From an uncultured Bacteroidales bacterium (GTDB lineage Bacteria; Bacteroidota; Bacteroidia; Bacteroidales; Bacteroidaceae): 64,000 nt of DNA. Location of the stretch: assembly GCA_902779845.1 (NCBI GenBank), contig CACZCZ010000018.1, forward strand, positions 14,747 through 78,746, given 5' to 3'. The notes beneath the pieces were generated by a model, which saw nothing but the letters and a program-made list of their open reading frames with translations, was not told the origin of the DNA and ran no database searches. This document shows positions 1-64,000 of this stretch, piece by piece. The stretch's first letter is position 1. Every line of letters starts with the position of its first letter. Both the position numbers and the translations under genes were made by a program.

Positions 1-1
1 G

Positions 2-163
2 TCATTTCAAGTGACCCAGCGTACGTTGGGCAACTATCTGGGCGAAGACCCCCGCTATGTCTCGCGCGCATTACACGCCCTGCAACAGCAAGGTCTGCTA
101 CACCTCGGACGGGGAATCATTGCAGTGCCGTCGTTCGAAAACCTGCTTAAAGAAACACTTTAA
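2..163 (+). CDS. Crp/Fnr-family transcriptional regulator, C-terminal wHTH fragment (5' part outside window)
   Basis: Frame 2 reads SFQVTQRTLGNYLGEDPRYVSRALHALQQQGLLHLGRGIIAVPSFENLLKETL-stop. This fits the Crp-type HTH recognition-helix pattern. It has no start codon in the window, so it is absent from the ORF track. Confidence 0.5.
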   Translation, partial: SFQVTQRTLGNYLGEDPRYVSRALHALQQQGLLHLGRGIIAVPSFENLLKETL

Positions 164-166
164 CCA

Positions 167-2345
<2,179 letters not shown>

Positions 2346-2359
<14 letters not shown>

Positions 2360-2771
2360 CAAACTCGACCGTCGCTACCTGCGCATGGCGCGCATCTGGA
2401 GCGAAAACAGCTACTGCGTACGCCGACAAGTGGGCGCGCTGATTGTGAAAGACAAGATGATTATCAGCGACGGCTACAACGGCACCCCCTCGGGCTTCGA
2501 AAACATCTGCGAGGAGGACGGAGTCACGAAGCCCTACGTGCTCCACGCCGAGGCCAACGCCATCACCAAGATTGCTCGCTCGGGCAACAACTCCGAGGGC
2601 GCCACGCTCTACGTGACCGACTCCCCCTGCATCGAGTGCTCCAAGCTCATCATCCAGGCCGGCATCCGCCGCGTCGTCTATGCCCGCGACTACCGTCTCT
2701 CCGACGGCATCGACCTGCTGCGCCGTGCCCACATCGAAGTGGAGCACATGCCCATTGAGGGGTATGAGTGA
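2346..2771 (+). CDS. dCMP (deoxycytidylate) deaminase
   Basis: HAEANAI and PCIECSK zinc-binding deaminase motifs. Overlaps the dcp stop by 14 nt. Confidence 0.9.
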
Positions 2772-2819
2772 GGTTTTAAGTTTAAAGTTTAAGAAGTTCA
2801 AAGTTCAAGAAGTTCAAAG
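2772..2819. repeat. GTTCAAG/GTTTAAG array
   Basis: ggttttaagtttaaagtttaagaagttcaaagttcaagaagttcaaagg, after the dCMP deaminase stop. Confidence 0.85.
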
Positions 2820-2831
2820 GTAATTTTTATT

Positions 2832-2868
2832 CTTCATTCATCATTCATCATTCGTCATTCGTCATTCT
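2832..2868. repeat. (CATTCAT/CATTCGT)n heptamer array
   Basis: cttcattcatcattcatcattcgtcattcgtcattc, immediately upstream of the S41 peptidase ATG. Confidence 0.9.
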
Positions 2869-2874
2869 TAAGAA

Positions 2875-4494
2875 ATGAATATCAAGTCCCGTCTCGTCCC
2901 GCTGCTTCTGGCGTTGTCCGTGATTCTCGGCATCGGCATCGGCCTGTTCTATGCCAACCACTTTTCGGGCAACCGTCTGAATATCATCAACACGGGCAGC
3001 AACAAGCTGAACTACCTGCTGCAGATTATCGACAACAACTATGTCGACACCATCAATGTCAACGACCTCGTTGAGGACGCTATGCCCACCATCCTCTCTG
3101 AGCTCGACCCGCACTCCAGCTACATCAGTGCCTCCGAAGCTGAGGAGACGGGTGAAGAGCTGAAAGGCAGTTTCTCCGGCATCGGCGTTCGCTTCACGGT
3201 GCAGAAGGACACCGTCAACGTGATGAACGTCATCAAGGGTGGTCCTTCCGAGAAGGTGGGCGTCCTCGCCGGCGACCGCATCATTGCCGCCGACGACAGC
3301 ACACTCGTCGGCATGGAGAGCCGTGACATCATGAAACGGCTGCGCGGCCCCAAGGACTCCAAGGTGAAACTCACCATCGTGCGCCATGGTTACAAGAAAC
3401 CCATCAACATCACCGTCGTACGCGGCGATGTGCCCGTGGAGAGCGTAGATAGCTACTTCATGCTCAACGACAATACCGGCTACATCTCCATCGAGAGCTT
3501 CGGTGAGACCACTTATCCCGAGATGCTCACAGCGCTAGCTCAGTTGAATATGCGTGGCATGAAAAACCTCGTCATCGACCTACGCGGCAACCGAGGCGGC
3601 TACATGCAAACGGCCATCATGATGGTCAACGAGTTCCTGCCAGGCGGACAGCTGGTCGTCTATACCGAAGGCCGCAAGTCGGCACGCGAGGAATACCGCA
3701 CCGACGGCCGCGGCTCCTTCCAGCAACTGCCGCTCATCGTGCTCGTGGATGAAGGCTCCGCCTCCGCTTCCGAGATCTTCGCCGGTGCCATCCAGGACAA
3801 CGACCGCGGCACCATCATCGGGCGCCGCAGCTTCGGCAAAGGCCTTGTGCAACAGCCCATTGAGTTCAAGGACGGCAGCGTCGTCCGCCTCACCATCGCC
3901 CGCTACTACACGCCCTCCGGCCGCTGCATCCAGAAGCCTTATGAGAAGGGCAAGGGCGAGGAGTACGAGAACGACCTCATGGCCCGCTACGAACGCGGCG
4001 AGTTCTTCTCCGCCGACAGCATCCATCAGGACGGCCCCGAGTACAAGACGCGCATCGGGCGCACCGTCTATGGTGGTGGTGGCATTATGCCAGACATCTT
4101 CATCCCCGAAGACACCACGCTCTACACCAGCTACTACAAGGAAGCGCAATTCTCGGGCCTCACCATCCAGTACGCCTTCCTCTTCACCGACCAGCATCGC
4201 GAGCAGCTCATGAGCTTCAAGAATGTAGGCGCCATGGAGGCGTGGCTCAAGCGCCAGAACCTCTTGGAGCAGTTTGCCCGCTACGGCGAAGAACACGGCC
4301 TCAAGCGCCGCAACCTGATGCTGCAGCGCAGCGCTCCACTCTTTGAGCGTTCACTCATCGCCAACATCATCTACAATGCCCAGGACCAGCAGTGGCGCCT
4401 GCAATATCTCAGCAAGGAAGACCCCACCATCCAACGCGCCATCCAACTCTTCGAAGCTGGCGAATCCGTGCCTACGCTGCCCAGCGAGGAATAA
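2875..4494 (+). CDS. S41-family C-terminal processing peptidase (PDZ domain)
   Basis: N-terminal membrane anchor, a PDZ-like segment, and the DLRGNRGGY and GSASASEIFAGA motifs typical of Ctp/Prc peptidases. Confidence 0.9.
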   Translation: MNIKSRLVPLLLALSVILGIGIGLFYANHFSGNRLNIINTGSNKLNYLLQIIDNNYVDTINVNDLVEDAMPTILSELDPHSSYISASEAEETGEELKGSFSGIGVRFTVQKDTVNVMNVIKGGPSEKVGVLAGDRIIAADDSTLVGMESRDIMKRLRGPKDSKVKLTIVRHGYKKPINITVVRGDVPVESVDSYFMLNDNTGYISIESFGETTYPEMLTALAQLNMRGMKNLVIDLRGNRGGYMQTAIMMVNEFLPGGQLVVYTEGRKSAREEYRTDGRGSFQQLPLIVLVDEGSASASEIFAGAIQDNDRGTIIGRRSFGKGLVQQPIEFKDGSVVRLTIARYYTPSGRCIQKPYEKGKGEEYENDLMARYERGEFFSADSIHQDGPEYKTRIGRTVYGGGGIMPDIFIPEDTTLYTSYYKEAQFSGLTIQYAFLFTDQHREQLMSFKNVGAMEAWLKRQNLLEQFARYGEEHGLKRRNLMLQRSAPLFERSLIANIIYNAQDQQWRLQYLSKEDPTIQRAIQLFEAGESVPTLPSEE

Positions 4495-4499
4495 CGTAT

Positions 4500-5033
4500 A
4501 TGACCAAGTCTGAAGTCCGACAGGAGATTCGTCGCCGCAAGGCAGCCTGCTCTGCAGAGGAGCGGGCACTGCTGTCGCGCGAGGTGATTGCCAAGCTCGT
4601 GGCCACCCCACAATGGCAGCAGGCCCAAACCGTCCTGCTCTACCACTCCCTGCCCGATGAGGTCGCGACACACGACCTCATCACCGAAGCCCTGTCCGCA
4701 GGCAAGCGCGTCCTGCTGCCCGTTGTCGTGGGCGACGACCTCGAGCTCCGCTTCCTGCCCACTCCCGATGCCCTCCGCGAAGGCGCCTTCCACATCCTGG
4801 AGCCCACGGGCGCCCCCTTCACCGACTACGCCGCCATCGACCTCGCCGTCATCCCCGGCGTTGCTTTCACCCCCGATGGCCGTCGTCTCGGTCGTGGCCG
4901 CGGCTACTACGACCGTCTCCTCGCCCATTTCCCCCAATCCCCCTACCTCATCGGCCTCTGCTGGCCCTTCCAGCTCCTTGCCGACCTCCCCACCGAGCCC
5001 CACGACCTCACCATGCACGCCGTCATCGCCTGA
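4500..5033 (+). CDS. 5-formyltetrahydrofolate cyclo-ligase
   Basis: MTKSEVRQEIRRRK N-terminus and the GVAFTPDGRRLGRGRGYYDRLL motif. ATG at 4500 is preferred over the upstream alternative start at 4392, which overlaps the S41 gene. Confidence 0.85.
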   Translation: MTKSEVRQEIRRRKAACSAEERALLSREVIAKLVATPQWQQAQTVLLYHSLPDEVATHDLITEALSAGKRVLLPVVVGDDLELRFLPTPDALREGAFHILEPTGAPFTDYAAIDLAVIPGVAFTPDGRRLGRGRGYYDRLLAHFPQSPYLIGLCWPFQLLADLPTEPHDLTMHAVIA

Positions 5034-5056
5034 CCGCACATCCTCTTCTTCTGCCA

Positions 5057-5347
5057 CTACCTCAGCACAATCTTTTCGATGACTTGGGCGCCGACGTACT
5101 CATTGAGACGACGGACAAGCATGGCACGGCCGGCCATCAGCTCAGCACGCAGGACGGAGCTGGTGAGATGTACGTAGAGGATGCGGTTGCGAATCTGTAC
5201 ATCCGCCGTGTGACGCGCCACACCGGGCCCCATCACCTCTGGCCACGCCTCCACAAGACGATACTCGTTGTAGGGGGTCTCCAGGCCCTCTTCGCGCAGG
5301 AACTGCCGCACGAGCTGGCCTACGGCTTCTGCTTTCTGCTTCCTCAT
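5057..5347 (-). CDS. DUF721-domain protein (recF-linked)
   Basis: 96-aa ORF overlapping the recF stop by 4 nt. This is the typical recF-DUF721 arrangement. Confidence 0.75.
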   Translation of the reverse strand: MRKQKAEAVGQLVRQFLREEGLETPYNEYRLVEAWPEVMGPGVARHTADVQIRNRILYVHLTSSVLRAELMAGRAMLVRRLNEYVGAQVIEKIVLR

Positions 5348-6444
5348 TCCTCTATCCTCCCCTGACTGACGTGAAACAATCGGTAGTCGCCGCCCATCTG
5401 TGCCAGAATTTGGTCGAGATGGTCGCGGTTGGTGTCGGTGATGAAAATCTGCCCGAAGCTGTCGCCCGAGACGAGGCGCACAATCTGCTCCACGCGGCTG
5501 GCATCGAGCTTATCGAAGATATCGTCCAAGAGCAAGAGCGGCGTGGTCTTGCTGCCCGTGCGCCGCAGGAAATCAAACTGCGCCAGCTTCAAGGCGATGA
5601 GATAGGTCTTGTTCTGCCCCTGCGAACCCTCGCGCTTGATGGGGAAACCGCCCAGCGTCATCTCCAGTTCGTCCTTGTGAATGCCATGCAGCGAGTAGCC
5701 CATCACAAGGTCCTTGGCACGGTCGCGCTGAATAACCTCCAGCAGCGGACCGCGCTGGGCATGGGAGACATACTGCAAGCCCACCTGCTCCTTGTCCTGA
5801 CTGACATGAGCGTAAATCTGCTGAAAGACAGGTTTGAAGGCCTCCACATAACGCGCCCGAGCCTCATAGACAATGGTGCCATAGCGTGCCATCTCCTCCT
5901 CCCACAGCGCCAGCAGGTCGAGATCCGGACCAGGCTCCTCTATCTTCAACAGAGCATTGCGCTGTTGCAGGGCCTTGTTGTAGCTCATGAGGGCATCAAG
6001 GTAGCGGCGGTCGGTCTGCGAGATGACGACGTCCATGAAGCGACGGCGCTCTTCGCTGCCCCCGCTGATGAGCAGGCTGTCCAATGGCGACACCATCACC
6101 AACGGCAGCAGGCCGATGTGCTCGGCCAAGCGCTTGTAGGGCTTCTTGTTGCGCTTCAGCTGTTTCTTTGTGCCGCGCTTCATCCCCATATAAATCTCCT
6201 CGGGCGTTCCGTCCTCATGGACATACTGCCCCTGCAGGACGGCGAAGTCGGCATCGTGGTGAATGCAGGCGCTGTCAGCAGCTCCGGTCGAGCTTTTGCA
6301 GAGCGACAGGAAATAGATTGCGTCCAGCAGGTTCGTCTTGCCCTCGCCGTTGCTACCGATGAAACAGTTCATCTTCGGAGAGAACGTGAGATCAGCCTGA
6401 TGGATGTTCTTATAATGTAGGATAGAAAGCTCACGGAGCACCAT
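5344..6444 (-). CDS. recF: DNA replication and repair protein RecF
   Basis: Walker A GSNGEGKTNLLDAIY and an SMC-like C-terminal LLLDDIFDKLD motif. ATG at 6444 (MVLRELSILHYKN) is preferred over the GTG at 6474. Confidence 0.9.
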   Translation of the reverse strand: MVLRELSILHYKNIHQADLTFSPKMNCFIGSNGEGKTNLLDAIYFLSLCKSSTGAADSACIHHDADFAVLQGQYVHEDGTPEEIYMGMKRGTKKQLKRNKKPYKRLAEHIGLLPLVMVSPLDSLLISGGSEERRRFMDVVISQTDRRYLDALMSYNKALQQRNALLKIEEPGPDLDLLALWEEEMARYGTIVYEARARYVEAFKPVFQQIYAHVSQDKEQVGLQYVSHAQRGPLLEVIQRDRAKDLVMGYSLHGIHKDELEMTLGGFPIKREGSQGQNKTYLIALKLAQFDFLRRTGSKTTPLLLLDDIFDKLDASRVEQIVRLVSGDSFGQIFITDTNRDHLDQILAQMGGDYRLFHVSQGRIEE

Positions 6445-6545
6445 GAAACCAGCACTTTTCGAATAAAACGCCACAAAGGTAGTTAAATAATGGCGTAAAA
6501 CATGAAATATTACCCCAAAAAGTTGAGCATCCCAAAGAATTTAAC

Positions 6546-6553
6546 TACTTTTG
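6546..6553 (+). promoter_or_regulatory. -7 promoter box TACTTTTG (TPR protein, ribH, smpB)
   Basis: TAnnTTTG match 66 nt upstream of the ATG at 6619. Confidence 0.45.
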
Positions 6554-6618
6554 CGGCGCTTTTTGCAGGCGTCACGCCTGCGTTCCTCGAAATAACAACA
6601 AAAAACATATCAAAAACA

Positions 6619-7296
6619 ATGGCAAAGAAAGAACAACAGAACGTGGCTGTCGAGAACATCGAAGCCGTGACCAAGACTGAAGCAATCATCGACAAGTACA
6701 AGAAGCACATCGTGTATGGCATCTGTGCCATCATCGTCATCGCTGCTGCCATCATCGCTTATGTGCAGTTCGTCAGCAAGCCCCGTACACAGAAGGCCAA
6801 CGAAGCCCTCTTCCGCTGCGAGACCTACTTCCAGGCTGACAACTACGAGAAGGCCCTCAACGGCGACGGTCAGGATTGCATCGGTTTCCTGAAAATCATC
6901 GACGAGTACGGCTGCACAGATGCCGCCAACCTCGCAAAGCTCTATGCTGGCGTGAGCTATGCTCAGATGCAGAAGTACGACGAGGCCGCCAAGATGCTGG
7001 AGGACTTCGACCTTCAGGATGACGCCGTCATCTCACCCGCTGCCCTCGGCGCTCTCGGCAACGTCTATGCTCAGCTTGGCCAGAACGACAAGGCCATCAA
7101 GACCCTGCTGAAAGCTGCTAAGCTCGCTGACAGCGACAGCCTCACCCCGACCTTCCTGATTCAGGCTGGCGAGCTCTACGAGGCTGAAGGTCAGCCCGAG
7201 AAGGCCCTCGCCCTCTACAACCAGATCAAGAAAGAGTACGTCAACTCCATCGCTTATCAGGAGATTGACAAGTACATCGAGCGCGTCAGCAAGTAA
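6619..7296 (+). CDS. Tetratricopeptide-repeat membrane protein (YfgM-like)
   Basis: MAKKEQQ start at 6619, downstream of the TACTTTTG box at 6546. One TM helix followed by TPR-like helical repeats. Confidence 0.7.
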
Positions 7297-7298
7297 TC

Positions 7299-7784
7299 AT
7301 GGCAACAGCCTATCACCATCTCTCCGACTACGATGCCGCATCCATTCCCTCCACCGAGGGGATGCGCTTCGGCATCGTCGTCGCAGACTGGAATGACCGC
7401 TACACTTATGCAATGGCCGAAGCCGCCATTGACACATTGCGAACTCACGGTGTCAGCGAAAGTGACATCATTGTAAAACACGTCCCGGGCAGCTTCGAGC
7501 TGGTCTATGGTGCTACCTGGATGACCCAGAACCTGAGCGTTGATGCAGTCATCGCCATCGGCTGTGTCATCCGTGGCGACACCCCTCACTTCGACTACAT
7601 CTGTCAAGGCACCACACAAGGTTTGGCAGAGTTGAACCTCCGTGGCGAGATTCCCGTCATCTACGGTCTCCTCACCTGCAACACCCCCGAGCAGGCTGAA
7701 GCGCGCACGGGCGGCGTCCTCGGCAACAAAGGCACGGAGTGCGCCGTCACGGCCATCAAGATGGTGGCTTACGGTAAGAAATAA
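7299..7784 (+). CDS. ribH: 6,7-dimethyl-8-ribityllumazine synthase
   Basis: [16 protein letters not shown] and [14 protein letters not shown] motifs. Confidence 0.95.
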
Positions 7785-8252
7785 GTGGCAAAAGAGAAAC
7801 AGAAAACCATCAATATCAAAAACCGCAAGGCGGAGTTTGATTACTATTTGATGGAGAAATACACCGCAGGACTGGTGTTGACGGGCACGGAGATTAAGAG
7901 TATCCGACTCGGCAAGGCCAGTCTTGTTGATACATATTGTGTCATCATTCAGGGTGAAGTGTGGGTCAAGAATATGAATATCGCACAGTATTTCTACGGC
8001 ACCTACAACAACCACGCTGCACGGCGCGACCGCAAGCTGCTCCTGAACCGCCGCGAGATCCACCGCCTGCAGAACGCCACCAAGAGCCCGGGCTTCACCA
8101 TCGTCCCCACGCTCCTCTTCATCGACGAGAACGGGCGCGCAAAACTCGACATTCATCTGGCCCGAGGCAAGCACGCCTACGACAAGCGCGAGACCCTCAA
8201 AGAAAAGGAGGACCGACGCGACATCAGCCGACAATTCAAGCACAACTATTAG
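7785..8252 (+). CDS. smpB: SsrA-binding protein SmpB
   Basis: [29 protein letters not shown] signature. GTG start lies immediately after the ribH stop. Confidence 0.9.
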
Positions 8253-8285
8253 CGTGCCCGAAAGTTCCGCTTTCGGGATAGTCCT

Positions 8286-11234
8286 ATGAAAGCCCCACAC
8301 GCCCTCTCCCCGCTCCGTGAAGCCATCGCCCAACGCCGCCCCCTCATCCTTGACGGGGCGATGGGAACGATGATTCAATCCTATCACCTGAGCGAAGCGG
8401 ACTATCGTGGCACGGCTGACGGCTGCAGCCGCACATTCGCCGAGCTCCCCGGACAGCAGACGGGCAACAACGACCTGCTCTGCCTCACCCGCCCCGACAT
8501 CATTGCCGACATCCACCGACGCTACCTCGAAGCGGGCGCGGACATCATCACCACCAACACCTTCAATGCCCAGCGCATCTCGCTCGCCGACTACGGCTGC
8601 GAACATCTGGTGCGCGACATCAACCTCGCCGCCGTGCGCATCGCCCGCGAAAGCTGCGCACAAGCTACTCGGCTCCCCGATGCCATGAGACAGACGGCGG
8701 GGCCTTTCGTTGTCGGCTCCGTAGGTCCTACGAACAAATCGCTGTCGATGAGCCCCGACATCAACGACCCGGCTCTTCGCGCCATCACCTTCGACAACCT
8801 CGCCGAAGCCTACACCGAGCAGATGACGGCCCTCATCGAGGGAGGTGTGGATGCCCTGCTGCTGGAGACCTGCTTCGACACGCTCAATGCCAAAGCAGCA
8901 CTCTATGCCGCCGAGGAAACCATGCGCAGGACTGGCAGACGCTGTCCCGTCATGCTCTCTGCCACCGTTAGCGACCGTGCCGGTCGTCTGCTTAGCGGAC
9001 AAACACTCGAAGCCTTCTTCATCTCCGTCAGCCACGCACCACTCCTGAGCATCGGACTCAACTGCTCTTTCGGCGCTGAGGAGATGCTGCCGCATATCCG
9101 CACGCTCAGGAAACTCGTCAATGCCCACAACACTCGCGCGCGCGTACCTATTTATATTAGTGCCCATCCCAACGCCGGCCTCCCCAATCAACTGGGACAG
9201 TACGACGAGACGCCGGAGCTCATGGCCTCGCACGTCAGTCCCTTCTTGGAAGAAGGGCTTGTAGATATCATCGGCGGCTGCTGCGGCACAACCGATGAAC
9301 ACATCAGAGAGATCAAGAAAATGACCCTCTCCCTGCTCTCCAGCGAGAAGAAGAACAATGCTATCGCTCCGAAGCTGCGCGCCAGCCACCTCCCCTCCCT
9401 CACGGGAGGGGCTGGGGGTGGGTCATTTTCAGGCCTGGAGCCTCTAACGCTCACGCCCGAAGTGGCTTTCATCAATGTCGGCGAACGATGCAATGTCGCA
9501 GGTTCGCGCAAGTTCCTGCGTCTAATCAAGGAGAAGAACTACGAGGAAGCAGTGGAGATAGCCCGCAAGCAGGTGGAGGACGGTGCCCTGGTGCTGGACA
9601 TCAATCTTGATGACGGCCTGCTGGACACGCGCGCCGAGATGTGCCACTTCCTGAACCTGCTGGCAGCAGAACCCGACATCTGCCGCGTGCCCTTCATGGT
9701 TGACTCGTCACGTTGGGACGTCATCCGTGCAGCGCTGGGCTGCATACAAGGAAAGTGCATCGTGAACAGCATCTCGCTCAAGGAGGGCGAGGCAGTCTTC
9801 CTGGAACATGCACGCGAGATACATCGCATGGGAGCTGCCGTCATCGTGATGGCCTTCGACGAAGAAGGACAGGCCTCTACCTTCAAGCGTCGCATCGCCG
9901 TGTGTGAACGCGCCTATCACCTGCTCACCGAACAAGCCGACTTCCCTGCAGAAGACATCATCTTCGACCCCAATATCCTGGCCATTGCCACTGGTATGCC
10001 GGAGCACGACCGCTACGCGCTCGACTTCATCCGTGCCACGGCATGGATCAAGGAACATCTGCCCGGCGCACACGTCAGTGGCGGCGTCAGCAACCTCAGC
10101 TTCTCATTCCGAGGCAACAACTACCTTCGCGAAGCCATGCACGCCGTGTTCCTCTACCACGCCCGAAAGGCTGGCATGGACATGGCCATCGTCAACCCTG
10201 CCACATCTGTCACCTATGCCGACATCCCCGCCGACCAGCTTGAAGTCATCGAAGATGCCATTCTGGCGAGAAGGGATGATGCCTGCGAGCGATTGATAGA
10301 AGACACAATCCTCGCTCGGCCCCAAGGGACGCTCGACACTTCGAGGACCTCTCCTGATAGGGAGGGGGATGCTGGCTCACAGTTCTCGGGCAATAGCGAG
10401 GCCCTCCCACTCACGGGGAAACAGGGAGAAGGTCTCCAGTCCATTGCATCCCGCCTCATTTCTGCCCTGCGCCGAGGCATCACCGACACGCTGGAGGCTG
10501 ACCTCGCAGAGGCGCTCAATGAATACCCGTCGCCCATCGCCATCATCGAAGGGCCGCTGATGGAAGGAATGAATCTCGTGGGCAAGCTGTTTGGCGAGGG
10601 AAAGATGTTCCTGCCACAAGTGGTGAAGACAGCTCGCACCATGAAGCGCGCCGTGGAGATTCTGCAACCCGCCATCACAGCAGCTTCCCGTTCTGACGAG
10701 GGGGACCAGGGGACAAGTCGTCCCAAGATCCTTGTGGCCACGGTCAAAGGCGATGTCCACGACATCGGCAAGAACATCGTGGCAACCGTGATGGCGTGCA
10801 ACGGCTACGAGGTGATAGACCTCGGCGTGATGGTGCCTGCAGAAACCATTGTGAAAAAGACGCTGGAGCTGAAGCCGGATGTCATAGGCCTTTCTGGACT
10901 TATCACGCCTTCGCTCGAAGAGATGGTGCACACCGTTCATCTGTTGGACGAGGCGGGCATCAACATCCCGGTGATGATTGGCGGCGCCACCACAAGCGCC
11001 CTGCACACCGCCCTGAAGATAGCCCCCGTCTACCACGGCCCTGTCCTCCACGTGTGCGATGCATCGCAGAACGCACCCCTCGCAGCCCCCTTCCTGAACC
11101 CCGCCACGCAGGCTGAAGCACAGGATGCGCTGACCAAGGAGCAAGCAGCCCTGCGTGCCCAGGCCGAAGACAAGAAGCATGCAGACCTCACGTCCTTCGA
11201 AGAGGCACGTGCCAAGAAACCTAAGTACTTCTAA
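8286..11234 (+). CDS. metH: Cobalamin-dependent methionine synthase (short form without an AdoMet activation domain)
   Basis: Hcy S-methyltransferase, pterin-binding, B12 cap and B12-binding (GDVHDIGKNIV) regions occur in order. Two repeat-derived inserts lie in the interdomain linkers. Confidence 0.95.
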   Translation: MKAPHALSPLREAIAQRRPLILDGAMGTMIQSYHLSEADYRGTADGCSRTFAELPGQQTGNNDLLCLTRPDIIADIHRRYLEAGADIITTNTFNAQRISLADYGCEHLVRDINLAAVRIARESCAQATRLPDAMRQTAGPFVVGSVGPTNKSLSMSPDINDPALRAITFDNLAEAYTEQMTALIEGGVDALLLETCFDTLNAKAALYAAEETMRRTGRRCPVMLSATVSDRAGRLLSGQTLEAFFISVSHAPLLSIGLNCSFGAEEMLPHIRTLRKLVNAHNTRARVPIYISAHPNAGLPNQLGQYDETPELMASHVSPFLEEGLVDIIGGCCGTTDEHIREIKKMTLSLLSSEKKNNAIAPKLRASHLPSLTGGAGGGSFSGLEPLTLTPEVAFINVGERCNVAGSRKFLRLIKEKNYEEAVEIARKQVEDGALVLDINLDDGLLDTRAEMCHFLNLLAAEPDICRVPFMVDSSRWDVIRAALGCIQGKCIVNSISLKEGEAVFLEHAREIHRMGAAVIVMAFDEEGQASTFKRRIAVCERAYHLLTEQADFPAEDIIFDPNILAIATGMPEHDRYALDFIRATAWIKEHLPGAHVSGGVSNLSFSFRGNNYLREAMHAVFLYHARKAGMDMAIVNPATSVTYADIPADQLEVIEDAILARRDDACERLIEDTILARPQGTLDTSRTSPDREGDAGSQFSGNSEALPLTGKQGEGLQSIASRLISALRRGITDTLEADLAEALNEYPSPIAIIEGPLMEGMNLVGKLFGEGKMFLPQVVKTARTMKRAVEILQPAITAASRSDEGDQGTSRPKILVATVKGDVHDIGKNIVATVMACNGYEVIDLGVMVPAETIVKKTLELKPDVIGLSGLITPSLEEMVHTVHLLDEAGINIPVMIGGATTSALHTALKIAPVYHGPVLHVCDASQNAPLAAPFLNPATQAEAQDALTKEQAALRAQAEDKKHADLTSFEEARAKKPKYF
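9389..9424. repeat. GC-rich hairpin element inside metH (CCCCTCCC-TCAC-GGGAGGGG + CTGGGGGTGGG)
   Basis: Perfect 8-bp stem, 9392-9399 pairing with 9404-9411. Encodes HLPSLTGGAGGGSF just before the conserved SGLEPL. Confidence 0.85.
10311..10437. repeat. Composite repeat-derived insert inside metH
   Basis: GCTCGGCCCCAAGGGACGCTCGAC (a variant of the dcp and guaA module) plus GGGAGGGGG / CCCTCCC hairpin-like pieces. Encodes ARPQGTLDTSRTSPDREGDAGSQFSGNSEALPLTGKQGEG. Confidence 0.75.
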
Positions 11235-11235
11235 A

Positions 11236-11270
11236 GCCCCCCTAACCCCTCCCGTAAGGGAGAGGGGCTC
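11236..11270. repeat. GC-rich hairpin element downstream of metH (possible terminator)
   Basis: CCCCTAACCCCTCCC-GTAA-GGGAGAGGGGCT. Confidence 0.7.
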
Positions 11271-11322
11271 TAGCTAATAGCCCTAAATTATACATTATCA
11301 TCTATACATTGTCCATTAAATC

Positions 11323-11853
11323 ATGTTGCCAAGTATTTCTGACTCCAAACTGAAAGCCGCTGCCTCCGAGGGCATGGATGCTTTCTTCACGCTCATCACA
11401 GATACGCTGCTCGAAGCCATCGGTGGCGAACTGAATGCCGCGACCATGCAGGAACTCAACAGCGAACAAATCACGCTGCTCGCCTACAGAATGCTGCGCG
11501 ACGAAGTGATGGACGGCGGCTTCATCCAGCTCATCCACAATGGTCTTGGTCCCTTCATCTTCTTGAATCCCTTTGCCAAAGCCATGCGTCTGTGGGGTGA
11601 AGAGATAGAGACCGAGGGTACCACCATCCTCCACGATTTCTCCAAGCTCATCTACAAAGGTCGCAAGCTCTTTGAACAATATGGCGAAGAACTCACCCGC
11701 CCCTGCAGCGACGAGGAGTTCATGGCGCTCTTCGAGCAATACCCTGCATTTGATGACTTAGACGATGCCTTCATCGAAGCAGAAGAAGACATCACCACGC
11801 TCATCGCCTACTACATCGATAAGCATATCGGCGACTTTGTTGAAATCAGCTAA
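11323..11853 (+). CDS. DUF4375 / DMP19-like protein
   Basis: 176-aa ORF with a DGGFIQLIHNG motif reminiscent of the DMP19/DUF4375 family. The family assignment is from memory only. Confidence 0.55.
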   Translation: MLPSISDSKLKAAASEGMDAFFTLITDTLLEAIGGELNAATMQELNSEQITLLAYRMLRDEVMDGGFIQLIHNGLGPFIFLNPFAKAMRLWGEEIETEGTTILHDFSKLIYKGRKLFEQYGEELTRPCSDEEFMALFEQYPAFDDLDDAFIEAEEDITTLIAYYIDKHIGDFVEIS

Positions 11854-11877
11854 GTACACCGTTACTAAAAGAACTTG

Positions 11878-13815
11878 CTAAGCATTCTCTTGATCCAGCA
11901 CTTCATATACGGAGTGCTGGCTCTTGTATTCAGGAACGATGCGCTTCATCTGCCGCACAGTCTCCATGTTGTTGAACTCATGGCTGACACGCACGAGCTC
12001 GTCTATCCACTGGCAGACTTCATCGTAGTCGTATTCGCGCACTTGCGCAATCTTTATCTTATTGTTGAAGGTGGGCAGTGTAACCTCTGCATCATTCAGC
12101 ACCTCCTCATACAGCTTCTCACCGTCGCGAAGTCCTGTGAACTGAATATCCACATTGGGGGCACCGCTCAGACGGATCATTCGGCGTGCGAGATCGGCTA
12201 TCTTCACGGGCTGTCCCATATCGAAGACAAAGATTTCGCCACCCTTGCCCATCGTACCGGCTTCCAACACCAGTTTACAAGCCTCGGGAATCAGCATGAA
12301 GTAGCGGATAATGTCGGGATGTGTCACCGTCACCGGGCCACCCTTACGAATCTGTTCACGGAAGAGCGGGATAACGGAACCGTTGGAGCCCAGCACATTG
12401 CCAAAACGCGTTGTCACGAACTGCGTCGTCTCCTTCTGTCCTGACGACTCAGCATTCAACTTGTTATGGCGGTCGAGAGATTGGACATAAATCTCGCAGA
12501 TGCGCTTGGAGCAACCCATCACGTTGGTGGGATTCACAGCCTTGTCCGTGGACACCATGACAAACTTCTTCACGCCATACTTCACCGACAAGTCAGCAAT
12601 CGTGCGCGTGCCCAAGACATTGTTAAGCACAGCCTCGCTGGGATTGTCCTCCATCATGGGGACGTGCTTATAGGCAGCAGCATGGAAGACATATTGAGGT
12701 TTGTAGGTCTTGAAGATATTCTCCATGCGATCGGCATTGGTGATGCTGGTGACAATGGTGACGGCTTCCACCTCGGGGAACTCGCGCTTCAGCATCAGTC
12801 GGATTTCATGTTGTGGCGTTTCAGCGGAGTCCACCAGAATGAGCTTCTCGGGACCGAACTGTGCTATCTGTCGCACCATCTCGGAACCAATGCTTCCTGC
12901 AGAACCCGTGATGAGAATCTTGGAACCGCTGAGCAGACGTGCCACAGCATCAAGATCTACCTCAATCTCATTACGAGGCAGCAAATCCTCAATTTCAACC
13001 TCCTTAATCTGAGAGGCGTTGATGTCGCTATGTCCGTCCCACTTCTGGCCGGTATCGAAGACATAAATGTTAATACCAGCATCCACCAGCTGGTTCACCA
13101 TTTCCTGATTTTTGATGAAGTCCTCACGTTTCAGCGGTGACACAAGAAGCGCCTTCACACCTTTGCGCTGCATGACTTCCAGCAGGTGCTCGTCGTTGCG
13201 ATACACTTCCACGCCCTGCAGCATATGACCAACCATTTCTTCTTCATCACAGACAAAACCTCTCAGCGAGAAGCGGGTGGGCAAGCCCACGTGAATGGTC
13301 TTCGCCAGCGCTATGCCACCTTCCTTGACGCCATAGATGAATGCACGGCGCAGGTTCTTATCCTCCATCACTTTCTCATACGTATATTTCATCATCACGC
13401 GCATGGTCACCATAACAGCGGTGGCCAGCAGGAAGATGAAGAAGAGTTCCTTCATGGGAATCGGCAGGAAGACCTTATCGAAATTCAGGAATGAGCGAGC
13501 AATAAAGATGCAAACGATGCCAAATAAATTAGCAAGACCTACACGATAGACATCTGCGAACGAGGAATAGCGCAACACACCTGAATAGGTGCGCATCATC
13601 CTGAATCCTGCCAAAAAGAAGAGCAGATAGATGAGCAACGTGAAGAGAATAGAGACGAAATTGTCAGCCGTAAAAGTAACGCCACGGTCCAGCGCCACAC
13701 AGAAGAAGCCAGACAACACAACGACTGCACAATCAAAAAGCAAAACGCACCAATAAGGCAAAGCCTGACGCGAGAAATACCAACTCGCTATATTTTTGAT
13801 AAAGTTCGCAACCAT
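11878..13815 (-). CDS. Polysaccharide biosynthesis protein, CapD/WbpM-like NDP-sugar 4,6-dehydratase
   Basis: N-terminal multi-TM region, then an ITGSAGSIGSE Rossmann motif and an SDR dehydratase core. Confidence 0.9.
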   Translation of the reverse strand: MVANFIKNIASWYFSRQALPYWCVLLFDCAVVVLSGFFCVALDRGVTFTADNFVSILFTLLIYLLFFLAGFRMMRTYSGVLRYSSFADVYRVGLANLFGIVCIFIARSFLNFDKVFLPIPMKELFFIFLLATAVMVTMRVMMKYTYEKVMEDKNLRRAFIYGVKEGGIALAKTIHVGLPTRFSLRGFVCDEEEMVGHMLQGVEVYRNDEHLLEVMQRKGVKALLVSPLKREDFIKNQEMVNQLVDAGINIYVFDTGQKWDGHSDINASQIKEVEIEDLLPRNEIEVDLDAVARLLSGSKILITGSAGSIGSEMVRQIAQFGPEKLILVDSAETPQHEIRLMLKREFPEVEAVTIVTSITNADRMENIFKTYKPQYVFHAAAYKHVPMMEDNPSEAVLNNVLGTRTIADLSVKYGVKKFVMVSTDKAVNPTNVMGCSKRICEIYVQSLDRHNKLNAESSGQKETTQFVTTRFGNVLGSNGSVIPLFREQIRKGGPVTVTHPDIIRYFMLIPEACKLVLEAGTMGKGGEIFVFDMGQPVKIADLARRMIRLSGAPNVDIQFTGLRDGEKLYEEVLNDAEVTLPTFNNKIKIAQVREYDYDEVCQWIDELVRVSHEFNNMETVRQMKRIVPEYKSQHSVYEVLDQENA

Positions 13816-13848
13816 ATTTATATATGCTATTCTACCAGTTTAGCGTGG

Positions 13849-13856
13849 CAAAGGTA
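13849..13856 (-). promoter_or_regulatory. -7 promoter box TACCTTTG (capD-like gene)
   Basis: TAnnTTTG match 34 nt upstream of the ATG at 13815. Confidence 0.5.
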
Positions 13857-13950
13857 GTCAATATTTTTGAGCCGACAAGTTTTTTTTCAAGGTTTTTTAT
13901 AAAAAACGAAAAAAAGATGTTAAAGCGTCACTCATGCCAATCGTTTTTTG

Positions 13951-13958
13951 TATCTTTG
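13951..13958 (+). promoter_or_regulatory. -7 promoter box TATCTTTG (nucleotidyltransferase)
   Basis: TAnnTTTG match 5 nt upstream of the ATG at 13963. Confidence 0.45.
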
Positions 13959-13962
13959 CGCC

Positions 13963-14727
13963 ATGAAACAAGCAATGCTCTTGGCGGCAGGTCTTGGCAC
14001 TCGCCTGCGCCCTCTGACCGACACGATGCCCAAGGCCCTTGTGCCTGTGGCAGGCCAACCCCTACTCTATCATGTTCTCCTTCGTTTGAAGGCTGCGGGC
14101 TTTGAGCGCGTGGTTGTCAATGTCCATCATTTTGGCGAACAGATTATCGACTATCTGGCTGCCAACGACAACTTTGGCATTGATGTCCGCGTCAGCGACG
14201 AGCGCGGTCTGCTTCTGGACACTGGTGGTGGCATTCGCAAGGCGGCTCCGCTCTTCGACACCGACAGCCCCGTCTTCATCCACAACGTTGACATCCTCTC
14301 CGACCTCGACATTGCAGCCCTCTACGCTGCCTACGAGCAAGCTGGCGACATTGACGCGGCCCTCGTGGTATCGCCCCGTCACACGCCGCGACAGCTGCAG
14401 TTCGAGCCAACCACACACCGTCTGCTCGGCTGGCAGAACACCCAGACAGGTGAACTCCGTGGTCCGCTGGCCGAAATGCTCCAAGGCGCTACGACCGTGC
14501 CTGCAGACGTCGCCATTCCATTGGCTTTTGCCGGCATACACCTGATTTCCCCACGTCTCTTCCCGCTCATGGCAGACTATCCGGAGAAGTTCTCCATCAT
14601 CACGTTCTACCTGAACATCTGCGGTTCCCACAAGCTCGTCGGCTATGAGCAGCCTCACTTCCGTTTCATGGACGCCGGGAAACTCGACACCCTTGCCACT
14701 GCTGAAGAATTCCTCAAAAACCTATAA
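13963..14727 (+). CDS. Sugar-phosphate nucleotidyltransferase
   Basis: LAAGLGTRLRPLT signature. TATCTTTG box at 13951-13958, so the mRNA is nearly leaderless. The second ATG at 13975 is an alternative start. Confidence 0.8.
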   Translation: MKQAMLLAAGLGTRLRPLTDTMPKALVPVAGQPLLYHVLLRLKAAGFERVVVNVHHFGEQIIDYLAANDNFGIDVRVSDERGLLLDTGGGIRKAAPLFDTDSPVFIHNVDILSDLDIAALYAAYEQAGDIDAALVVSPRHTPRQLQFEPTTHRLLGWQNTQTGELRGPLAEMLQGATTVPADVAIPLAFAGIHLISPRLFPLMADYPEKFSIITFYLNICGSHKLVGYEQPHFRFMDAGKLDTLATAEEFLKNL

Positions 14728-14733
14728 GGTCTT

Positions 14734-16338
14734 ATGCAAAAAATCATCATCCTCGATTTCGGATCACAGACCACACAGCTCATCGCCCGTCGTGTGCGTG
14801 AACTGGACACTTTCTGCGAGATCCTGCCCTACAACAAGTTCCCACAGGACGACCCTGATGTCATCGGTGTAATCCTCAGTGGTTCACCCTTCTCGGTCTA
14901 TGACCCCGAGGCCTTCAAGATCGACCTCTCCATGCTCCGTGGCCGCTATCCTATCCTCGGCATCTGCTATGGCGCACAGTTCATCAGCCACACCCTCGGA
15001 GGTCGCGTGGAGCCTGCCCCCAGTCGCGAATACGGTCGTCAGCACCTGACCACCATCGACCTCGGCAACCCCCTCTTTGAGGGTTTCGAGATGGGTTCAC
15101 AGGTGTGGATGAGCCATGGCGACACCATCACCGCCATCCCTGAAGGCTTCCAGTGCATCGCCTCTACCGCATCCGTGAAGTACGCCGCCTACTATTGCCC
15201 TCAGCCCTCAGCTCGTCCCAGCGGGACGCTTGACCCCTCAGCCCTCAGCCCTCAGCCTTCAGCCCTCTGCCCCATCTGGGGTGTTCAGTTCCATCCCGAA
15301 GTCTTCCACAGCACTCAGGGTTCCCTGCTTCTGAAGAACTTCGTTGTGAACATCTGCGGCAGCAGACAGGAGTGGAGTGCAGCCTCCTTCGTAGATACCA
15401 CGGTAGCCGAGCTGAAGCAACAGCTGGGCAATGACCGCGTCATCCTGGGTCTCTCCGGAGGTGTTGACAGCAGCGTTGCCGCCGTGCTCATCAGCCGGGC
15501 CATTGGCAACCGTCTCACCTGTATCTTCGTCGATCATGGCATGCTCCGCAAGAACGAGTTCTCACAGGTCATGGAGGACTACAAAGTGCTCGGCCTGAAT
15601 GTCATCGGCGTCGATGCTTCAGAGAAGTTCTTTGCCGACTTAGCCGGTGTCACAGAACCCGAGCAGAAGCGCAAGATCATCGGTCGCGACTTCGTGGAAG
15701 TCTTCAATGCCGAAGCAAAGAAAATTACAGACGCACGCTGGCTGGCTCAGGGCACTATCTACCCCGACCGTATCGAATCCCTCAACATCACAGGCAAGGT
15801 CATCAAGAGCCATCACAATGTCGGCGGCCTGCCCAAAGAGATGAACTTGCAGCTCTGCGAGCCCCTGAAGTGGTTGTTTAAGGATGAGGTGCGACGCGTT
15901 GGACGTCAGCTTGGTATGCCCGACCACCTCATCAACCGTCATCCCTTCCCCGGTCCCGGTTTGGCCGTCCGCATTCTTGGCGACATCACCCCTGAGCGCG
16001 TTCGCATTCTTCAGGATGCCGACGACATATATATTCGCGCCATGCGCGAATACGTCTGTGAAGACGGCGAGAAACTTTACGACAAAGTGTGGCAGGCCGG
16101 TGCCATCCTCCTTGCCACCGTCCGCAGCGTTGGCGTGATGGGCGATGAGCGCACATACGAGCACCCCGTAGCCCTGCGTGCTGTCACCTCCACCGATGCG
16201 ATGACCGCCGACTGGGCACACCTCCCCTACGACTTTATGGCGCGTGTCAGCACAGACATCATCAACCACGTCCGTGGTGTCAACCGTGTCTGCTACGACA
16301 TCTCCTCCAAGCCGCCAGCCACCATCGAGTGGGAATAA
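14734..16338 (+). CDS. guaA: GMP synthase (glutamine-hydrolysing)
   Basis: GATase (GICYGAQ, VQFHPEV), ATP-PPase (GLSGGVDSS) and a C-terminal dimerisation domain ending in TIEWE. Repeat-derived insert at 15199-15272. Confidence 0.95.
15199..15272. repeat. Repeat-derived in-frame insert in guaA
   Basis: GCTCGTCCCAGCGGGACGCTTGACCCCTCA (15211-15240) flanked by (CCCTCAG)n. Encodes [25 protein letters not shown] just before the conserved [10 protein letters not shown]. Confidence 0.9.
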
Positions 16339-16347
16339 GGGAATCGG

Positions 16348-17937
16348 TTACTCGGTGTATTCGTAGCAACCCGCATCAGGACCATTGTCTGTGCTGCGGT
16401 TGCGACCACGGCGATCCAAGGGCCAATCCACGACATAAGCGGGATTTGCCATCTCACGGATCTGCGAATCCGAGACAGGAGTAAAATCATATATGAGAGC
16501 ATGCGTGTCCATGAGCAAGAAATTCTTGTCATGGGCACGTTCGCTTTGTGGGTCGTCATACACGCAACCTACAAAACGATCCACGAACTCGGCACCTGTG
16601 GGAATCTCAGTAGCCAGGAAACAATTGATGAAATGATAGTTCTCCTCGGCCTGGCTGACATCCGCCGGCAGGGCGGCGGGGTCCATCCATTCGCCCATAA
16701 CCACATCATCGGAATAGCCTGTGATGACGCAGTTGACGAAGTCGCCACGGTGCAGTGCGTGGTATTTGCCATCGTACACATTGGCAATATGCAGCGCGTT
16801 GCCGCGGTTTGCATCTAAGGGATAGAACTGTGCCAGCGTGCAGAAGGTGAAGGTGGCATCGCCGCCCACGACATCCACACAATGTCCGAGCGTATTGGAA
16901 ATCTCTGTGTTGGCCACGGTTACACGGCTGTCATACAGGACCAGTCCCGGGCCTTTGGTGTTGGTGATAGCGCTGTTCGTCAGCGTCATCTTCACGGGCG
17001 TCTCGTCCGTGACGGGTTTCATGTCGGCATCCTTCTCGGGCAGCGCACACACGATGCCATACGTGCCGCCGTGGATGTCTGCATAGTTCAGTTCATTGCC
17101 CAGGCTCTTACTCGTCACGGTGATACCCTGCCAGCGTCCGGGCAGGCGGTCGTAAGGCAAGTAGTCAAAGATATGGTCTGTGCGGTCGCCGCGGAACACG
17201 ACGGGGTTCTCCAGCGTACCTTGAACCACGAGGCGTCCGTCAACGGTCATCCCTGCATCGTCGTGGAAAAGCAGGTGCGTGCCGGCCTCCATCGTCAGGG
17301 TGGCGCCCTCCGCCACTGTGAGCCCTCCACTCACCAGAATAGGACGGCGAGCAGAGAGTGTCGTGTCAGCCGTCAGTGTGCGAGCTTTGAGGTAGAACGC
17401 ATCCTGTCCCACAGCGCTCAACGTCACCTGTTGCACGACACCGCTCTCCAGCGTAAAAACAAGCTGGTCGCTCACAGGCTTGGGGTCGTCGGAGTTCCAT
17501 TCCGGCACGGTCACCTCAGCGCGTACCATGATGCTGTCGCGGCGGCGCACTTCGAAGTCTGTGACACGGTTATCCACCGTTCGGCTCATGTCCTGACCGT
17601 CGATATTGATGCGGAAGGGGCTATCAGCACCACCGGCCAGACGTACCTCTCTGATACGCAGGCCCGCATCGCCACGGTTAAAGACGGTGAGTGTCTTCGT
17701 GGCTGACGGGCACGTGGTGATAAGCGTGTCGAACACCACCTTGTCCATGCTGAACTGCAGCACAGCAGAGCGGTCGGTGGTGAATTTGTCATAGTCATCG
17801 CAGGAAATCAAAGAGTGAAAAATGAATGAATGAAAAATGAAAAATACGAATAACCTAAGCGCTCTGTTGAAACGCTTACAAATCAAAGTATTCCTATCGT
17901 ATATCATCTTTTTATTTTTCATTCTTTCATTTTTCAC
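16348..17937 (-). CDS. Hypothetical lipoprotein (possible beta-helix fold)
   Basis: Long ORF convergent with guaA. It has a lipobox-like ...FHSLISC-DDYD. The start is uncertain (ATGs at 17937, 17922 and 17907 all lie within a repeat array). Confidence 0.6.
   Translation of the reverse strand: MKNERMKNKKMIYDRNTLICKRFNRALRLFVFFIFHSFIFHSLISCDDYDKFTTDRSAVLQFSMDKVVFDTLITTCPSATKTLTVFNRGDAGLRIREVRLAGGADSPFRINIDGQDMSRTVDNRVTDFEVRRRDSIMVRAEVTVPEWNSDDPKPVSDQLVFTLESGVVQQVTLSAVGQDAFYLKARTLTADTTLSARRPILVSGGLTVAEGATLTMEAGTHLLFHDDAGMTVDGRLVVQGTLENPVVFRGDRTDHIFDYLPYDRLPGRWQGITVTSKSLGNELNYADIHGGTYGIVCALPEKDADMKPVTDETPVKMTLTNSAITNTKGPGLVLYDSRVTVANTEISNTLGHCVDVVGGDATFTFCTLAQFYPLDANRGNALHIANVYDGKYHALHRGDFVNCVITGYSDDVVMGEWMDPAALPADVSQAEENYHFINCFLATEIPTGAEFVDRFVGCVYDDPQSERAHDKNFLLMDTHALIYDFTPVSDSQIREMANPAYVVDWPLDRRGRNRSTDNGPDAGCYEYTE
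17813..17846. repeat. GTGAAAA/ATGAATG array (arm 1), coding for the lipoprotein signal-peptide core
   Basis: gagtgaaaaatgaatgaatgaaaaatgaaaaat. The minus strand encodes FIFHSFIFHS. Confidence 0.9.
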
Positions 17938-17998
17938 TCTTCACTCCTTAACTTTTCATCCTTTAATTTTTCACTTTTCACTCTTTAACTTTTCACTC
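17909..17998. repeat. TTTTCAC/TTTTCAT array (arm 2, inverted relative to arm 1)
   Basis: tttttatttttcattctttcatttttcactcttcactccttaacttttcatcctttaatttttcacttttcactctttaacttttcactctt. Confidence 0.9.
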
Positions 17999-19444
17999 TT
18001 ATATGTTTTCCAGAATAGCCAGCAAGTGTTTCCAGACCATCTCTACGGTAGGAATCAGCAGGCGCTCATCGGGAGAGTGTACGCCACGCAGGGTCGGGCC
18101 GAAGCTGACCATGTCCAGTCCAGGGTACTTCTCCGAGAAGAGACCGCACTCGAGGCCGGCGTGGATGCCGCGTACTACAGGTTCTTTCTTGAAGAGGCGC
18201 ACATACTGTTCGCGGGCAATGCGCAGAAGCTCGCTCTTCGGATTCATCGCCCATCCCGGGTAGCCCTCGCCTATCTCCACCTCGGCACCGGCCAACTCAA
18301 AGACCGCAGCCACGGTGTTGGCCATATTCTGTCGGTTGCTCAGCAGCGAGCTGCGCTGGCTGCTGTTGATGAAGATGACACCGGGCTCCACCTGTTTGAT
18401 GCTGGCCAGGTTGGAGCTGGTCTCCACGAGCGCGATATCCTGACTCATGGCATACACGCCATTGTCCACAGCCTGCAGGGCCGTGATAAGGCGGCAGTTG
18501 GCATCCTCGGGCAGCACGGTAGCGGCAGCTTCAGCGCTCTCCAGCACGAACTCCATCGTCTTCTCGGTGACGCTGAATTCCTCTTCCACTTCCGCTGCAA
18601 AGACGTTCCAATCTACGCGCGCCTGTTCCTTATATTTATTAGGAATACAAACCAGACACGTGGCCTCGCGCGGAATGGCGTTGTGAAGGCCGCCTGCCTG
18701 GATGTCGCTCAGTCGCAGTCCCCATTTCTTCATGCCATTGTAGAGGAAGCGGGCCAGCAGCTTGTTGGCATTGGCACGCTTCTTGTCGATGTCGTCGCCG
18801 CTGTGTCCGCCCGTCAGCCCTTTGATGGTCAGTCGCAGGAAGAAAGCCCCTGCAGGAGCAGCCTCGGGCGTAAAGCGGAACGTGACAGCCGTGCGGCAGC
18901 CGCCGGCACAGCTCACGAAGATCTCGCCTTCGTCCTCTGAGTCCAGGTTGATGAGCATCTGTCCGGTCATGAAACCCGACTGCATTCCCTCGGCACCTGT
19001 CAGGCCCGTCTCCTCGTCGCGTGTGAACACGCACTCCAGCGGCCCGTGCTTCAGGCTGTTGTCAGCCAGGATGGCCATCTCCATGGCGCAGCCGATACCG
19101 TCGTCGGCGCCCAGCGTCGTACCCTTCGCCTTCATCCATTCGCCGTCGATATAGGTCTGGATGCCATCAGTGTCGAAATTGAAGTCCACGTCGTTATTCT
19201 TCTCACACACCATATCCATGTGGCTCTGCAGGATGACTGTGGGTTTCTGCTCCATGCCCTTGCTGGCAGGCTTGCGGATGAGCACATTGCCAGTCTCATC
19301 GACTTTCGTCTCCAAGCCCAGGCTCTCGCCAAAGTCTTTCAAGAACGCAATCATCTTTTCCTCGCGCTTCGAGGGACGAGGCACTTTATTGATTCGAGCG
19401 AACATCTCGAACACCGCAGCGGGTTTCAATTCGATTTTTTCCAT
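17999..19444 (-). CDS. pepD: Aminoacyl-histidine dipeptidase (M20 family, PepD-like)
   Basis: PRPSKREEKM...LQSHMDMV and M20 metal-ligand regions. 481 aa. Confidence 0.9.
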   Translation of the reverse strand: MEKIELKPAAVFEMFARINKVPRPSKREEKMIAFLKDFGESLGLETKVDETGNVLIRKPASKGMEQKPTVILQSHMDMVCEKNNDVDFNFDTDGIQTYIDGEWMKAKGTTLGADDGIGCAMEMAILADNSLKHGPLECVFTRDEETGLTGAEGMQSGFMTGQMLINLDSEDEGEIFVSCAGGCRTAVTFRFTPEAAPAGAFFLRLTIKGLTGGHSGDDIDKKRANANKLLARFLYNGMKKWGLRLSDIQAGGLHNAIPREATCLVCIPNKYKEQARVDWNVFAAEVEEEFSVTEKTMEFVLESAEAAATVLPEDANCRLITALQAVDNGVYAMSQDIALVETSSNLASIKQVEPGVIFINSSQRSSLLSNRQNMANTVAAVFELAGAEVEIGEGYPGWAMNPKSELLRIAREQYVRLFKKEPVVRGIHAGLECGLFSEKYPGLDMVSFGPTLRGVHSPDERLLIPTVEMVWKHLLAILENI

Positions 19445-19506
19445 TTGAATATTGCTAATTTAGGTTAAAGTCTGTTGATTACTGCGCTCAACACATAAGT
19501 TTGATG

Positions 19507-19514
19507 TATCTTTG
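19507..19514 (+). promoter_or_regulatory. -7 promoter box TATCTTTG (small membrane protein / ompH)
   Basis: TAnnTTTG match 31 nt upstream of the ATG at 19545. Confidence 0.5.
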
Positions 19515-19544
19515 CACAGTTTTATATAAAATATAACGCAGAAG

Positions 19545-19772
19545 ATGACGAAATTATTGCTCATTACAGCCGGAATTGTTGCGATTGCAGTGCTGTTGTT
19601 GGCCCTCAAGCTCCTGATAAAAGGCGACGCGCGCGGTCCTATGACACACATCGGAGCCTCCAAGGCGATGCGTGAGCGCGGCATCCACTGCGTCGAGAGC
19701 ATGGACGCCATCGAGCGCCACCAGAAAGCTACCAAGCCGCATGCGAGGGAGTTTGTGAAGAATGATGAATGA
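19545..19772 (+). CDS. Small membrane protein, hypothetical
   Basis: 75-aa ORF with one TM helix. TATCTTTG box at 19507-19514 lies 31 nt upstream of the ATG. Confidence 0.5.
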   Translation: MTKLLLITAGIVAIAVLLLALKLLIKGDARGPMTHIGASKAMRERGIHCVESMDAIERHQKATKPHAREFVKNDE

Positions 19773-19795
19773 AAAATGAAGAATTATAAGTGAAT
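19756..19795. repeat. GTGAAGA/ATGAATG/ATGAAGA array
   Basis: gtgaagaatgatgaatgaaaaatgaagaattataagtgaa. Overlaps the last codons of the 75-aa ORF. Confidence 0.8.
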
Positions 19796-19821
19796 CGATA
19801 ATTAAAAATTATACAACATCA

Positions 19822-20430
19822 ATGAAGAAAATCTATTTTCTTGCACTCGGCGCCATGATTGCGCTGAACGCTTGCAACAACAAAGAAGCTGAAACAGAAA
19901 CCGAAGAAGTAACTCCTGTCGAGCAGGATGGCACAGGCCTCAAAATCGCCTACATCGAAATCGACAGCCTGATGAGCCAGTACCAGTTCTGCACCGATTA
20001 CAACCTGCTGCTCAACCAGAAGGGCGACAACGCCGCCAAGCTCTTGCAGCAGAAGCAGCGCGCACTCCAGCAGCACGCCGCCGAGCTCCAGAAGAAGTAT
20101 GAGAGCAACGGCTTCACCACGCGCGATGAACTCGAGCGTGCCCAGAACCAGCTCGCCAAGGAACAGCAGGATCTCGCCGAACTCGACCAGCGTCTGACCA
20201 GCGAACTCGCCGCCGAGAACGCCAAGCTCAACGCTGAGCTGCGCGACAGCATCCAGGCATTCCTGAAGGTCTATAACAAGACCAAGAAGTACGACTACAT
20301 CATGTCCAAGCTGGGCGACAACCTGTTGTGGGCCAACAAGAAATACGACATCACCAAGGAAGTCATCGCCGGCCTCAACAAGCGCTACAAGAAAGCCAAG
20401 CCCGCCGAAGCAAAGGACGAGAAGAAATAA
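19822..20430 (+). CDS. OmpH/Skp-family periplasmic chaperone
   Basis: Signal peptide with lipobox (LNAC) and a long coiled-coil segment rich in Q, E, K and L. Confidence 0.8.
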   Translation: MKKIYFLALGAMIALNACNNKEAETETEEVTPVEQDGTGLKIAYIEIDSLMSQYQFCTDYNLLLNQKGDNAAKLLQQKQRALQQHAAELQKKYESNGFTTRDELERAQNQLAKEQQDLAELDQRLTSELAAENAKLNAELRDSIQAFLKVYNKTKKYDYIMSKLGDNLLWANKKYDITKEVIAGLNKRYKKAKPAEAKDEKK

Positions 20431-20466
20431 CCCACACACCGCGCCCCACCGTGGCGCCCCCACTCC

Positions 20467-21306
20467 ATGAAATATCTGGAACTCACCTTCCATATCACCC
20501 CCTACAACGAGGCGGCAGCAGATGTGCTGACCGCCTTGTTGGCCGATGTAGGTTGCGACACCTTCCTCCCTTCGGACACCGGCCTCACCGCCTACATCCT
20601 GCAGGACGCCTACGACGAAGTCGCCATCCGCGACGCCGTCTCCAACACCCTCGCCCTCTTCCCGGTTACGGTTCCTGAGGGCTCTCCCGAAGGTTTAACC
20701 ATCACCTTCACTGCCGCCCCTGCCCCCGATGAGAACTGGAACGCCACCTGGGAAGCCGAGCACCACTTCGAGCCCATCACGCTCCCCGACGGCCAGCTCC
20801 TGCACATCATACCCCGTCAGGCCTTTGGCAGCGGCGAGCACGCCACCACACGTCTGATGCTGGGCCTGCTCTCCGACCTCGCCCCCCTCGCTGACACCAC
20901 CGTCATCGATGCCGGTTGTGGCACCGGCATCCTCGGCATCGCAGCCCTGAAACTTGGCGCCGCTCATGTCTTCGCCTACGACATCGATGAATGGAGCGTG
21001 CGCAACGCCCAGGACAACTACGCCCTCAACGGCTGCGAGGCTGAGATTGCCCTCGGCGATGCCAGCTGCCTTGCCGCCGCGCCGCAGGCCGACATCCTCC
21101 TGGCCAACATCAACCGCAACATCCTCCTGGCCGACCTCCCCGCCTTCGCCTCGCATCTGAAGCCCGCCGGCCACCTCCTCCTCTCCGGCTTCTACGAGGC
21201 CGACATCCCCGTCCTCACCGATGCCGCCACCGCCCTCGGCCTCACCCTCTGTGACACCCGTTCCGACGGTGATTGGCGCGCACTGCACTTTCAAATTGAG
21301 AATTGA
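20467..21306 (+). CDS. prmA: Ribosomal protein L11 methyltransferase
   Basis: FGSGEHATTRL and VIDAGCGTGILGIAA SAM-binding motifs. Confidence 0.9.
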   Translation: MKYLELTFHITPYNEAAADVLTALLADVGCDTFLPSDTGLTAYILQDAYDEVAIRDAVSNTLALFPVTVPEGSPEGLTITFTAAPAPDENWNATWEAEHHFEPITLPDGQLLHIIPRQAFGSGEHATTRLMLGLLSDLAPLADTTVIDAGCGTGILGIAALKLGAAHVFAYDIDEWSVRNAQDNYALNGCEAEIALGDASCLAAAPQADILLANINRNILLADLPAFASHLKPAGHLLLSGFYEADIPVLTDAATALGLTLCDTRSDGDWRALHFQIEN

Positions 21307-21365
21307 AGCGGCCAGGCAATAGTCGAAATAACGTTATAACAAAATACCGATATTACGAGGCCGCT

Positions 21366-21513
21366 AAACCCTTGAACTCCTTGAACTCTTAAACTCCTTA
21401 AACTCCTTAAACCCACTTAACCCTTAACCCTAAACCCTTAACCATTAACCCTTAACCCTAAACCCTAAACCCTAAACCCTTAACCGTAAGCCCTTAACCC
21501 TCAACCCTCAACC
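21366..21513. repeat. CTTGAACT / CCCTTAA / CCCTAAA / CCCTCAA array (telomere-like heptamers)
   Basis: Read directly. Includes ccctaaaccctaaaccctaaaccc and cccttaacccttaaccc. Confidence 0.95.
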
Positions 21514-21514
21514 G

Positions 21515-21524
21515 CCCCCCCCCC
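21515..21524. repeat. Poly-C tract (C10) 4 nt upstream of the fbp ATG
   Basis: accg-cccccccccc-tgcc-ATG. Confidence 0.9.
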
Positions 21525-21528
21525 TGCC

Positions 21529-23520
21529 ATGTCCATCGACACCGACCTACGCATCCTCGAGCTCCTCTCACAGAGCTTCCCCAATATCGCCGCCGCCTCC
21601 TCAGAGATCATCAACCTTGAGGCCATCTTGAACCTGCCCAAAGGCACCGAGCACTTCATGGCCGACATCCACGGCGAGTACGAGGCCTTCCTTCACATCC
21701 TCAAGAATGCCTCCGGCAACATCAAGCGCAAAGTGAAGGAGCTCTATGCCGACACCCTCTCGCCAGAGGAGATACGCGAACTCTGCACACTCATCTACTA
21801 CCCCGAGCAGAAGCTGGAGATCATCAAGAACCAGCTCGAGGCAGCCCAGTCCGACACCACCCTCGCCGCCTTCTACTCCATCACCCTCCAGCGCCTCATC
21901 CGCGTCTGCCAGTCGGTGTCATCCAAATATACGCGCTCCAAAGTCCGCAAGGCCCTGCCCGCCGAGTTCGCCTACATCATCGAGGAGCTCTTGCACGAAT
22001 CGCCCTCCGACGACGACAAGCAGGCCTACTTCGCCCGCATCATTGAGGCCATCGTGCAAACCGGCCGCGCCGACGCTTTCATCATCGCCTTGGCCACCGT
22101 CATCCAGCAGCTGGCCGTCGATCAGCTCCACATCCTCGGCGACATCTTCGACCGCGGCCCTGGCGCTCACATCATCATGGACCGCCTCTGCCAGCACCAC
22201 AGCTTCGACATCCAATGGGGCAACCACGACGCGCTGTGGATGGGTGCCGCTGCCGGCAACGACTGCTGCATCGCCAACGTCCTGCGTCTCTCGCTGCGCT
22301 ACGGCAACATGCAAACCCTCGAGGACGGCTACGGCATCAACCTCGTACCCCTGGCCACCTTCGCCATGGAGACCTACGCCAGCGATCCCTGCGACCTCTT
22401 CGGCCCGCGTCTCGACAAGGACGACACCACACACAACGAGAAGACACGCCGCCTCATCGCGCAGATGCATAAGGCCATCTCTATCATCCAGTTCAAGCTC
22501 GAAGCCCAGATGATCCTGCGCCGTCCCGAATGGCAGATGCAGGACCGCCTCGTGCTGCAGTATATCGACAAGGAACGCGGCCTCTTCGTGAAGGACGGCG
22601 TCACTTATGAGATGACCGACACCTTCCTGCCCACCCTCGACCCCGCACACCCTTATGACCTCACCCCCGAGGAGGCCGAGCTGGTGCGCCAGCTCCACCA
22701 CTCCTTCCGCGTCAGCGACAAACTGCAGAAGCACATCAAGTGCCTCTTCACCCACGGCTGCATGTACGCCATCTACAACGGCAACCTCCTCTTCCACGCC
22801 AGCGTACCCCTCAATGCCGACGGCACTCTCAAGGAAGTCGATCTCAACGGCCAGCGCTACAGCGGCCGCGAGCTGCTGCATCAGATTGGCATGACCATGC
22901 GCTCCGCCTTCAACGCCGACACGCCCCGTGCCGAGAAGCAGTTTGCCAAGGATTACTTCTGGTATCTGTGGTGCGGGCAGGACTCACCGCTCTTCGACAA
23001 AGACCGCATGGCCACCTTCGAACGTTACTTCCTGCGCGACAAGTCAACGCACGAAGAACGCAAGGGTTACTACTACCTCCTTCGCGACAACGCCGAAGTC
23101 TGCGACCGCATCCTCGATGCCTTCGGTGTCGAGGGCAAGCACCGCCATATCATCAACGGCCATGTCCCCGTACGCGTGGCAGGCGGCGAGAGTCCCATCA
23201 AGGCCGACGGTCGCCTCATGGTCATCGACGGCGGCCTCTCCAAAGCCTACCACAACACCACCGGCATCGCCGGCTACACCCTCGTCTTCCACAGCCGCGG
23301 CTTCGAGCTCATCCAGCACGAACCCTTCGAGAGTGCTGACGACGCCATCCGCCGAGGCACCGACATCGTCTCCAGCAAGCAGATTGTCGAGCTCAGCGGT
23401 CGCCGCCTGCGTGTCCGCGACACCGACAAAGGGCGCGAACTCCTCTCCCAGATTACGGAACTCCAGCACCTCCTCTACGCCTACCGCCACGGCATCCTCA
23501 AGGAGCGCACCCGCCAGTAA
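21529..23520 (+). CDS. fbp: Fructose-1,6-bisphosphatase class 3
   Basis: 663 aa, with the MADIHGEYEAF metallophosphoesterase motif and FBPase class 3 length. Confidence 0.95.
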   Translation: MSIDTDLRILELLSQSFPNIAAASSEIINLEAILNLPKGTEHFMADIHGEYEAFLHILKNASGNIKRKVKELYADTLSPEEIRELCTLIYYPEQKLEIIKNQLEAAQSDTTLAAFYSITLQRLIRVCQSVSSKYTRSKVRKALPAEFAYIIEELLHESPSDDDKQAYFARIIEAIVQTGRADAFIIALATVIQQLAVDQLHILGDIFDRGPGAHIIMDRLCQHHSFDIQWGNHDALWMGAAAGNDCCIANVLRLSLRYGNMQTLEDGYGINLVPLATFAMETYASDPCDLFGPRLDKDDTTHNEKTRRLIAQMHKAISIIQFKLEAQMILRRPEWQMQDRLVLQYIDKERGLFVKDGVTYEMTDTFLPTLDPAHPYDLTPEEAELVRQLHHSFRVSDKLQKHIKCLFTHGCMYAIYNGNLLFHASVPLNADGTLKEVDLNGQRYSGRELLHQIGMTMRSAFNADTPRAEKQFAKDYFWYLWCGQDSPLFDKDRMATFERYFLRDKSTHEERKGYYYLLRDNAEVCDRILDAFGVEGKHRHIINGHVPVRVAGGESPIKADGRLMVIDGGLSKAYHNTTGIAGYTLVFHSRGFELIQHEPFESADDAIRRGTDIVSSKQIVELSGRRLRVRDTDKGRELLSQITELQHLLYAYRHGILKERTRQ

Positions 23521-23608
23521 CTCAGGCAAGAGACAATCGTCTTCGCCACCGTTCCAACGATGCTTTCCATGAACTTATGAATGAAGGTTCATGCGATGCC
23601 CCCTTCTA

Positions 23609-24208
23609 TCAATCATAGATAATGTGCGGATTCCTTTCCGCCGGTGTCTTCCAGTCTATGTTGAAGCCATATCGCAAGATATCCTTCTTCAGCCCCCATA
23701 TACTATGGCAAATGCCTATCATCCAGTTCTCGGGTATGAAGACCATGTCCATGAAGGAATCTATGCTTTTTTCAAGGCTGGGTGAAAGGAATGGGCTCAA
23801 TCTGTCATCCTTTCCCTCCTCCCGATGTGCATTCCACAAGTCATAAGCCCGCATGATTTGCCTACCTAAGATCTCCTCTTTCTCAGGATAGTCAATCTCG
23901 ATTCTCGTCCGCGGGTCTATCAGCATGGCGAGCCTCTTCAAGAGCGAACCGATTCGTTCCACCTCTTTCTGGAAAGGCTGTACCTTCTTCTTTTCAGACC
24001 ACATTGACCTTGGGTCAGCCAGCGGCAACACGATGTCCGGCTCCGTTCCAATCCAATACACCGATGCCTCGCAGTTACCCACAACGCTACACATCAGCCC
24101 TAGCCGCCTCATCTCAGGATCAAAGAAGCCGCTCAGGTCCTTTATCCTAATGAACGCGCTGATGCCCAGCTCCTTCATCTTTGCTTCTGTTAGTACGATG
24201 TGTTCCAT
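23609..24208 (-). CDS. Hypothetical protein (199 aa), orphan
   Basis: Clean ORF in the island. Its promoter (24321-24355) has the same palindrome-plus-box architecture as the WYL and DUF1566-like genes. No motif recognised. Confidence 0.6.
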   Translation of the reverse strand: MEHIVLTEAKMKELGISAFIRIKDLSGFFDPEMRRLGLMCSVVGNCEASVYWIGTEPDIVLPLADPRSMWSEKKKVQPFQKEVERIGSLLKRLAMLIDPRTRIEIDYPEKEEILGRQIMRAYDLWNAHREEGKDDRLSPFLSPSLEKSIDSFMDMVFIPENWMIGICHSIWGLKKDILRYGFNIDWKTPAERNPHIIYD

Positions 24209-24320
24209 ATACTTGCAATGTGCTGATAATGCTCCTCTTGCATGAGCTAATCATAATTGTTTGTCAGACAAATATACCTTTACATCAGTATAACGAAATA
24301 GTATATATCGTTTTTCAATG

Positions 24321-24355
24321 CAAAGGTATAATATAGTAGCGAACACTATGTTCGC
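24321..24355 (-). promoter_or_regulatory. Promoter with operator palindrome (GCGAACA-cta-TGTTCGC, 10-nt gap, TACCTTTG)
   Basis: The minus strand reads GCGAACATAGTGTTCGC-tactatatta-TACCTTTG. The architecture is identical at 28065-28099 and 29145-29179. Confidence 0.6.
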
Positions 24356-24375
24356 ATAACAAAAAAAGAATGTAG

Positions 24376-24921
24376 TTATAGCTGCAATGGTTCCGTGAGA
24401 TCACCTATAGGATGATAATTAAAACCCAAATAACGATTATACCACTCTTCTGGTTTCCAGCCATCTAAAGATACCCTCTCTCCCGTTTCATTATCCACGA
24501 TTATCGGAGTAAAAACTTTAATCGAATTGTATATTCTTACATTACCAGTTGCTGTTCTCTCCACTCTTCCAACGTCATAAAGCGAACATATGTTATATTT
24601 TGCATCATCTTTTGTATAGATGCGAAATAAAGGGCCATGTTTACTGGGCACATCAACAATTTCTCCATCTATAGGTTTTAGTAATTCAGAGAAAGGAAAC
24701 GGAGACTTTTCATCTTGTCCAAGTTCATGATTGTGAACGACCTCTATGAGATCTGTAAAACCACTACGATTCTTCTTCCCAAATAATGGTAACACAAGTA
24801 GTACTTGTTGCGGATTATTAACACTAGCCACACATACCTTTAGATATCTGTCTAACTGTTCTTCGAAGGATTTCTTTTTGAATGGTACAGTCTCCCAGTT
24901 TGTTAATAAATACTTAGCCAT
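24376..24921 (-). CDS. Hypothetical protein (181 aa), third gene of the retron operon
   Basis: The ATG lies 7 nt after the stop of the 275-aa gene, with the same strand and AT-rich composition. No motif recognised. Confidence 0.7.
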   Translation of the reverse strand: MAKYLLTNWETVPFKKKSFEEQLDRYLKVCVASVNNPQQVLLVLPLFGKKNRSGFTDLIEVVHNHELGQDEKSPFPFSELLKPIDGEIVDVPSKHGPLFRIYTKDDAKYNICSLYDVGRVERTATGNVRIYNSIKVFTPIIVDNETGERVSLDGWKPEEWYNRYLGFNYHPIGDLTEPLQL

Positions 24922-24928
24922 ATTATTT

Positions 24929-25756
24929 TTAAATTTTAGACAATAATTCTGTATTTATTGTGTTCGCCATATCCTTAATTGCATCTACCACTTCTCCGAA
25001 TGGTTCTCTACGACGCCAAATTTGACGACGATATTTCCAATATGCAGATTTATCAAGGTTGTTAAATCGCAAAAGTAAGTCATTATTGTCTTTGATACCA
25101 TTCCAATATACTTCCCCTTCCTTGGTTAACGGAAGTTTCATAGCTAATAGTTTTGCCTTAAAGTCTTCTAAGTTCTTTGTTTCATCCAAACTTCTATGGC
25201 TTTGTTCGTTTCTTACTTCTCGCGCAAAATCCAAAACCTCAATTTGTCTTTTATTCATCTTACCTGAAAATGCAGACAATTTGGCTGCCAATGAAAGACC
25301 TTTTATAGAATCTATTTTCTCTATATTTGTCCATTTTGCATTATCGTTAATATATCTGATGACGTCTTCAATAGATTCAAACCTGTTCATGTAGAAATAA
25401 TTAAGCAAATGCTCTACTTGAAGCATTGCATACCTACAAAACTCTGAAAAGTCAATTTTATGGGACCGAACTCCCATCCGATACCTTAGCATTTCTCGAT
25501 AATCAGAAACTAGTTGCTCTCTGACATAATCTTCTTTAATAAAAGAATAGTCAATATCTGGAGTTGCACTATCTAATTTATAGTCCAGCCCCAGATATTT
25601 CTCGATGTCAGCGATTTTACGATTACTTGAAGAGTCATAGGTCGGCACATCTAACAACTCTCGTAGTCCTTTTACAAAATCGTCATTGCCAGGTTCATCA
25701 ATGAGGCGCTTGATGAACTGCAGGAGCTTAATTAATTGTTCTTTATTTTGTGCCAT
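24929..25756 (-). CDS. HEPN-like protein (Rx4H motif RNEQSH), putative retron effector
   Basis: The ATG lies 1 nt after the RT stop. FAREVRNEQSHRS (R182-H187, nt 25196-25213) fits the R[NHD]xxxH HEPN RNase motif. The protein looks predominantly helical. Confidence 0.6.
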   Translation of the reverse strand: MAQNKEQLIKLLQFIKRLIDEPGNDDFVKGLRELLDVPTYDSSSNRKIADIEKYLGLDYKLDSATPDIDYSFIKEDYVREQLVSDYREMLRYRMGVRSHKIDFSEFCRYAMLQVEHLLNYFYMNRFESIEDVIRYINDNAKWTNIEKIDSIKGLSLAAKLSAFSGKMNKRQIEVLDFAREVRNEQSHRSLDETKNLEDFKAKLLAMKLPLTKEGEVYWNGIKDNNDLLLRFNNLDKSAYWKYRRQIWRRREPFGEVVDAIKDMANTINTELLSKI

Positions 25757-25757
25757 A

Positions 25758-27179
25758 TTATAAATAGCTCAAATCAAAATTTGTTTCACAAAGTTTAGCA
25801 AGTATTTCATCCAGCGTCATCGAGGAATGTTTTTTCTTCTTTACATCGACGTCTTTACCAAATGGTCTATGAACGAAATAGAATCTCTCTTTCTGTTGAT
25901 TCTCGCAAAGAGATATTACCAGGTTTGTAAACTCCAATTTTTCAGAATTCTTGCTGATTGTTGCAACTTGTTTCTCACCATCTATCAAGAAGGAAGCGTA
26001 CTTTTTTCCGTTCTTCGATAGTTTCATTTCTACTTTTGTTCCAATTCTTTTCTCAAAATCGGTAATTCTCTGAGTGTCCAAGTACTTGATGGCTGTCTCG
26101 GAATTGCCATATAAAGGAACATCCATAAGTACATTGTATAGCTTCCTCAACTTTACATATGTGGAGTCATCCTCACCCTTGACCATTTTAAGATAATCCA
26201 ACTTTCCTGCTATCACGTTTTCCAAATGCGGAGCCCCCTTTTTAATGTGTCCTTTTTCCAGTTGGTAATGAACAATGAAACGCTGATAGGCTGTTGTCAA
26301 ACCATACTTTTGCCATATATAGAGTATATTTCTTATGTCTTCCACATATTTTCGCGTTACATTTACTTTGTCGCTAACAATCAGTCCCGTGACCTCTTGC
26401 CTGCTCCCTTTTTTCTGTAAACGTGTTTTTACTTCATTGACCTGGAAACCTTGCTCTTGAATGATTTTGAACAGGGTCTTCATGAAACGCGAGTCCTTCT
26501 GATAGACATTGTGCATACTGCTAAATGTAATATCATCTGCATAACGAGAATATATTAATCCATAATGTGAAGCCAATTTTGCAAGTTTATAGTCAAGCTT
26601 ATCGCATATTGCATTTGTGAGTAACGGCGAGGTTGGTGCTCCTTGTGGAAGAATATATTTCTCCGAATCTTCATTCACGAGTTTCATGCAGCACAATCCA
26701 GCAATTACACTGGCGAGTTCTGGATTGAAGTTGAAAGGAGGTACTTTCAGTCGTCCCCACACTCTCGCTTGAGGAATGCTTGGGAAGAAATCTTTAAGAT
26801 CCATGTTAAACACATAGTTCTGTGCAATATGCATTTGTGCATTATCAACGACGGACCGGTTCTGAGCAAAACCCATTGCCCACCGAGATGGTTCATAGAT
26901 GGCCTGAAATATGATGTTCAGATATGTCTGAATAGATTTCAAACCATTTACGGGAGCTGATATATGCCTTGCCCCACCGGACTTTTTTGCAATGAAGAAA
27001 TCGTGATATCGTTTGGAATTGGGAATAGAGAAGGGATTACAATAAAAGTTTATCTGCTTCATAGTAAACGGAAAGCCTCTATCGCCCAACTCGTCAGCCT
27101 TAATATCGTTTAGTAAGGCCAACAAATCAGTTTTATCTTTCATGTGCTCAACACGGAGCTTTATCTTTTCTCTATCCAT
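25758..27179 (-). CDS. Retron-type reverse transcriptase with a ~125-aa C-terminal extension
   Basis: FFIAKKSGGARHISAP; NAQMH (26829-26843); MDLKDFFPSI; LPQGAPTSPLLTNAICDKLD; YADD (26532-26543); RQEVTGLIV (VTG at 26385-26393). Collinear with the Ec86 RT as I remember it. Confidence 0.9.
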   Translation of the reverse strand: MDREKIKLRVEHMKDKTDLLALLNDIKADELGDRGFPFTMKQINFYCNPFSIPNSKRYHDFFIAKKSGGARHISAPVNGLKSIQTYLNIIFQAIYEPSRWAMGFAQNRSVVDNAQMHIAQNYVFNMDLKDFFPSIPQARVWGRLKVPPFNFNPELASVIAGLCCMKLVNEDSEKYILPQGAPTSPLLTNAICDKLDYKLAKLASHYGLIYSRYADDITFSSMHNVYQKDSRFMKTLFKIIQEQGFQVNEVKTRLQKKGSRQEVTGLIVSDKVNVTRKYVEDIRNILYIWQKYGLTTAYQRFIVHYQLEKGHIKKGAPHLENVIAGKLDYLKMVKGEDDSTYVKLRKLYNVLMDVPLYGNSETAIKYLDTQRITDFEKRIGTKVEMKLSKNGKKYASFLIDGEKQVATISKNSEKLEFTNLVISLCENQQKERFYFVHRPFGKDVDVKKKKHSSMTLDEILAKLCETNFDLSYL

Positions 27180-27198
27180 ATAAAAATGAGAGTCTTCA

Positions 27199-27384
27199 AC
27201 AGAACTGCTTTTCTTTGTATATCATAGCACATAACATACTGTTTGTATTTAAATTTGTAAGCCTCGAAGGAAAGCAGAAGTATGCTTTGCACGTCAAGCA
27301 CATATAACAATCTAACATTGTTACCTCAAGCATATGCAAGAGGAATCTACTGAATACGGTAGACAATTTCAAAATCAGTTCTGT
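27199..27384 (-). ncRNA. Candidate retron msr-msd non-coding RNA
   Basis: 14-nt inverted repeat: ACAGAACTGaTTTT (rc of 27371-27384) pairs with AAAAgCAGTTCTGT (rc of 27199-27212), 13 of 14 positions. The 3' arm ends 19 nt before the RT ATG. A G follows the 5' arm directly (27370). Internal hairpins are present, for example TAACAAT-guuag-ATTGTTA and AAAGCA-uacuuc-TGCTTT. Confidence 0.45.
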
Positions 27385-27434
27385 ATCAGACTCTCAAAGA
27401 TCGCTGTTTAACTTTGATTTGGAATGAGGATATA

Positions 27435-28040
27435 TCACCTCGTTTTAACAAGGCGTATAGGTATTGAGAAACCTGAAAAAACAAGAGTAATATCAATGGC
27501 CGTTATACGCAGTGCGCCCTCACCTACACGTCCCATATGTACCGCCTTTTTCTCATTTCCATCCTCCTTATTATTTATCCAGAAATATAAATGCCCAGCT
27601 CCATACATATTTTTATGCACTAGTCTACCAGCTTTTTTGAAACCTGTACTATGGAAATTAATACTATTGCCATTGGGACCTATGAATGTAACACTATACA
27701 AGTCTCCGTATGTGTTTTTTTCCACATGCCTCTCACAAGTCTCAAATAATTCTTTCCACTGTTCTTCTGTTGGAAGATTATAATTTTCTGCTGTCTCATA
27801 TGGCAAGAAGATAACTTTTTTATCTTCCATTTCATAATCAGCCGACCACAACGTTCCACTTGGCAAACCTAGGTCAACATATTCAGTCTTGTTGTCACGA
27901 AGATCGATTGGAATCTCTTCCTCTCGGTCTTTGTAACCATCACGATACCCTTCTTCATACGCTTTTGCGAGCGCATTTGCTATCACTTCGTTTGATTTCT
28001 CTGCTGCATATTGAGCAGCCTTCTCTGTCAGCTCTATCAT
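27435..28040 (-). CDS. DUF1566 / FISUMP-like domain protein, no signal peptide
   Basis: YVDLGLPSGTLWS, LPTEEQWKELF and GPNGNSINF...G..YFW segments match the Bacteroides DUF1566-type family as I recall it. The N-terminus is a helical region rich in A, E and K. Confidence 0.6.
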   Translation of the reverse strand: MIELTEKAAQYAAEKSNEVIANALAKAYEEGYRDGYKDREEEIPIDLRDNKTEYVDLGLPSGTLWSADYEMEDKKVIFLPYETAENYNLPTEEQWKELFETCERHVEKNTYGDLYSVTFIGPNGNSINFHSTGFKKAGRLVHKNMYGAGHLYFWINNKEDGNEKKAVHMGRVGEGALRITAIDITLVFSGFSIPIRLVKTR

Positions 28041-28064
28041 AGTTGCTATTATTTTTTAACACTG

Positions 28065-28099
28065 CAAAGATATATCCCGTTAGCGAACTCTATGTTCGT
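28065..28099 (-). promoter_or_regulatory. Promoter with operator palindrome (ACGAAC-N5-GTTCGC, 10-nt gap, TATCTTTG)
   Basis: The minus strand reads ACGAACATAGAGTTCGC-taacgggata-TATCTTTG, 25 nt upstream of the ATG at 28040. It overlaps the 3' end of the WYL gene. Confidence 0.6.
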
Positions 28100-29127
28100 A
28101 AACTACCATATTTTTCATTCATAGCAGAAATATGCTTTTCTATTTCGTTCTTGACATCGCCGTCGGACTGTAAGACGATGAGGTCTGCACCGAAAGAGGT
28201 TAGTTCACGGATGAGTTCAAAGTTGTTGATACAGTCCAGCGTGAAGAAGAGGCCGCCTTGGAGTTGGGGATATTCAGCACGCAGTTGCAGATCTTTCTCT
28301 CCTTTGAGGGGAGTGTAGCTGCCATGAATCGGCTTTGTATCGACATAACCTTTCGATGCATCACTCACCCAGCATAGGATATGTTCAACTGGACGATCCT
28401 CGTAGAGTGTAACACCTACGATGTCTTCAAAGCGGTCTGCAAGGTCTTCCGGACATTTCTCATAGTGCTTCTCTGGAAATGGATCCACTGCATTGATTCT
28501 GTCGAGAGCGAAGTGAAGGATCTTCTTGTCGCTGTCAGCAGCACCGAGCAGATACCAACGGTCGTTGTACTGCTTTAACAGGTAGGGATGGAAGTCTATG
28601 CTACGAATAGTCTCATCTGAGAAGGTATGGTAGGACAGCCTGATGACCACCTTATTAGATATATAGTCGAAGAGTGTTCCCAGGAGGTTGGAGTTCTTCA
28701 GGTAGGGATTGTTACTGAAACTTATAATCTGACGGTGGCTCCGCACTTCTGCATCTGCCTTCAGACGGTCCAACCAAGCAAAATGATCCAGACCGTTGAA
28801 CTGACCAATAGTGTTCAGAACTTCATGCAAGAGCAATCTCTCTTCACGACGCATCTCCTGCTTAAAAATAGAGAATGAGTGCTTGTCATACGCAATGCAG
28901 TTCTTGCCATTCTTCACGAATCGAGCAATGGGTGCATTGAAGGGCGCATCTTCAAGCGCATTAATATCTTTCTCTATGCAGCGTTGTCCAACCTCAAGGA
29001 ATCCATCAAACCGCAATCTCTCATTCACGCCATCTGTCAAGTCGTGAATGTCATAATAGTGATAGCGGTCGGACAGCAGTCTATCCAGATGCTTATATCG
29101 AATGAGAGCGTTCTTGTTCGTTGGCAT
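28090..29127 (-). CDS. WYL-domain transcriptional regulator (HTH-WYL-WCX type)
   Basis: N-terminal HTH (ALIRYKHLDRLL...RCIEKDINAL) and WYL motif NDRWYLLG. ATG at 29127 is preferred because the TACCTTTG box at 29145-29152 lies inside the longer ORF. Confidence 0.8.
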   Translation of the reverse strand: MPTNKNALIRYKHLDRLLSDRYHYYDIHDLTDGVNERLRFDGFLEVGQRCIEKDINALEDAPFNAPIARFVKNGKNCIAYDKHSFSIFKQEMRREERLLLHEVLNTIGQFNGLDHFAWLDRLKADAEVRSHRQIISFSNNPYLKNSNLLGTLFDYISNKVVIRLSYHTFSDETIRSIDFHPYLLKQYNDRWYLLGAADSDKKILHFALDRINAVDPFPEKHYEKCPEDLADRFEDIVGVTLYEDRPVEHILCWVSDASKGYVDTKPIHGSYTPLKGEKDLQLRAEYPQLQGGLFFTLDCINNFELIRELTSFGADLIVLQSDGDVKNEIEKHISAMNEKYGSLRT

Positions 29128-29144
29128 AATTTCTGTTTTTGCTG

Positions 29145-29179
29145 CAAAGGTAATTATTGGTTGCGAACGCAATGTTCGC
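29145..29179 (-). promoter_or_regulatory. Promoter with operator palindrome (GCGAAC-N5-GTTCGC, 10-nt gap, TACCTTTG), likely autoregulatory
   Basis: The minus strand reads GCGAACATTGCGTTCGC-aaccaataat-TACCTTTG, 18 nt upstream of the WYL ATG. Confidence 0.6.
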
Positions 29180-29335
29180 ACACCTCAAAAATCCTTTAGA
29201 CAAGTTTTCTGGCCACAAAGATACAACTTATTTTGATTCACTGAGCAAAAAACCTCAAAAAAAAATTTTTCATAAGGCTTGTGAAGCAGAAAAGGAGCGA
29301 TGCCGCTCCTTTTCGTTTCGACTCTATGATGATTA

Positions 29336-29944
29336 TTATTTCTTTGTTCTATCAACAATTACCCAATGGCCACCAAAATCTGCGCCAGCACGACGAATCA
29401 GACTGTCGCGTTTAAGGGTCTCGATGCACCGCTGTATATAACTTGAAGCCTTTCCTGTTTCCTTTACCAACTCAGCTCTGGTTATTTTCGGATTCTTCTT
29501 TATGAGTTCATAAACTATATCTATGGTTGTCTGACCACCTGTCTGACCACCTGTCTGACCACCTGTCTGACCACCTATTTGACCACCTATTTGAGTACTA
29601 TTCACATTATTCCTCTTGAACGTTACTTTCACTCCGCCATAGGCCGACTCAATCTTGGGCATAGGCAATCCAGCACCCTCAAAGCCCTCACGAATTTTCT
29701 TATAGCCACGTCCCCAGGCATCAATGAATCCGGCTTTGAAAAAGGCATTGGCAATATTTCTGTTGCGGGGACGCGAGGCATGTTGTTGAAGCAACGTCTC
29801 TGGAGTAAAGCCAACGGGCAATTCGCCTTCGTTCCATATCTCACAATAGTCATCCCATACACGCATCTGGATGTGAGCTCCCGTGTAGTCTTTATGGATG
29901 ATAGCATTATATAGTATTTCACGCAAAGCCTCCTCAGGTTCCAT
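29336..29944 (-). CDS. Truncated paralogue of the upstream gene (HATPase_c_4-like domain + repeat linker + wHTH); possible gene remnant
   Basis: EALREILYNAIIHKDY starts the HATPase_c_4-like region, and no AlbA_2 N-terminus is present. Similarity seems to continue 5' of the ATG up to an in-frame stop. Contains the GGQIGGQTGGQTGGQTGGQT linker. Confidence 0.55.
   Translation of the reverse strand: MEPEEALREILYNAIIHKDYTGAHIQMRVWDDYCEIWNEGELPVGFTPETLLQQHASRPRNRNIANAFFKAGFIDAWGRGYKKIREGFEGAGLPMPKIESAYGGVKVTFKRNNVNSTQIGGQIGGQTGGQTGGQTGGQTTIDIVYELIKKNPKITRAELVKETGKASSYIQRCIETLKRDSLIRRAGADFGGHWVIVDRTKK
29529..29594. repeat. 12-nt in-frame tandem repeat (GTCTGACCACCT x4 plus 2 variants)
   Basis: Read directly. 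Encodes (GGQT/GGQI)n in the linker of the 202-aa ORF. Confidence 0.9.
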
Positions 29945-29980
29945 TCTGCGAGGAACCGATTATATAATGCTTTCGTCATT

Positions 29981-31600
29981 TCATGACTCTTTCTTTTTCT
30001 TCAAAACCATCCATTCGCCACCGAATGTGCCACCTATTCGCTCAATAACAAGGTTTTCTTTTAGTTCCTTCAGGTCACGCTTGATGGTCTTTTTATCAAC
30101 ATCGAGTTTTTCTGCCATTGTCTCTACGCTGACATGGGAATCAATAGAAATCATGCCAACGATGGCTTGTTGACGCCTTTTACGTTTACTGATAACGAGT
30201 TCTCTTTCAAACGGCTTTAACGAGAGTTCCTCGTCTGTCAGCTCATGGATGGAAGTTGGGGACATTTTGTCCTTGTTGGGGACATTATCGGGTTCTGTTG
30301 GGGACATTTGTCCTTCGTTGGGGACATTTTTACCTTCTGTTGGGGACATTTTCCCTGTCTCTGTGACATTTCCATAGACATTTTCGTCCTGATAGGTGAT
30401 AGAGAAGAGGAACTGGGAGCCACTGTTGATCTCGATTTTATAGTTTGGATAGTAGAGCGGTGCATAGCGTAGGATGTTGCGGGTACCGGAGCCCAAATCC
30501 TCTGCCCAGTTCAGTTCGTGGAACACACGCACTAATAGTGGATTCTTGGTGTAGTTGCTGAGTTGTTGGATGGTCAACTCTCCCTCGGGGATCTCAGGCA
30601 ACAAGCGCGTAGGATTCTTCGTCACAACACGGTCTTTGAACACGTGGAAGAAGCAGGCATAACCGCTACTGAAATCAGTATGAACACACATATTGCCAAC
30701 AATCTCTCGGAATAAGTCCCAACGCAGGTTCTGTCGCTGCATGGTGTTGGCTGGCAGATAGAACTTATCAGGCAGATAACGCTCTACAAAAGCTCCCAAT
30801 TGTTCATAGACCTGAATCAGGTTCTGACGAATGGTGCGACGGTCATCATAGCGGCTGGGGAACAGACTCATATCGTTGTATTGGGCGTATGTGCACATGT
30901 GGAATACGGCCTCGAAGCGGTAACGAGGCATAAACTCTGTGATGGCATCTTCTGTGCCAAAAAGTATCAGTGCCGCATATTTCAGTTGTAGCTTGCTTCC
31001 TTCCTGCTTGGCCAGATGTGCGCTGAGCAACATCTCTTCATTCGTCATCTGCAACCAGGCATGTGAGGGTTGTATTGTTGCCAAGATGTTGCGGCAATAC
31101 TGGAAAGTCTTAACATCCAGCTGTTCCATCGTCAGACCTTCCACGATTCGTTCCTCAAACAGATGTGGATTCTTTCTTTCGAAGATTGACAACAATAGTT
31201 CGGGCTGATCGGTCACATCGATGTCAGCATCATCGTTCCTGTCCCAATAGCGGCCTTTGAAGCGATAGACATACTGACCGCAGGGGATATCGAGTTGCAT
31301 TACAGTCTTGTCATCCATCTCCATGATACGAGGCGTGAAATAAGGGCAAGGAAGAAACAGTTCAGGATTGTTGATGCAGTTGATGATGTCAGCTTTCAAC
31401 TTCTCTGCCTTATCGGGATTCACACCAATAACAGTTCCGTCATTCTGCACTCCTACTAGGATCTGCCCTCCGGTATGGTTCAAGAAAGAACACACCGACT
31501 CATAGAGGGATTCCGAAATTTCCTCCGTACAGGTCTTGTATTCTATCTGAGTTCCTTCGCCCTCAAGTGTCAATGCTATAAATTTATCTATTACTTTCAT
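29981..31600 (-). CDS. AlbA_2 (Schlafen-like) + HATPase_c_4 + wHTH putative DNA-binding protein
   Basis: EGEGTQIEYKT...LNHTGGQILVGV AlbA_2-type N-terminus and a C-terminal KTIKRDLKELKENLVIERIG wHTH. Proteins of this family are often mis-annotated as RecG-like. Confidence 0.75.
   Translation of the reverse strand: MKVIDKFIALTLEGEGTQIEYKTCTEEISESLYESVCSFLNHTGGQILVGVQNDGTVIGVNPDKAEKLKADIINCINNPELFLPCPYFTPRIMEMDDKTVMQLDIPCGQYVYRFKGRYWDRNDDADIDVTDQPELLLSIFERKNPHLFEERIVEGLTMEQLDVKTFQYCRNILATIQPSHAWLQMTNEEMLLSAHLAKQEGSKLQLKYAALILFGTEDAITEFMPRYRFEAVFHMCTYAQYNDMSLFPSRYDDRRTIRQNLIQVYEQLGAFVERYLPDKFYLPANTMQRQNLRWDLFREIVGNMCVHTDFSSGYACFFHVFKDRVVTKNPTRLLPEIPEGELTIQQLSNYTKNPLLVRVFHELNWAEDLGSGTRNILRYAPLYYPNYKIEINSGSQFLFSITYQDENVYGNVTETGKMSPTEGKNVPNEGQMSPTEPDNVPNKDKMSPTSIHELTDEELSLKPFERELVISKRKRRQQAIVGMISIDSHVSVETMAEKLDVDKKTIKRDLKELKENLVIERIGGTFGGEWMVLKKKKES
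30255..30372. repeat. In-frame tandem repeat, GTTGGGGACATT core recurring every 20 or 22 nt (42-nt double unit)
   Basis: Cores at 30255, 30275, 30297, 30317 and 30339, plus a degenerate copy at 30363. Encodes KMSPTEGKNVPNEG / QMSPTEPDNVPNKD / KMSPTS. Confidence 0.9.
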
Positions 31601-31694
31601 AATGCTCTAATTGTTGTCTAATGATTTCTTTGATCTGCTCTCGTAAGAACTGAGGCTTCATGACTTCCAGGTTCTCGCCCAAGTGAAGGGGGAG

Positions 31695-32141
31695 TTAGTG
31701 TAGATGCCGCGCTATCTCCTTGCCCTTCTCCGTGGCCAGGTATTTCGGATTCGGCTTGATGCCCACGCGCCCCAGGTCCAGACGGTCGGCATCGAAGCAG
31801 GCATCGATGGTGGCATTGCCGGTCATGTGGGCCGTGGTGTGCAGGCGACAGGCGGTCTTCAGCAGCTCTATCTCCTCGTCTGACACCTCCGCCAGCAGGG
31901 TTGTGCGGATGGTGTCTATGAACTTGGCCGCGCGCGGTCCGTGTTCCAGGTCGCGGCCGTCATTCCTTCGGCAGCTGTCATGGAGATAGGCGAAGAGACC
32001 CACGACCAGCGCGTTCACCTGGGGTGTCAGCAACTTCTGCCCATTCGCATACACCCGGTCCCAATGCCTTATGCCATGCGTGGACCCCAACTCCCATCGG
32101 GCATCCACATAGCTCCTTACGTCAGCAATAATCTTATTCAT
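31695..32141 (-). CDS. HD-domain protein
   Basis: HGIRHWDRV...AYLHDSCRR gives an H...HD pattern. GC-rich, so it is the first core gene to the right of the island. Confidence 0.65.
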   Translation of the reverse strand: MNKIIADVRSYVDARWELGSTHGIRHWDRVYANGQKLLTPQVNALVVGLFAYLHDSCRRNDGRDLEHGPRAAKFIDTIRTTLLAEVSDEEIELLKTACRLHTTAHMTGNATIDACFDADRLDLGRVGIKPNPKYLATEKGKEIARHLH

Positions 32142-32173
32142 CGTCTGTACTGATTCGGTGTTCTAATTTTTCC

Positions 32174-33130
32174 TCAACGCGAGCCTTGAGAAAGTGAGGC
32201 GGCGAGGGTGGCGCTGATGTGGTTGCCAATCTGGCAGCAGACATCCTGACTCCAACGCTGCGCCATAGCGATGAGGGCGGATTGGGTGGCGCTGGATGAG
32301 GAGTGGGTGGCGCTGGAGGAGGATGATGCGGTGAGGGGTGCTGACTGCAGGGTGAGCTTCGCGTAGATGTAGCCGGCATTGAAGTTGTCGCCTGCGCCCA
32401 CGGTGCTGACGGTTTCCACGGGCTCCACGGGGAAGGTATAGCAGGCATCGGGGGTATAGACGCGGATGGGGCGTGCGCCGTCGGTGAGGATGAGTGTAGG
32501 ACAATGGCGACGCACACGCTCATAGACGGCATCGGCATCATGAAGACCGTAGAGGAACCCGAAATCTTCCATCGAGCCGCGCACGACATTGGCCAGGCTC
32601 ATGTTCTCCTCGATGTTGGCCATCACACGTGGCAGGTCGGCGATGTGGTTCTTGCGGAAGTTGACATCGTAGTAGAGCCATGCGCCAGCCTCGTGGGCGG
32701 CACGCAGCAAGGCACCTACGACGGGACGTATGGCGGGGTTGATGGCGAAGAAGGAACCGAAGAGCACTACGTCGTCCTTGCGGATTTCGGGCAGGGGGCC
32801 GTCGAGCGTCACGGAGGCGTGATCCTTATAGAAGATGTACTGCGCATCGTTGTTCTCGTCGAGGAAAGCCAACGAGATGTGCGACTTGATGTGCTCATGG
32901 CGGCATACGTAGTCCGTGGCTACGCCGTTGTCGCGCAGGAAGTTGCAGATGAGCTCGCCGATGTGGTCGCCGCCGACCTCCGTGAGCATCGCACACGGCA
33001 CGCCGGCGCGACCCAGCGAGATGATGCTGTTGAATGTTGAGCCGCCGGGTACGGCCTTCTGCGGCTGGTCGTCCTTGAAGAGGATGTCCATCACCGTCTC
33101 CCCGATTCCTATCACTCGTTGCATAGACAT
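32174..33130 (-). CDS. PfkB-family carbohydrate kinase (fructokinase-like)
   Basis: VIGIGETVMDILF...PGGSTFN N-terminus and a GAGDNFNAGYIY anion-hole motif. TATCTTTG box at 33143-33150 excludes the TTG start at 33145. Confidence 0.85.
   Translation of the reverse strand: MSMQRVIGIGETVMDILFKDDQPQKAVPGGSTFNSIISLGRAGVPCAMLTEVGGDHIGELICNFLRDNGVATDYVCRHEHIKSHISLAFLDENNDAQYIFYKDHASVTLDGPLPEIRKDDVVLFGSFFAINPAIRPVVGALLRAAHEAGAWLYYDVNFRKNHIADLPRVMANIEENMSLANVVRGSMEDFGFLYGLHDADAVYERVRRHCPTLILTDGARPIRVYTPDACYTFPVEPVETVSTVGAGDNFNAGYIYAKLTLQSAPLTASSSSSATHSSSSATQSALIAMAQRWSQDVCCQIGNHISATLAASLSQGSR
32284..32325. repeat. 21-nt tandem duplication inside the kinase gene
   Basis: GGGTGGCGCTGGAtgaggagt followed by GGGTGGCGCTGGAggaggatg. 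Encodes SSSSATH/SSSSATQ. Confidence 0.8.
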
Positions 33131-33142
33131 AGATTGTTTTTG

Positions 33143-33150
33143 CAAAGATA
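33143..33150 (-). promoter_or_regulatory. Bacteroidota -7 promoter box TATCTTTG (fructokinase)
   Basis: TAnnTTTG match 13 nt upstream of the ATG at 33130. Confidence 0.5.
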
Positions 33151-33371
33151 GCTTGTTTCAATGAGCGGGCAAAGAAAAAGCGTGAAAAGTTGGTTCGGAG
33201 GGCGCTAAAAAGTTGGTTCGAAGGACCCTGTTGCATAAGGTTCTCGCGCGTACGCGAGTGAATTTTGCTCAAAAAAACCTACATACCTACACCCGTGACA
33301 AATAATCATCAGTAAATAAGGCGGATAAGTAGGTGTAGGCCTTCCAGCCATAAGAACATGCTCTTAGAGTT

Positions 33372-33455
33372 TTTCTCACCTGTGAGAAACATTTTTCTCA
33401 CTTGTGAGAAAATGTTTTATCACGTGTGAGAAAATGTTTTATCACTTGTGAGAAA
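33372..33455. repeat. Four 18-bp palindromes (TTTCTCAC-NN-GTGAGAAA) at an exact 22-bp period
   Basis: Sites at 33372-33389, 33394-33411, 33416-33433 and 33438-33455. The first two are perfect. The last two have TTTATCAC left arms. Confidence 0.9.
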
Positions 33456-33527
33456 AACAATCACGCCTTAGGCTTGGCGCCTGAAGCATAGGAGGCTCTT
33501 GCCTGAACATCATCAACGGCAGGAAGG

Positions 33528-34592
33528 TTATTTGTAGATGAAATCAACCTTCTCGACCCCGTTGCCGTAGATGGTTTTGAAATCATCGCGCATCGAAATG
33601 ACGTAGTAGCCTGCCTCACGCCACTGGACAGCGAGCGCAAGGGCTTTCTCACGGTTGGCGTGGTCGCGGGCCTCATCGTCGGCAATGAGCATGAAGGCTG
33701 CCGAACGGAGGGGATTAGCAAGACAGTAGTTGTGCATGGCACAGTCGCCGCCGCTGTTGCCGAAGGAGAGGACAGGCACCTTGCCTATCTCCTGGGCTAT
33801 CTGCAACACCTTGTTGGTCTTCAGGTTCTTGATGATGAGTTCATCGGTGCGGACAAGGTTTTCGTCGGTGCCCATGGTGTAATCGACACCGGGTTCATCG
33901 CCCTGCTTGCTGGAGCGCAGCACCACGTCCATCCCGATGACGTGCTCGGGAGCAATGCCGAGGGACTGCACCAGGGAGCGGCAGAGAAGACGGTCGGAAC
34001 CGGAGACGACGTAGAAGGTGAAGCCGTGGGCCGTGAGGTAGTCGAAGACCTGAAGCATGGGCTTGTAGAAGCTCTCGCCATAGGTCATGCCACGGAAGCC
34101 GTTGACGGGCTTGGCTGCATAGGCCTTGACATAGGCATCGAACTCGGCCAGCGTCATTCCGGCGTATGCCTTGGCAGCCGCACGGGCGTGGATCATATCA
34201 AAATGGTCGGGCAGCTTGGTGCCGTTGCGGACGAAGTCGCGGATCTGCTGTGCGGCCTGACGTACGTCGGCGGGGGCGATGTCCTTGTAGGCGGGGTCGT
34301 CAAGGACACGGTACTCCAGCAGGTTGTACTCGAAATAGGTGGGATAGAGTTCGCCGATGAATGTGCCGTCCATGTCGAAGGTGGCGATGCGGTCCTGCAC
34401 GGGGATGAAGTTCTCGGAGGTGGAGTCTGTGACGTCGGCCACATAGTCCTGCAGGGCGGTCAGCGCATGGCAGGTGTTCCACAGCGTGAAACAGGTGTTG
34501 TCAGAGGTCATCGTAGCCCCATCGTCAGCCTTACTGCTGCTGCAGAGGATGCCGATGAAGAGCACGACGAGCGGAAAGAGTATTTTCTTCAT
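33528..34592 (-). CDS. Secreted HAD-superfamily hydrolase
   Basis: Signal peptide MKKILFPLVVLFIGILCSS and DxDxT motif FDMDGTF. Confidence 0.7.
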   Translation of the reverse strand: MKKILFPLVVLFIGILCSSSKADDGATMTSDNTCFTLWNTCHALTALQDYVADVTDSTSENFIPVQDRIATFDMDGTFIGELYPTYFEYNLLEYRVLDDPAYKDIAPADVRQAAQQIRDFVRNGTKLPDHFDMIHARAAAKAYAGMTLAEFDAYVKAYAAKPVNGFRGMTYGESFYKPMLQVFDYLTAHGFTFYVVSGSDRLLCRSLVQSLGIAPEHVIGMDVVLRSSKQGDEPGVDYTMGTDENLVRTDELIIKNLKTNKVLQIAQEIGKVPVLSFGNSGGDCAMHNYCLANPLRSAAFMLIADDEARDHANREKALALAVQWREAGYYVISMRDDFKTIYGNGVEKVDFIYK

Positions 34593-34707
34593 GTCTTTTT
34601 CTTTTTAATGGGTGGATGAAGGATGTATTTTGGGTGCAAAATTACACATTATATTGAAGATAGGCATATTTCATTTGAAAATGTTTGGTCAAATGCAGAA
34701 ATAAAAC

Positions 34708-34715
34708 TACTTTTG
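34708..34715 (+). promoter_or_regulatory. -7 promoter box TACTTTTG (FGGY kinase)
   Basis: TAnnTTTG match 30 nt upstream of the ATG at 34745. Confidence 0.5.
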
Positions 34716-34744
34716 CCGTGCAAACCCCTTAAAAATTAACTATA

Positions 34745-36337
34745 ATGACAGCAAAACAAACCATCGAGGCCGGAAAGGCCATTTTGGGTATCGAGTTCGG
34801 CTCGACCCGCATCAAGGCAGTGCTCATCGATCCTGAGAACAAGCCCATCGCACAGGGTTCTCACACATGGGAGAACCAGCTCGTGGATGGGCTGTGGACC
34901 TACAGCACAGAGGCTATCTGGTATGGCCTGCAGGACTGCTATGCCGACCTGCGCAAGAGTGTGCTGAAGGAGTATGACTGCGAGATCGAGACGCTGGCCG
35001 GCATCGGCTTCTCGGCAATGATGCACGGCTACATGCCTTTCAACGCCAATGGCGAGATCATGGTTCCGTTCCGCACATGGCGCAACACCAACACGGGCAA
35101 GGCTGCCGCAGAGCTCTCGGAGCTCTTCAACTACAACATTCCCCTTCGCTGGAGCATCAGCCACCTCTACGAGGCTATCCTCGACAACGAGGAGCACGTG
35201 GGTGACATCAAGTTCCTGACCACACTGGCCGGCTACGTTCACTGGCAGGTGACGGGTCAGAAGGTGCTGGGCGTGGGCGATGCCAGCGGCATGATCCCCG
35301 TGGATCCCTTCACGAAGACCTACGATGCCACGATGGTTGCTAAGTTCGATAAGCTCATTGAGCCGCGCGGCTTCTCATGGAAGCTGCTGGACATCCTGCC
35401 CAAGGTGCTCGTGGCTGGCGAGAACGCAGGCTTCCTGACGCCCGAGGGTGCCATGAAGCTCGACGTCAGCGGCCACCTGAAGGCCGGCATCCCCGTATGT
35501 CCTCCCGAGGGCGACGCCGGCACCGGCATGGTAGCCACGAACGCCGTACGTCAGCGCACGGGTAATGTCAGCGCCGGCACCAGTTCCTTCTCCATGATTG
35601 TGCTGGAGAAGCCGCTCACGAAGCCCTATGAGGTGCTCGACATGGTGACGACGCCCGACGGCAGCCTCGTGGCTATGGTACACTGCAACAACTGCACCAG
35701 CGAAATCAACGCCTGGGTGAAGATGTTCAAGGAGTACCAGGAGCTGCTGGGTGTGAAGCAGAACACCATGGACCTCTACTCCACCCTCTTCAACGTGGCC
35801 CTCACGGGCGATGCCGACTGCGGCGGCCTGATGGCCTACAACTACATCTCGGGTGAGCCTGTCACGGGTCTGATGGACGGTCGTCCCCTCTTCGTGCGCT
35901 CTGCCAACGACAAGTTCTCGCTCGCCAACTTCATGCGTGCACAGCTCTACGGCGCCATCGGCGTGCTGAAGATCGGCAACGACATCCTGTTCAACGAGGA
36001 GAAGGTGCAGGTGGATCGCATCATGGGTCACGGCGGCTACTTCACCACGCCGAAGGTGGGTCAGCGCATGCTCGCTGCCGCCCTCAACAGCCCCATCAGC
36101 GTGATGGAGACCGCTGGCGAAGGCGGCGCATGGGGTATTGCCCTGCTGGCCGGCTTCATGGTGAACAACGCCCAGGGCCTCACGCTCCCCGACTATCTCG
36201 ACCAGGTTGTCTTCGCCGGCAACACGGGTGTCGAGGTGGCTCCCACCAAGGAGGATGTCGAGGGCTTCAACCGCTACATCGAGAACTACAAGCAGAGCTT
36301 GCCCATCGAACAGGCTGCCGTGAAGTACAAGAAGTAA
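34745..36337 (+). CDS. FGGY-family carbohydrate kinase (ribulokinase/xylulokinase-like)
   Basis: ILGIEFGSTRIKAVLID N-terminal ATPase motif. 530 aa with actin-fold kinase organisation. Confidence 0.8.
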   Translation: MTAKQTIEAGKAILGIEFGSTRIKAVLIDPENKPIAQGSHTWENQLVDGLWTYSTEAIWYGLQDCYADLRKSVLKEYDCEIETLAGIGFSAMMHGYMPFNANGEIMVPFRTWRNTNTGKAAAELSELFNYNIPLRWSISHLYEAILDNEEHVGDIKFLTTLAGYVHWQVTGQKVLGVGDASGMIPVDPFTKTYDATMVAKFDKLIEPRGFSWKLLDILPKVLVAGENAGFLTPEGAMKLDVSGHLKAGIPVCPPEGDAGTGMVATNAVRQRTGNVSAGTSSFSMIVLEKPLTKPYEVLDMVTTPDGSLVAMVHCNNCTSEINAWVKMFKEYQELLGVKQNTMDLYSTLFNVALTGDADCGGLMAYNYISGEPVTGLMDGRPLFVRSANDKFSLANFMRAQLYGAIGVLKIGNDILFNEEKVQVDRIMGHGGYFTTPKVGQRMLAAALNSPISVMETAGEGGAWGIALLAGFMVNNAQGLTLPDYLDQVVFAGNTGVEVAPTKEDVEGFNRYIENYKQSLPIEQAAVKYKK

Positions 36338-36410
36338 GCAATCGCATCCGCGTATCAACAATGAAGGCGTGCCCGCAGCGGGCACGCCTTCGTTGTTTTT
36401 CATTGTTTGT

Positions 36411-37724
36411 TTAGTTGCCATCGGGCTTCTCGGCCTCGAAGAAGGGAGAGTCGTTCCAGTGGAAGTCCGCTACGGCATCGGGATGGGCGGGGTCGAAAGG
36501 TGCCGTGGCAGGATAGCGCTGCAGGTAGTCGGGGCGCAGAGCGTCAAGAAGAGGCAGGTTGAGCTGCCGCATCCCCTCGATGACACATTTCGCGAGTTCG
36601 TAGGCGCCATAGGGATTGAAATGGGTGTTGTCCTTGAAGTCGGCGGTCTGACCGGGGTAGCTGCCGGCGGGATAGTGCACGAAGGCGCGCTTGCTCTGCT
36701 CCTCGCCCAAAGCCTCGTAGAAGGTGCGTGTCATGGAATGCAGATCGATGAGGGGCACATTCTCGCGGCGGGCCACCCACTCCATGGCCTCGGGGTAGTC
36801 GGCATGAGTCTCCTGGATGCGGCCGTCCTTGAAGGAGCGGCGCTGTGTGGGGGTCACGAAGATGGGCGTGGCTCCTCGCGCGCGCGTTTCATCTATAAAT
36901 GTCTTCAGCGCCGTGGCGAAGTTGTAGTAGGCTCCCATGCCCGGTCCGCGCTGCTTCTGGTCGTTGTGTCCGAACTCAGCGATGAGGTAGTCGCCCGCCT
37001 TCATCATCGACAGCGCCTTGGCCAGACGGTTGGCAGCGATGAAGGTGCTGGCCGTCTCGCCACTCTCGGCGAAGTTGGCCACGGCAATCTGGTCGCCGAA
37101 CCAGCGCGTAATCATCTGTCCCCACGACGCCCAGGGCTCGGTGTCCTGATCCACGACGGTGGAGTTGCCACAGAGGAAGAGCGTGGGGACGCTGTCGTCA
37201 CGCTCGATGTGAATGGCGGCACAGGCGGGCGCGTCGCCGTTGATCTCTATGGTGAGACGGTCGTCGAAGTTCAGCTTCGTAAGCTCGCGGGGCTTCAGGC
37301 GCATGGAACGGCGCTCGTCGATCTGCGGCGAGTGCTTATGCACAACGAAGGAGACGACCTGTGCCTCACCTTTCTTCGTCGCCAGGTTCTCCACGAAGAG
37401 GCGGCGGCTCTCGGCACGCACGGTGGTCACGGCAGCACGCTTGCGGGAACCCAAGGTGAGGGTGACGCGGTAGTTGCCGTCCGGCACGCGCACACTGAAG
37501 AAGAAGGGCGACGGGGTGTCCAGGTTGGCTGGCGAGTCGATGAAGTCGAAGCCGTAGTCACGGCCGGCAGCATAGCGGTCGGCAGGCATCACCTGAATGG
37601 CAGCATCGTTCTTCACGCGCTTGACGGGGGAAAACGAAAAGTCCCATGACTGCGCACAAGCCGGAACAAGGCTTGAAATAATAAAGAATAAATGATAAAT
37701 GATAAATGATAAATCGCGACGCAT
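36411..37724 (-). CDS. SGNH/GDSL hydrolase, rhamnogalacturonan acetylesterase-like
   Basis: LFLCGNSTVVD (GDS-like block I) and AEFGHNDQ blocks. ATG at 37724 (MRRDLSF...) with a signal peptide. The TACCTTTG box at 37749-37756 excludes the longer ORF. Confidence 0.8.
   Translation of the reverse strand: MRRDLSFIIYHLFFIISSLVPACAQSWDFSFSPVKRVKNDAAIQVMPADRYAAGRDYGFDFIDSPANLDTPSPFFFSVRVPDGNYRVTLTLGSRKRAAVTTVRAESRRLFVENLATKKGEAQVVSFVVHKHSPQIDERRSMRLKPRELTKLNFDDRLTIEINGDAPACAAIHIERDDSVPTLFLCGNSTVVDQDTEPWASWGQMITRWFGDQIAVANFAESGETASTFIAANRLAKALSMMKAGDYLIAEFGHNDQKQRGPGMGAYYNFATALKTFIDETRARGATPIFVTPTQRRSFKDGRIQETHADYPEAMEWVARRENVPLIDLHSMTRTFYEALGEEQSKRAFVHYPAGSYPGQTADFKDNTHFNPYGAYELAKCVIEGMRQLNLPLLDALRPDYLQRYPATAPFDPAHPDAVADFHWNDSPFFEAEKPDGN
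37685..37714. repeat. (TGATAAA)n heptamer array inside the signal-peptide coding region
   Basis: aataaatgataaatgataaatgataaat. On the minus strand it encodes the FIIYHLFFII hydrophobic core. Confidence 0.85.
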
Positions 37725-37748
37725 AATTGTAATCTTTATTTTCGAGGA

Positions 37749-37756
37749 CAAAGGTA
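37749..37756 (-). promoter_or_regulatory. -7 promoter box TACCTTTG (acetylesterase)
   Basis: TAnnTTTG match 25 nt upstream of the ATG at 37724. Confidence 0.5.
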
Positions 37757-37765
37757 CGGAATAAA

Positions 37766-37838
37766 GTGAAAAGGGAAAAGGGAAAAGTGAAAAATGAAAA
37801 ATGAAAGAGTGAAAAATGAAGAGAAAAAGGGGAAAATG
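37766..37838. repeat. GTGAAAA/ATGAAAG/GGGAAAA heptamer array
   Basis: Read directly. Same family as 17813-17998, 48534-48570, 51212-51266, 54786-54826, 56217-56268 and 61494-61529. Confidence 0.9.
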
Positions 37839-37876
37839 TAGCCAAATAACAAGAAAATGCAGGTGAAAAACAAAAT

Positions 37877-37909
37877 AATTGTACATTGTCAATTGTAAAT
37901 TGTCAAATT
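37877..37909. repeat. AATTGTC/AATTGTA array
   Basis: aattgtacattgtcaattgtaaattgtcaaatt. Same family as 39225-39255, 50991-51029 (reverse complement) and 61081-61114. Confidence 0.85.
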
Positions 37910-37914
37910 TTCCT

Positions 37915-37922
37915 TACCTTTG
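37915..37922 (+). promoter_or_regulatory. -7 promoter box TACCTTTG (tRNA-Thr)
   Basis: TAnnTTTG match 25 nt upstream of the tRNA 5' end. Confidence 0.5.
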
Positions 37923-37946
37923 CGCTCGGTTTTGAAAGACAGACCT

Positions 37947-38022
<76 letters not shown>

Positions 38023-38084
38023 ACGATGAAACCTCTCGCAGATGCTTAGCGAACAAGTGTCTGCGATTGTTGTTTTCAGAAGGT

Positions 38085-39128
38085 ATGCTCTCTATGAAGA
38101 CTCATTCGCCTCTTTTCTATATCCTATGGTTCGTAGGTGGTTTAGCTGCTGTGGCGCTGATTCTGGGACTCGGATTCTGGCGCGGCATCATGGCTCCGCT
38201 GCATGAGGACGGCGACACGGAATATGTCTATGTCCGCCCCACCGACACGCCCGACAGCGTTCTCCGGCAACTGAAAGGACTGACAGGCGGCTACGTAGTC
38301 ACCTACTGGAAGATATTCAATCAACTGCGCCCCTACGAAGTTCGCACAGGCCGCTATGCCATAGAGCCGGGCCAGTCGTTCGTCAGCCTCTACCGCAACC
38401 TGCTGCGCGGCCACCAGACACCCGTGAAGCTCACCATCCCGTCGGTGCGGACCATGGACCGCCTGGCAGGCTTCCTGAGCAACAAGCTGATGATGGACTC
38501 TGCCGAGGTGGCACAAAGCTTCGCCGACAGCAGCTTCGCAGCCTCCTACGGCTACACCACCGCCACCCTGCCCGCTCTCTTCATCCCCAACACCTACGAG
38601 GTCTATTGGGACACGACGCTGCCGAAGTTCATGCAACGGATGCAGGACGAGAACGAACGTTTCTGGCAACAGCAACAGCGCGACGAGGCCGCCAAGGCGT
38701 TGGCCTTCACCCGCGAGGAAATCGTGACGCTGGCCAGCATCGTGGATGAGGAGACTGCCAACAACGGCGAGAAAGCACGCGTGGCAGGACTCTACATGAA
38801 CCGCCTGAAGAAGGGCATACCCCTGCAGGCCGACCCCACCGTGAAGTTCGCCGTGGGCGATGTCACGCTGCGCCGCATCCGCGGCGAGCACCTGAAGGTG
38901 AAAAGCCCCTACAACACCTACCTCAACAAAGGCCTGCCCCCAGGACCCATCCGCATCCCCTCCATCGCCGGCATCGATGCCGTGCTGCAAATGGAGCAAC
39001 ACCCCTACCTCTACATGTGTGCCAAGGAGGATTTCAGCGGCACTCACAACTTCGCCGCCACCTTCGCCGAGCACCAACAGAACGCCAGGCGATACCAGAA
39101 GGCGCTGAATGAGAGGGGGATCCGCTAA
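38085..39128 (+). CDS. mltG: Endolytic murein transglycosylase MltG (YceG-like)
   Basis: N-terminal TM helix and YceG-family motifs (LASIVDEETA, KSPYNTYLNKGLPPGPI). The start is trimmed to the ATG at 38085 (or 38094) because the track ORF runs through the tRNA. Confidence 0.9.
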   Translation: MLSMKTHSPLFYILWFVGGLAAVALILGLGFWRGIMAPLHEDGDTEYVYVRPTDTPDSVLRQLKGLTGGYVVTYWKIFNQLRPYEVRTGRYAIEPGQSFVSLYRNLLRGHQTPVKLTIPSVRTMDRLAGFLSNKLMMDSAEVAQSFADSSFAASYGYTTATLPALFIPNTYEVYWDTTLPKFMQRMQDENERFWQQQQRDEAAKALAFTREEIVTLASIVDEETANNGEKARVAGLYMNRLKKGIPLQADPTVKFAVGDVTLRRIRGEHLKVKSPYNTYLNKGLPPGPIRIPSIAGIDAVLQMEQHPYLYMCAKEDFSGTHNFAATFAEHQQNARRYQKALNERGIR

Positions 39129-39130
39129 GT

Positions 39131-39224
39131 GGGTTTATGGTTGAGGGGTTATGGTTGAGGGTTTATGGTTGAGGGTTGAGGGTTAAGGGTTAAGGGTTGA
39201 GGGTTAAGGGTTTATGGTTTAAGG
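39131..39224. repeat. (GGGTTGA/GGGTTAA/GGTTATG)n G-rich heptamer array
   Basis: Read directly. Complement of the CCCTCAA/CCCTTAA arrays at 538-690, 15199-15272, 21366-21513 and 53343-53428. Fits the G3N4 quadruplex motif. Confidence 0.9.
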
Positions 39225-39255
39225 AATTGTCAAATTGTAAATTGTCAAATTGTCC
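39225..39255. repeat. AATTGTC/AATTGTA array
   Basis: aattgtcaaattgtaaattgtcaaattgtcc, directly abutting the G-rich array. Confidence 0.85.
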
Positions 39256-39282
39256 AATATAAAAGATTGTCCAATCATACAG

Positions 39283-41472
39283 ATGTCATCCACGCTTCGT
39301 TTCCAAGTTGTCGGTGAAGCTTTCAAGAAGCATCCCATCGATGTGCCGGCGCCCACAGAGCGGCCGTCGGAATTCTTTGCCAAATACGTATTCAACCGTG
39401 CCAAAATGCAGCACTACCTGCCCGCTGACATCTTCGCCAAGATGGTGGATGTCATGGAGAACGGCGCTACACTGGACATGAACACTGCCGACGCTGTCGC
39501 CAAAGGCATGAAGCAATGGGCGATGGAGCTGGGCGCTACGCATATCACCCACTGGTTCCAGCCGCTCACCGAGGGCACTGCCGAGAAACACGACGGCTTC
39601 GTGGAGCACGACGGGAAAGGCGGGATGGTAGAGGAATTCACGGGCAAGCAGCTGGTGCAGCAGGAGCCCGACGCCAGTTCCTTCCCCAGCGGAGGCATCC
39701 GCAGCACCTTCGAGGCACGCGGCTACTCGGCATGGGACCCCACAAGCCCTGTCTTCGTCATCGGCGACACCCTGATGATTCCCACCGTGTTCATTGCCTA
39801 CACGGGCGAAGCACTGGACTACAAAGCACCCCTCAAGAAAGCCCTGCGCGCTGTGGACAAGGCCGCTACGGACGTGGCTCGCTACTTCTACCCCGACGTG
39901 AAAAAGGTGGTCTCCAACCTCGGTTGGGAACAGGAGTACTTCCTCGTAGATGAAGGACTCTATGCCGCACGTCCCGACCTGCTGATGACCGGTCGCACGA
40001 TGATGGGACACGACAGCGCCAAGAACCAGCAGATGGACGACCACTACTTCGGCAGCATCCCCGAGCGCGTGGCAGCCTTCATGAAGGACCTGGAGATTCA
40101 GGCGCTGGAGCTGGGCATTCCCTGTAAGACACGCCACAACGAGGCGGCACCCAACCAGTTTGAGTTGGCACCTATCTTCGAAGAGACGAACCTGGCCGTG
40201 GATCACAACATGCTGCTGATGTCCCTGATGAAGAAGGTGGCCCGCAAGCACGGCTTCCGTTGCCTGCTTCATGAGAAACCCTTCGCCGGCATCAACGGCA
40301 GCGGCAAGCACAACAACTGGAGCCTGTCCACCGACACCGGCATACTGCTGCACGCCCCGGGCAAGAACAACCTGGACAACCTGCGTTTCATCACCTTCAT
40401 CGTGGAGACGCTCATGGCTGTATGGCGCCACAACGGTCTGCTGAAAGCCAGCATCGTGAGCGCCACCAACGCCCACCGTCTGGGTGGCAACGAGGCACCG
40501 CCCGCCATCATCTCGTCGTTCCTGGGACAACACCTCAGCGATGTGCTGGAGCGTCTAGAACAGAGCGCCGACGACGAGATCACATGGAAGAGCAAACATG
40601 AGATGCACCTGGACATCCCACAGATTCCCGAGTTGCTCGTAGATAACACCGACCGCAACCGCACCTCGCCCTTTGCCTTCACCGGCAACCGCTTCGAGTT
40701 CCGCGCCGTAGGTGCTGAAGCGAACTGCGCCAGCGCCATGATTGCCCTGAACGCCGCCGTCGCCGAAGCCCTCATCGACTTCAAAGCACGCGTGGATGCC
40801 CTCATCGCCGAGGGGATGGACACGATGAAGGCCGTGCTGAAAATCGTGCGCGAAGACATCCGCACCTGCAAGCCCATTCACTTCGACGGCAACGGCTACA
40901 GCGAAGCGTGGAAGCAGGAAGCAGCCCGCCGCGGACTGGATGTCGAAGCCTCCTGCCCCCTGGTCATCGACCGCTACCTGGACGATGCCAGCGTGGAGAT
41001 GTTTGCCAAGACACATGTCTTCACACGCAACGAGTTGGAAGCCCGCAACGAAATCAAATGGGAGACCTACACGAAGAAGATACAGATTGAGGCCCGCATC
41101 TTCGGCGACCTCTGCCTGAACCATATCATCCCCGTGGCCACGCGCTACCAGAGCCAGCTCATAGACAATGTGCATAAGATTAACGAGATCTTCCCTTCTG
41201 ACGAAGCCGCCACGCTCTCCGGCGATAACGTCTCGCTCATCCGCCAGATCTCTGAGCACACAGGCTTCATCACCACCCATGTCAGCAAACTCATCGAAGC
41301 CCGCAAAGTGGCGAACCGCATTGAGAGCGAACGCGAGAAGGCCATCGCCTACCATGACACCGTAGCGCCCCTGCTGGAGAGCATCCGCTACCATGTTGAT
41401 AAGCTCGAACTCATTGTTGACGATGAGCTATGGCCGCTACCCAAATACCGCGAGCTGCTGTTCATCCGCTAA
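39283..41472 (+). CDS. glnN: Glutamine synthetase type III
   Basis: About 730 aa with a GSIII-type N-terminus (RFQ...FAKYVFNRAKMQ) and catalytic core. ATG at 39283 is preferred over 39250. Confidence 0.9.
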   Translation: MSSTLRFQVVGEAFKKHPIDVPAPTERPSEFFAKYVFNRAKMQHYLPADIFAKMVDVMENGATLDMNTADAVAKGMKQWAMELGATHITHWFQPLTEGTAEKHDGFVEHDGKGGMVEEFTGKQLVQQEPDASSFPSGGIRSTFEARGYSAWDPTSPVFVIGDTLMIPTVFIAYTGEALDYKAPLKKALRAVDKAATDVARYFYPDVKKVVSNLGWEQEYFLVDEGLYAARPDLLMTGRTMMGHDSAKNQQMDDHYFGSIPERVAAFMKDLEIQALELGIPCKTRHNEAAPNQFELAPIFEETNLAVDHNMLLMSLMKKVARKHGFRCLLHEKPFAGINGSGKHNNWSLSTDTGILLHAPGKNNLDNLRFITFIVETLMAVWRHNGLLKASIVSATNAHRLGGNEAPPAIISSFLGQHLSDVLERLEQSADDEITWKSKHEMHLDIPQIPELLVDNTDRNRTSPFAFTGNRFEFRAVGAEANCASAMIALNAAVAEALIDFKARVDALIAEGMDTMKAVLKIVREDIRTCKPIHFDGNGYSEAWKQEAARRGLDVEASCPLVIDRYLDDASVEMFAKTHVFTRNELEARNEIKWETYTKKIQIEARIFGDLCLNHIIPVATRYQSQLIDNVHKINEIFPSDEAATLSGDNVSLIRQISEHTGFITTHVSKLIEARKVANRIESEREKAIAYHDTVAPLLESIRYHVDKLELIVDDELWPLPKYRELLFIR

Positions 41473-41483
41473 CAACCCCATAC

Positions 41484-41518
41484 GAAAGCCGTCAGGAAAC
41501 CCTGGCGGCTTTCTTTAT
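41484..41518 (+). terminator. Rho-independent terminator of glnN
   Basis: GAAAGCCG-N14-CGGCTTTC stem followed by TTTAT. Confidence 0.7.
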
Positions 41519-41524
41519 ACCTAT

Positions 41525-41561
41525 ATATATAAAGAAGAAGGCGCGGCTTCACAGCCACGCC
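41525..41561 (-). terminator. Rho-independent terminator of rpsP
   Basis: The minus strand reads GGCGUGGCU-GUGA-AGCCGCGCC followed by UUCUUCUUUAUAUAU. Confidence 0.7.
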
Positions 41562-41603
41562 TCTTATGCTTGTTTGGAAAAATTGTAATATGGAGAGTTG
41601 GGT

Positions 41604-42158
41604 TTAAGCTTCTGCGGGAGCCTCCTCTGTAGCGGGTTGTTCCTCTGCAGCAGCCTCAGCCTTGGCAGCAGCCTCGGCCTCTGCTTTCGCAGCAGCCTCA
41701 GCAGCCTTCTTGTCGGCTACTTTCTTAGCGATCTCTTCATTGGTCTTCTTCTCTGCATCGAGAGCGGCAGCAGCAGCGGCCTTCTTGTCAGCAGCGACCT
41801 TGTCAGCAACGGCTTTCAGGCCCTTCTGTTTGTCGGCCTTCCAAGCGTTGAACTTGACTTGTGCGGTAGCTTCGTCGAAAGCGCCCTTCTTCACGCCACC
41901 ACGGAGGTGCTTCATGAGATACACGCCTTCATCGGAAAGGATGTTACGCACGGTGTCTGTGGGCTGTGCGCCTGTCTCTACCCAGTAAAGGGCACGGTCA
42001 AATTTCAAATCTACAGTGGCTGGATTGGTGTTGGGGTTGTAGGTACCAATCTTCTCTGTAAACTTACCGTCGCGCGGAGCTCTTACATCTGCAATGACGA
42101 TGGAGTAGAAAGCATAGCTCTTACGACCATGACGTTGCAATCTGATTCTTGTTGCCAT
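41604..42158 (-). CDS. rpsP: 30S ribosomal protein S16 with a C-terminal extension rich in Ala, Lys and Glu
   Basis: [33 protein letters not shown] core. The extension is common in Bacteroidota. Confidence 0.95.
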
Positions 42159-42218
42159 AAATGTTTAATTATGAGTTAATAGGTTTGAAATTATGCTGCC
42201 ATCTCGTGACAGCGGGCG

Positions 42219-42226
42219 CAAAGGTA
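42219..42226 (-). promoter_or_regulatory. -7 promoter box TACCTTTG (rpsP)
   Basis: TAnnTTTG match about 60 nt upstream of the ATG at 42158. Confidence 0.45.
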
Positions 42227-42313
42227 CGACAAAATAATGAAATGAGAAAAAAAGAAACGAGAAAAATGAAAGAAGAGACAAAAAAACTACGAATCGTTAA
42301 TCTGTCAACCGGC

Positions 42314-42799
42314 TCATTCTTTCATCAGCAAGGCGACGACAGCTTCCAGTCCGCGGCGGTCTTCATCGTCGAAAGCCGCAAGGCGGTCGCTGTCAATGTC
42401 CAGGACACCGACGACCTCACCACCACGCACCATGGGAACCACGATCTCCGAGCGGCTCAGACTGCTGCAAGCGATGTGTCCGGGGAAAGCATCCACATCA
42501 GGAACGACGAGGGTTTGCGCCTGAGCCCAGGCGGAGCCACAGACGCCACGGCCATACTTGATGCGGGAACAAGCCACGGAACCCTGGAAGGGACCGAGGT
42601 GCAGCCAACCGGGCTCTTTCACCAGGTAGAAGCCCACCCAGAAGAAGCCGAAGGCCTCGCGCAATGCGGCAGCGGTGTTCGCCAATTCTGTAATCTCGTC
42701 CGTTTCACCTTCGATGAACACGGTGTAATCCTTCAGGAAGGCCTCATAGCGTTCGCGCTTTGAGAGCCCTTCGGGTAAGTGGAACGTGGGTTCGGACAT
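42314..42799 (-). CDS. GAF-domain protein (free methionine-R-sulfoxide reductase-like)
   Basis: GPFQGSVACSRIKYGRGVCG...FPGHIACSSLSRSEIVVP pattern. Confidence 0.8.
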   Translation of the reverse strand: MSEPTFHLPEGLSKRERYEAFLKDYTVFIEGETDEITELANTAAALREAFGFFWVGFYLVKEPGWLHLGPFQGSVACSRIKYGRGVCGSAWAQAQTLVVPDVDAFPGHIACSSLSRSEIVVPMVRGGEVVGVLDIDSDRLAAFDDEDRRGLEAVVALLMKE

Positions 42800-42810
42800 G
42801 TTGTTTATGG

Positions 42811-42858
42811 CTTAATGTATAATTGATAATGTATAATGTATAATTAATGTTCAATGTT

Positions 42859-42862
<4 letters not shown>
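42811..42862. repeat. GTATAAT/TGATAAT heptamer array
   Basis: cttaatgtataattgataatgtataatgtataattaatgttcaatg, lying between the GAF gene start and the ettA stop. Confidence 0.8.
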
Positions 42863-44550
<1,688 letters not shown>

Positions 44551-44560
44551 ATGATTTAGT

Positions 44561-44666
44561 TTCAAGATTCAGGATTCAGGTTTCAGGATTCAGGTTTCAG
44601 GATTCAAGATTCAAGTTTCAGGATTCAGGTTTCAGGATTCAGGTTTCAGGTTTCAGGATTCAAGTG
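44561..44666. repeat. (CAGGATT/CAGGTTT/CAAGATT)n heptamer array
   Basis: Read directly, immediately upstream of ettA. Confidence 0.9.
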
Positions 44667-44672
44667 TTTCTA

Positions 44673-44712
44673 CTCCCCTCGCCCTTTGGAGAGGGGCTGG
44701 GGGGGGTGAGGC
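44673..44712. repeat. GC-rich hairpin element (CTCCCCTCGCCC-TTTG-GAGAGGGGCTGGGGGGGGTGAGGCC)
   Basis: Same family as 58531-58567 and 58886-58926, with variants at 9389-9424 and 11236-11270. Confidence 0.85.
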
Positions 44713-44750
44713 CGGAGTGGAGAGAGAGGCTAAAAGTGTAATGTGAAAAT

Positions 44751-45674
44751 TTACCTCAGCCAAATCAGGTCACCGACCTGCGGAGTATAGTCGGGGGAGA
44801 GGGCATTGAGGGTGTAGATGGATTTGAGGCGGATGGCATAGCGCTGCGCGATGTCATAGAGCGACTCTCCGGGCTGCACCACATGCGGCACACCCTTAAA
44901 GGCCTTGTCAGCCTTCGAGCGCTTCTTCTGCAAATAGACGATGTCACCCATATTCAGCGGTGAGTTCTTAGGACGCTCGTTGTATTTGAGCAGTTTGCGC
45001 ACGCTGACACCCGTCTCGCGCGACACCGTCTCCCACGTATCGCCCTTGACAGCGATAATCATGTAGTTGCGGTTGATCTTATAGACGATGTGACGGGCAA
45101 AGAAGTCACTCTCGACCTCGGCCGCCTGACGGTTCTTGGAGCGGGCGTGATGACGGCCTTGTATGTAAGAGTCAAACTGCTGGAGGTTATAGCGCTCGAT
45201 GACACCGATGAGCATCTCGGCATAGCGGGGATTGGTGGCATAGCCAGCCTTCTTCAAGCCGTGGGCCCAGCCCTTGTAGTCCGTGATCTTCAGGTTGAAG
45301 AGCGAGCGGTAGCGCGGGCTGTTGACAAGGAACTTGGAGTGGTCCTCATAGCTCTCGTCGTCGGTGCGATATTTGCGGAAGCGGTCATCCGGACGGTCAT
45401 CGCTCATCACGATATAAGGCCCCGTCCAGTTCATCCCCACCTTGATGCCGAAGTGGTTGTGTGCCTCGCGAACCAGGCGACTCTGCCCTGCCCCACTCTC
45501 ACACAAGCCCTGAGCCAGCGTGATGGAAGCCGGAATTCTGTGACGCTGCATCTGATCGACAGCCATATCCTTATAGTTCTCGATATAGCGCCACTGTGCC
45601 GTCTGTCCAGATTGTGCGAAAAGGCCAATAGCGGCCATGCAAAAGGTCAAAAAAGCGATAAAACGATGCCTCAT
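44751..45674 (-). CDS. Glucosaminidase-domain peptidoglycan hydrolase with two LysM domains
   Basis: Signal peptide, a glucosaminidase-like ITLAQGLCESGAG...HNHFGIK region, and two C-terminal LysM-like repeats (GDTWETVSRETGV, GESLYDIAQRYAI). Confidence 0.85.
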   Translation of the reverse strand: MRHRFIAFLTFCMAAIGLFAQSGQTAQWRYIENYKDMAVDQMQRHRIPASITLAQGLCESGAGQSRLVREAHNHFGIKVGMNWTGPYIVMSDDRPDDRFRKYRTDDESYEDHSKFLVNSPRYRSLFNLKITDYKGWAHGLKKAGYATNPRYAEMLIGVIERYNLQQFDSYIQGRHHARSKNRQAAEVESDFFARHIVYKINRNYMIIAVKGDTWETVSRETGVSVRKLLKYNERPKNSPLNMGDIVYLQKKRSKADKAFKGVPHVVQPGESLYDIAQRYAIRLKSIYTLNALSPDYTPQVGDLIWLR

Positions 45675-45740
45675 TCTTTAAATATGATTGATTTCGCGCA
45701 CAAAAGTACTTTTTTTTGTTGAGATACGCGAGAAAAGTAG

Positions 45741-45748
45741 TACTTTTG
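45741..45748 (+). promoter_or_regulatory. -7 promoter box TACTTTTG (cdd)
   Basis: TAnnTTTG match 23 nt upstream of the ATG at 45771. Confidence 0.5.
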
Positions 45749-45770
45749 TGACAAATTTCACGCAATAAGT

Positions 45771-46250
45771 ATGAAAGAGATACAAATTACCACCCCCATA
45801 CAGGTCTATAAGGCCGATGAACTGCCCGAAGAAGACCGTGAACTGGTTGACATCGCCAAGCAGATGACGCTCACCAGCTATTCGCCCTATTCCCATTTTC
45901 AGGTGGGCGCTGCCCTTCGCCTTCGCGACGGTCAGATCTTCAAGGGCAGCAACCAGGAGAATGCGGCCTACCCCGTAGGTCTCTGCGCCGAGCGCACCGC
46001 CTTCTTCGCCGCAGGAGCCAATGCACCCAAGGTGCCCCCTGTGAGCATCGCCATAGCAGCCCAGACCGGTGGTAAGTTCTCCGAGACACCCATTGCACCT
46101 TGCGGCTCCTGCCGTCAGGCCCTTCTGGAAGCCGAGGTGCGCTTCCAGCAGCACATCCGCATCGTGCTGTATGGCACGGAAAGCATCTGGGTCGCGCGCA
46201 GCGTCCGCGACCTTCTTCCCCTCACCTTCGACGGTTCTCAGCTACCATGA
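45771..46250 (+). CDS. cdd: Cytidine deaminase
   Basis: SPYSHFQVGAAL, CAERTA and PCGSCRQ zinc motifs. Confidence 0.9.
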   Translation: MKEIQITTPIQVYKADELPEEDRELVDIAKQMTLTSYSPYSHFQVGAALRLRDGQIFKGSNQENAAYPVGLCAERTAFFAAGANAPKVPPVSIAIAAQTGGKFSETPIAPCGSCRQALLEAEVRFQQHIRIVLYGTESIWVARSVRDLLPLTFDGSQLP

Positions 46251-47062
46251 GGCGACTTCCCCTTTTACTGTTGATGGCACTCTTCTGTCTCTCCACGACA
46301 GCCGATGCTGCGAAGAAGAAAAAGAAGAAGAAAGTGGAGGAAGAGGGTTACTATGCCACCCTACCCCAGCCCGATCCCATCATGCCCCCGCTCAGCCCGC
46401 AGCCTACGTTGGGGCTCCTGGAGGTCATCGACGAGCAGACACAGGATGACCACTATGCCAACCATCAGCTGGGCGGCATCGATGTCTCGCACTATCAGGG
46501 GAAAATCAACTGGAGCGAGGTAGCCCGCAATGCGAACATCACATACGTATATATCAAAGCCACCGAAGGTGCCAAACTCGTTGACGACACCTACCTCACC
46601 AACCTCAAGGGTGCCCGCCGTGCCGGCTTGAAGGTGGGCTGTTACCATTTCTTCAGCCCCACCGCCGATGTGCGCCAGCAGTTCACCAACTTCACCCATA
46701 CGGTGAAGCTCAAGGACCACGACCTCATCCCCATCATCGACATCGAGCACCGAGGCAAGGCTTCGCTGAAGCAGTTTCAAAGTCGTCTGAAGCTGTTCCT
46801 CAGACTCGTGGAGGAGCACTACGGCGTGCGCCCCATACTCTACACCTCGCGCGACTTCTACAACAAATACCTCTCGGGGCCGTTCACGCACTATAAATAT
46901 ATGATTGCGCGTTATCACACCGATATCCCAAAATTGTGTGACAACGCAGCCTTCGTGATGTGGCAATACTCTGCCAGCAGCTATATCCGCGGAATCCGTG
47001 GTAAAGTAGATCGCAGTTGTCTGATGGACAGCTACACGCTCTCAGACATCCTCCTGCCTTAA
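46247..47062 (+). CDS. GH25-family lysozyme (muramidase)
   Basis: The ATG overlaps the cdd stop (ATGA). Signal peptide MRRLPLLLLMALFCLS and GIDVSHYQGKINW GH25 motif. Confidence 0.85.
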   Translation: MRRLPLLLLMALFCLSTTADAAKKKKKKKVEEEGYYATLPQPDPIMPPLSPQPTLGLLEVIDEQTQDDHYANHQLGGIDVSHYQGKINWSEVARNANITYVYIKATEGAKLVDDTYLTNLKGARRAGLKVGCYHFFSPTADVRQQFTNFTHTVKLKDHDLIPIIDIEHRGKASLKQFQSRLKLFLRLVEEHYGVRPILYTSRDFYNKYLSGPFTHYKYMIARYHTDIPKLCDNAAFVMWQYSASSYIRGIRGKVDRSCLMDSYTLSDILLP

Positions 47063-47072
47063 AGTTCCCGCT

Positions 47073-48533
47073 TTACTCTTTCTCCGGCCAATGGCCGTAC
47101 ACCCGATGGTAGTAGTAGTCGTAGTACTCATCGGGCAACACATAGGGGAACTCCTCGGCGAAGAGTTCACGCAGTTTCTCCGGTGCTGCGGCCGCTGACT
47201 TCAGGCACGACAGCGTCTGCTCCACATCCTCCATCTTCATGTAGCAAAAAGCCTGATAGGCGTACAGGGCCGCCTGCTGTTCCGGCACCTGTGTGCGGTG
47301 CATCAGCTCGGCGAACATTTCATTGGCCAAGCTGTAGTACTCACATTCGAAGAACGTCAGCGCCCCCTGGAAGAAGATAGCCTCCTGCTGCTCTTCGTGG
47401 TGCTGACAGGCTTGCTGAATACACTCCAGAGCCGGTTCGGGCAGGCTGTTCTCGGCATAGACCCTTGCCCTGAGAAGATCCAGGTCTGGAATTTCGGCAT
47501 CGGGCTCGAAGTACGCCTGTGCCTCATCCAAGCGCGCCAAAGCCCCCTTCACATCGCCCTTGCGACTCAGGATCTGAGCGTGCTGTTCGTAGATGCCGGC
47601 TTGCTCGGGGCTGATGTCCTCGGACAGCGCCTCAGCTTTCTCAATGGCATCGATGGCTTCGTCCAGGCGGTCTGCATCCAGCAGGCAGTATGAGAGATAG
47701 AGCCAGTTCTGCTCGTTGAGGGGATTCCAGTCGATGAGCTGTTCATAGAGCTGCTGCGCGTCGGTGAACTTCCCCTGTTGCAAGAGAATCCACGCCTTCA
47801 GCTGCAAGGCTCGTTCGTTCTCGGGATCTACGGCCAGCGCATACTCCGTGCTGCTGAGGGCTTCGTCATATTCCTGCAGCCCGCAGTGGGCTTCAGCGCT
47901 CCAGTTCCACGCCTCGGTGGAGAAGGGATCTACGTCCAGCATCCGTTCGATATAGCCGAGTGCGGTGCGGTTGTCTTCCTTCCCGAGATACACGTCGGCC
48001 ATGATCTGCCACGTCTTGTACCAGTCGGGAGCCATCTCCTCCAGCTGCAGGGCAAAACAGAGGGCTTCTTCATAGAGGTGGTAGTCGATGAAGACGTAAG
48101 CGCTGTCATAAAGGAAGAAGTCGCGGTCCTCAGTCACGCTCTCCGATGCCTGCTGGAGCATCGCCGCAGCCTGCTTCACACGGTCCTGACGCAACAACAG
48201 CTCCGCCCGCAGGAACAGCACCTCGCGGTGCTGCTGGTCCTCGATGGAACGACAGATTTCCTCTGCCGTGCCGATATCTCCCGTCAGCATATACTGCCGG
48301 GCCTTGAAGACTTGTGGATCTACGGCATCGGGGTGCAGCTGCAGCGCCAGAGAGATGGCTTCGTCAGCACGCTCATCGTCATGACAGACCATCGAGTAAT
48401 ACTCTGCGATGTCGGTGAGTTCATCAGCCTCCATATACGCCTGCGAGCCAGCCTCCAGGGCTGCCTCGTAGGTCGCAAGAAGGTCCTTGAACTCAGGACT
48501 CTCGAAGTATTTCAGGTCATCGTCAAGACGCAT
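47073..48533 (-). CDS. Tetratricopeptide-repeat protein
   Basis: 486-aa acidic helical-repeat protein with multiple TPR-like units. Confidence 0.7.
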   Translation of the reverse strand: MRLDDDLKYFESPEFKDLLATYEAALEAGSQAYMEADELTDIAEYYSMVCHDDERADEAISLALQLHPDAVDPQVFKARQYMLTGDIGTAEEICRSIEDQQHREVLFLRAELLLRQDRVKQAAAMLQQASESVTEDRDFFLYDSAYVFIDYHLYEEALCFALQLEEMAPDWYKTWQIMADVYLGKEDNRTALGYIERMLDVDPFSTEAWNWSAEAHCGLQEYDEALSSTEYALAVDPENERALQLKAWILLQQGKFTDAQQLYEQLIDWNPLNEQNWLYLSYCLLDADRLDEAIDAIEKAEALSEDISPEQAGIYEQHAQILSRKGDVKGALARLDEAQAYFEPDAEIPDLDLLRARVYAENSLPEPALECIQQACQHHEEQQEAIFFQGALTFFECEYYSLANEMFAELMHRTQVPEQQAALYAYQAFCYMKMEDVEQTLSCLKSAAAAPEKLRELFAEEFPYVLPDEYYDYYYHRVYGHWPEKE

Positions 48534-48570
48534 GAGAACTTTTCATTTTTAACTTTTCATTTTTAACTTT
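48534..48570. repeat. AACTTTTCATTTTT x3 array filling the whole intergenic spacer
   Basis: Read directly, between the glnS stop (48571) and the TPR gene ATG (48533). Confidence 0.9.
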
Positions 48571-50328
48571 TCATTTCTTAAACGAATCCTTCAGGCCGAC
48601 GGTCTTGTTGAAGATGAGGTGATCGGGCGTTGAATCCGTGTCGATATTGAAGTAGCCGATGCGCTGGAACTGCAGGTAGGTCAGTGCCGGCATATCCTTC
48701 ACGAACTTCTCGACATAGCAGTTCGTAAGCACGTGCAGCGAATCGGGGTTCATCATCTGCTGCATCGCCTCGATGGGTGTGAGGCCCTCGTTCTGCAGAC
48801 GGGCCAGCTCATCACGCGGGTTCTCCACCTGCCACAGACGTTCATACATCCGCACCTCAGCCGGCAGACAGTGGGCGCAGCTGAGCCAGTGCAGTGTCTT
48901 GCCCTTGATCTTGCGGTCAGCGCCAGGCTGTCCGCTGCGTGTCTCGGGGTCGTAGGTGGCGTAGATGCAGGTCACATTGCCCTCGGCATCCACGTCGAAG
49001 GGATGCTCGCCCTCCTCGTTGCACTTGATGATGTAGGCGTTCTTCAGTCGCACCTCCTTACCCGGAGCCAGACGCATGAACTTCTTCTCGGCAACCATCT
49101 GGAAGTCGTCGCGCTCGATCCACAGCTCGCGGCTGAACTCAATGGTGTGTGTTCCCTCCTCGGGACGCTCGGGATTGTTCACGGCCTCCAGTTCTTCCAC
49201 CTTCCCTTCGGGGTAGTTGGTGATGACGAGCTTCACGGGATTCACGACAGCTGCCACGCGGGTGCTGCGCTGGTTCAGGTCCTCACGCACTGCGCTCTCC
49301 AAGAGGGCGAAGTCGTTCAGCGCGTCGTAGGTGGTGTAACCAATCTTATCGATGAAGTTCACGATGCTCTCGGGCGAATAGCCGCGACGACGGAAGGCAC
49401 AGATGGTCGGCATTCGAGGGTCATCCCAGCCGCTGACGAAACCGTTCTTAACCAATGCCAGCAGGTTGCGCTTTGACATCAGCGTGTAGTTGAGGTTCAG
49501 CTTGTTGAACTCGGTCTGGCGCGGACGGTTGTCCTCGATGTTATCCGTCTCGCCACGCCACTCCTTCATCCATGTGACGAAGAGGTCGTAGAGAGGACGA
49601 TGCTCCACGAACTCCAGCGTGCACCACGAATGTGTGACACCCTCGAGATAGTCGCTCTGTCCGTGGGTGAAGTCGTACATGGGATAGGCATTCCACTTGT
49701 TGCCGGTGCGGATGTGTGGGATGTTCAGCACGCGATAGATGAGCGGGTCGCGGAAGAGCATATTGGGATGTGCCATGTCTATCTTGGCACGCAACACCAA
49801 TGTGCCGGGCTCGCATTTGCCGCTGTTCATGAAGTCAAACAGTCGCAGGCTCTCCTCCACGGGACGGTTGCGGAAGGGGCTGTTGGTGCCGGGCGACGTG
49901 GTGGTGCCTTTCTGCTGGGCGATCACCTCGGCGCTCTGTTCATCGACATAAGCGCGATCCTGCTTGATCAACCACACGGCGAAGTTCCACAACTGCTGGA
50001 AGTAGTCGCTGGCATAGTAGATGTTCCCCCACTCGAAGCCCAACCAACGGATGTCCTGCTCGATGGCATCCATGTATTCGGTGTCCTCCTTCTGAGGATT
50101 CGTGTCGTCGAAGCGCAGGTTGCACACACCGCCATACTTCTTGGCCAGGCCGAAGTCAAGGGCGATAGCCTTGGCGTGACCGATGTGCAGGTAGCCATTG
50201 GGTTCGGGCGGGAAGCGTGTCTGCATCCGTCCGCCGTTCTTACCTTCTGCAAGGTCTTTCTCTACTTTCTGTTCGATGAAGTTCAGGCTTTTCTTCTCCT
50301 GAGCCTCTTCCTTAATCATTTCTTCCAT
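48571..50328 (-). CDS. glnS: Glutamine--tRNA ligase
   Basis: RFPPEPNGYLHIGHAKA (HIGH) and LMSKR (KMSKS-like) motifs. 585 aa. Confidence 0.95.
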   Translation of the reverse strand: MEEMIKEEAQEKKSLNFIEQKVEKDLAEGKNGGRMQTRFPPEPNGYLHIGHAKAIALDFGLAKKYGGVCNLRFDDTNPQKEDTEYMDAIEQDIRWLGFEWGNIYYASDYFQQLWNFAVWLIKQDRAYVDEQSAEVIAQQKGTTTSPGTNSPFRNRPVEESLRLFDFMNSGKCEPGTLVLRAKIDMAHPNMLFRDPLIYRVLNIPHIRTGNKWNAYPMYDFTHGQSDYLEGVTHSWCTLEFVEHRPLYDLFVTWMKEWRGETDNIEDNRPRQTEFNKLNLNYTLMSKRNLLALVKNGFVSGWDDPRMPTICAFRRRGYSPESIVNFIDKIGYTTYDALNDFALLESAVREDLNQRSTRVAAVVNPVKLVITNYPEGKVEELEAVNNPERPEEGTHTIEFSRELWIERDDFQMVAEKKFMRLAPGKEVRLKNAYIIKCNEEGEHPFDVDAEGNVTCIYATYDPETRSGQPGADRKIKGKTLHWLSCAHCLPAEVRMYERLWQVENPRDELARLQNEGLTPIEAMQQMMNPDSLHVLTNCYVEKFVKDMPALTYLQFQRIGYFNIDTDSTPDHLIFNKTVGLKDSFKK

Positions 50329-50370
50329 ATCATGTATTTTCTTGATTTCTACTTTCAGCTGTTCAAGCGT

Positions 50371-50988
50371 TCAACGTTCCAACTCATTCATCCGACTCTG
50401 GTACTGGGCAATGTACTTCCCAAGTATATCAAATTCAATGTTCACCACCGTTCCCACCTTGATATCATGGAAGTTGGTGTTGTCGAAGGTGTAGGGGATA
50501 ATGCAGACGGCAAAGGTATTGCGCGTGGGACGGCACACCGTCAGCGACACACCGTTGACACACACGGAACCCTTATCGACCGTGAAGTAGCCGCGGCTGA
50601 CCATCGCCGGATCGGCCTCGTACTCGAAGGTGAACTCGTGGCTGCCCTCCTGGTCCTCCACGGCAATGCAGCGCGCCGTCTGATCCACGTGTCCCTGCAC
50701 GATATGGCCATCCAGGCGACCGCCCATCTGCATGGAGCGCTCCACATTCACCTCATCGCCCACCTTCAGCAACCCGAGGTTCGAGCGCTCCAGTGTCTCG
50801 CGCATGGCGGTGACGGTGTAGCAGTCGGCTTCGATGCGAACCACGGTGAGGCACACGCCGTTGTGCGCGATGCTCTGGTCAATCTTCAGTTCGTCTGTAA
50901 AGGGGCAGCGCAACGTAAAATGCAGGTTGTCCTGCTCGCGCTCAATAGCCACTACGGTGGCGGTGCTTTCTACGATTCCTGAGAACAT
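50371..50988 (-). CDS. ribE: Riboflavin synthase alpha chain
   Basis: MFSGIVE N-terminus and duplicated lumazine-binding repeats (VNGVSLTV, HNGVCLTV). Confidence 0.95.
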   Translation of the reverse strand: MFSGIVESTATVVAIEREQDNLHFTLRCPFTDELKIDQSIAHNGVCLTVVRIEADCYTVTAMRETLERSNLGLLKVGDEVNVERSMQMGGRLDGHIVQGHVDQTARCIAVEDQEGSHEFTFEYEADPAMVSRGYFTVDKGSVCVNGVSLTVCRPTRNTFAVCIIPYTFDNTNFHDIKVGTVVNIEFDILGKYIAQYQSRMNELER

Positions 50989-50990
50989 AT

Positions 50991-51029
50991 GGTAATTGGA
51001 CGATTTGACGATTTACAATTGGACATTTC
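50991..51029. repeat. AATTGTC-family array (reverse-complement orientation)
   Basis: ggtaattggacgatttgacgatttacaattggacatttc, directly upstream of the ribE ATG. Confidence 0.8.
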
Positions 51030-51039
51030 TTTTTCGCTG

Positions 51040-51047
51040 CAAAGGTA
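51040..51047 (-). promoter_or_regulatory. -7 promoter box TACCTTTG (ribE); a second copy lies at 51119-51126
   Basis: ATTCGTACCTTTG occurs twice as a direct repeat on the minus strand. Confidence 0.45.
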
Positions 51048-51211
51048 CGAATAAGCGAGCGAAGTACAAAATAAATTCATTTATTTTTAATTCCAAGCGT
51101 GAGTATTTTCGGCGGAGCCAAAGGTACGAATTAAAATGAAAAGTGAACTTTTGGAGCAGCGAGAGCAATCAAGCTTGCTTGAATTGCAGAGTCGTGACAA
51201 AAGTCAACAAA

Positions 51212-51266
51212 GTGAAAAATGAAAGAGTGAAAAATGAAAGAGTGAAAAGAGAAAAAAAGGGAAAAT
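51212..51266. repeat. GTGAAAA/ATGAAAG heptamer array
   Basis: gtgaaaaatgaaagagtgaaaaatgaaagagtgaaaagagaaaaaaagggaaaatg. Confidence 0.9.
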
Positions 51267-51312
51267 GCACAAAAACTTTCATCTCGCGGCCTTAAAACAC
51301 AAACATTTTCCA

Positions 51313-51320
51313 TACCTTTG
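51313..51320 (+). promoter_or_regulatory. -7 promoter box TACCTTTG (Cys/His-rich protein and TonB receptor operon)
   Basis: TAnnTTTG match 9 nt upstream of the ATG at 51329, so the mRNA is nearly leaderless. Confidence 0.45.
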
Positions 51321-51328
51321 CCGCCGAT

Positions 51329-51685
51329 ATGAAAAAGGAACTGAAGAAACAACTTTATTCTTGGTTGCTATTGTTGGTCTTTGTGCCAACGGTGGTGGCC
51401 GCAGCTCTTCACGTTCACAGCGACTACAGCGAAGCCCAGCCGGACTGCACAGCCTGCGTCAACCACCAGGCCCACGCAGGGCATATCTCCAACGCCTCGG
51501 GACATCTTCATGACTGCGTCCTGTGTCAGCTGTTGCAAGGCAGTTTCCTGATTGCTTCGTTTGTCGTTTTCCGTCATCTTCTCTTCCCCCACCGCCTTTC
51601 GTTCCCCAGACTTGTCATAGACGGCAGCTGCTACGATGGTGGTGTGTTAAGTTCGAGAGCGCCTCCCGCAGAGGTGAATAACTAA
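51329..51685 (+). CDS. Small Cys/His-rich membrane-anchored protein, hypothetical
   Basis: One TM helix, then HVHSDYSEAQPDCTACVNHQAHAGHISNASGHLHDCVLCQ. Lies immediately upstream of the TonB-dependent receptor. Confidence 0.55.
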   Translation: MKKELKKQLYSWLLLLVFVPTVVAAALHVHSDYSEAQPDCTACVNHQAHAGHISNASGHLHDCVLCQLLQGSFLIASFVVFRHLLFPHRLSFPRLVIDGSCYDGGVLSSRAPPAEVNN

Positions 51686-51725
51686 TTTAACTCTTACTCA
51701 TCAACGCTCTCTAACTTAACATTTT

Positions 51726-54044
51726 ATGAAATCAGCATATTGTGTGCTGATGCTATTGTGTGCAAGCATGGTAGCTTCAGCTCAGTCGGCACCCGATTCG
51801 GCCGACATCTTCTTCAACCATCTCAATCTGGACGAAGTGGTGGTCACGAGCCCTGTGGGACAGATCAAGCGTAAGCAGTCTGCCACACCCATCTCCGTGG
51901 TCACACAGAAGACGCTGCGACAGACAGCATCCTCCAACATCATCGACGCCGTGGCCAAAGAACCCGGCGTAGCACAGGTCACCACCGGTAGCGGCATCTC
52001 CAAACCCGTCATCCGCGGTCTCGGCTACAACCGCATCGTCACCATCGCCGACGGTGTCCGACAGGAAGGACAGCAATGGGGCGACGAGCACGGCATAGAA
52101 ATCGACGGGCAGAGCGTCGGGCAGGTGGAGATCCTCAAAGGCCCCGCCTCCCTCATGTACGGCTCCGACGCGATGGCCGGCGTCCTCATCTTCCACCCCG
52201 AAGCCATTGAACCCGCAGGGCGCATGGCCGCCAGCCTCGCCACCGAGTACCAGACCAACAGCGGCCTCATCAACTACTCCCTGCGCTTCGGCGGCAACAA
52301 GAAGGGGTTTGTGTGGAACGGACGCTACAGCGAGAAGTTCGCACACGCATACCATAATAAATATGACGGCTACGTACCCGGCACACAGTTCCATGAGCGT
52401 GCCGTCAACGCGCTGCTCGGCATGAACAAGGACTGGGGCTTCACACACCTCACCCTCGGCTACTACCACATCACGCCCAGCATGACCGAGGGCGAGCGCA
52501 GCCCCGAGACAGGCGACCTCGTCTATGATGACGACCAATACCCCAACGGCAACCTCCGCACCTACAAGAAGGCGCTCCCCTACCAGCAGATTCACCACTA
52601 CAAAGCCGTCCTCGACAACTCCTTCTCCCTCGGCAACGGCCTCCTCAAAGCCATCGTCGGCTACCAGCAGAACCGCCGCCAGGAGTTCGAAGAGCACCAC
52701 CATCACGAAGCCACTGCGCCCGACGGTTCACCCGTCGAGGAGCACCACCACTCCGCTGACGAGCCCTCCCTGGACCTCCTCCTCCACACCGTCACCTACG
52801 ACGCCCGCTACCTCCACACCGGTTTCGACACCTGGAAACTCACGGCAGGCATCGGCGGAATGTTCCAGCGCTCGCTGAACAAAGGCGAGGAGTTCCTCAT
52901 CCCCGACTACCGCCTCTTCGACATCGGCGCCTACGCCACCGCCAGCAAGAACTGGCAGAAGTGGACCCTCAGCGGCGGCCTCCGTTTCGACAACCGCCAT
53001 CTGCACAGCTATGCCCTCACGGAAGAGGGCGAAGAGCGCTTTGCCGACTTCACGCGCAACTTCAACGCCCTGACGGGTTCCCTCGGCACCGTATGGCACG
53101 CCAACAGCCATCTTAACATCCGCGCCAATGTAGCCCGCGGCTTCCGGGCCCCCAACCTCAGCGAACTGGGCAGCAACGGCGCACATCATGGCACCCTGCG
53201 CTACGAGATTGGCAACCCCGACCTCAAGGCTGAGCACAGCTGGCAAGGCGACCTGGGCTTCGACTACAGCAGCCGCTACATCTCTGCCGAACTCTCCCTC
53301 TTCATCAACCGCATCGGCAACTACATCTACGCCGCCGCCGTCCCCTCAACCCTCAGCCCTCAACCCTCAGCCCTCAACCCTCAACCCTCAACCCTCAGCC
53401 CTCAACCCTCAACCCTCAACCCTCAACCTTCGCCGTCCGGCGAGGGCGGTTACCGCCACTTCCGCTACACCCAAGGCGACGCCCTCCTCAAGGGCTTCGA
53501 GGCCGGCATCGATGTCCACCCCCTCCACCAGCTGCACATCGGCGCCACCTACTCGATGGTCGATGCCCGCCAGCTCAACCAGCCGCTGGAGACCCGCTAC
53601 CTGCCCCTCACCCCTGCCCCACGCCTCACCGGCGAAGTGAAATGGGAGTTCACCCACAACGGCGACCACCACAGCAGTGCTCCCCACCACACAGGCGAGA
53701 GCCAACACCACCACCGCCTCGACCACATCTTCGACAACGCCTATGTGGCCGTCAGCGTAGAGCATTACTTCCGCCAGAACCACTACTACATGGCCGACGA
53801 CACCGAGACCGCCACGCCCGCCTACACCCTCCTCAACCTGTCTGCGGGAACCGACATCCTCCTGCGCAATGGCCGCAAGCTCTGCGAGCTCTACCTCATC
53901 GCCGACAACCTCCTCAACTGCGCTTACCAAAGTCACCTCAGCCGCCTCAAGTATGCCGACGTCAACAACCGCACAGGTCGTCGCGGCATCTTCAATCCGG
54001 GACGCAACATCACCATCAAACTCATCTTTCCCGTGCAGTTCTGA
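51726..54044 (+). CDS. TonB-dependent receptor with His-rich loops (metal-uptake type suspected)
   Basis: Signal peptide, plug region (DEVVVTS...), beta-barrel and terminal Phe (FPVQF). His-rich segments are EEHHHHEATAPDGSPVEEHHHSADE and NGDHHSSAPHHTGESQHHHRLDH. Repeat insert at 53343-53428. Confidence 0.9.
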   Translation: MKSAYCVLMLLCASMVASAQSAPDSADIFFNHLNLDEVVVTSPVGQIKRKQSATPISVVTQKTLRQTASSNIIDAVAKEPGVAQVTTGSGISKPVIRGLGYNRIVTIADGVRQEGQQWGDEHGIEIDGQSVGQVEILKGPASLMYGSDAMAGVLIFHPEAIEPAGRMAASLATEYQTNSGLINYSLRFGGNKKGFVWNGRYSEKFAHAYHNKYDGYVPGTQFHERAVNALLGMNKDWGFTHLTLGYYHITPSMTEGERSPETGDLVYDDDQYPNGNLRTYKKALPYQQIHHYKAVLDNSFSLGNGLLKAIVGYQQNRRQEFEEHHHHEATAPDGSPVEEHHHSADEPSLDLLLHTVTYDARYLHTGFDTWKLTAGIGGMFQRSLNKGEEFLIPDYRLFDIGAYATASKNWQKWTLSGGLRFDNRHLHSYALTEEGEERFADFTRNFNALTGSLGTVWHANSHLNIRANVARGFRAPNLSELGSNGAHHGTLRYEIGNPDLKAEHSWQGDLGFDYSSRYISAELSLFINRIGNYIYAAAVPSTLSPQPSALNPQPSTLSPQPSTLNPQPSPSGEGGYRHFRYTQGDALLKGFEAGIDVHPLHQLHIGATYSMVDARQLNQPLETRYLPLTPAPRLTGEVKWEFTHNGDHHSSAPHHTGESQHHHRLDHIFDNAYVAVSVEHYFRQNHYYMADDTETATPAYTLLNLSAGTDILLRNGRKLCELYLIADNLLNCAYQSHLSRLKYADVNNRTGRRGIFNPGRNITIKLIFPVQF
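53343..53428. repeat. (CCCTCAA/CCCTCAG)n array in frame inside the TonB receptor gene
   Basis: About 12 heptamers. Encodes [29 protein letters not shown]. Confidence 0.95.
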
Positions 54045-54068
54045 CCACCTCCGGCACCCATAAACAAC

Positions 54069-54112
54069 AAAGACGCAAAGAAAAATCACAATTTCTTTGC
54101 GTCTTTTCGTTT
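54069..54112 (+). terminator. Rho-independent terminator of the TonB receptor gene
   Basis: Perfect 15-bp stem AAAGACGCAAAGAAA / TTTCTTTGCGTCTTT followed by a T-rich tail. Confidence 0.8.
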
Positions 54113-54129
54113 ATTCCTGCAAAAAGCAT

Positions 54130-54137
54130 TATCTTTG
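54130..54137 (+). promoter_or_regulatory. -7 promoter box TATCTTTG (first deoxynucleoside kinase)
   Basis: TAnnTTTG match 28 nt upstream of the ATG at 54165. It excludes the TTG start at 54135. Confidence 0.5.
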
Positions 54138-54164
54138 CACGCAGAATTCACTTTACCAACAACT

Positions 54165-54785
54165 ATGCATATAGTCATTGCCGGAAACATAGGAAGCGGA
54201 AAGACTACGCTCACGAAGATGCTCGCACAGCACTATGGATGGACAGCGCAGTTCGAAGCCGTTGACTACAATCCCTACCTCGAAGACTACTACAAGGACA
54301 TCCCGCGATGGTCCTTCAACTTAGAGGTGTATTTCCTCAAGCAACGCTTTAAAGACCTTCTCGAACTATCTCATTCCGAGAATAGTATCATACAGGACAG
54401 AAGCATCTACGAGGGCGTGTATGTCTTCACCACCAACAACCATCGCATGGGCAATCTCTCAGACCGCGACTTCAACACCTACATGGAGTTGTTCGACAAC
54501 ATGACCGACATCCTGCGCTACCCGGATCTGATGATCTACCTGCGTGCCTCGGTGCCCCATCTGGTGCAGAACATCCAGAAGCGGGGTCGCGACTACGAGC
54601 AGTCTATGCCCATCGACTACCTGCGCAACCTCAACCACCTCTACGAGGACTTCATCTACGAGAAATACCGCGGACGAACCGTCGTCATCGATGTTGACAA
54701 CCTCGACTTCAAGAACCGCACGGAGGACTTCGCACACATCATCGACAAAATCGACGCCCAGCTCTTCTCACTCTTTCCGGAGTGA
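54165..54785 (+). CDS. Deoxynucleoside kinase
   Basis: IAGNIGSGKTTLTKML P-loop and dNK-family ERS/DRxxFE-like motifs. Confidence 0.9.
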   Translation: MHIVIAGNIGSGKTTLTKMLAQHYGWTAQFEAVDYNPYLEDYYKDIPRWSFNLEVYFLKQRFKDLLELSHSENSIIQDRSIYEGVYVFTTNNHRMGNLSDRDFNTYMELFDNMTDILRYPDLMIYLRASVPHLVQNIQKRGRDYEQSMPIDYLRNLNHLYEDFIYEKYRGRTVVIDVDNLDFKNRTEDFAHIIDKIDAQLFSLFPE

Positions 54786-54826
54786 GAGAAAATGAAAAAT
54801 GAAAGAGTGAAAAGTGAAAAATAAAA
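54786..54826. repeat. GTGAAAA/ATGAAAA heptamer array
   Basis: Read directly after the kinase stop. Confidence 0.85.
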
Positions 54827-54830
54827 AGTT

Positions 54831-54921
54831 CCCCTTGAACTCTTGAACTCCTTAAACCCTTTGAACCCTTGAACTCTTGAACTTTTGAACCCTTAAACGT
54901 TAAACATTAAACTTTAAACTG
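54831..54921. repeat. CTTGAAC/CTTAAAC 8-9-nt array
   Basis: ccccttgaactcttgaactccttaaaccctttgaacccttgaactcttgaacttttgaaccc... Same family as 2772-2819 (reverse complement) and 21366-21420. Confidence 0.85.
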
Positions 54922-54941
54922 CGGCGAAGCCGCGCTCAACC

Positions 54942-55565
54942 ATGCACATCGCCATTGCCGGAAACATCGGTAGCGGAAAGACTACCCTCACCAAGCTCCT
55001 CGCCGCACACTACGGCTGGTCAGCACGTTTCGAACCCGTCGATTACAACCCGTACCTCGACGATTTCTACAAGGACATGAGCCGCTGGTCCTTCAATCTC
55101 CAGATCTACTTCCTGAACAAACGCTTCAAGGACGTCGTGGAGATTGGCAAGAGCAGCGACACCATCATCCAAGACCGCACCATCTTCGAGGATGCCCGCA
55201 TCTTCGCGCCCAACCTGCACGCCCAGGGCTATATGAGCGACCGCGATTTCGAGAACTACACCGACCTCTTCGACCTGATGATGTCCCTGGTGAAGCTCCC
55301 CGACCTGATGATCTACATTCGCTCCAGCATCCCCACCCTGATAGCACAAATCCAGCAGCGCGGACGCGAGTTCGAACAGAGCATCCGCATCGACTACCTC
55401 CAGGGTCTCGGCGACCGCTACGAGGAGTGGATCAAGGACTACAAGGGCAACCTCATCATCGTCGATGGTGACACCTGCAAGTTTGGCAACGACCCACAGG
55501 CTTTCCAGCAGGTCACCGACATGATCGACGCCGAGCTCTACGGCCTGTTCCCCCTGGGAAATTAA
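54942..55565 (+). CDS. Deoxynucleoside kinase (tandem paralogue)
   Basis: IAGNIGSGKTTLTKLL P-loop. Collinear with the upstream paralogue. Confidence 0.9.
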   Translation: MHIAIAGNIGSGKTTLTKLLAAHYGWSARFEPVDYNPYLDDFYKDMSRWSFNLQIYFLNKRFKDVVEIGKSSDTIIQDRTIFEDARIFAPNLHAQGYMSDRDFENYTDLFDLMMSLVKLPDLMIYIRSSIPTLIAQIQQRGREFEQSIRIDYLQGLGDRYEEWIKDYKGNLIIVDGDTCKFGNDPQAFQQVTDMIDAELYGLFPLGN

Positions 55566-56191
55566 GAGATTGACAACCTCTCCTCCACCGCCTCGCGCCA
55601 ATCGCCGTTCTTCTCCACGAGCAGCGTCTGTATGCCCAGCTGCTCTGCGACGGCGATGTTCGCAGGGCTGTCGTCCAGGAACAGCGTCTCGCCAGCCTGC
55701 AACTGCGCGTCGTCCAGCATATAGCGGAAGATGGCCGGGTCGGGTTTCATCAGTCCGACCTCGTAGGAGCAGTAGCACTTCTCCAGATAGCTGCTCAGCG
55801 GACGTCCGGCAGCGCTGAAGCGTGCACTCTCGGCCCACGCCTGCACATAGGGGTTGGTGTTTGACAACAGGAACGTGCGATAGCCGCGGCTTCGCAGTTC
55901 CTCGAGATACTGCAGCTTACGCTCATCCACGGGATTACCCACATAGCCCAACCACGCGCCCTGCACCTCTTCGTACGTCAGCGGACGGTGACACAGGGGT
56001 TCCAGCTGCCGACGAAAGGCATCGGCGGTGATGCGTCCAGACTCCAGATCCTCAAAGAACCCGCGCTGGTGGTAACGATCCAACCGCTGATCGGCATCTG
56101 CCAACCCAATCTTCTTGAACGTCTCCACCGCACGCTCATAGGCGAGGTCAAAGATGACGCCGCCGAAATCAAAAGCAATATTCTTTATCAT
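55562..56191 (-). CDS. HAD-superfamily hydrolase (subfamily IA-like)
   Basis: IAFDFGGVI motif I, LLSNTN motif II and FLDDSPANI motif IV. Confidence 0.85.
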   Translation of the reverse strand: MIKNIAFDFGGVIFDLAYERAVETFKKIGLADADQRLDRYHQRGFFEDLESGRITADAFRRQLEPLCHRPLTYEEVQGAWLGYVGNPVDERKLQYLEELRSRGYRTFLLSNTNPYVQAWAESARFSAAGRPLSSYLEKCYCSYEVGLMKPDPAIFRYMLDDAQLQAGETLFLDDSPANIAVAEQLGIQTLLVEKNGDWREAVEERLSIS

Positions 56192-56199
56192 AATGGGCG

Positions 56200-56207
56200 C
56201 AAAGGTA
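56200..56207 (-). promoter_or_regulatory. -7 promoter box TACCTTTG (HAD hydrolase)
   Basis: TAnnTTTG match 9 nt upstream of the ATG at 56191. Confidence 0.45.
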
Positions 56208-56216
56208 CTGCTTTAA

Positions 56217-56268
56217 GTGAAAAGTGAAAAATGAAAGAATGAAAAATGAAGAGTGAAAAGTGAAAAAA
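56217..56268. repeat. GTGAAAA/ATGAAAG heptamer array
   Basis: Read directly, in the divergent intergenic region. Confidence 0.9.
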
Positions 56269-56290
56269 CATAAAATACAACATTAAAGAC

Positions 56291-58489
56291 ATGAAAAAGC
56301 TAACAATCTGCCTCTGCCTGCTCCTCTCTCTCGCAGCCATATCCACACAAGCCCAGCAGCCCGCCTTCCCCGGCGCTGAGGGCTTCGGAGCCTACGCCAC
56401 GGGCGGACGCGGCGGTCAGGTGGTACACGTCACCAACCTCAACGCCTCCGGCGCCGGTTCCCTGGCCGATGCCGTGAGTCAGCCCAACCGCATCGTCGTC
56501 TTCGATGTCGGCGGCGTCATCAACATCACCAACGCCAGCATCACCATCAAGAGCAACATCACCATCGCCGGACAGACAGCCCCCGGCGAGGGCATCACCA
56601 TCTACGGCGGTCGCGTCATTGCCTCCAAGAGCAGCAACATCATCATCCGCTACCTGCGCATGCGTGGCGGCAAGAGCATCGACAGCAGCAAGTGCACGCT
56701 GACACTGGACGAATGCCAGAACGTGATCCTCGACCATTGCAGCATCTCGTGGGGACCCTGGGACGACGTACACATCAAGGATGCCAACAACATCACCTGG
56801 CAGCACTGCATCATCTCCGAGGGCATCGAGCCACAGCGCTTCGGCTCCATCACCGACGGCACACGCAACTGGACCGTCCACCACTGTCTCTGGGCCAACA
56901 ACAAGAGCCGCAACCCCAAGATGAAGTGCTACATACAATATTATAATAATGTCGTCTATAACTACAGCATGGGCATCATCGGCGGCCACTCCGCTGCCGA
57001 CAACTACCAGGACGTGATGAACAACTATTTCATCGCAGGCCCCAGCACCACGGGCGACAAGTACTTCGACGACTGGACCGCCACCGACCACCTCTACAGC
57101 ACCGGCAACTACTACGATGGCAACAAGGACGGCACCCTCAACGGCCGCCTCATCACCGACTACCACCAGGCGACCGCCATGCAGCAGCCCTACTTCCAGA
57201 GCTCTAAGAGCGTGCATCTCGAGAGCGCCGCCCAAGCCTACGCCACCGTTGCCGACCAGTGTGGAGCCTCGCGCGTTCGCGACAGCCACGACCTCCGCAT
57301 CATCGACCACCTCATCTCCCTCGGCACACGCGGCGCCTTCATCGCCAGCGAGGACGACCTCGGCGGCATCGGCACCGTGACCGGAGGTGCGGCCCCGCAG
57401 GACACCGACCGCGACGGAATGCCCGACGACTGGGAGCGAGCCAACGGCCTCAACCCCAACGCCAATGATGCCGCTGCCACCACCCTCGGAGGCGGCTACA
57501 CCAACATCGAACACTACGTCAACAGCCTCGCCGCCAAGTCCAACTACATCATCTGCCCGCAGGCCGTGACCGCCAAGGCCACCGCCTCCACCAAGGCGCG
57601 CATCACCTGGACCAATATGCAGGAGGATGCCACCGCCATCGTCATCGAGCAGAGCGAGGACGGCGTCAGCTTCGTGGAAATCAAGCGCGTGGCACCCAAG
57701 ACCACCAGCCTCACCGTCACAGGACTCACTGCCAAGAAGGTTTACTACTTCCGCCTGAAGACCATCACCCCCGAGGGCGAGTCCGACTACTCCCCCGTCG
57801 TTGCCATCAACGACGAGTTCATGCGCCCCGGCGGCGGCACACCCGCCGGCACACGCACCTTCTCCCCCGTGGCCGGCAAGCTCTACCGCATCATCAGCTA
57901 CGCCACCATCCCCTTCAACTCAGGCACCACCCTCGGCGGCTCCCCCAAGTACCTCTGCTGCAACGCCAACGGCAGCCTCGGCACCACCGACAACTACGCC
58001 TGGGATGACCACGCCCTCATGTGGGAAATCACAGCCGTGGAGGGCGGCTACCAAATCCGCAACTTCGGCACAGGCCTCTACTTCACCGCCAACAATGTCA
58101 GCGTGGGCTCCGGCGAAGTCCGCATCGGCACCACCGCCACGCCCTCCGTCTTCACCATCACCTACACCGGCGACCAGTCGCCCGCGCAGAGCGGCCTCTC
58201 CACCGCCGTCTCCATGTACCGCATCAACAGCCCTGCCGCCAGCAACTATCAGATCCGCGCCCGCGGCTTCGCCGACGACTGGTTCTGGGGCTCCGGCACC
58301 CTCGACCGCGCCGACATGATTTTCACCTTCTCCGATGTGGATCGCGGTTTAGTTGACGCCATCAGCCATCCCGCTGCTGACATCACCACACGCCCCACCA
58401 CCATCTACAACCTTCAGGGACAACCCCTGAGCAAGCCCCAGAAAGGCATCAACATCATCAACGGCAAAAAAGTTCTCTTAGCGAAATAG
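56291..58489 (+). CDS. Pectate lyase with Fn3-like and carbohydrate-binding modules and a T9SS C-terminal sorting domain
   Basis: AFPGAEGFGAYATGGRGGQVVHVTNL pectate-lyase N-terminus and a C-terminal TTIYNLQGQPL...INGKKVLLAK Por-secretion tail. Confidence 0.85.
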   Translation: MKKLTICLCLLLSLAAISTQAQQPAFPGAEGFGAYATGGRGGQVVHVTNLNASGAGSLADAVSQPNRIVVFDVGGVINITNASITIKSNITIAGQTAPGEGITIYGGRVIASKSSNIIIRYLRMRGGKSIDSSKCTLTLDECQNVILDHCSISWGPWDDVHIKDANNITWQHCIISEGIEPQRFGSITDGTRNWTVHHCLWANNKSRNPKMKCYIQYYNNVVYNYSMGIIGGHSAADNYQDVMNNYFIAGPSTTGDKYFDDWTATDHLYSTGNYYDGNKDGTLNGRLITDYHQATAMQQPYFQSSKSVHLESAAQAYATVADQCGASRVRDSHDLRIIDHLISLGTRGAFIASEDDLGGIGTVTGGAAPQDTDRDGMPDDWERANGLNPNANDAAATTLGGGYTNIEHYVNSLAAKSNYIICPQAVTAKATASTKARITWTNMQEDATAIVIEQSEDGVSFVEIKRVAPKTTSLTVTGLTAKKVYYFRLKTITPEGESDYSPVVAINDEFMRPGGGTPAGTRTFSPVAGKLYRIISYATIPFNSGTTLGGSPKYLCCNANGSLGTTDNYAWDDHALMWEITAVEGGYQIRNFGTGLYFTANNVSVGSGEVRIGTTATPSVFTITYTGDQSPAQSGLSTAVSMYRINSPAASNYQIRARGFADDWFWGSGTLDRADMIFTFSDVDRGLVDAISHPAADITTRPTTIYNLQGQPLSKPQKGINIINGKKVLLAK

Positions 58490-58530
58490 CAACCATCTAA
58501 TTTGCCTAAAGAACCCTACGCTCCCCCAAA

Positions 58531-58567
58531 ACTCCCCTCTTTGAAGAGAGAGGGGTTGGGGGTGAGT
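58531..58567. repeat. GC-rich hairpin element (CTCCCCTCT-TTGAAG-AGAGAGGGGTTGGGGGTGAG)
   Basis: Same family as 44673-44712 and 58886-58926. Confidence 0.85.
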
Positions 58568-58590
58568 CTAGGGCTCGGGGGCGTTAGGTC

Positions 58591-59112
58591 CTAACGTATT
58601 CTCCGTCTGTTGCCTTGTGCGCGGACGGCGAAGTGGAGCCAGATGGCGCCGCGGGCGTTGCGCTCGATGAGGAGTTCATCAAAGTCCTCCCTGCTTTCAT
58701 CGCTGATGTCCAGCAGGATGACGGCATAGCGCAGAGCTTGTTCCATGCCGCTCACCCTGATGTCTGCGGCGCAGCCGGTGAGGTGGTTGGAGTTGGCGGC
58801 ACCGCCCACAGCTTTGTTCACCGCCTCGGACCTGAACCCACTGTTAATCACTATTGGCTCGTCCTCACTCCCCTCCCGCCGCAGGCTCCCCCCTCGCCTT
58901 TCGGAGAGGGGGTTAGGGGGTGAGGCTCTTTCATAGCGTTCGTTGTAGCGGCTTCTCAACAGCTCCAACCATCCACACACCCGCTTCAGGTTCTCTATTT
59001 GTGCCTCATTCGGCACATTCTTCAAATTCACACTCGTCTTTGTCATCTCCGCGAGTGTGAAATGTTCTGTTAATCTCATTGTTACTTGTTGCATAAGGTT
59101 TTGTTTTTCCAC
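58591..59112 (-). CDS. Peptidase M15-family (phage endolysin-like D-alanyl-D-alanine carboxypeptidase fold)
   Basis: FTLAEMTKT...VINSGFRSEAVNKAVGGAANSNHLTGCAADI...WLHFAV gives an H/D/H zinc-ligand pattern. A hairpin element is inserted in frame at 58886-58926. Confidence 0.75.
   Translation of the reverse strand: MEKQNLMQQVTMRLTEHFTLAEMTKTSVNLKNVPNEAQIENLKRVCGWLELLRSRYNERYERASPPNPLSERRGGSLRREGSEDEPIVINSGFRSEAVNKAVGGAANSNHLTGCAADIRVSGMEQALRYAVILLDISDESREDFDELLIERNARGAIWLHFAVRAQGNRRRIR
58886..58926. repeat. GC-rich hairpin element in frame inside the M15 peptidase gene
   Basis: CTCCCCCCTCGCC-TTTC-GGAGAGGGGGTTAGGGGGTGAGGC. On the minus strand it encodes SPPNPLSERRGG. Confidence 0.85.
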
Positions 59113-59235
59113 AACGAATTATACTAATTTTACGAATTATAGAGGTTTTGCATTCATTGCCGACAGCGTTCGAAGCCAGCGTGAGCGCTTCGCTTAGAAA
59201 TTCGTCTAATTTGTCTAATTCGTTGTGTTTAAGAT

Positions 59236-59628
59236 TTAATTGATTTCCTGTTTCTTTTTGCTCACATTTATCGGTGTTGAGTGTGGGAACACTACGCTGT
59301 ATGCCTTATCCAGCGCACGCAGGTTCACTTGGCACTTCGTGATGCCGAGCCTGACAGCCACGACGGCGCGTAGAAATTCGCGGTGTGGACGCGGATAGAG
59401 CGAGGGCAGCGGCAGGATGTCCCAGCCGTACATGGGTTCCTCCATCTCTCGCGAGGCTCGGAAGCACACCTCCCAGATGAAATCGTCGTTGGCGCGCAAT
59501 CCGAACCACGATTTCAGGATGCGGCGCGGGCAGAACCGCTTGTTCTGCGCCCACAGGAGGCGCCTCGTGCGCTCCAGCCGTAGCCAGAGCTCCACAAAGC
59601 ATTCTTGGTTGTTGTCTATTGTAATCAT
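59236..59628 (-). CDS. Hypothetical protein (130 aa)
   Basis: ORF co-oriented with its neighbours. No motif recognised. Confidence 0.45.
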   Translation of the reverse strand: MITIDNNQECFVELWLRLERTRRLLWAQNKRFCPRRILKSWFGLRANDDFIWEVCFRASREMEEPMYGWDILPLPSLYPRPHREFLRAVVAVRLGITKCQVNLRALDKAYSVVFPHSTPINVSKKKQEIN

Positions 59629-59636
59629 AGTTTCTT

Positions 59637-59672
59637 AATGACTAATGACTAATGACTAATGACTTAATGACC
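59637..59672. repeat. (TGACTAA)n heptamer array
   Basis: aatgactaatgactaatgactaatgacttaatgacc, lying between two phage-like ORFs. Confidence 0.9.
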
Positions 59673-59676
59673 ACCG

Positions 59677-62166
59677 TTAAACCTTCACCTTTCGAAAGCG
59701 TCCTTCATCTTTCACGATGAGCCCCTGCCTTCTCCAGTTCTTCAGCATCTGCTGTACCGCGTTGTGGGTCACATGTGCCCCCTTCACGGCTACGCTCTGC
59801 TGGAAGGCATGTTCGTAAGTGAACAGCACATCCAGACGCTCGAAGATGGAATCGTTCTTGCCTGTGCGCTGGCGCTCACTTCCGGCATAGTCACGACTCA
59901 TGAAAGCGTTCTCTATACGGTCGCGGAAGAAATGGAGGGCATTCTCCAAGAGAGCGTCGGCGATGGTGTCGAAGACGGTCAGCATTTGAACCGTCTGTGC
60001 CTTGGTTAAGAGCTCCTTCCAGAGTGTGGCTTTCTGCTTCAGCTGCGCCTCAGCACCGTTCAAGCCGTGCTTCTGGATGAGTGTCTCACAGACCTTGCAG
60101 AGCATCACGCAGCAGGTCATGCGCTGCGCCGTCACGCAGATGCGGAAGCGCTGGCGGGCACGCACCTTATCGTCGTTCTTCATCGTCTCCAGACGGATGC
60201 GCTCCAGCCACTCGCGACCCTTTGCCTCCAACTTCGGCAGTACCACCTCGCCCTGCATCAGCGGCAGCAGATGGGCCACCTGTTGGATGCGCTCTTGTTG
60301 GAGTTCGGTCAGCACGTGCGGCTTCTCTTCCAGCGGAGCGAAGGTGTTGTCGGGTGTGCGGGCTACGGCAATGCGGCTTTGGAAACCGTCGGTGTAGTTC
60401 GAGACGACGCGGTAGAGTGCATCGGGAGTGCCACACATCACCACATTCCACAACAGGCGTTGGATGTGCACGTTCACCGCTTCTGCCGAACGCGCCTCAC
60501 GCTCATAGCTGGTGCCGTCGTAGCTCTGGCGCAGCATCACGGAGAAGTCGCTCATAGTAGAGCGCCATTTCTGCGCCACTGTGTCGGCTTCGGGCGTGAA
60601 GGAGAAGGCGTGTTTACCTTCGGTGTTGGCCAATCGCTCGGCGAGGTTGGCGACGGTGTTGTTTAGCGTCAGGCAGCGCACAGGCAGCTTGGGCTCCTCG
60701 GGCTGTTCCTTCTTGTTCTTCGCCGCACGCTTCTTGGCGCGCCACTCTTCTTCCTGCTGTTGGTACATCATGTCGAGCGCTTTCACCTCGCTCATCCAGG
60801 CATCCACAACGGGGTCTATCGAGCCCTTCCCGCTTGCGAAGTCACCTGCGATGTAGGCGATGAGGTTGAGCCCTTTCTGCTGTCCGTGGACATCGAGCTT
60901 TACGCCCGTCGCCAACGCACCAATGCAGGGGCAGATGGCCGTCACCACTGGCATCGCTAACTGAGGGCCTACAGCGTCGATAGAGTCGCGAACACCCTGG
61001 GGCATGCGCTTAATGGACAATTGAGAATTGAGGGTTGATAGTTGTTCGCTCTCCGCATCCGACGCCTCACCGACATCTTCCAATTGTCCATTTTCAATTT
61101 TCAATTTTTCATTCAAAATGCTCCTCAGCATTTTGCTAACCCCCTTCACCGGCTCTTTGCAGGCGCTATCTACGATGCTGCGCAGCTCCGTCTCACTGAG
61201 CCCGTAGCGCGGCATGATGGCCATCAGCACATCCTTCTTGTTGTCGCAGATCGCGCGCAGGTTCACCGCCAGCTGGTACAGCCTCACATTGCGCTCACCC
61301 TCGGCAGGTTCCCCGCCCGTAGTAGCCAAGAAAGCCTGGATGATGTCACTATACAGAATGCCGCGATAGGAAAGAGAGGTGGCCCCCTCTAAATTGTCCG
61401 TCCTCAGCATAGGAGATATGCTTCGGTCGCTCCGGGCTGATTGACATTCAGTCAATCCGCTATTTCCTTCGCTACCCCGAGGGGAGACTTCAGATTTTTC
61501 ACTTTTTAATTTTTCACTTTTCACTTTCTCGTCCCACGGACGATAGTGCTTATTCACCTTCTTCGCCCCTTCGGGTACCTCCTCCAGGCCCTGTGCCTCG
61601 CGCTCCTTCAGGCGGCGGAACTCTTCGGCACCCTCCTCAGCGCTCAGCGTCTCCGTGAAGATGGCATCGTCCAGATAGAATAGGTTGTCGGGCGTTGCAG
61701 GCCCCGTGAACATCACGCGCTGCTCATCGTGCGTAGAGGTGTCCATCTCCGTCTCTGTCAGCGTGGCGATTCGCACTTGGTTCTCCAGAATCGTCTTGCC
61801 CAACTCACGGCGGAATACCCCGTGCAGGCCGTAGTTTGCCGACCCCGACAGCTCCAGTAGCCCCAGTTCCGTTGCCATCGCCAGTAACTTCTCCTTGATG
61901 CGCTGTTGCTCCTCGGGACTGCTGCAGTCAATGTCGTGGGAGAATGTCGAGGCCGCATGATGGCAGCCCTTTAGCACCCCGTCGGGCAGCTGGTCGTTGT
62001 AGTTGAACTGCAGCTGACGGCCTTTTGCCTTCTGGTCGCCGCCGCGAGCGCAGAGGAAGTTCTTCACGTTCTCGTCCGCGTTCCTCATGCCGCAATACGT
62101 CTCTCTGTTCGTGACGAGGCGGGCTACCTTGTGCCCGCTCCCGTCCATGTAAATGAGATTCACCAT
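59677..62166 (-). CDS. Phage/plasmid primase-helicase-like protein (DUF3987-like, tentative)
   Basis: 829-aa ORF with a P-loop-like GDFASGKGS. Its size and context resemble Bacteroidota VirE/DUF3987 proteins. The family assignment is from memory only. Contains repeat-array inserts. Confidence 0.5.
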   Translation of the reverse strand: MVNLIYMDGSGHKVARLVTNRETYCGMRNADENVKNFLCARGGDQKAKGRQLQFNYNDQLPDGVLKGCHHAASTFSHDIDCSSPEEQQRIKEKLLAMATELGLLELSGSANYGLHGVFRRELGKTILENQVRIATLTETEMDTSTHDEQRVMFTGPATPDNLFYLDDAIFTETLSAEEGAEEFRRLKEREAQGLEEVPEGAKKVNKHYRPWDEKVKSEKLKSEKSEVSPRGSEGNSGLTECQSARSDRSISPMLRTDNLEGATSLSYRGILYSDIIQAFLATTGGEPAEGERNVRLYQLAVNLRAICDNKKDVLMAIMPRYGLSETELRSIVDSACKEPVKGVSKMLRSILNEKLKIENGQLEDVGEASDAESEQLSTLNSQLSIKRMPQGVRDSIDAVGPQLAMPVVTAICPCIGALATGVKLDVHGQQKGLNLIAYIAGDFASGKGSIDPVVDAWMSEVKALDMMYQQQEEEWRAKKRAAKNKKEQPEEPKLPVRCLTLNNTVANLAERLANTEGKHAFSFTPEADTVAQKWRSTMSDFSVMLRQSYDGTSYEREARSAEAVNVHIQRLLWNVVMCGTPDALYRVVSNYTDGFQSRIAVARTPDNTFAPLEEKPHVLTELQQERIQQVAHLLPLMQGEVVLPKLEAKGREWLERIRLETMKNDDKVRARQRFRICVTAQRMTCCVMLCKVCETLIQKHGLNGAEAQLKQKATLWKELLTKAQTVQMLTVFDTIADALLENALHFFRDRIENAFMSRDYAGSERQRTGKNDSIFERLDVLFTYEHAFQQSVAVKGAHVTHNAVQQMLKNWRRQGLIVKDEGRFRKVKV
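61015..61114. repeat. AATTGAG/GGGTTGA and AATTGTC/TTTTCAA arrays inside the 829-aa ORF
   Basis: ggacaattgagaattgagggttgatagttg (61015-61045) and caattgtccattttcaattttcaatttttcattc (61081-61114). Confidence 0.85.
61494..61529. repeat. TTTTCAC array inside the 829-aa ORF
   Basis: atttttcactttttaatttttcacttttcactttc. Encodes KVKSEKLKSEKSE on the minus strand. Confidence 0.85.
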
Positions 62167-62171
62167 ACCTC

Positions 62172-62543
62172 TTACAGCTTATAGATGATATTTCTCAGCA
62201 CCTTCTGCGCAATCGCGCCCGCCTGGCTCACCAACTGCTCCGGCAGCTCGTCCACCAACTCCTCAGGCAACGTGAACACGAAGTAGAACTTCCCATCGCG
62301 CCCCAGCGACAACGAGCAGTTGTCGTCGCGGAAGATTGCCTTGTTGCGGACGCGTTTCGGCAGCTCCGTCACGTACACGTTGCCGTCGCGCATCACCTGT
62401 ACTTTACACTTGGCGGCATAAGCCTCCATCTTCACGTCCTCGCCGCACATGAAATCAGCGGTGTGGAGTCCGTTCTTCAGTTCGCCGAAGGTCATCAGAC
62501 CATCGACAGAAATATGCTTGCTTGATTTTTTCTTTGTAGCCAT
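62172..62543 (-). CDS. Hypothetical protein (123 aa)
   Basis: The stop lies 6 nt upstream of the next ATG. No motif recognised. Confidence 0.55.
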   Translation of the reverse strand: MATKKKSSKHISVDGLMTFGELKNGLHTADFMCGEDVKMEAYAAKCKVQVMRDGNVYVTELPKRVRNKAIFRDDNCSLSLGRDGKFYFVFTLPEELVDELPEQLVSQAGAIAQKVLRNIIYKL

Positions 62544-62678
62544 AATTCTGTAGTTTGTTTAGTTGAGTCCTCGGGAGGAGCGAAGTAGTTAGTTGTCGAC
62601 ATTTAAACCGGTACTCTTCCCTCACTCAGCCGTCAAACTCAGAATTGATTGAAATTAAATACTTGTGGTGTTTAGTTA

Positions 62679-62951
62679 TCAGCTGTTCAGTCGGAACACA
62701 TTGATGTCGTTATAGACTTTGCCGTTGTATTCGCGGGTGCGAATACCGAAGAACACGTCCACGTGCTGTCCCACACTCAGCGGTGTCGCAGGAATCTTGT
62801 CGTTGAACAAGTCTAGTGCCATCTCGTTGGGGAACATGATGCTGGGGTCATCCTCCATCACCACGATGGTCAGTTTGCGCCACTGTCCGCCCTGTTGGGT
62901 CTGCCCCTCCTGGAGAGGCATCACCCGTGTAATCTTTCCAGAAATTTTCAT
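62679..62951 (-). CDS. DUF3127-like (OB-fold-like) protein
   Basis: MKISGKITRVMPLQEGQTQQGGQWRKLTIVV... resembles the DUF3127 family common in Bacteroidota phages. Assigned from memory. Confidence 0.55.
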   Translation of the reverse strand: MKISGKITRVMPLQEGQTQQGGQWRKLTIVVMEDDPSIMFPNEMALDLFNDKIPATPLSVGQHVDVFFGIRTREYNGKVYNDINVFRLNS

Positions 62952-63032
62952 TGTCATTTGTTTGTTTTACGTCGCTGCCTTTTCAGCGACTTTTTTAAGT
63001 TTACGATAATAATTGTTTGTTTTTGTTTCTCA

Positions 63033-63069
63033 CATGTAATGCCCACGAATTAGTTCCATGTAATGCCCA
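63033..63069. repeat. 13-bp direct repeat CATGTAATGCCCA x2 (24-bp period)
   Basis: Copies at 63033-63045 and 63057-63069, upstream of the DUF3127-like gene. Confidence 0.85.
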
Positions 63070-63326
63070 TTAATATTTTTGACCATTATATGTACCCATT
63101 CTTGAAGTGTCAAGCGTCGCAAGCGCCGAGCGCGTGGTCATTCGTGTGAAAGATGTATTCACGCGGCCTACCGCGTGGTTCTTTTACCCAACATGTCATA
63201 GAGCACCGTCAAACGCTTTGTTTTGTTTGACAGTGCAAAGGTAAGGACATAAAAAAGCCCCCGAAAGGACTTCAGGGGCAATACGGAACAAAAAACGGAA
63301 CTCTGGAACTGAATCCTGAACTATCT

Positions 63327-63782
63327 TCACGGCAGCACCTCTCGGAACTGCTCCAGCAGGTGGAGAGCACGACCCTTGGCACCAATCTCTCGCCAACGCT
63401 CCACAGGCTTTTCCAGATAAGGGTTGTTGCGGAAAGCATCTGAGAGTGTGCCCGCCTTACAGCGATAATCTAGGTGCAGCTCGTCGGCAATGCTTTCTAT
63501 CTCACGCTCAAACTCAGCCATATTATTCGCGTAGCCCCAGTGGTCACGCAACTCACAAAACAGCACCGCATACGCACTCGCGCCCCACATATACTGCTGC
63601 ACCGCGGCAGCAGCCTTCGCCAGCGCCTCGTGCGACAACCCATCACCCTCGGCTTCGCGCGCCGCGTGTTCCTGATACACCACCTTCGCGCCACTCTCCA
63701 CGACACCGATTACCTGTACGTTTGTTAGCTGTGCGCCGTTGAACATCCCTTGCAACAGCTGCATCTTCTCTGCGCTCGTCAT
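63327..63782 (-). CDS. Hypothetical protein (151 aa)
   Basis: ORF overlapping the upstream ORF stop by 4 nt. No motif recognised. Confidence 0.5.
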   Translation of the reverse strand: MTSAEKMQLLQGMFNGAQLTNVQVIGVVESGAKVVYQEHAAREAEGDGLSHEALAKAAAAVQQYMWGASAYAVLFCELRDHWGYANNMAEFEREIESIADELHLDYRCKAGTLSDAFRNNPYLEKPVERWREIGAKGRALHLLEQFREVLP

Positions 63783-64000
63783 GCCACCTCCTCCTTATTA
63801 CTATAGTCGTGAATCACCTTTGCGCCCGATTCCGCACTAAGGATAACCTGGTCTGCATGCGCAATCGCAGGCACCTTCGGCTCAGGACGCTCATCATCGA
63901 GCGCATCCAGCGTCGCCTCAACGTCTGCGGGGAATGTGATACCATTGGAGATGGCCAGCTCCAGCACCATCTCCTTCACCGCCACGCGCTTCTCCAGGCG
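63779..64000 (-). CDS. Hypothetical protein, 5' end probably outside the window
   Basis: The frame stays open from 63985 to the window edge (..RLEKRVAVKEMV..). Confidence 0.4.
   Translation of the reverse strand, partial: RLEKRVAVKEMVLELAISNGITFPADVEATLDALDDERPEPKVPAIAHADQVILSAESGAKVIHDYSNKEEVA

Follow-up and report, generated by a model that had tools for sequence, protein, structure and literature searches.

A probable retron msr-msd RNA upstream of a protease-less, type XI-like reverse transcriptase in a WYL-associated lineage of Bacteroidota

The region at positions 27175..27406 (minus strand) of a 64,000-nucleotide stretch of Bacteroidales DNA (the window) very probably encodes a retron noncoding RNA (ncRNA), the msr-msd of a WYL-associated, protease-less, type XI-like lineage of Bacteroidota. 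The host is a Prevotella sp. known as a metagenome-assembled genome (MAG), and the window is identical to its contig over the locus. An earlier reading made from the letters of the DNA alone (the sequence-only reading) had proposed an msr-msd at this place. That identity is supported by a downstream reverse transcriptase (RT) gene of a retron clade, by the same placement and orientation of the RNA in 56 related loci, and by covariation in the closing stem and the msr hairpins. The whole RNA is matched by the covariance model R1 at 214.6 bits (E = 4.7e-49), with a stem-bounded core of ~210 nt at 27187-27396. This is the only strong match of R1 in the 64-kb window (the opposite strand reaches 19.9 bits), and it abuts the RT start at 27179 on the same strand. 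A scan of 26800-27800 against Rfam at permissive thresholds returned no matching family and one chance match to a snoRNA.

The RT gene (25758..27179, minus strand) encodes 473 amino acids (aa). The retron motifs NAxxH of region X (NAQMH, residue 113), VTG of region Y (residue 263), and YADD (residue 213) are all present, together with QGAPTSP (residue 179) and a C-terminal extension of ~120 aa. In PADLOC, the RT is matched by the profiles RT-Protease_XI (3.9e-103), RT-TIR_XII (1.9e-100), and RT-Toprim_I-C (2.1e-95). Types XI, XII, and I-C are the three retron RT types of clade 8 (Mestre et al. 2020, PMC7736814). The closest solved chains in the PDB are the Ec67 and Ec86 RTs, with the Ec67 chains 9lm3 and 9i2f at E = 6.3e-40. 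As judged from its sequence, this ORF is a retron RT of clade 8.

Canonical type XI can be set aside for this RT: Pfam finds RVT_1 only, there is no fused trypsin-like protease, and the match to RT-Protease_XI, which covers RT residues 51-445, stops at profile position 403 of 510. The RT shares its best PADLOC profile with canonical type XI (PMC7736814), but here the protease is not fused and the candidate effectors are separate genes. Types XII (RT-TIR) and I-C (RT-Toprim, the Ec67 family) are rejected as well, as neither a TIR nor a Toprim match is found in the RT. Retron-TIR and Ec67 are the top NCBIfam families, and both are below the cut-off (Retron_TIR_antiphage, 293.6 bits vs. an equivalog cut-off of 600; retron_Ec67_fus, 256.4 bits vs. 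450). The C-terminal 123 aa of the RT have no significant domain match. The nearest solved RT is that of Retron-Eco2 (Ec67, type I-C1, clade 8), whose fused Toprim nuclease is absent here.

The ncRNA of Ec67 lies upstream of the RT and is closed by the a1 and a2 repeats, and its branching G is the residue that follows the 5' arm. Retron ncRNAs are bracketed by the inverted repeats IRa1 and IRa2, and a conserved G of the msr primes the cDNA from its 2'-OH (PMC12804668). In the window, a1 ACAGAACUGAUUUU (27384-27371) and a2 AAAAGCAGUUCUGU (27212-27199), read on the minus strand, form 13 of 14 possible pairs with one A.G mismatch, and G27370 stands immediately 3' of the 5' arm. The sequence-only reading had described both correctly. 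It had also taken the inverted repeat to be 14 bp long and to end 19 nt before the RT. This 14-bp repeat is present, and its 3' arm ends 19 nt upstream of the RT ATG (27179), but the true repeat extends further. The repeat finder gives a length of 26 nt (27371-27396 vs. 27187-27212, 85% complementary). On the far side of a 3x3 internal loop, a further helix joins UGAGAGUC to GACUCUCA, so that the stem ends 7 nt from the ATG. In the window, UUUUU directly follows the closing stem.

The full arms are thus a1 at 27371..27396, composed of the sub-helices 27396-27388, 27384-27376, and 27374-27371, and a2 at 27187..27212 (both minus strand). Both arms are recovered by the repeat finder, by RNAalifold, by covariation (helices 1-6), and by a cognate-arm test. 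The inverted repeat scores 16, compared with 8.9 +/- 1.1 (maximum 15) in dinucleotide shuffles of 27100-27500, and none of 1000 shuffles reaches 16. The RNA folding proposed along with the sequence-only reading also gives a clear result: the 221-nt RNA has a folding energy of -66.1 kcal/mol (z = -5.25), and none of 200 shuffles is as stable.

Relatives of the RT were collected from genome and metagenome scans, giving 107 loci. Among the isolates with such a relative are P. pectinovora P4-76 and Alloprevotella rava DSM 22548 (L009). R1 was built from the alignment of the nine closest loci, which was analyzed by RNAalifold. For these nine loci the RNAalifold consensus has three hairpins and a closing stem whose helices measure 9 + 9 + 4 bp, and its variable region is unstructured; five pairs are compensated despite the short evolutionary distance. 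In 56 related loci R1 has exactly one strong match per locus, always on the strand of the RT and ending at, or no more than ~35 nt from, the RT start codon. The regions upstream of the related RTs follow a common plan. From 5' to 3', it consists of a near-invariant UCUUUG(A), a subfamily-specific arm, UUUGA, two or three hairpins including the AACAAUGU motif, a variable AT-rich stretch, A(C/U)AAAG-AAA, and the complementary arm.

The arm sequences differ among subfamilies and their complementarity is kept. Duplexes between cognate arms have a mean energy of -31.8 kcal/mol vs. -15.5 kcal/mol for unrelated arms, and in 60 of 83 loci an arm's own partner beats every unrelated arm. Some of the misses in this test (e.g., L014 and L028) are due to visibly wrong anchors set by the script. 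In the R1-fitted alignment of the 56 loci, 87.8% of the cells are paired vs. 38-51% in controls with the partners shifted 1-3 columns. Changes on both sides are seen in 34 of 40 pairs, a result that none of 500 shuffles reaches, and within the closing stem (helices 1-6) 16 of 22 pairs show compensatory changes. Because this alignment is fitted to the model, the three msr hairpins (P2, P3, and P4, from 5' to 3') were recounted on 26 diverse msr cores aligned by MAFFT without reference to the structure. Here 80.7% of the cells are paired vs. 30-43% with slid partners (again reached by 0 of 500 shuffles), and ten pairs are compensated vs. 3-5 in the slid controls. RNAalifold returned no consensus for the MAFFT alignment of these 26 cores, because some positions are out of register by one column and P2 has a 32-nt insertion. 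Covariation across homologous loci, which had been named as a check on the sequence-only reading, is found for the closing stem, P2, and P3 over the 56 loci, and for P2 and P3 in the MAFFT set as well.

P2 (27345..27364, minus strand) consists of GUCUAC, an 8-nt loop, and GUAGAU. All six of its pairs (helix 7) are compensated in the R1-fitted alignment, and it is 88% paired in the MAFFT alignment. This hairpin, listed earlier as UCUAC-N8-GUAGA (27364-27345), is therefore both present and covarying. P3 (27324..27343, minus strand), which the earlier list did not include, has CCUC..GC and GC..GAGG around an AUAU loop. Its helices 8 and 9 are 94-99% paired with covariation at every pair, and the figure is 82% in the MAFFT alignment. 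P4 (27306..27322, minus strand) pairs AACAAU with AUUGUU across a GUUAG loop and holds the conserved AACAAUGU motif; one compensatory pair is seen in the nine close loci. The hairpin UAACAAU-GUUAG-AUUGUUA of the earlier list corresponds to P4, and it is present and kept in close relatives. In the wider family, however, it is a weak helix, with the inner pairs broken in about half of the sequences. The third hairpin on that list, AAAGCA-UACUUC-UGCUUU, can be formed at 27288-27271, but it falls within the hypervariable part and is not conserved in the nine-locus alignment. The description of the leader as hairpin-rich holds for the msr half and not for the presumed msd half, where structure is no better than in shuffles.

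The family's invariant positions are concentrated at the closing stem's inner end and not at the start codon. G27370 (minus strand) is unpaired and immediately 3' of a1, and it is identical in all 56 loci, as is the adjacent A27369. The 5' side of the junction comprises U27373-U27371, G27370, and A27369, and the 3' side comprises A27218, AAAG (27216-27213), and AAA (27212-27210). Together they read UUU-G-A and A.AAAG|AAA, and they are identical in 54-56 of the 56 loci. G27370 faces the AAAG|AAA junction on the template side. Since this arrangement matches the a1/a2-plus-G geometry of retrons, the strongest candidate for the branching guanosine is G27370, and that for the first templating base is G27213. 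Given this geometry and the conservation, G27370 is probably the priming residue, as the sequence-only reading had supposed. The other conserved G, G27395, was considered for the same role. It is base-paired with C27188 and is therefore a poor candidate.

The presumed msd template (27213..27305, minus strand) is hypervariable and AT-rich, and G27213 is its predicted first templating base. Its length in the 56 loci ranges over 70-115 nt, and its A+T content there is 74%. In the window its structure does not exceed that of shuffles (z = -0.56 for the cDNA and -1.06 for the RNA). The 56 loci have a median z of -0.54, with no value below -3. A long msd hairpin was looked for by shuffle-based folding and was found neither in the window nor in its relatives. 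The msDNAs of characterized retrons fold as a stem-loop, for example one of 28 bp in Ec78 (PMC12804668). Unlike the Ec78 msDNA, the presumed msd here has no stem-loop, which is its chief difference from classical retrons. If confirmed, the apparent lack of an msd hairpin would widen the range of retron template forms.

The lack of an msd-like hairpin in the candidate template also bears on other explanations of the RNA. It may be a structured 5' leader, or a scaffold bound by the RT, that regulates RT expression or assembly (e.g., as an attenuator or terminator) and gives no msDNA. The position of the stem end 7 nt from the RT start codon, with UUUUU after the stem in the window, would agree with such a role. 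At least four T follow the stem in only 22 of 56 loci, however, and for this reason the closing stem with its U-run is not accepted as an intrinsic terminator. The invariant residues are moreover those of the G/template junction rather than of the start codon, and the RT retains an intact YADD and retron-specific motifs. It is reported in an experimental census that RT-DNA is made by the clade 8 types XI, XII, and I-C (PMC10849725). A leader of this kind is consequently considered improbable.

Another explanation draws on the DRT/UG systems, in which the cDNA would not be that of a retron: it would be made by rolling-circle synthesis, be concatemeric, or be primed without the 2'-OH of G27370. 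The AT-rich, unstructured template is unlike a classical msd, and the UCUUUG at the 5' base of the RNA resembles CTTTG, the predicted 5' end of the cDNA. The RT, however, fits retron profiles ~80 orders of magnitude better (2.5e-87 vs. 1.5e-09 for Drt2), and the geometry of a1/a2 plus G is of the retron type, making this explanation very improbable. The UG27/Minerva preprint was considered as a parallel and set aside, as it concerns another RT class. Finally, the region can hardly be explained by an inverted repeat that arose by chance or by a mobile element's terminal repeats, in either case lacking an RNA function: AT-rich composition is all that speaks for this view, against a repeat score matched by 0 of 1000 shuffles, covariation over 56 loci, and arms that vary by subfamily and are still complementary.

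The retron msr-msd thus remains the preferred reading, and in related loci it is part of a recurrent gene order: a WYL protein, a variable gene, the ncRNA, the RT, and a protein of ~275 aa. In the window, the WYL-domain protein is encoded at 28090..29127 (minus strand; Pfam WYL, 3.3e-12; PADLOC WYL). Of the 107 loci, 70 have a WYL gene upstream of the RT; its offset here is -2. The mechanically called ORF begins with GTG at 29181; an in-frame ATG at 29127, which is downstream of a promoter box, is the likelier start. The protein is a probable transcription regulator, and it has no match to solved WYL proteins in the PDB. The variable slot between the WYL gene and the ncRNA is occupied by a 201-aa ORF (27435..28040, minus strand).

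Immediately downstream of the RT is the gene for the 275-aa protein (24929..25756, minus strand), which has a homologue in this position in 63 loci. R182-N183-x2-S186-H187 is invariant in 44 sequences of this family. The HEPN superfamily is marked by an all-helical fold and a conserved Rx4-6H motif. The AlphaFold2 model of the 275-aa protein is all-helical (pLDDT 87.5). MtlR, the Gifsy-1 anti-phage protein HepS, and YggD rank highest among its fold matches, all of them weak (E = 0.07-0.9, TM 0.27-0.42); these three are HEPN-fold proteins. In Pfam the family matches DUF4145, HEPN_Swt1, RiboL-PSP-HEPN, pEK499_p136, Abi_C, and HEPN_LA2681, each below the gathering score, and a sequence search of the family against the PDB gave nothing meaningful. 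With moderate confidence, the 275-aa protein is regarded as a HEPN-like effector. In type IX retrons, which have a HEPN effector, a separate gene adjacent to the RT likewise encodes an Rx4H HEPN-type motif (Mestre et al. 2020, PMC7736814). The type IX RT belongs to clade 7, however, as opposed to clade 8 here, and the HEPN matches of the present protein are below curated thresholds.

The sequence-only reading had placed a near-consensus -7 promoter box, GATCTTTG, just upstream of the 5' arm. The sequence is found at 27402-27395 as described, but its role as a promoter is unlikely. It contains the family-wide UCUUUG(A) motif at the base of the RNA (27395..27400, minus strand), in which UCUUUG is identical in 55-56 of 56 loci and, in relatives, is either paired to UCAAAGA as part of the closing stem or bulged out within it. 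The motif is kept, in helix or bulge, even where relatives have a canonical TAnnTTTG box upstream. In most relatives such a box is located ~20-30 nt upstream of the UCUUUG motif. In the window, the stop codon of the 201-aa ORF immediately precedes the ncRNA and no TAnnTTTG box is proximal to the RNA; the nearest one on the minus strand is at 28072-28065, ahead of that ORF. The 5' end of the ncRNA would therefore need processing or a weak internal promoter.

The box at 28072-28065 belongs to the first of three operator-promoter modules (all minus strand) with CGAAC-N5-GTTCG palindromes, which bracket the cassette. This module (ACGAACATAGAGTTCGC, 10 nt, TATCTTTG; 28065..28098) is found directly upstream of the ncRNA in many relatives. 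The second (GCGAACATTGCGTTCGC, 10 nt, TACCTTTG; 29145..29178) is ahead of the WYL gene. The third (GCGAACATAGTGTTCGC, 10 nt, TACCTTTG; 24321..24354) is downstream of a 181-aa ORF and ahead of a 199-aa ORF (23609-24208). The first module is likely the promoter from which the 201-aa ORF, the ncRNA, and the RT are transcribed together. Expression of the ncRNA is probably driven by the putatively WYL-controlled promoter at 28072-28065, which in the source genome would place it on one transcript with the 201-aa ORF. The BrxR/CapW regulators (Picton et al. 2022, PMC9122601) provide a parallel, in which a WYL gene likewise heads a defense cassette and palindromes overlap the promoter. In contrast to that parallel, the WYL protein here has no sequence match to solved WYL proteins, and its binding to the palindromes is a prediction.

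From what is known of retron biology, the RT would bind the msr hairpins. The unpaired G27370, where the closing stem ends on its inner side, would then supply the 2'-OH that primes DNA synthesis, and the template would be copied from G27213 towards P4. This would give an msDNA of at most ~90 nt, starting with 5'-CTTTGTATATC. The complex of RT, RNA, and DNA would restrain the adjacent HEPN-like 275-aa protein until it is disturbed by a phage. A more specific proposal joins these parts: AT-rich single-stranded DNA (ssDNA) with essentially no stem-loop would be sensed by the WYL protein, coupling the RT to transcription of the HEPN-like effector. Its basis is that single-stranded nucleic acids are ligands sensed by WYL domains. 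The level or the integrity of the hypervariable ssDNA (~70-115 nt) may be what is sensed, and the WYL protein may act via the CGAAC-N5-GTTCG operators. This joint proposal is held to be doubtful. If true, it would be a retron wiring without earlier description.

A lineage with similar features, TXI_C2like, was recently described in a preprint (Toro, bioRxiv 10.64898/2026.05.14.725207). According to the available part of that description, it is confined to Bacteroidota, has WYL genes at -1 or -2, and has an uncharacterized accessory cluster. Its ncRNA, predicted by CMfinder and R-scape, has three stem-loops flanked by a1/a2. As far as this description extends, the present locus shares with it the Bacteroidota host and a protease-less RT of clade 8 that bears a variable C-terminal extension, NAxxH, and VTG. 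Also shared are a WYL gene no more than two genes upstream, an uncharacterized accessory gene, and an a1/a2 ncRNA with three stem-loops upstream. The same partial account does not mention the G/AAAG junction, the unstructured msd, the HEPN-like neighbor, or the CGAAC-N5-GTTCG modules seen here. The locus thus fits TXI_C2like by features matched to the published description. Because it agrees in every feature of the available description that can be tested, the locus would be a new member of this recent kind, which is known from computation only.

Types XI and XII were listed without a determined ncRNA (Mestre et al. 2020, PMC7736814), and validated ncRNAs have since been given for some clade 8 type XI retrons (Khan et al., PMC10849725). 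The experimental census (PMC10849725) contains no relative of the present lineage and no XI-like entry from Bacteroidales, its sole Bacteroidales entry of clade 8 being an I-C3 retron of Alistipes. Prior evidence for the WYL-associated branch of Bacteroidota consists of one computational preprint, and the present locus adds an independent, well-resolved example. It gives exact coordinates for the arms, the hairpins, and the junction, together with a candidate priming G, template start, effector, and regulator sites. Retrons of Bacteroidales are also of practical interest, since retron RT-DNA is applied in genome editing and few tools exist for gut Bacteroidota.

The remaining genes of the cassette vary among related loci. 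The 181-aa protein (24376..24921, minus strand) has no family match, and tblastn finds it in six loci, which are the closest relatives of the window only. The 201-aa protein has tblastn matches in 12 loci and a weak match to FISUMP. Elsewhere its slot holds unrelated proteins (e.g., a WG_beta_rep protein in L009). Sister loci, some of them with a visibly similar upstream RNA plan, have instead a module with the 'HisKin-conflict' domain (PF22561) plus a protein of ~210 aa. In these sister loci, PF22561 is either fused to the RT or encoded downstream.

The window carries three copies of a promoter module on its minus strand, in which the palindrome (A/G)CGAAC-N5-GTTCGC is followed after 10 nt by the box TAnCTTTG. 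The first copy (29178-29145) lies ahead of the gene for the WYL regulator, the second (28098-28065) ahead of the ORF encoding a 201-aa protein, and the third (24354-24321) after the 181-aa ORF, so that the retron cassette is bracketed by the modules. The core CGAAC-N5-GTTCG has no exact match in the 64 kb other than these three. It is found at corresponding positions in 51 related loci, often immediately 5' of the ncRNA, and probably serves the WYL regulator as its operator. Note that the mechanically called WYL ORF (28090-29181, minus strand) begins with a GTG at 29181, which places its start 5' of the gene's own promoter box (29152-29145). The likelier start is the in-frame ATG at 29127, which gives a protein of 345 aa; in the numbering of the long form, many WYL alignments from tblastn comparisons with the relatives start at residues 15-19.

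The content of the gene slot that separates the WYL gene from the ncRNA differs among loci. In the window it holds the 201-aa protein (27435-28040, minus strand), which has a weak match to the FISUMP domain. The corresponding slot of Alloprevotella rava encodes a WG_beta_rep protein of 282 aa that is unrelated to it (L009:1805-2653, in the coordinates of that related locus).

The RNA has a nearly invariant UCUUUG at its 5' base (27395-27400, minus strand). The cDNA is predicted to have this same sequence at its 5' end, CTTTG, the complement of CAAAG (within 27213-27218, minus strand). In relatives, a second copy of CAAAGA at the 3' base pairs with UCUUUG. The presumed msd (27213-27305 and the homologous segment, 56 loci) has an A+T content of 74% and is hypervariable even where the RTs are 70-85% identical. 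While the msd of characterised retrons forms a stem-loop, the presumed msd of the window and of the 56 loci shows no structure in excess of that of shuffled sequence.

Downstream of the RT, a conserved gene (24929-25756, minus strand) looks like one encoding a HEPN-type protein, a candidate assignment from motif, fold and Pfam matches. The motif RNxxSH is invariant in its product, the fold matches (MtlR, HepS, and YggD) are all weak, and the matches to several Pfam families with HEPN in their names fall below threshold. A possible counterpart of the gene in the Toro preprint (bioRxiv 10.64898/2026.05.14.725207) is accessory cluster AC006, called 'uncharacterised' there. In sister loci, the HEPN-like gene is replaced by PF22561 ('Histidine Kinase domain observed in conflict contexts'). 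This domain is either part of an RT fusion (915 aa in L014) or encoded immediately downstream of the RT, and after it comes a protein of about 210-235 aa that has no annotation. The module is found in three such loci (L014:2971-5718, L016:4254-6009, and L071:2353-4085). The upstream RNA of L071 is matched by the covariance model; the likeness of the upstream RNA in L014 and L016 comes from reading the sequence. These PF22561 loci represent an exchange of effectors on related RTs.

The cassette's immediate upstream neighbours are two genes (29336-31600, minus strand) that encode Schlafen AlbA_2, HATPase_c_4, and HTH domains. Beyond these two, and on the other side of the cassette, there are housekeeping genes (PfkB kinase, fructose-1,6-bisphosphatase, and PrmA). 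Since such genes flank both sides, the retron lies in a small islet and not in a prophage.

Three related contigs, L008, L011, and L015, carry the MAG-bin labels Lachnospiraceae, Lactococcus garvieae, and Nitrospirota. All three are short and have probably been assigned to the wrong bin; L008 and L011 have TAnnTTTG boxes of the Bacteroidales type and the same cassette.
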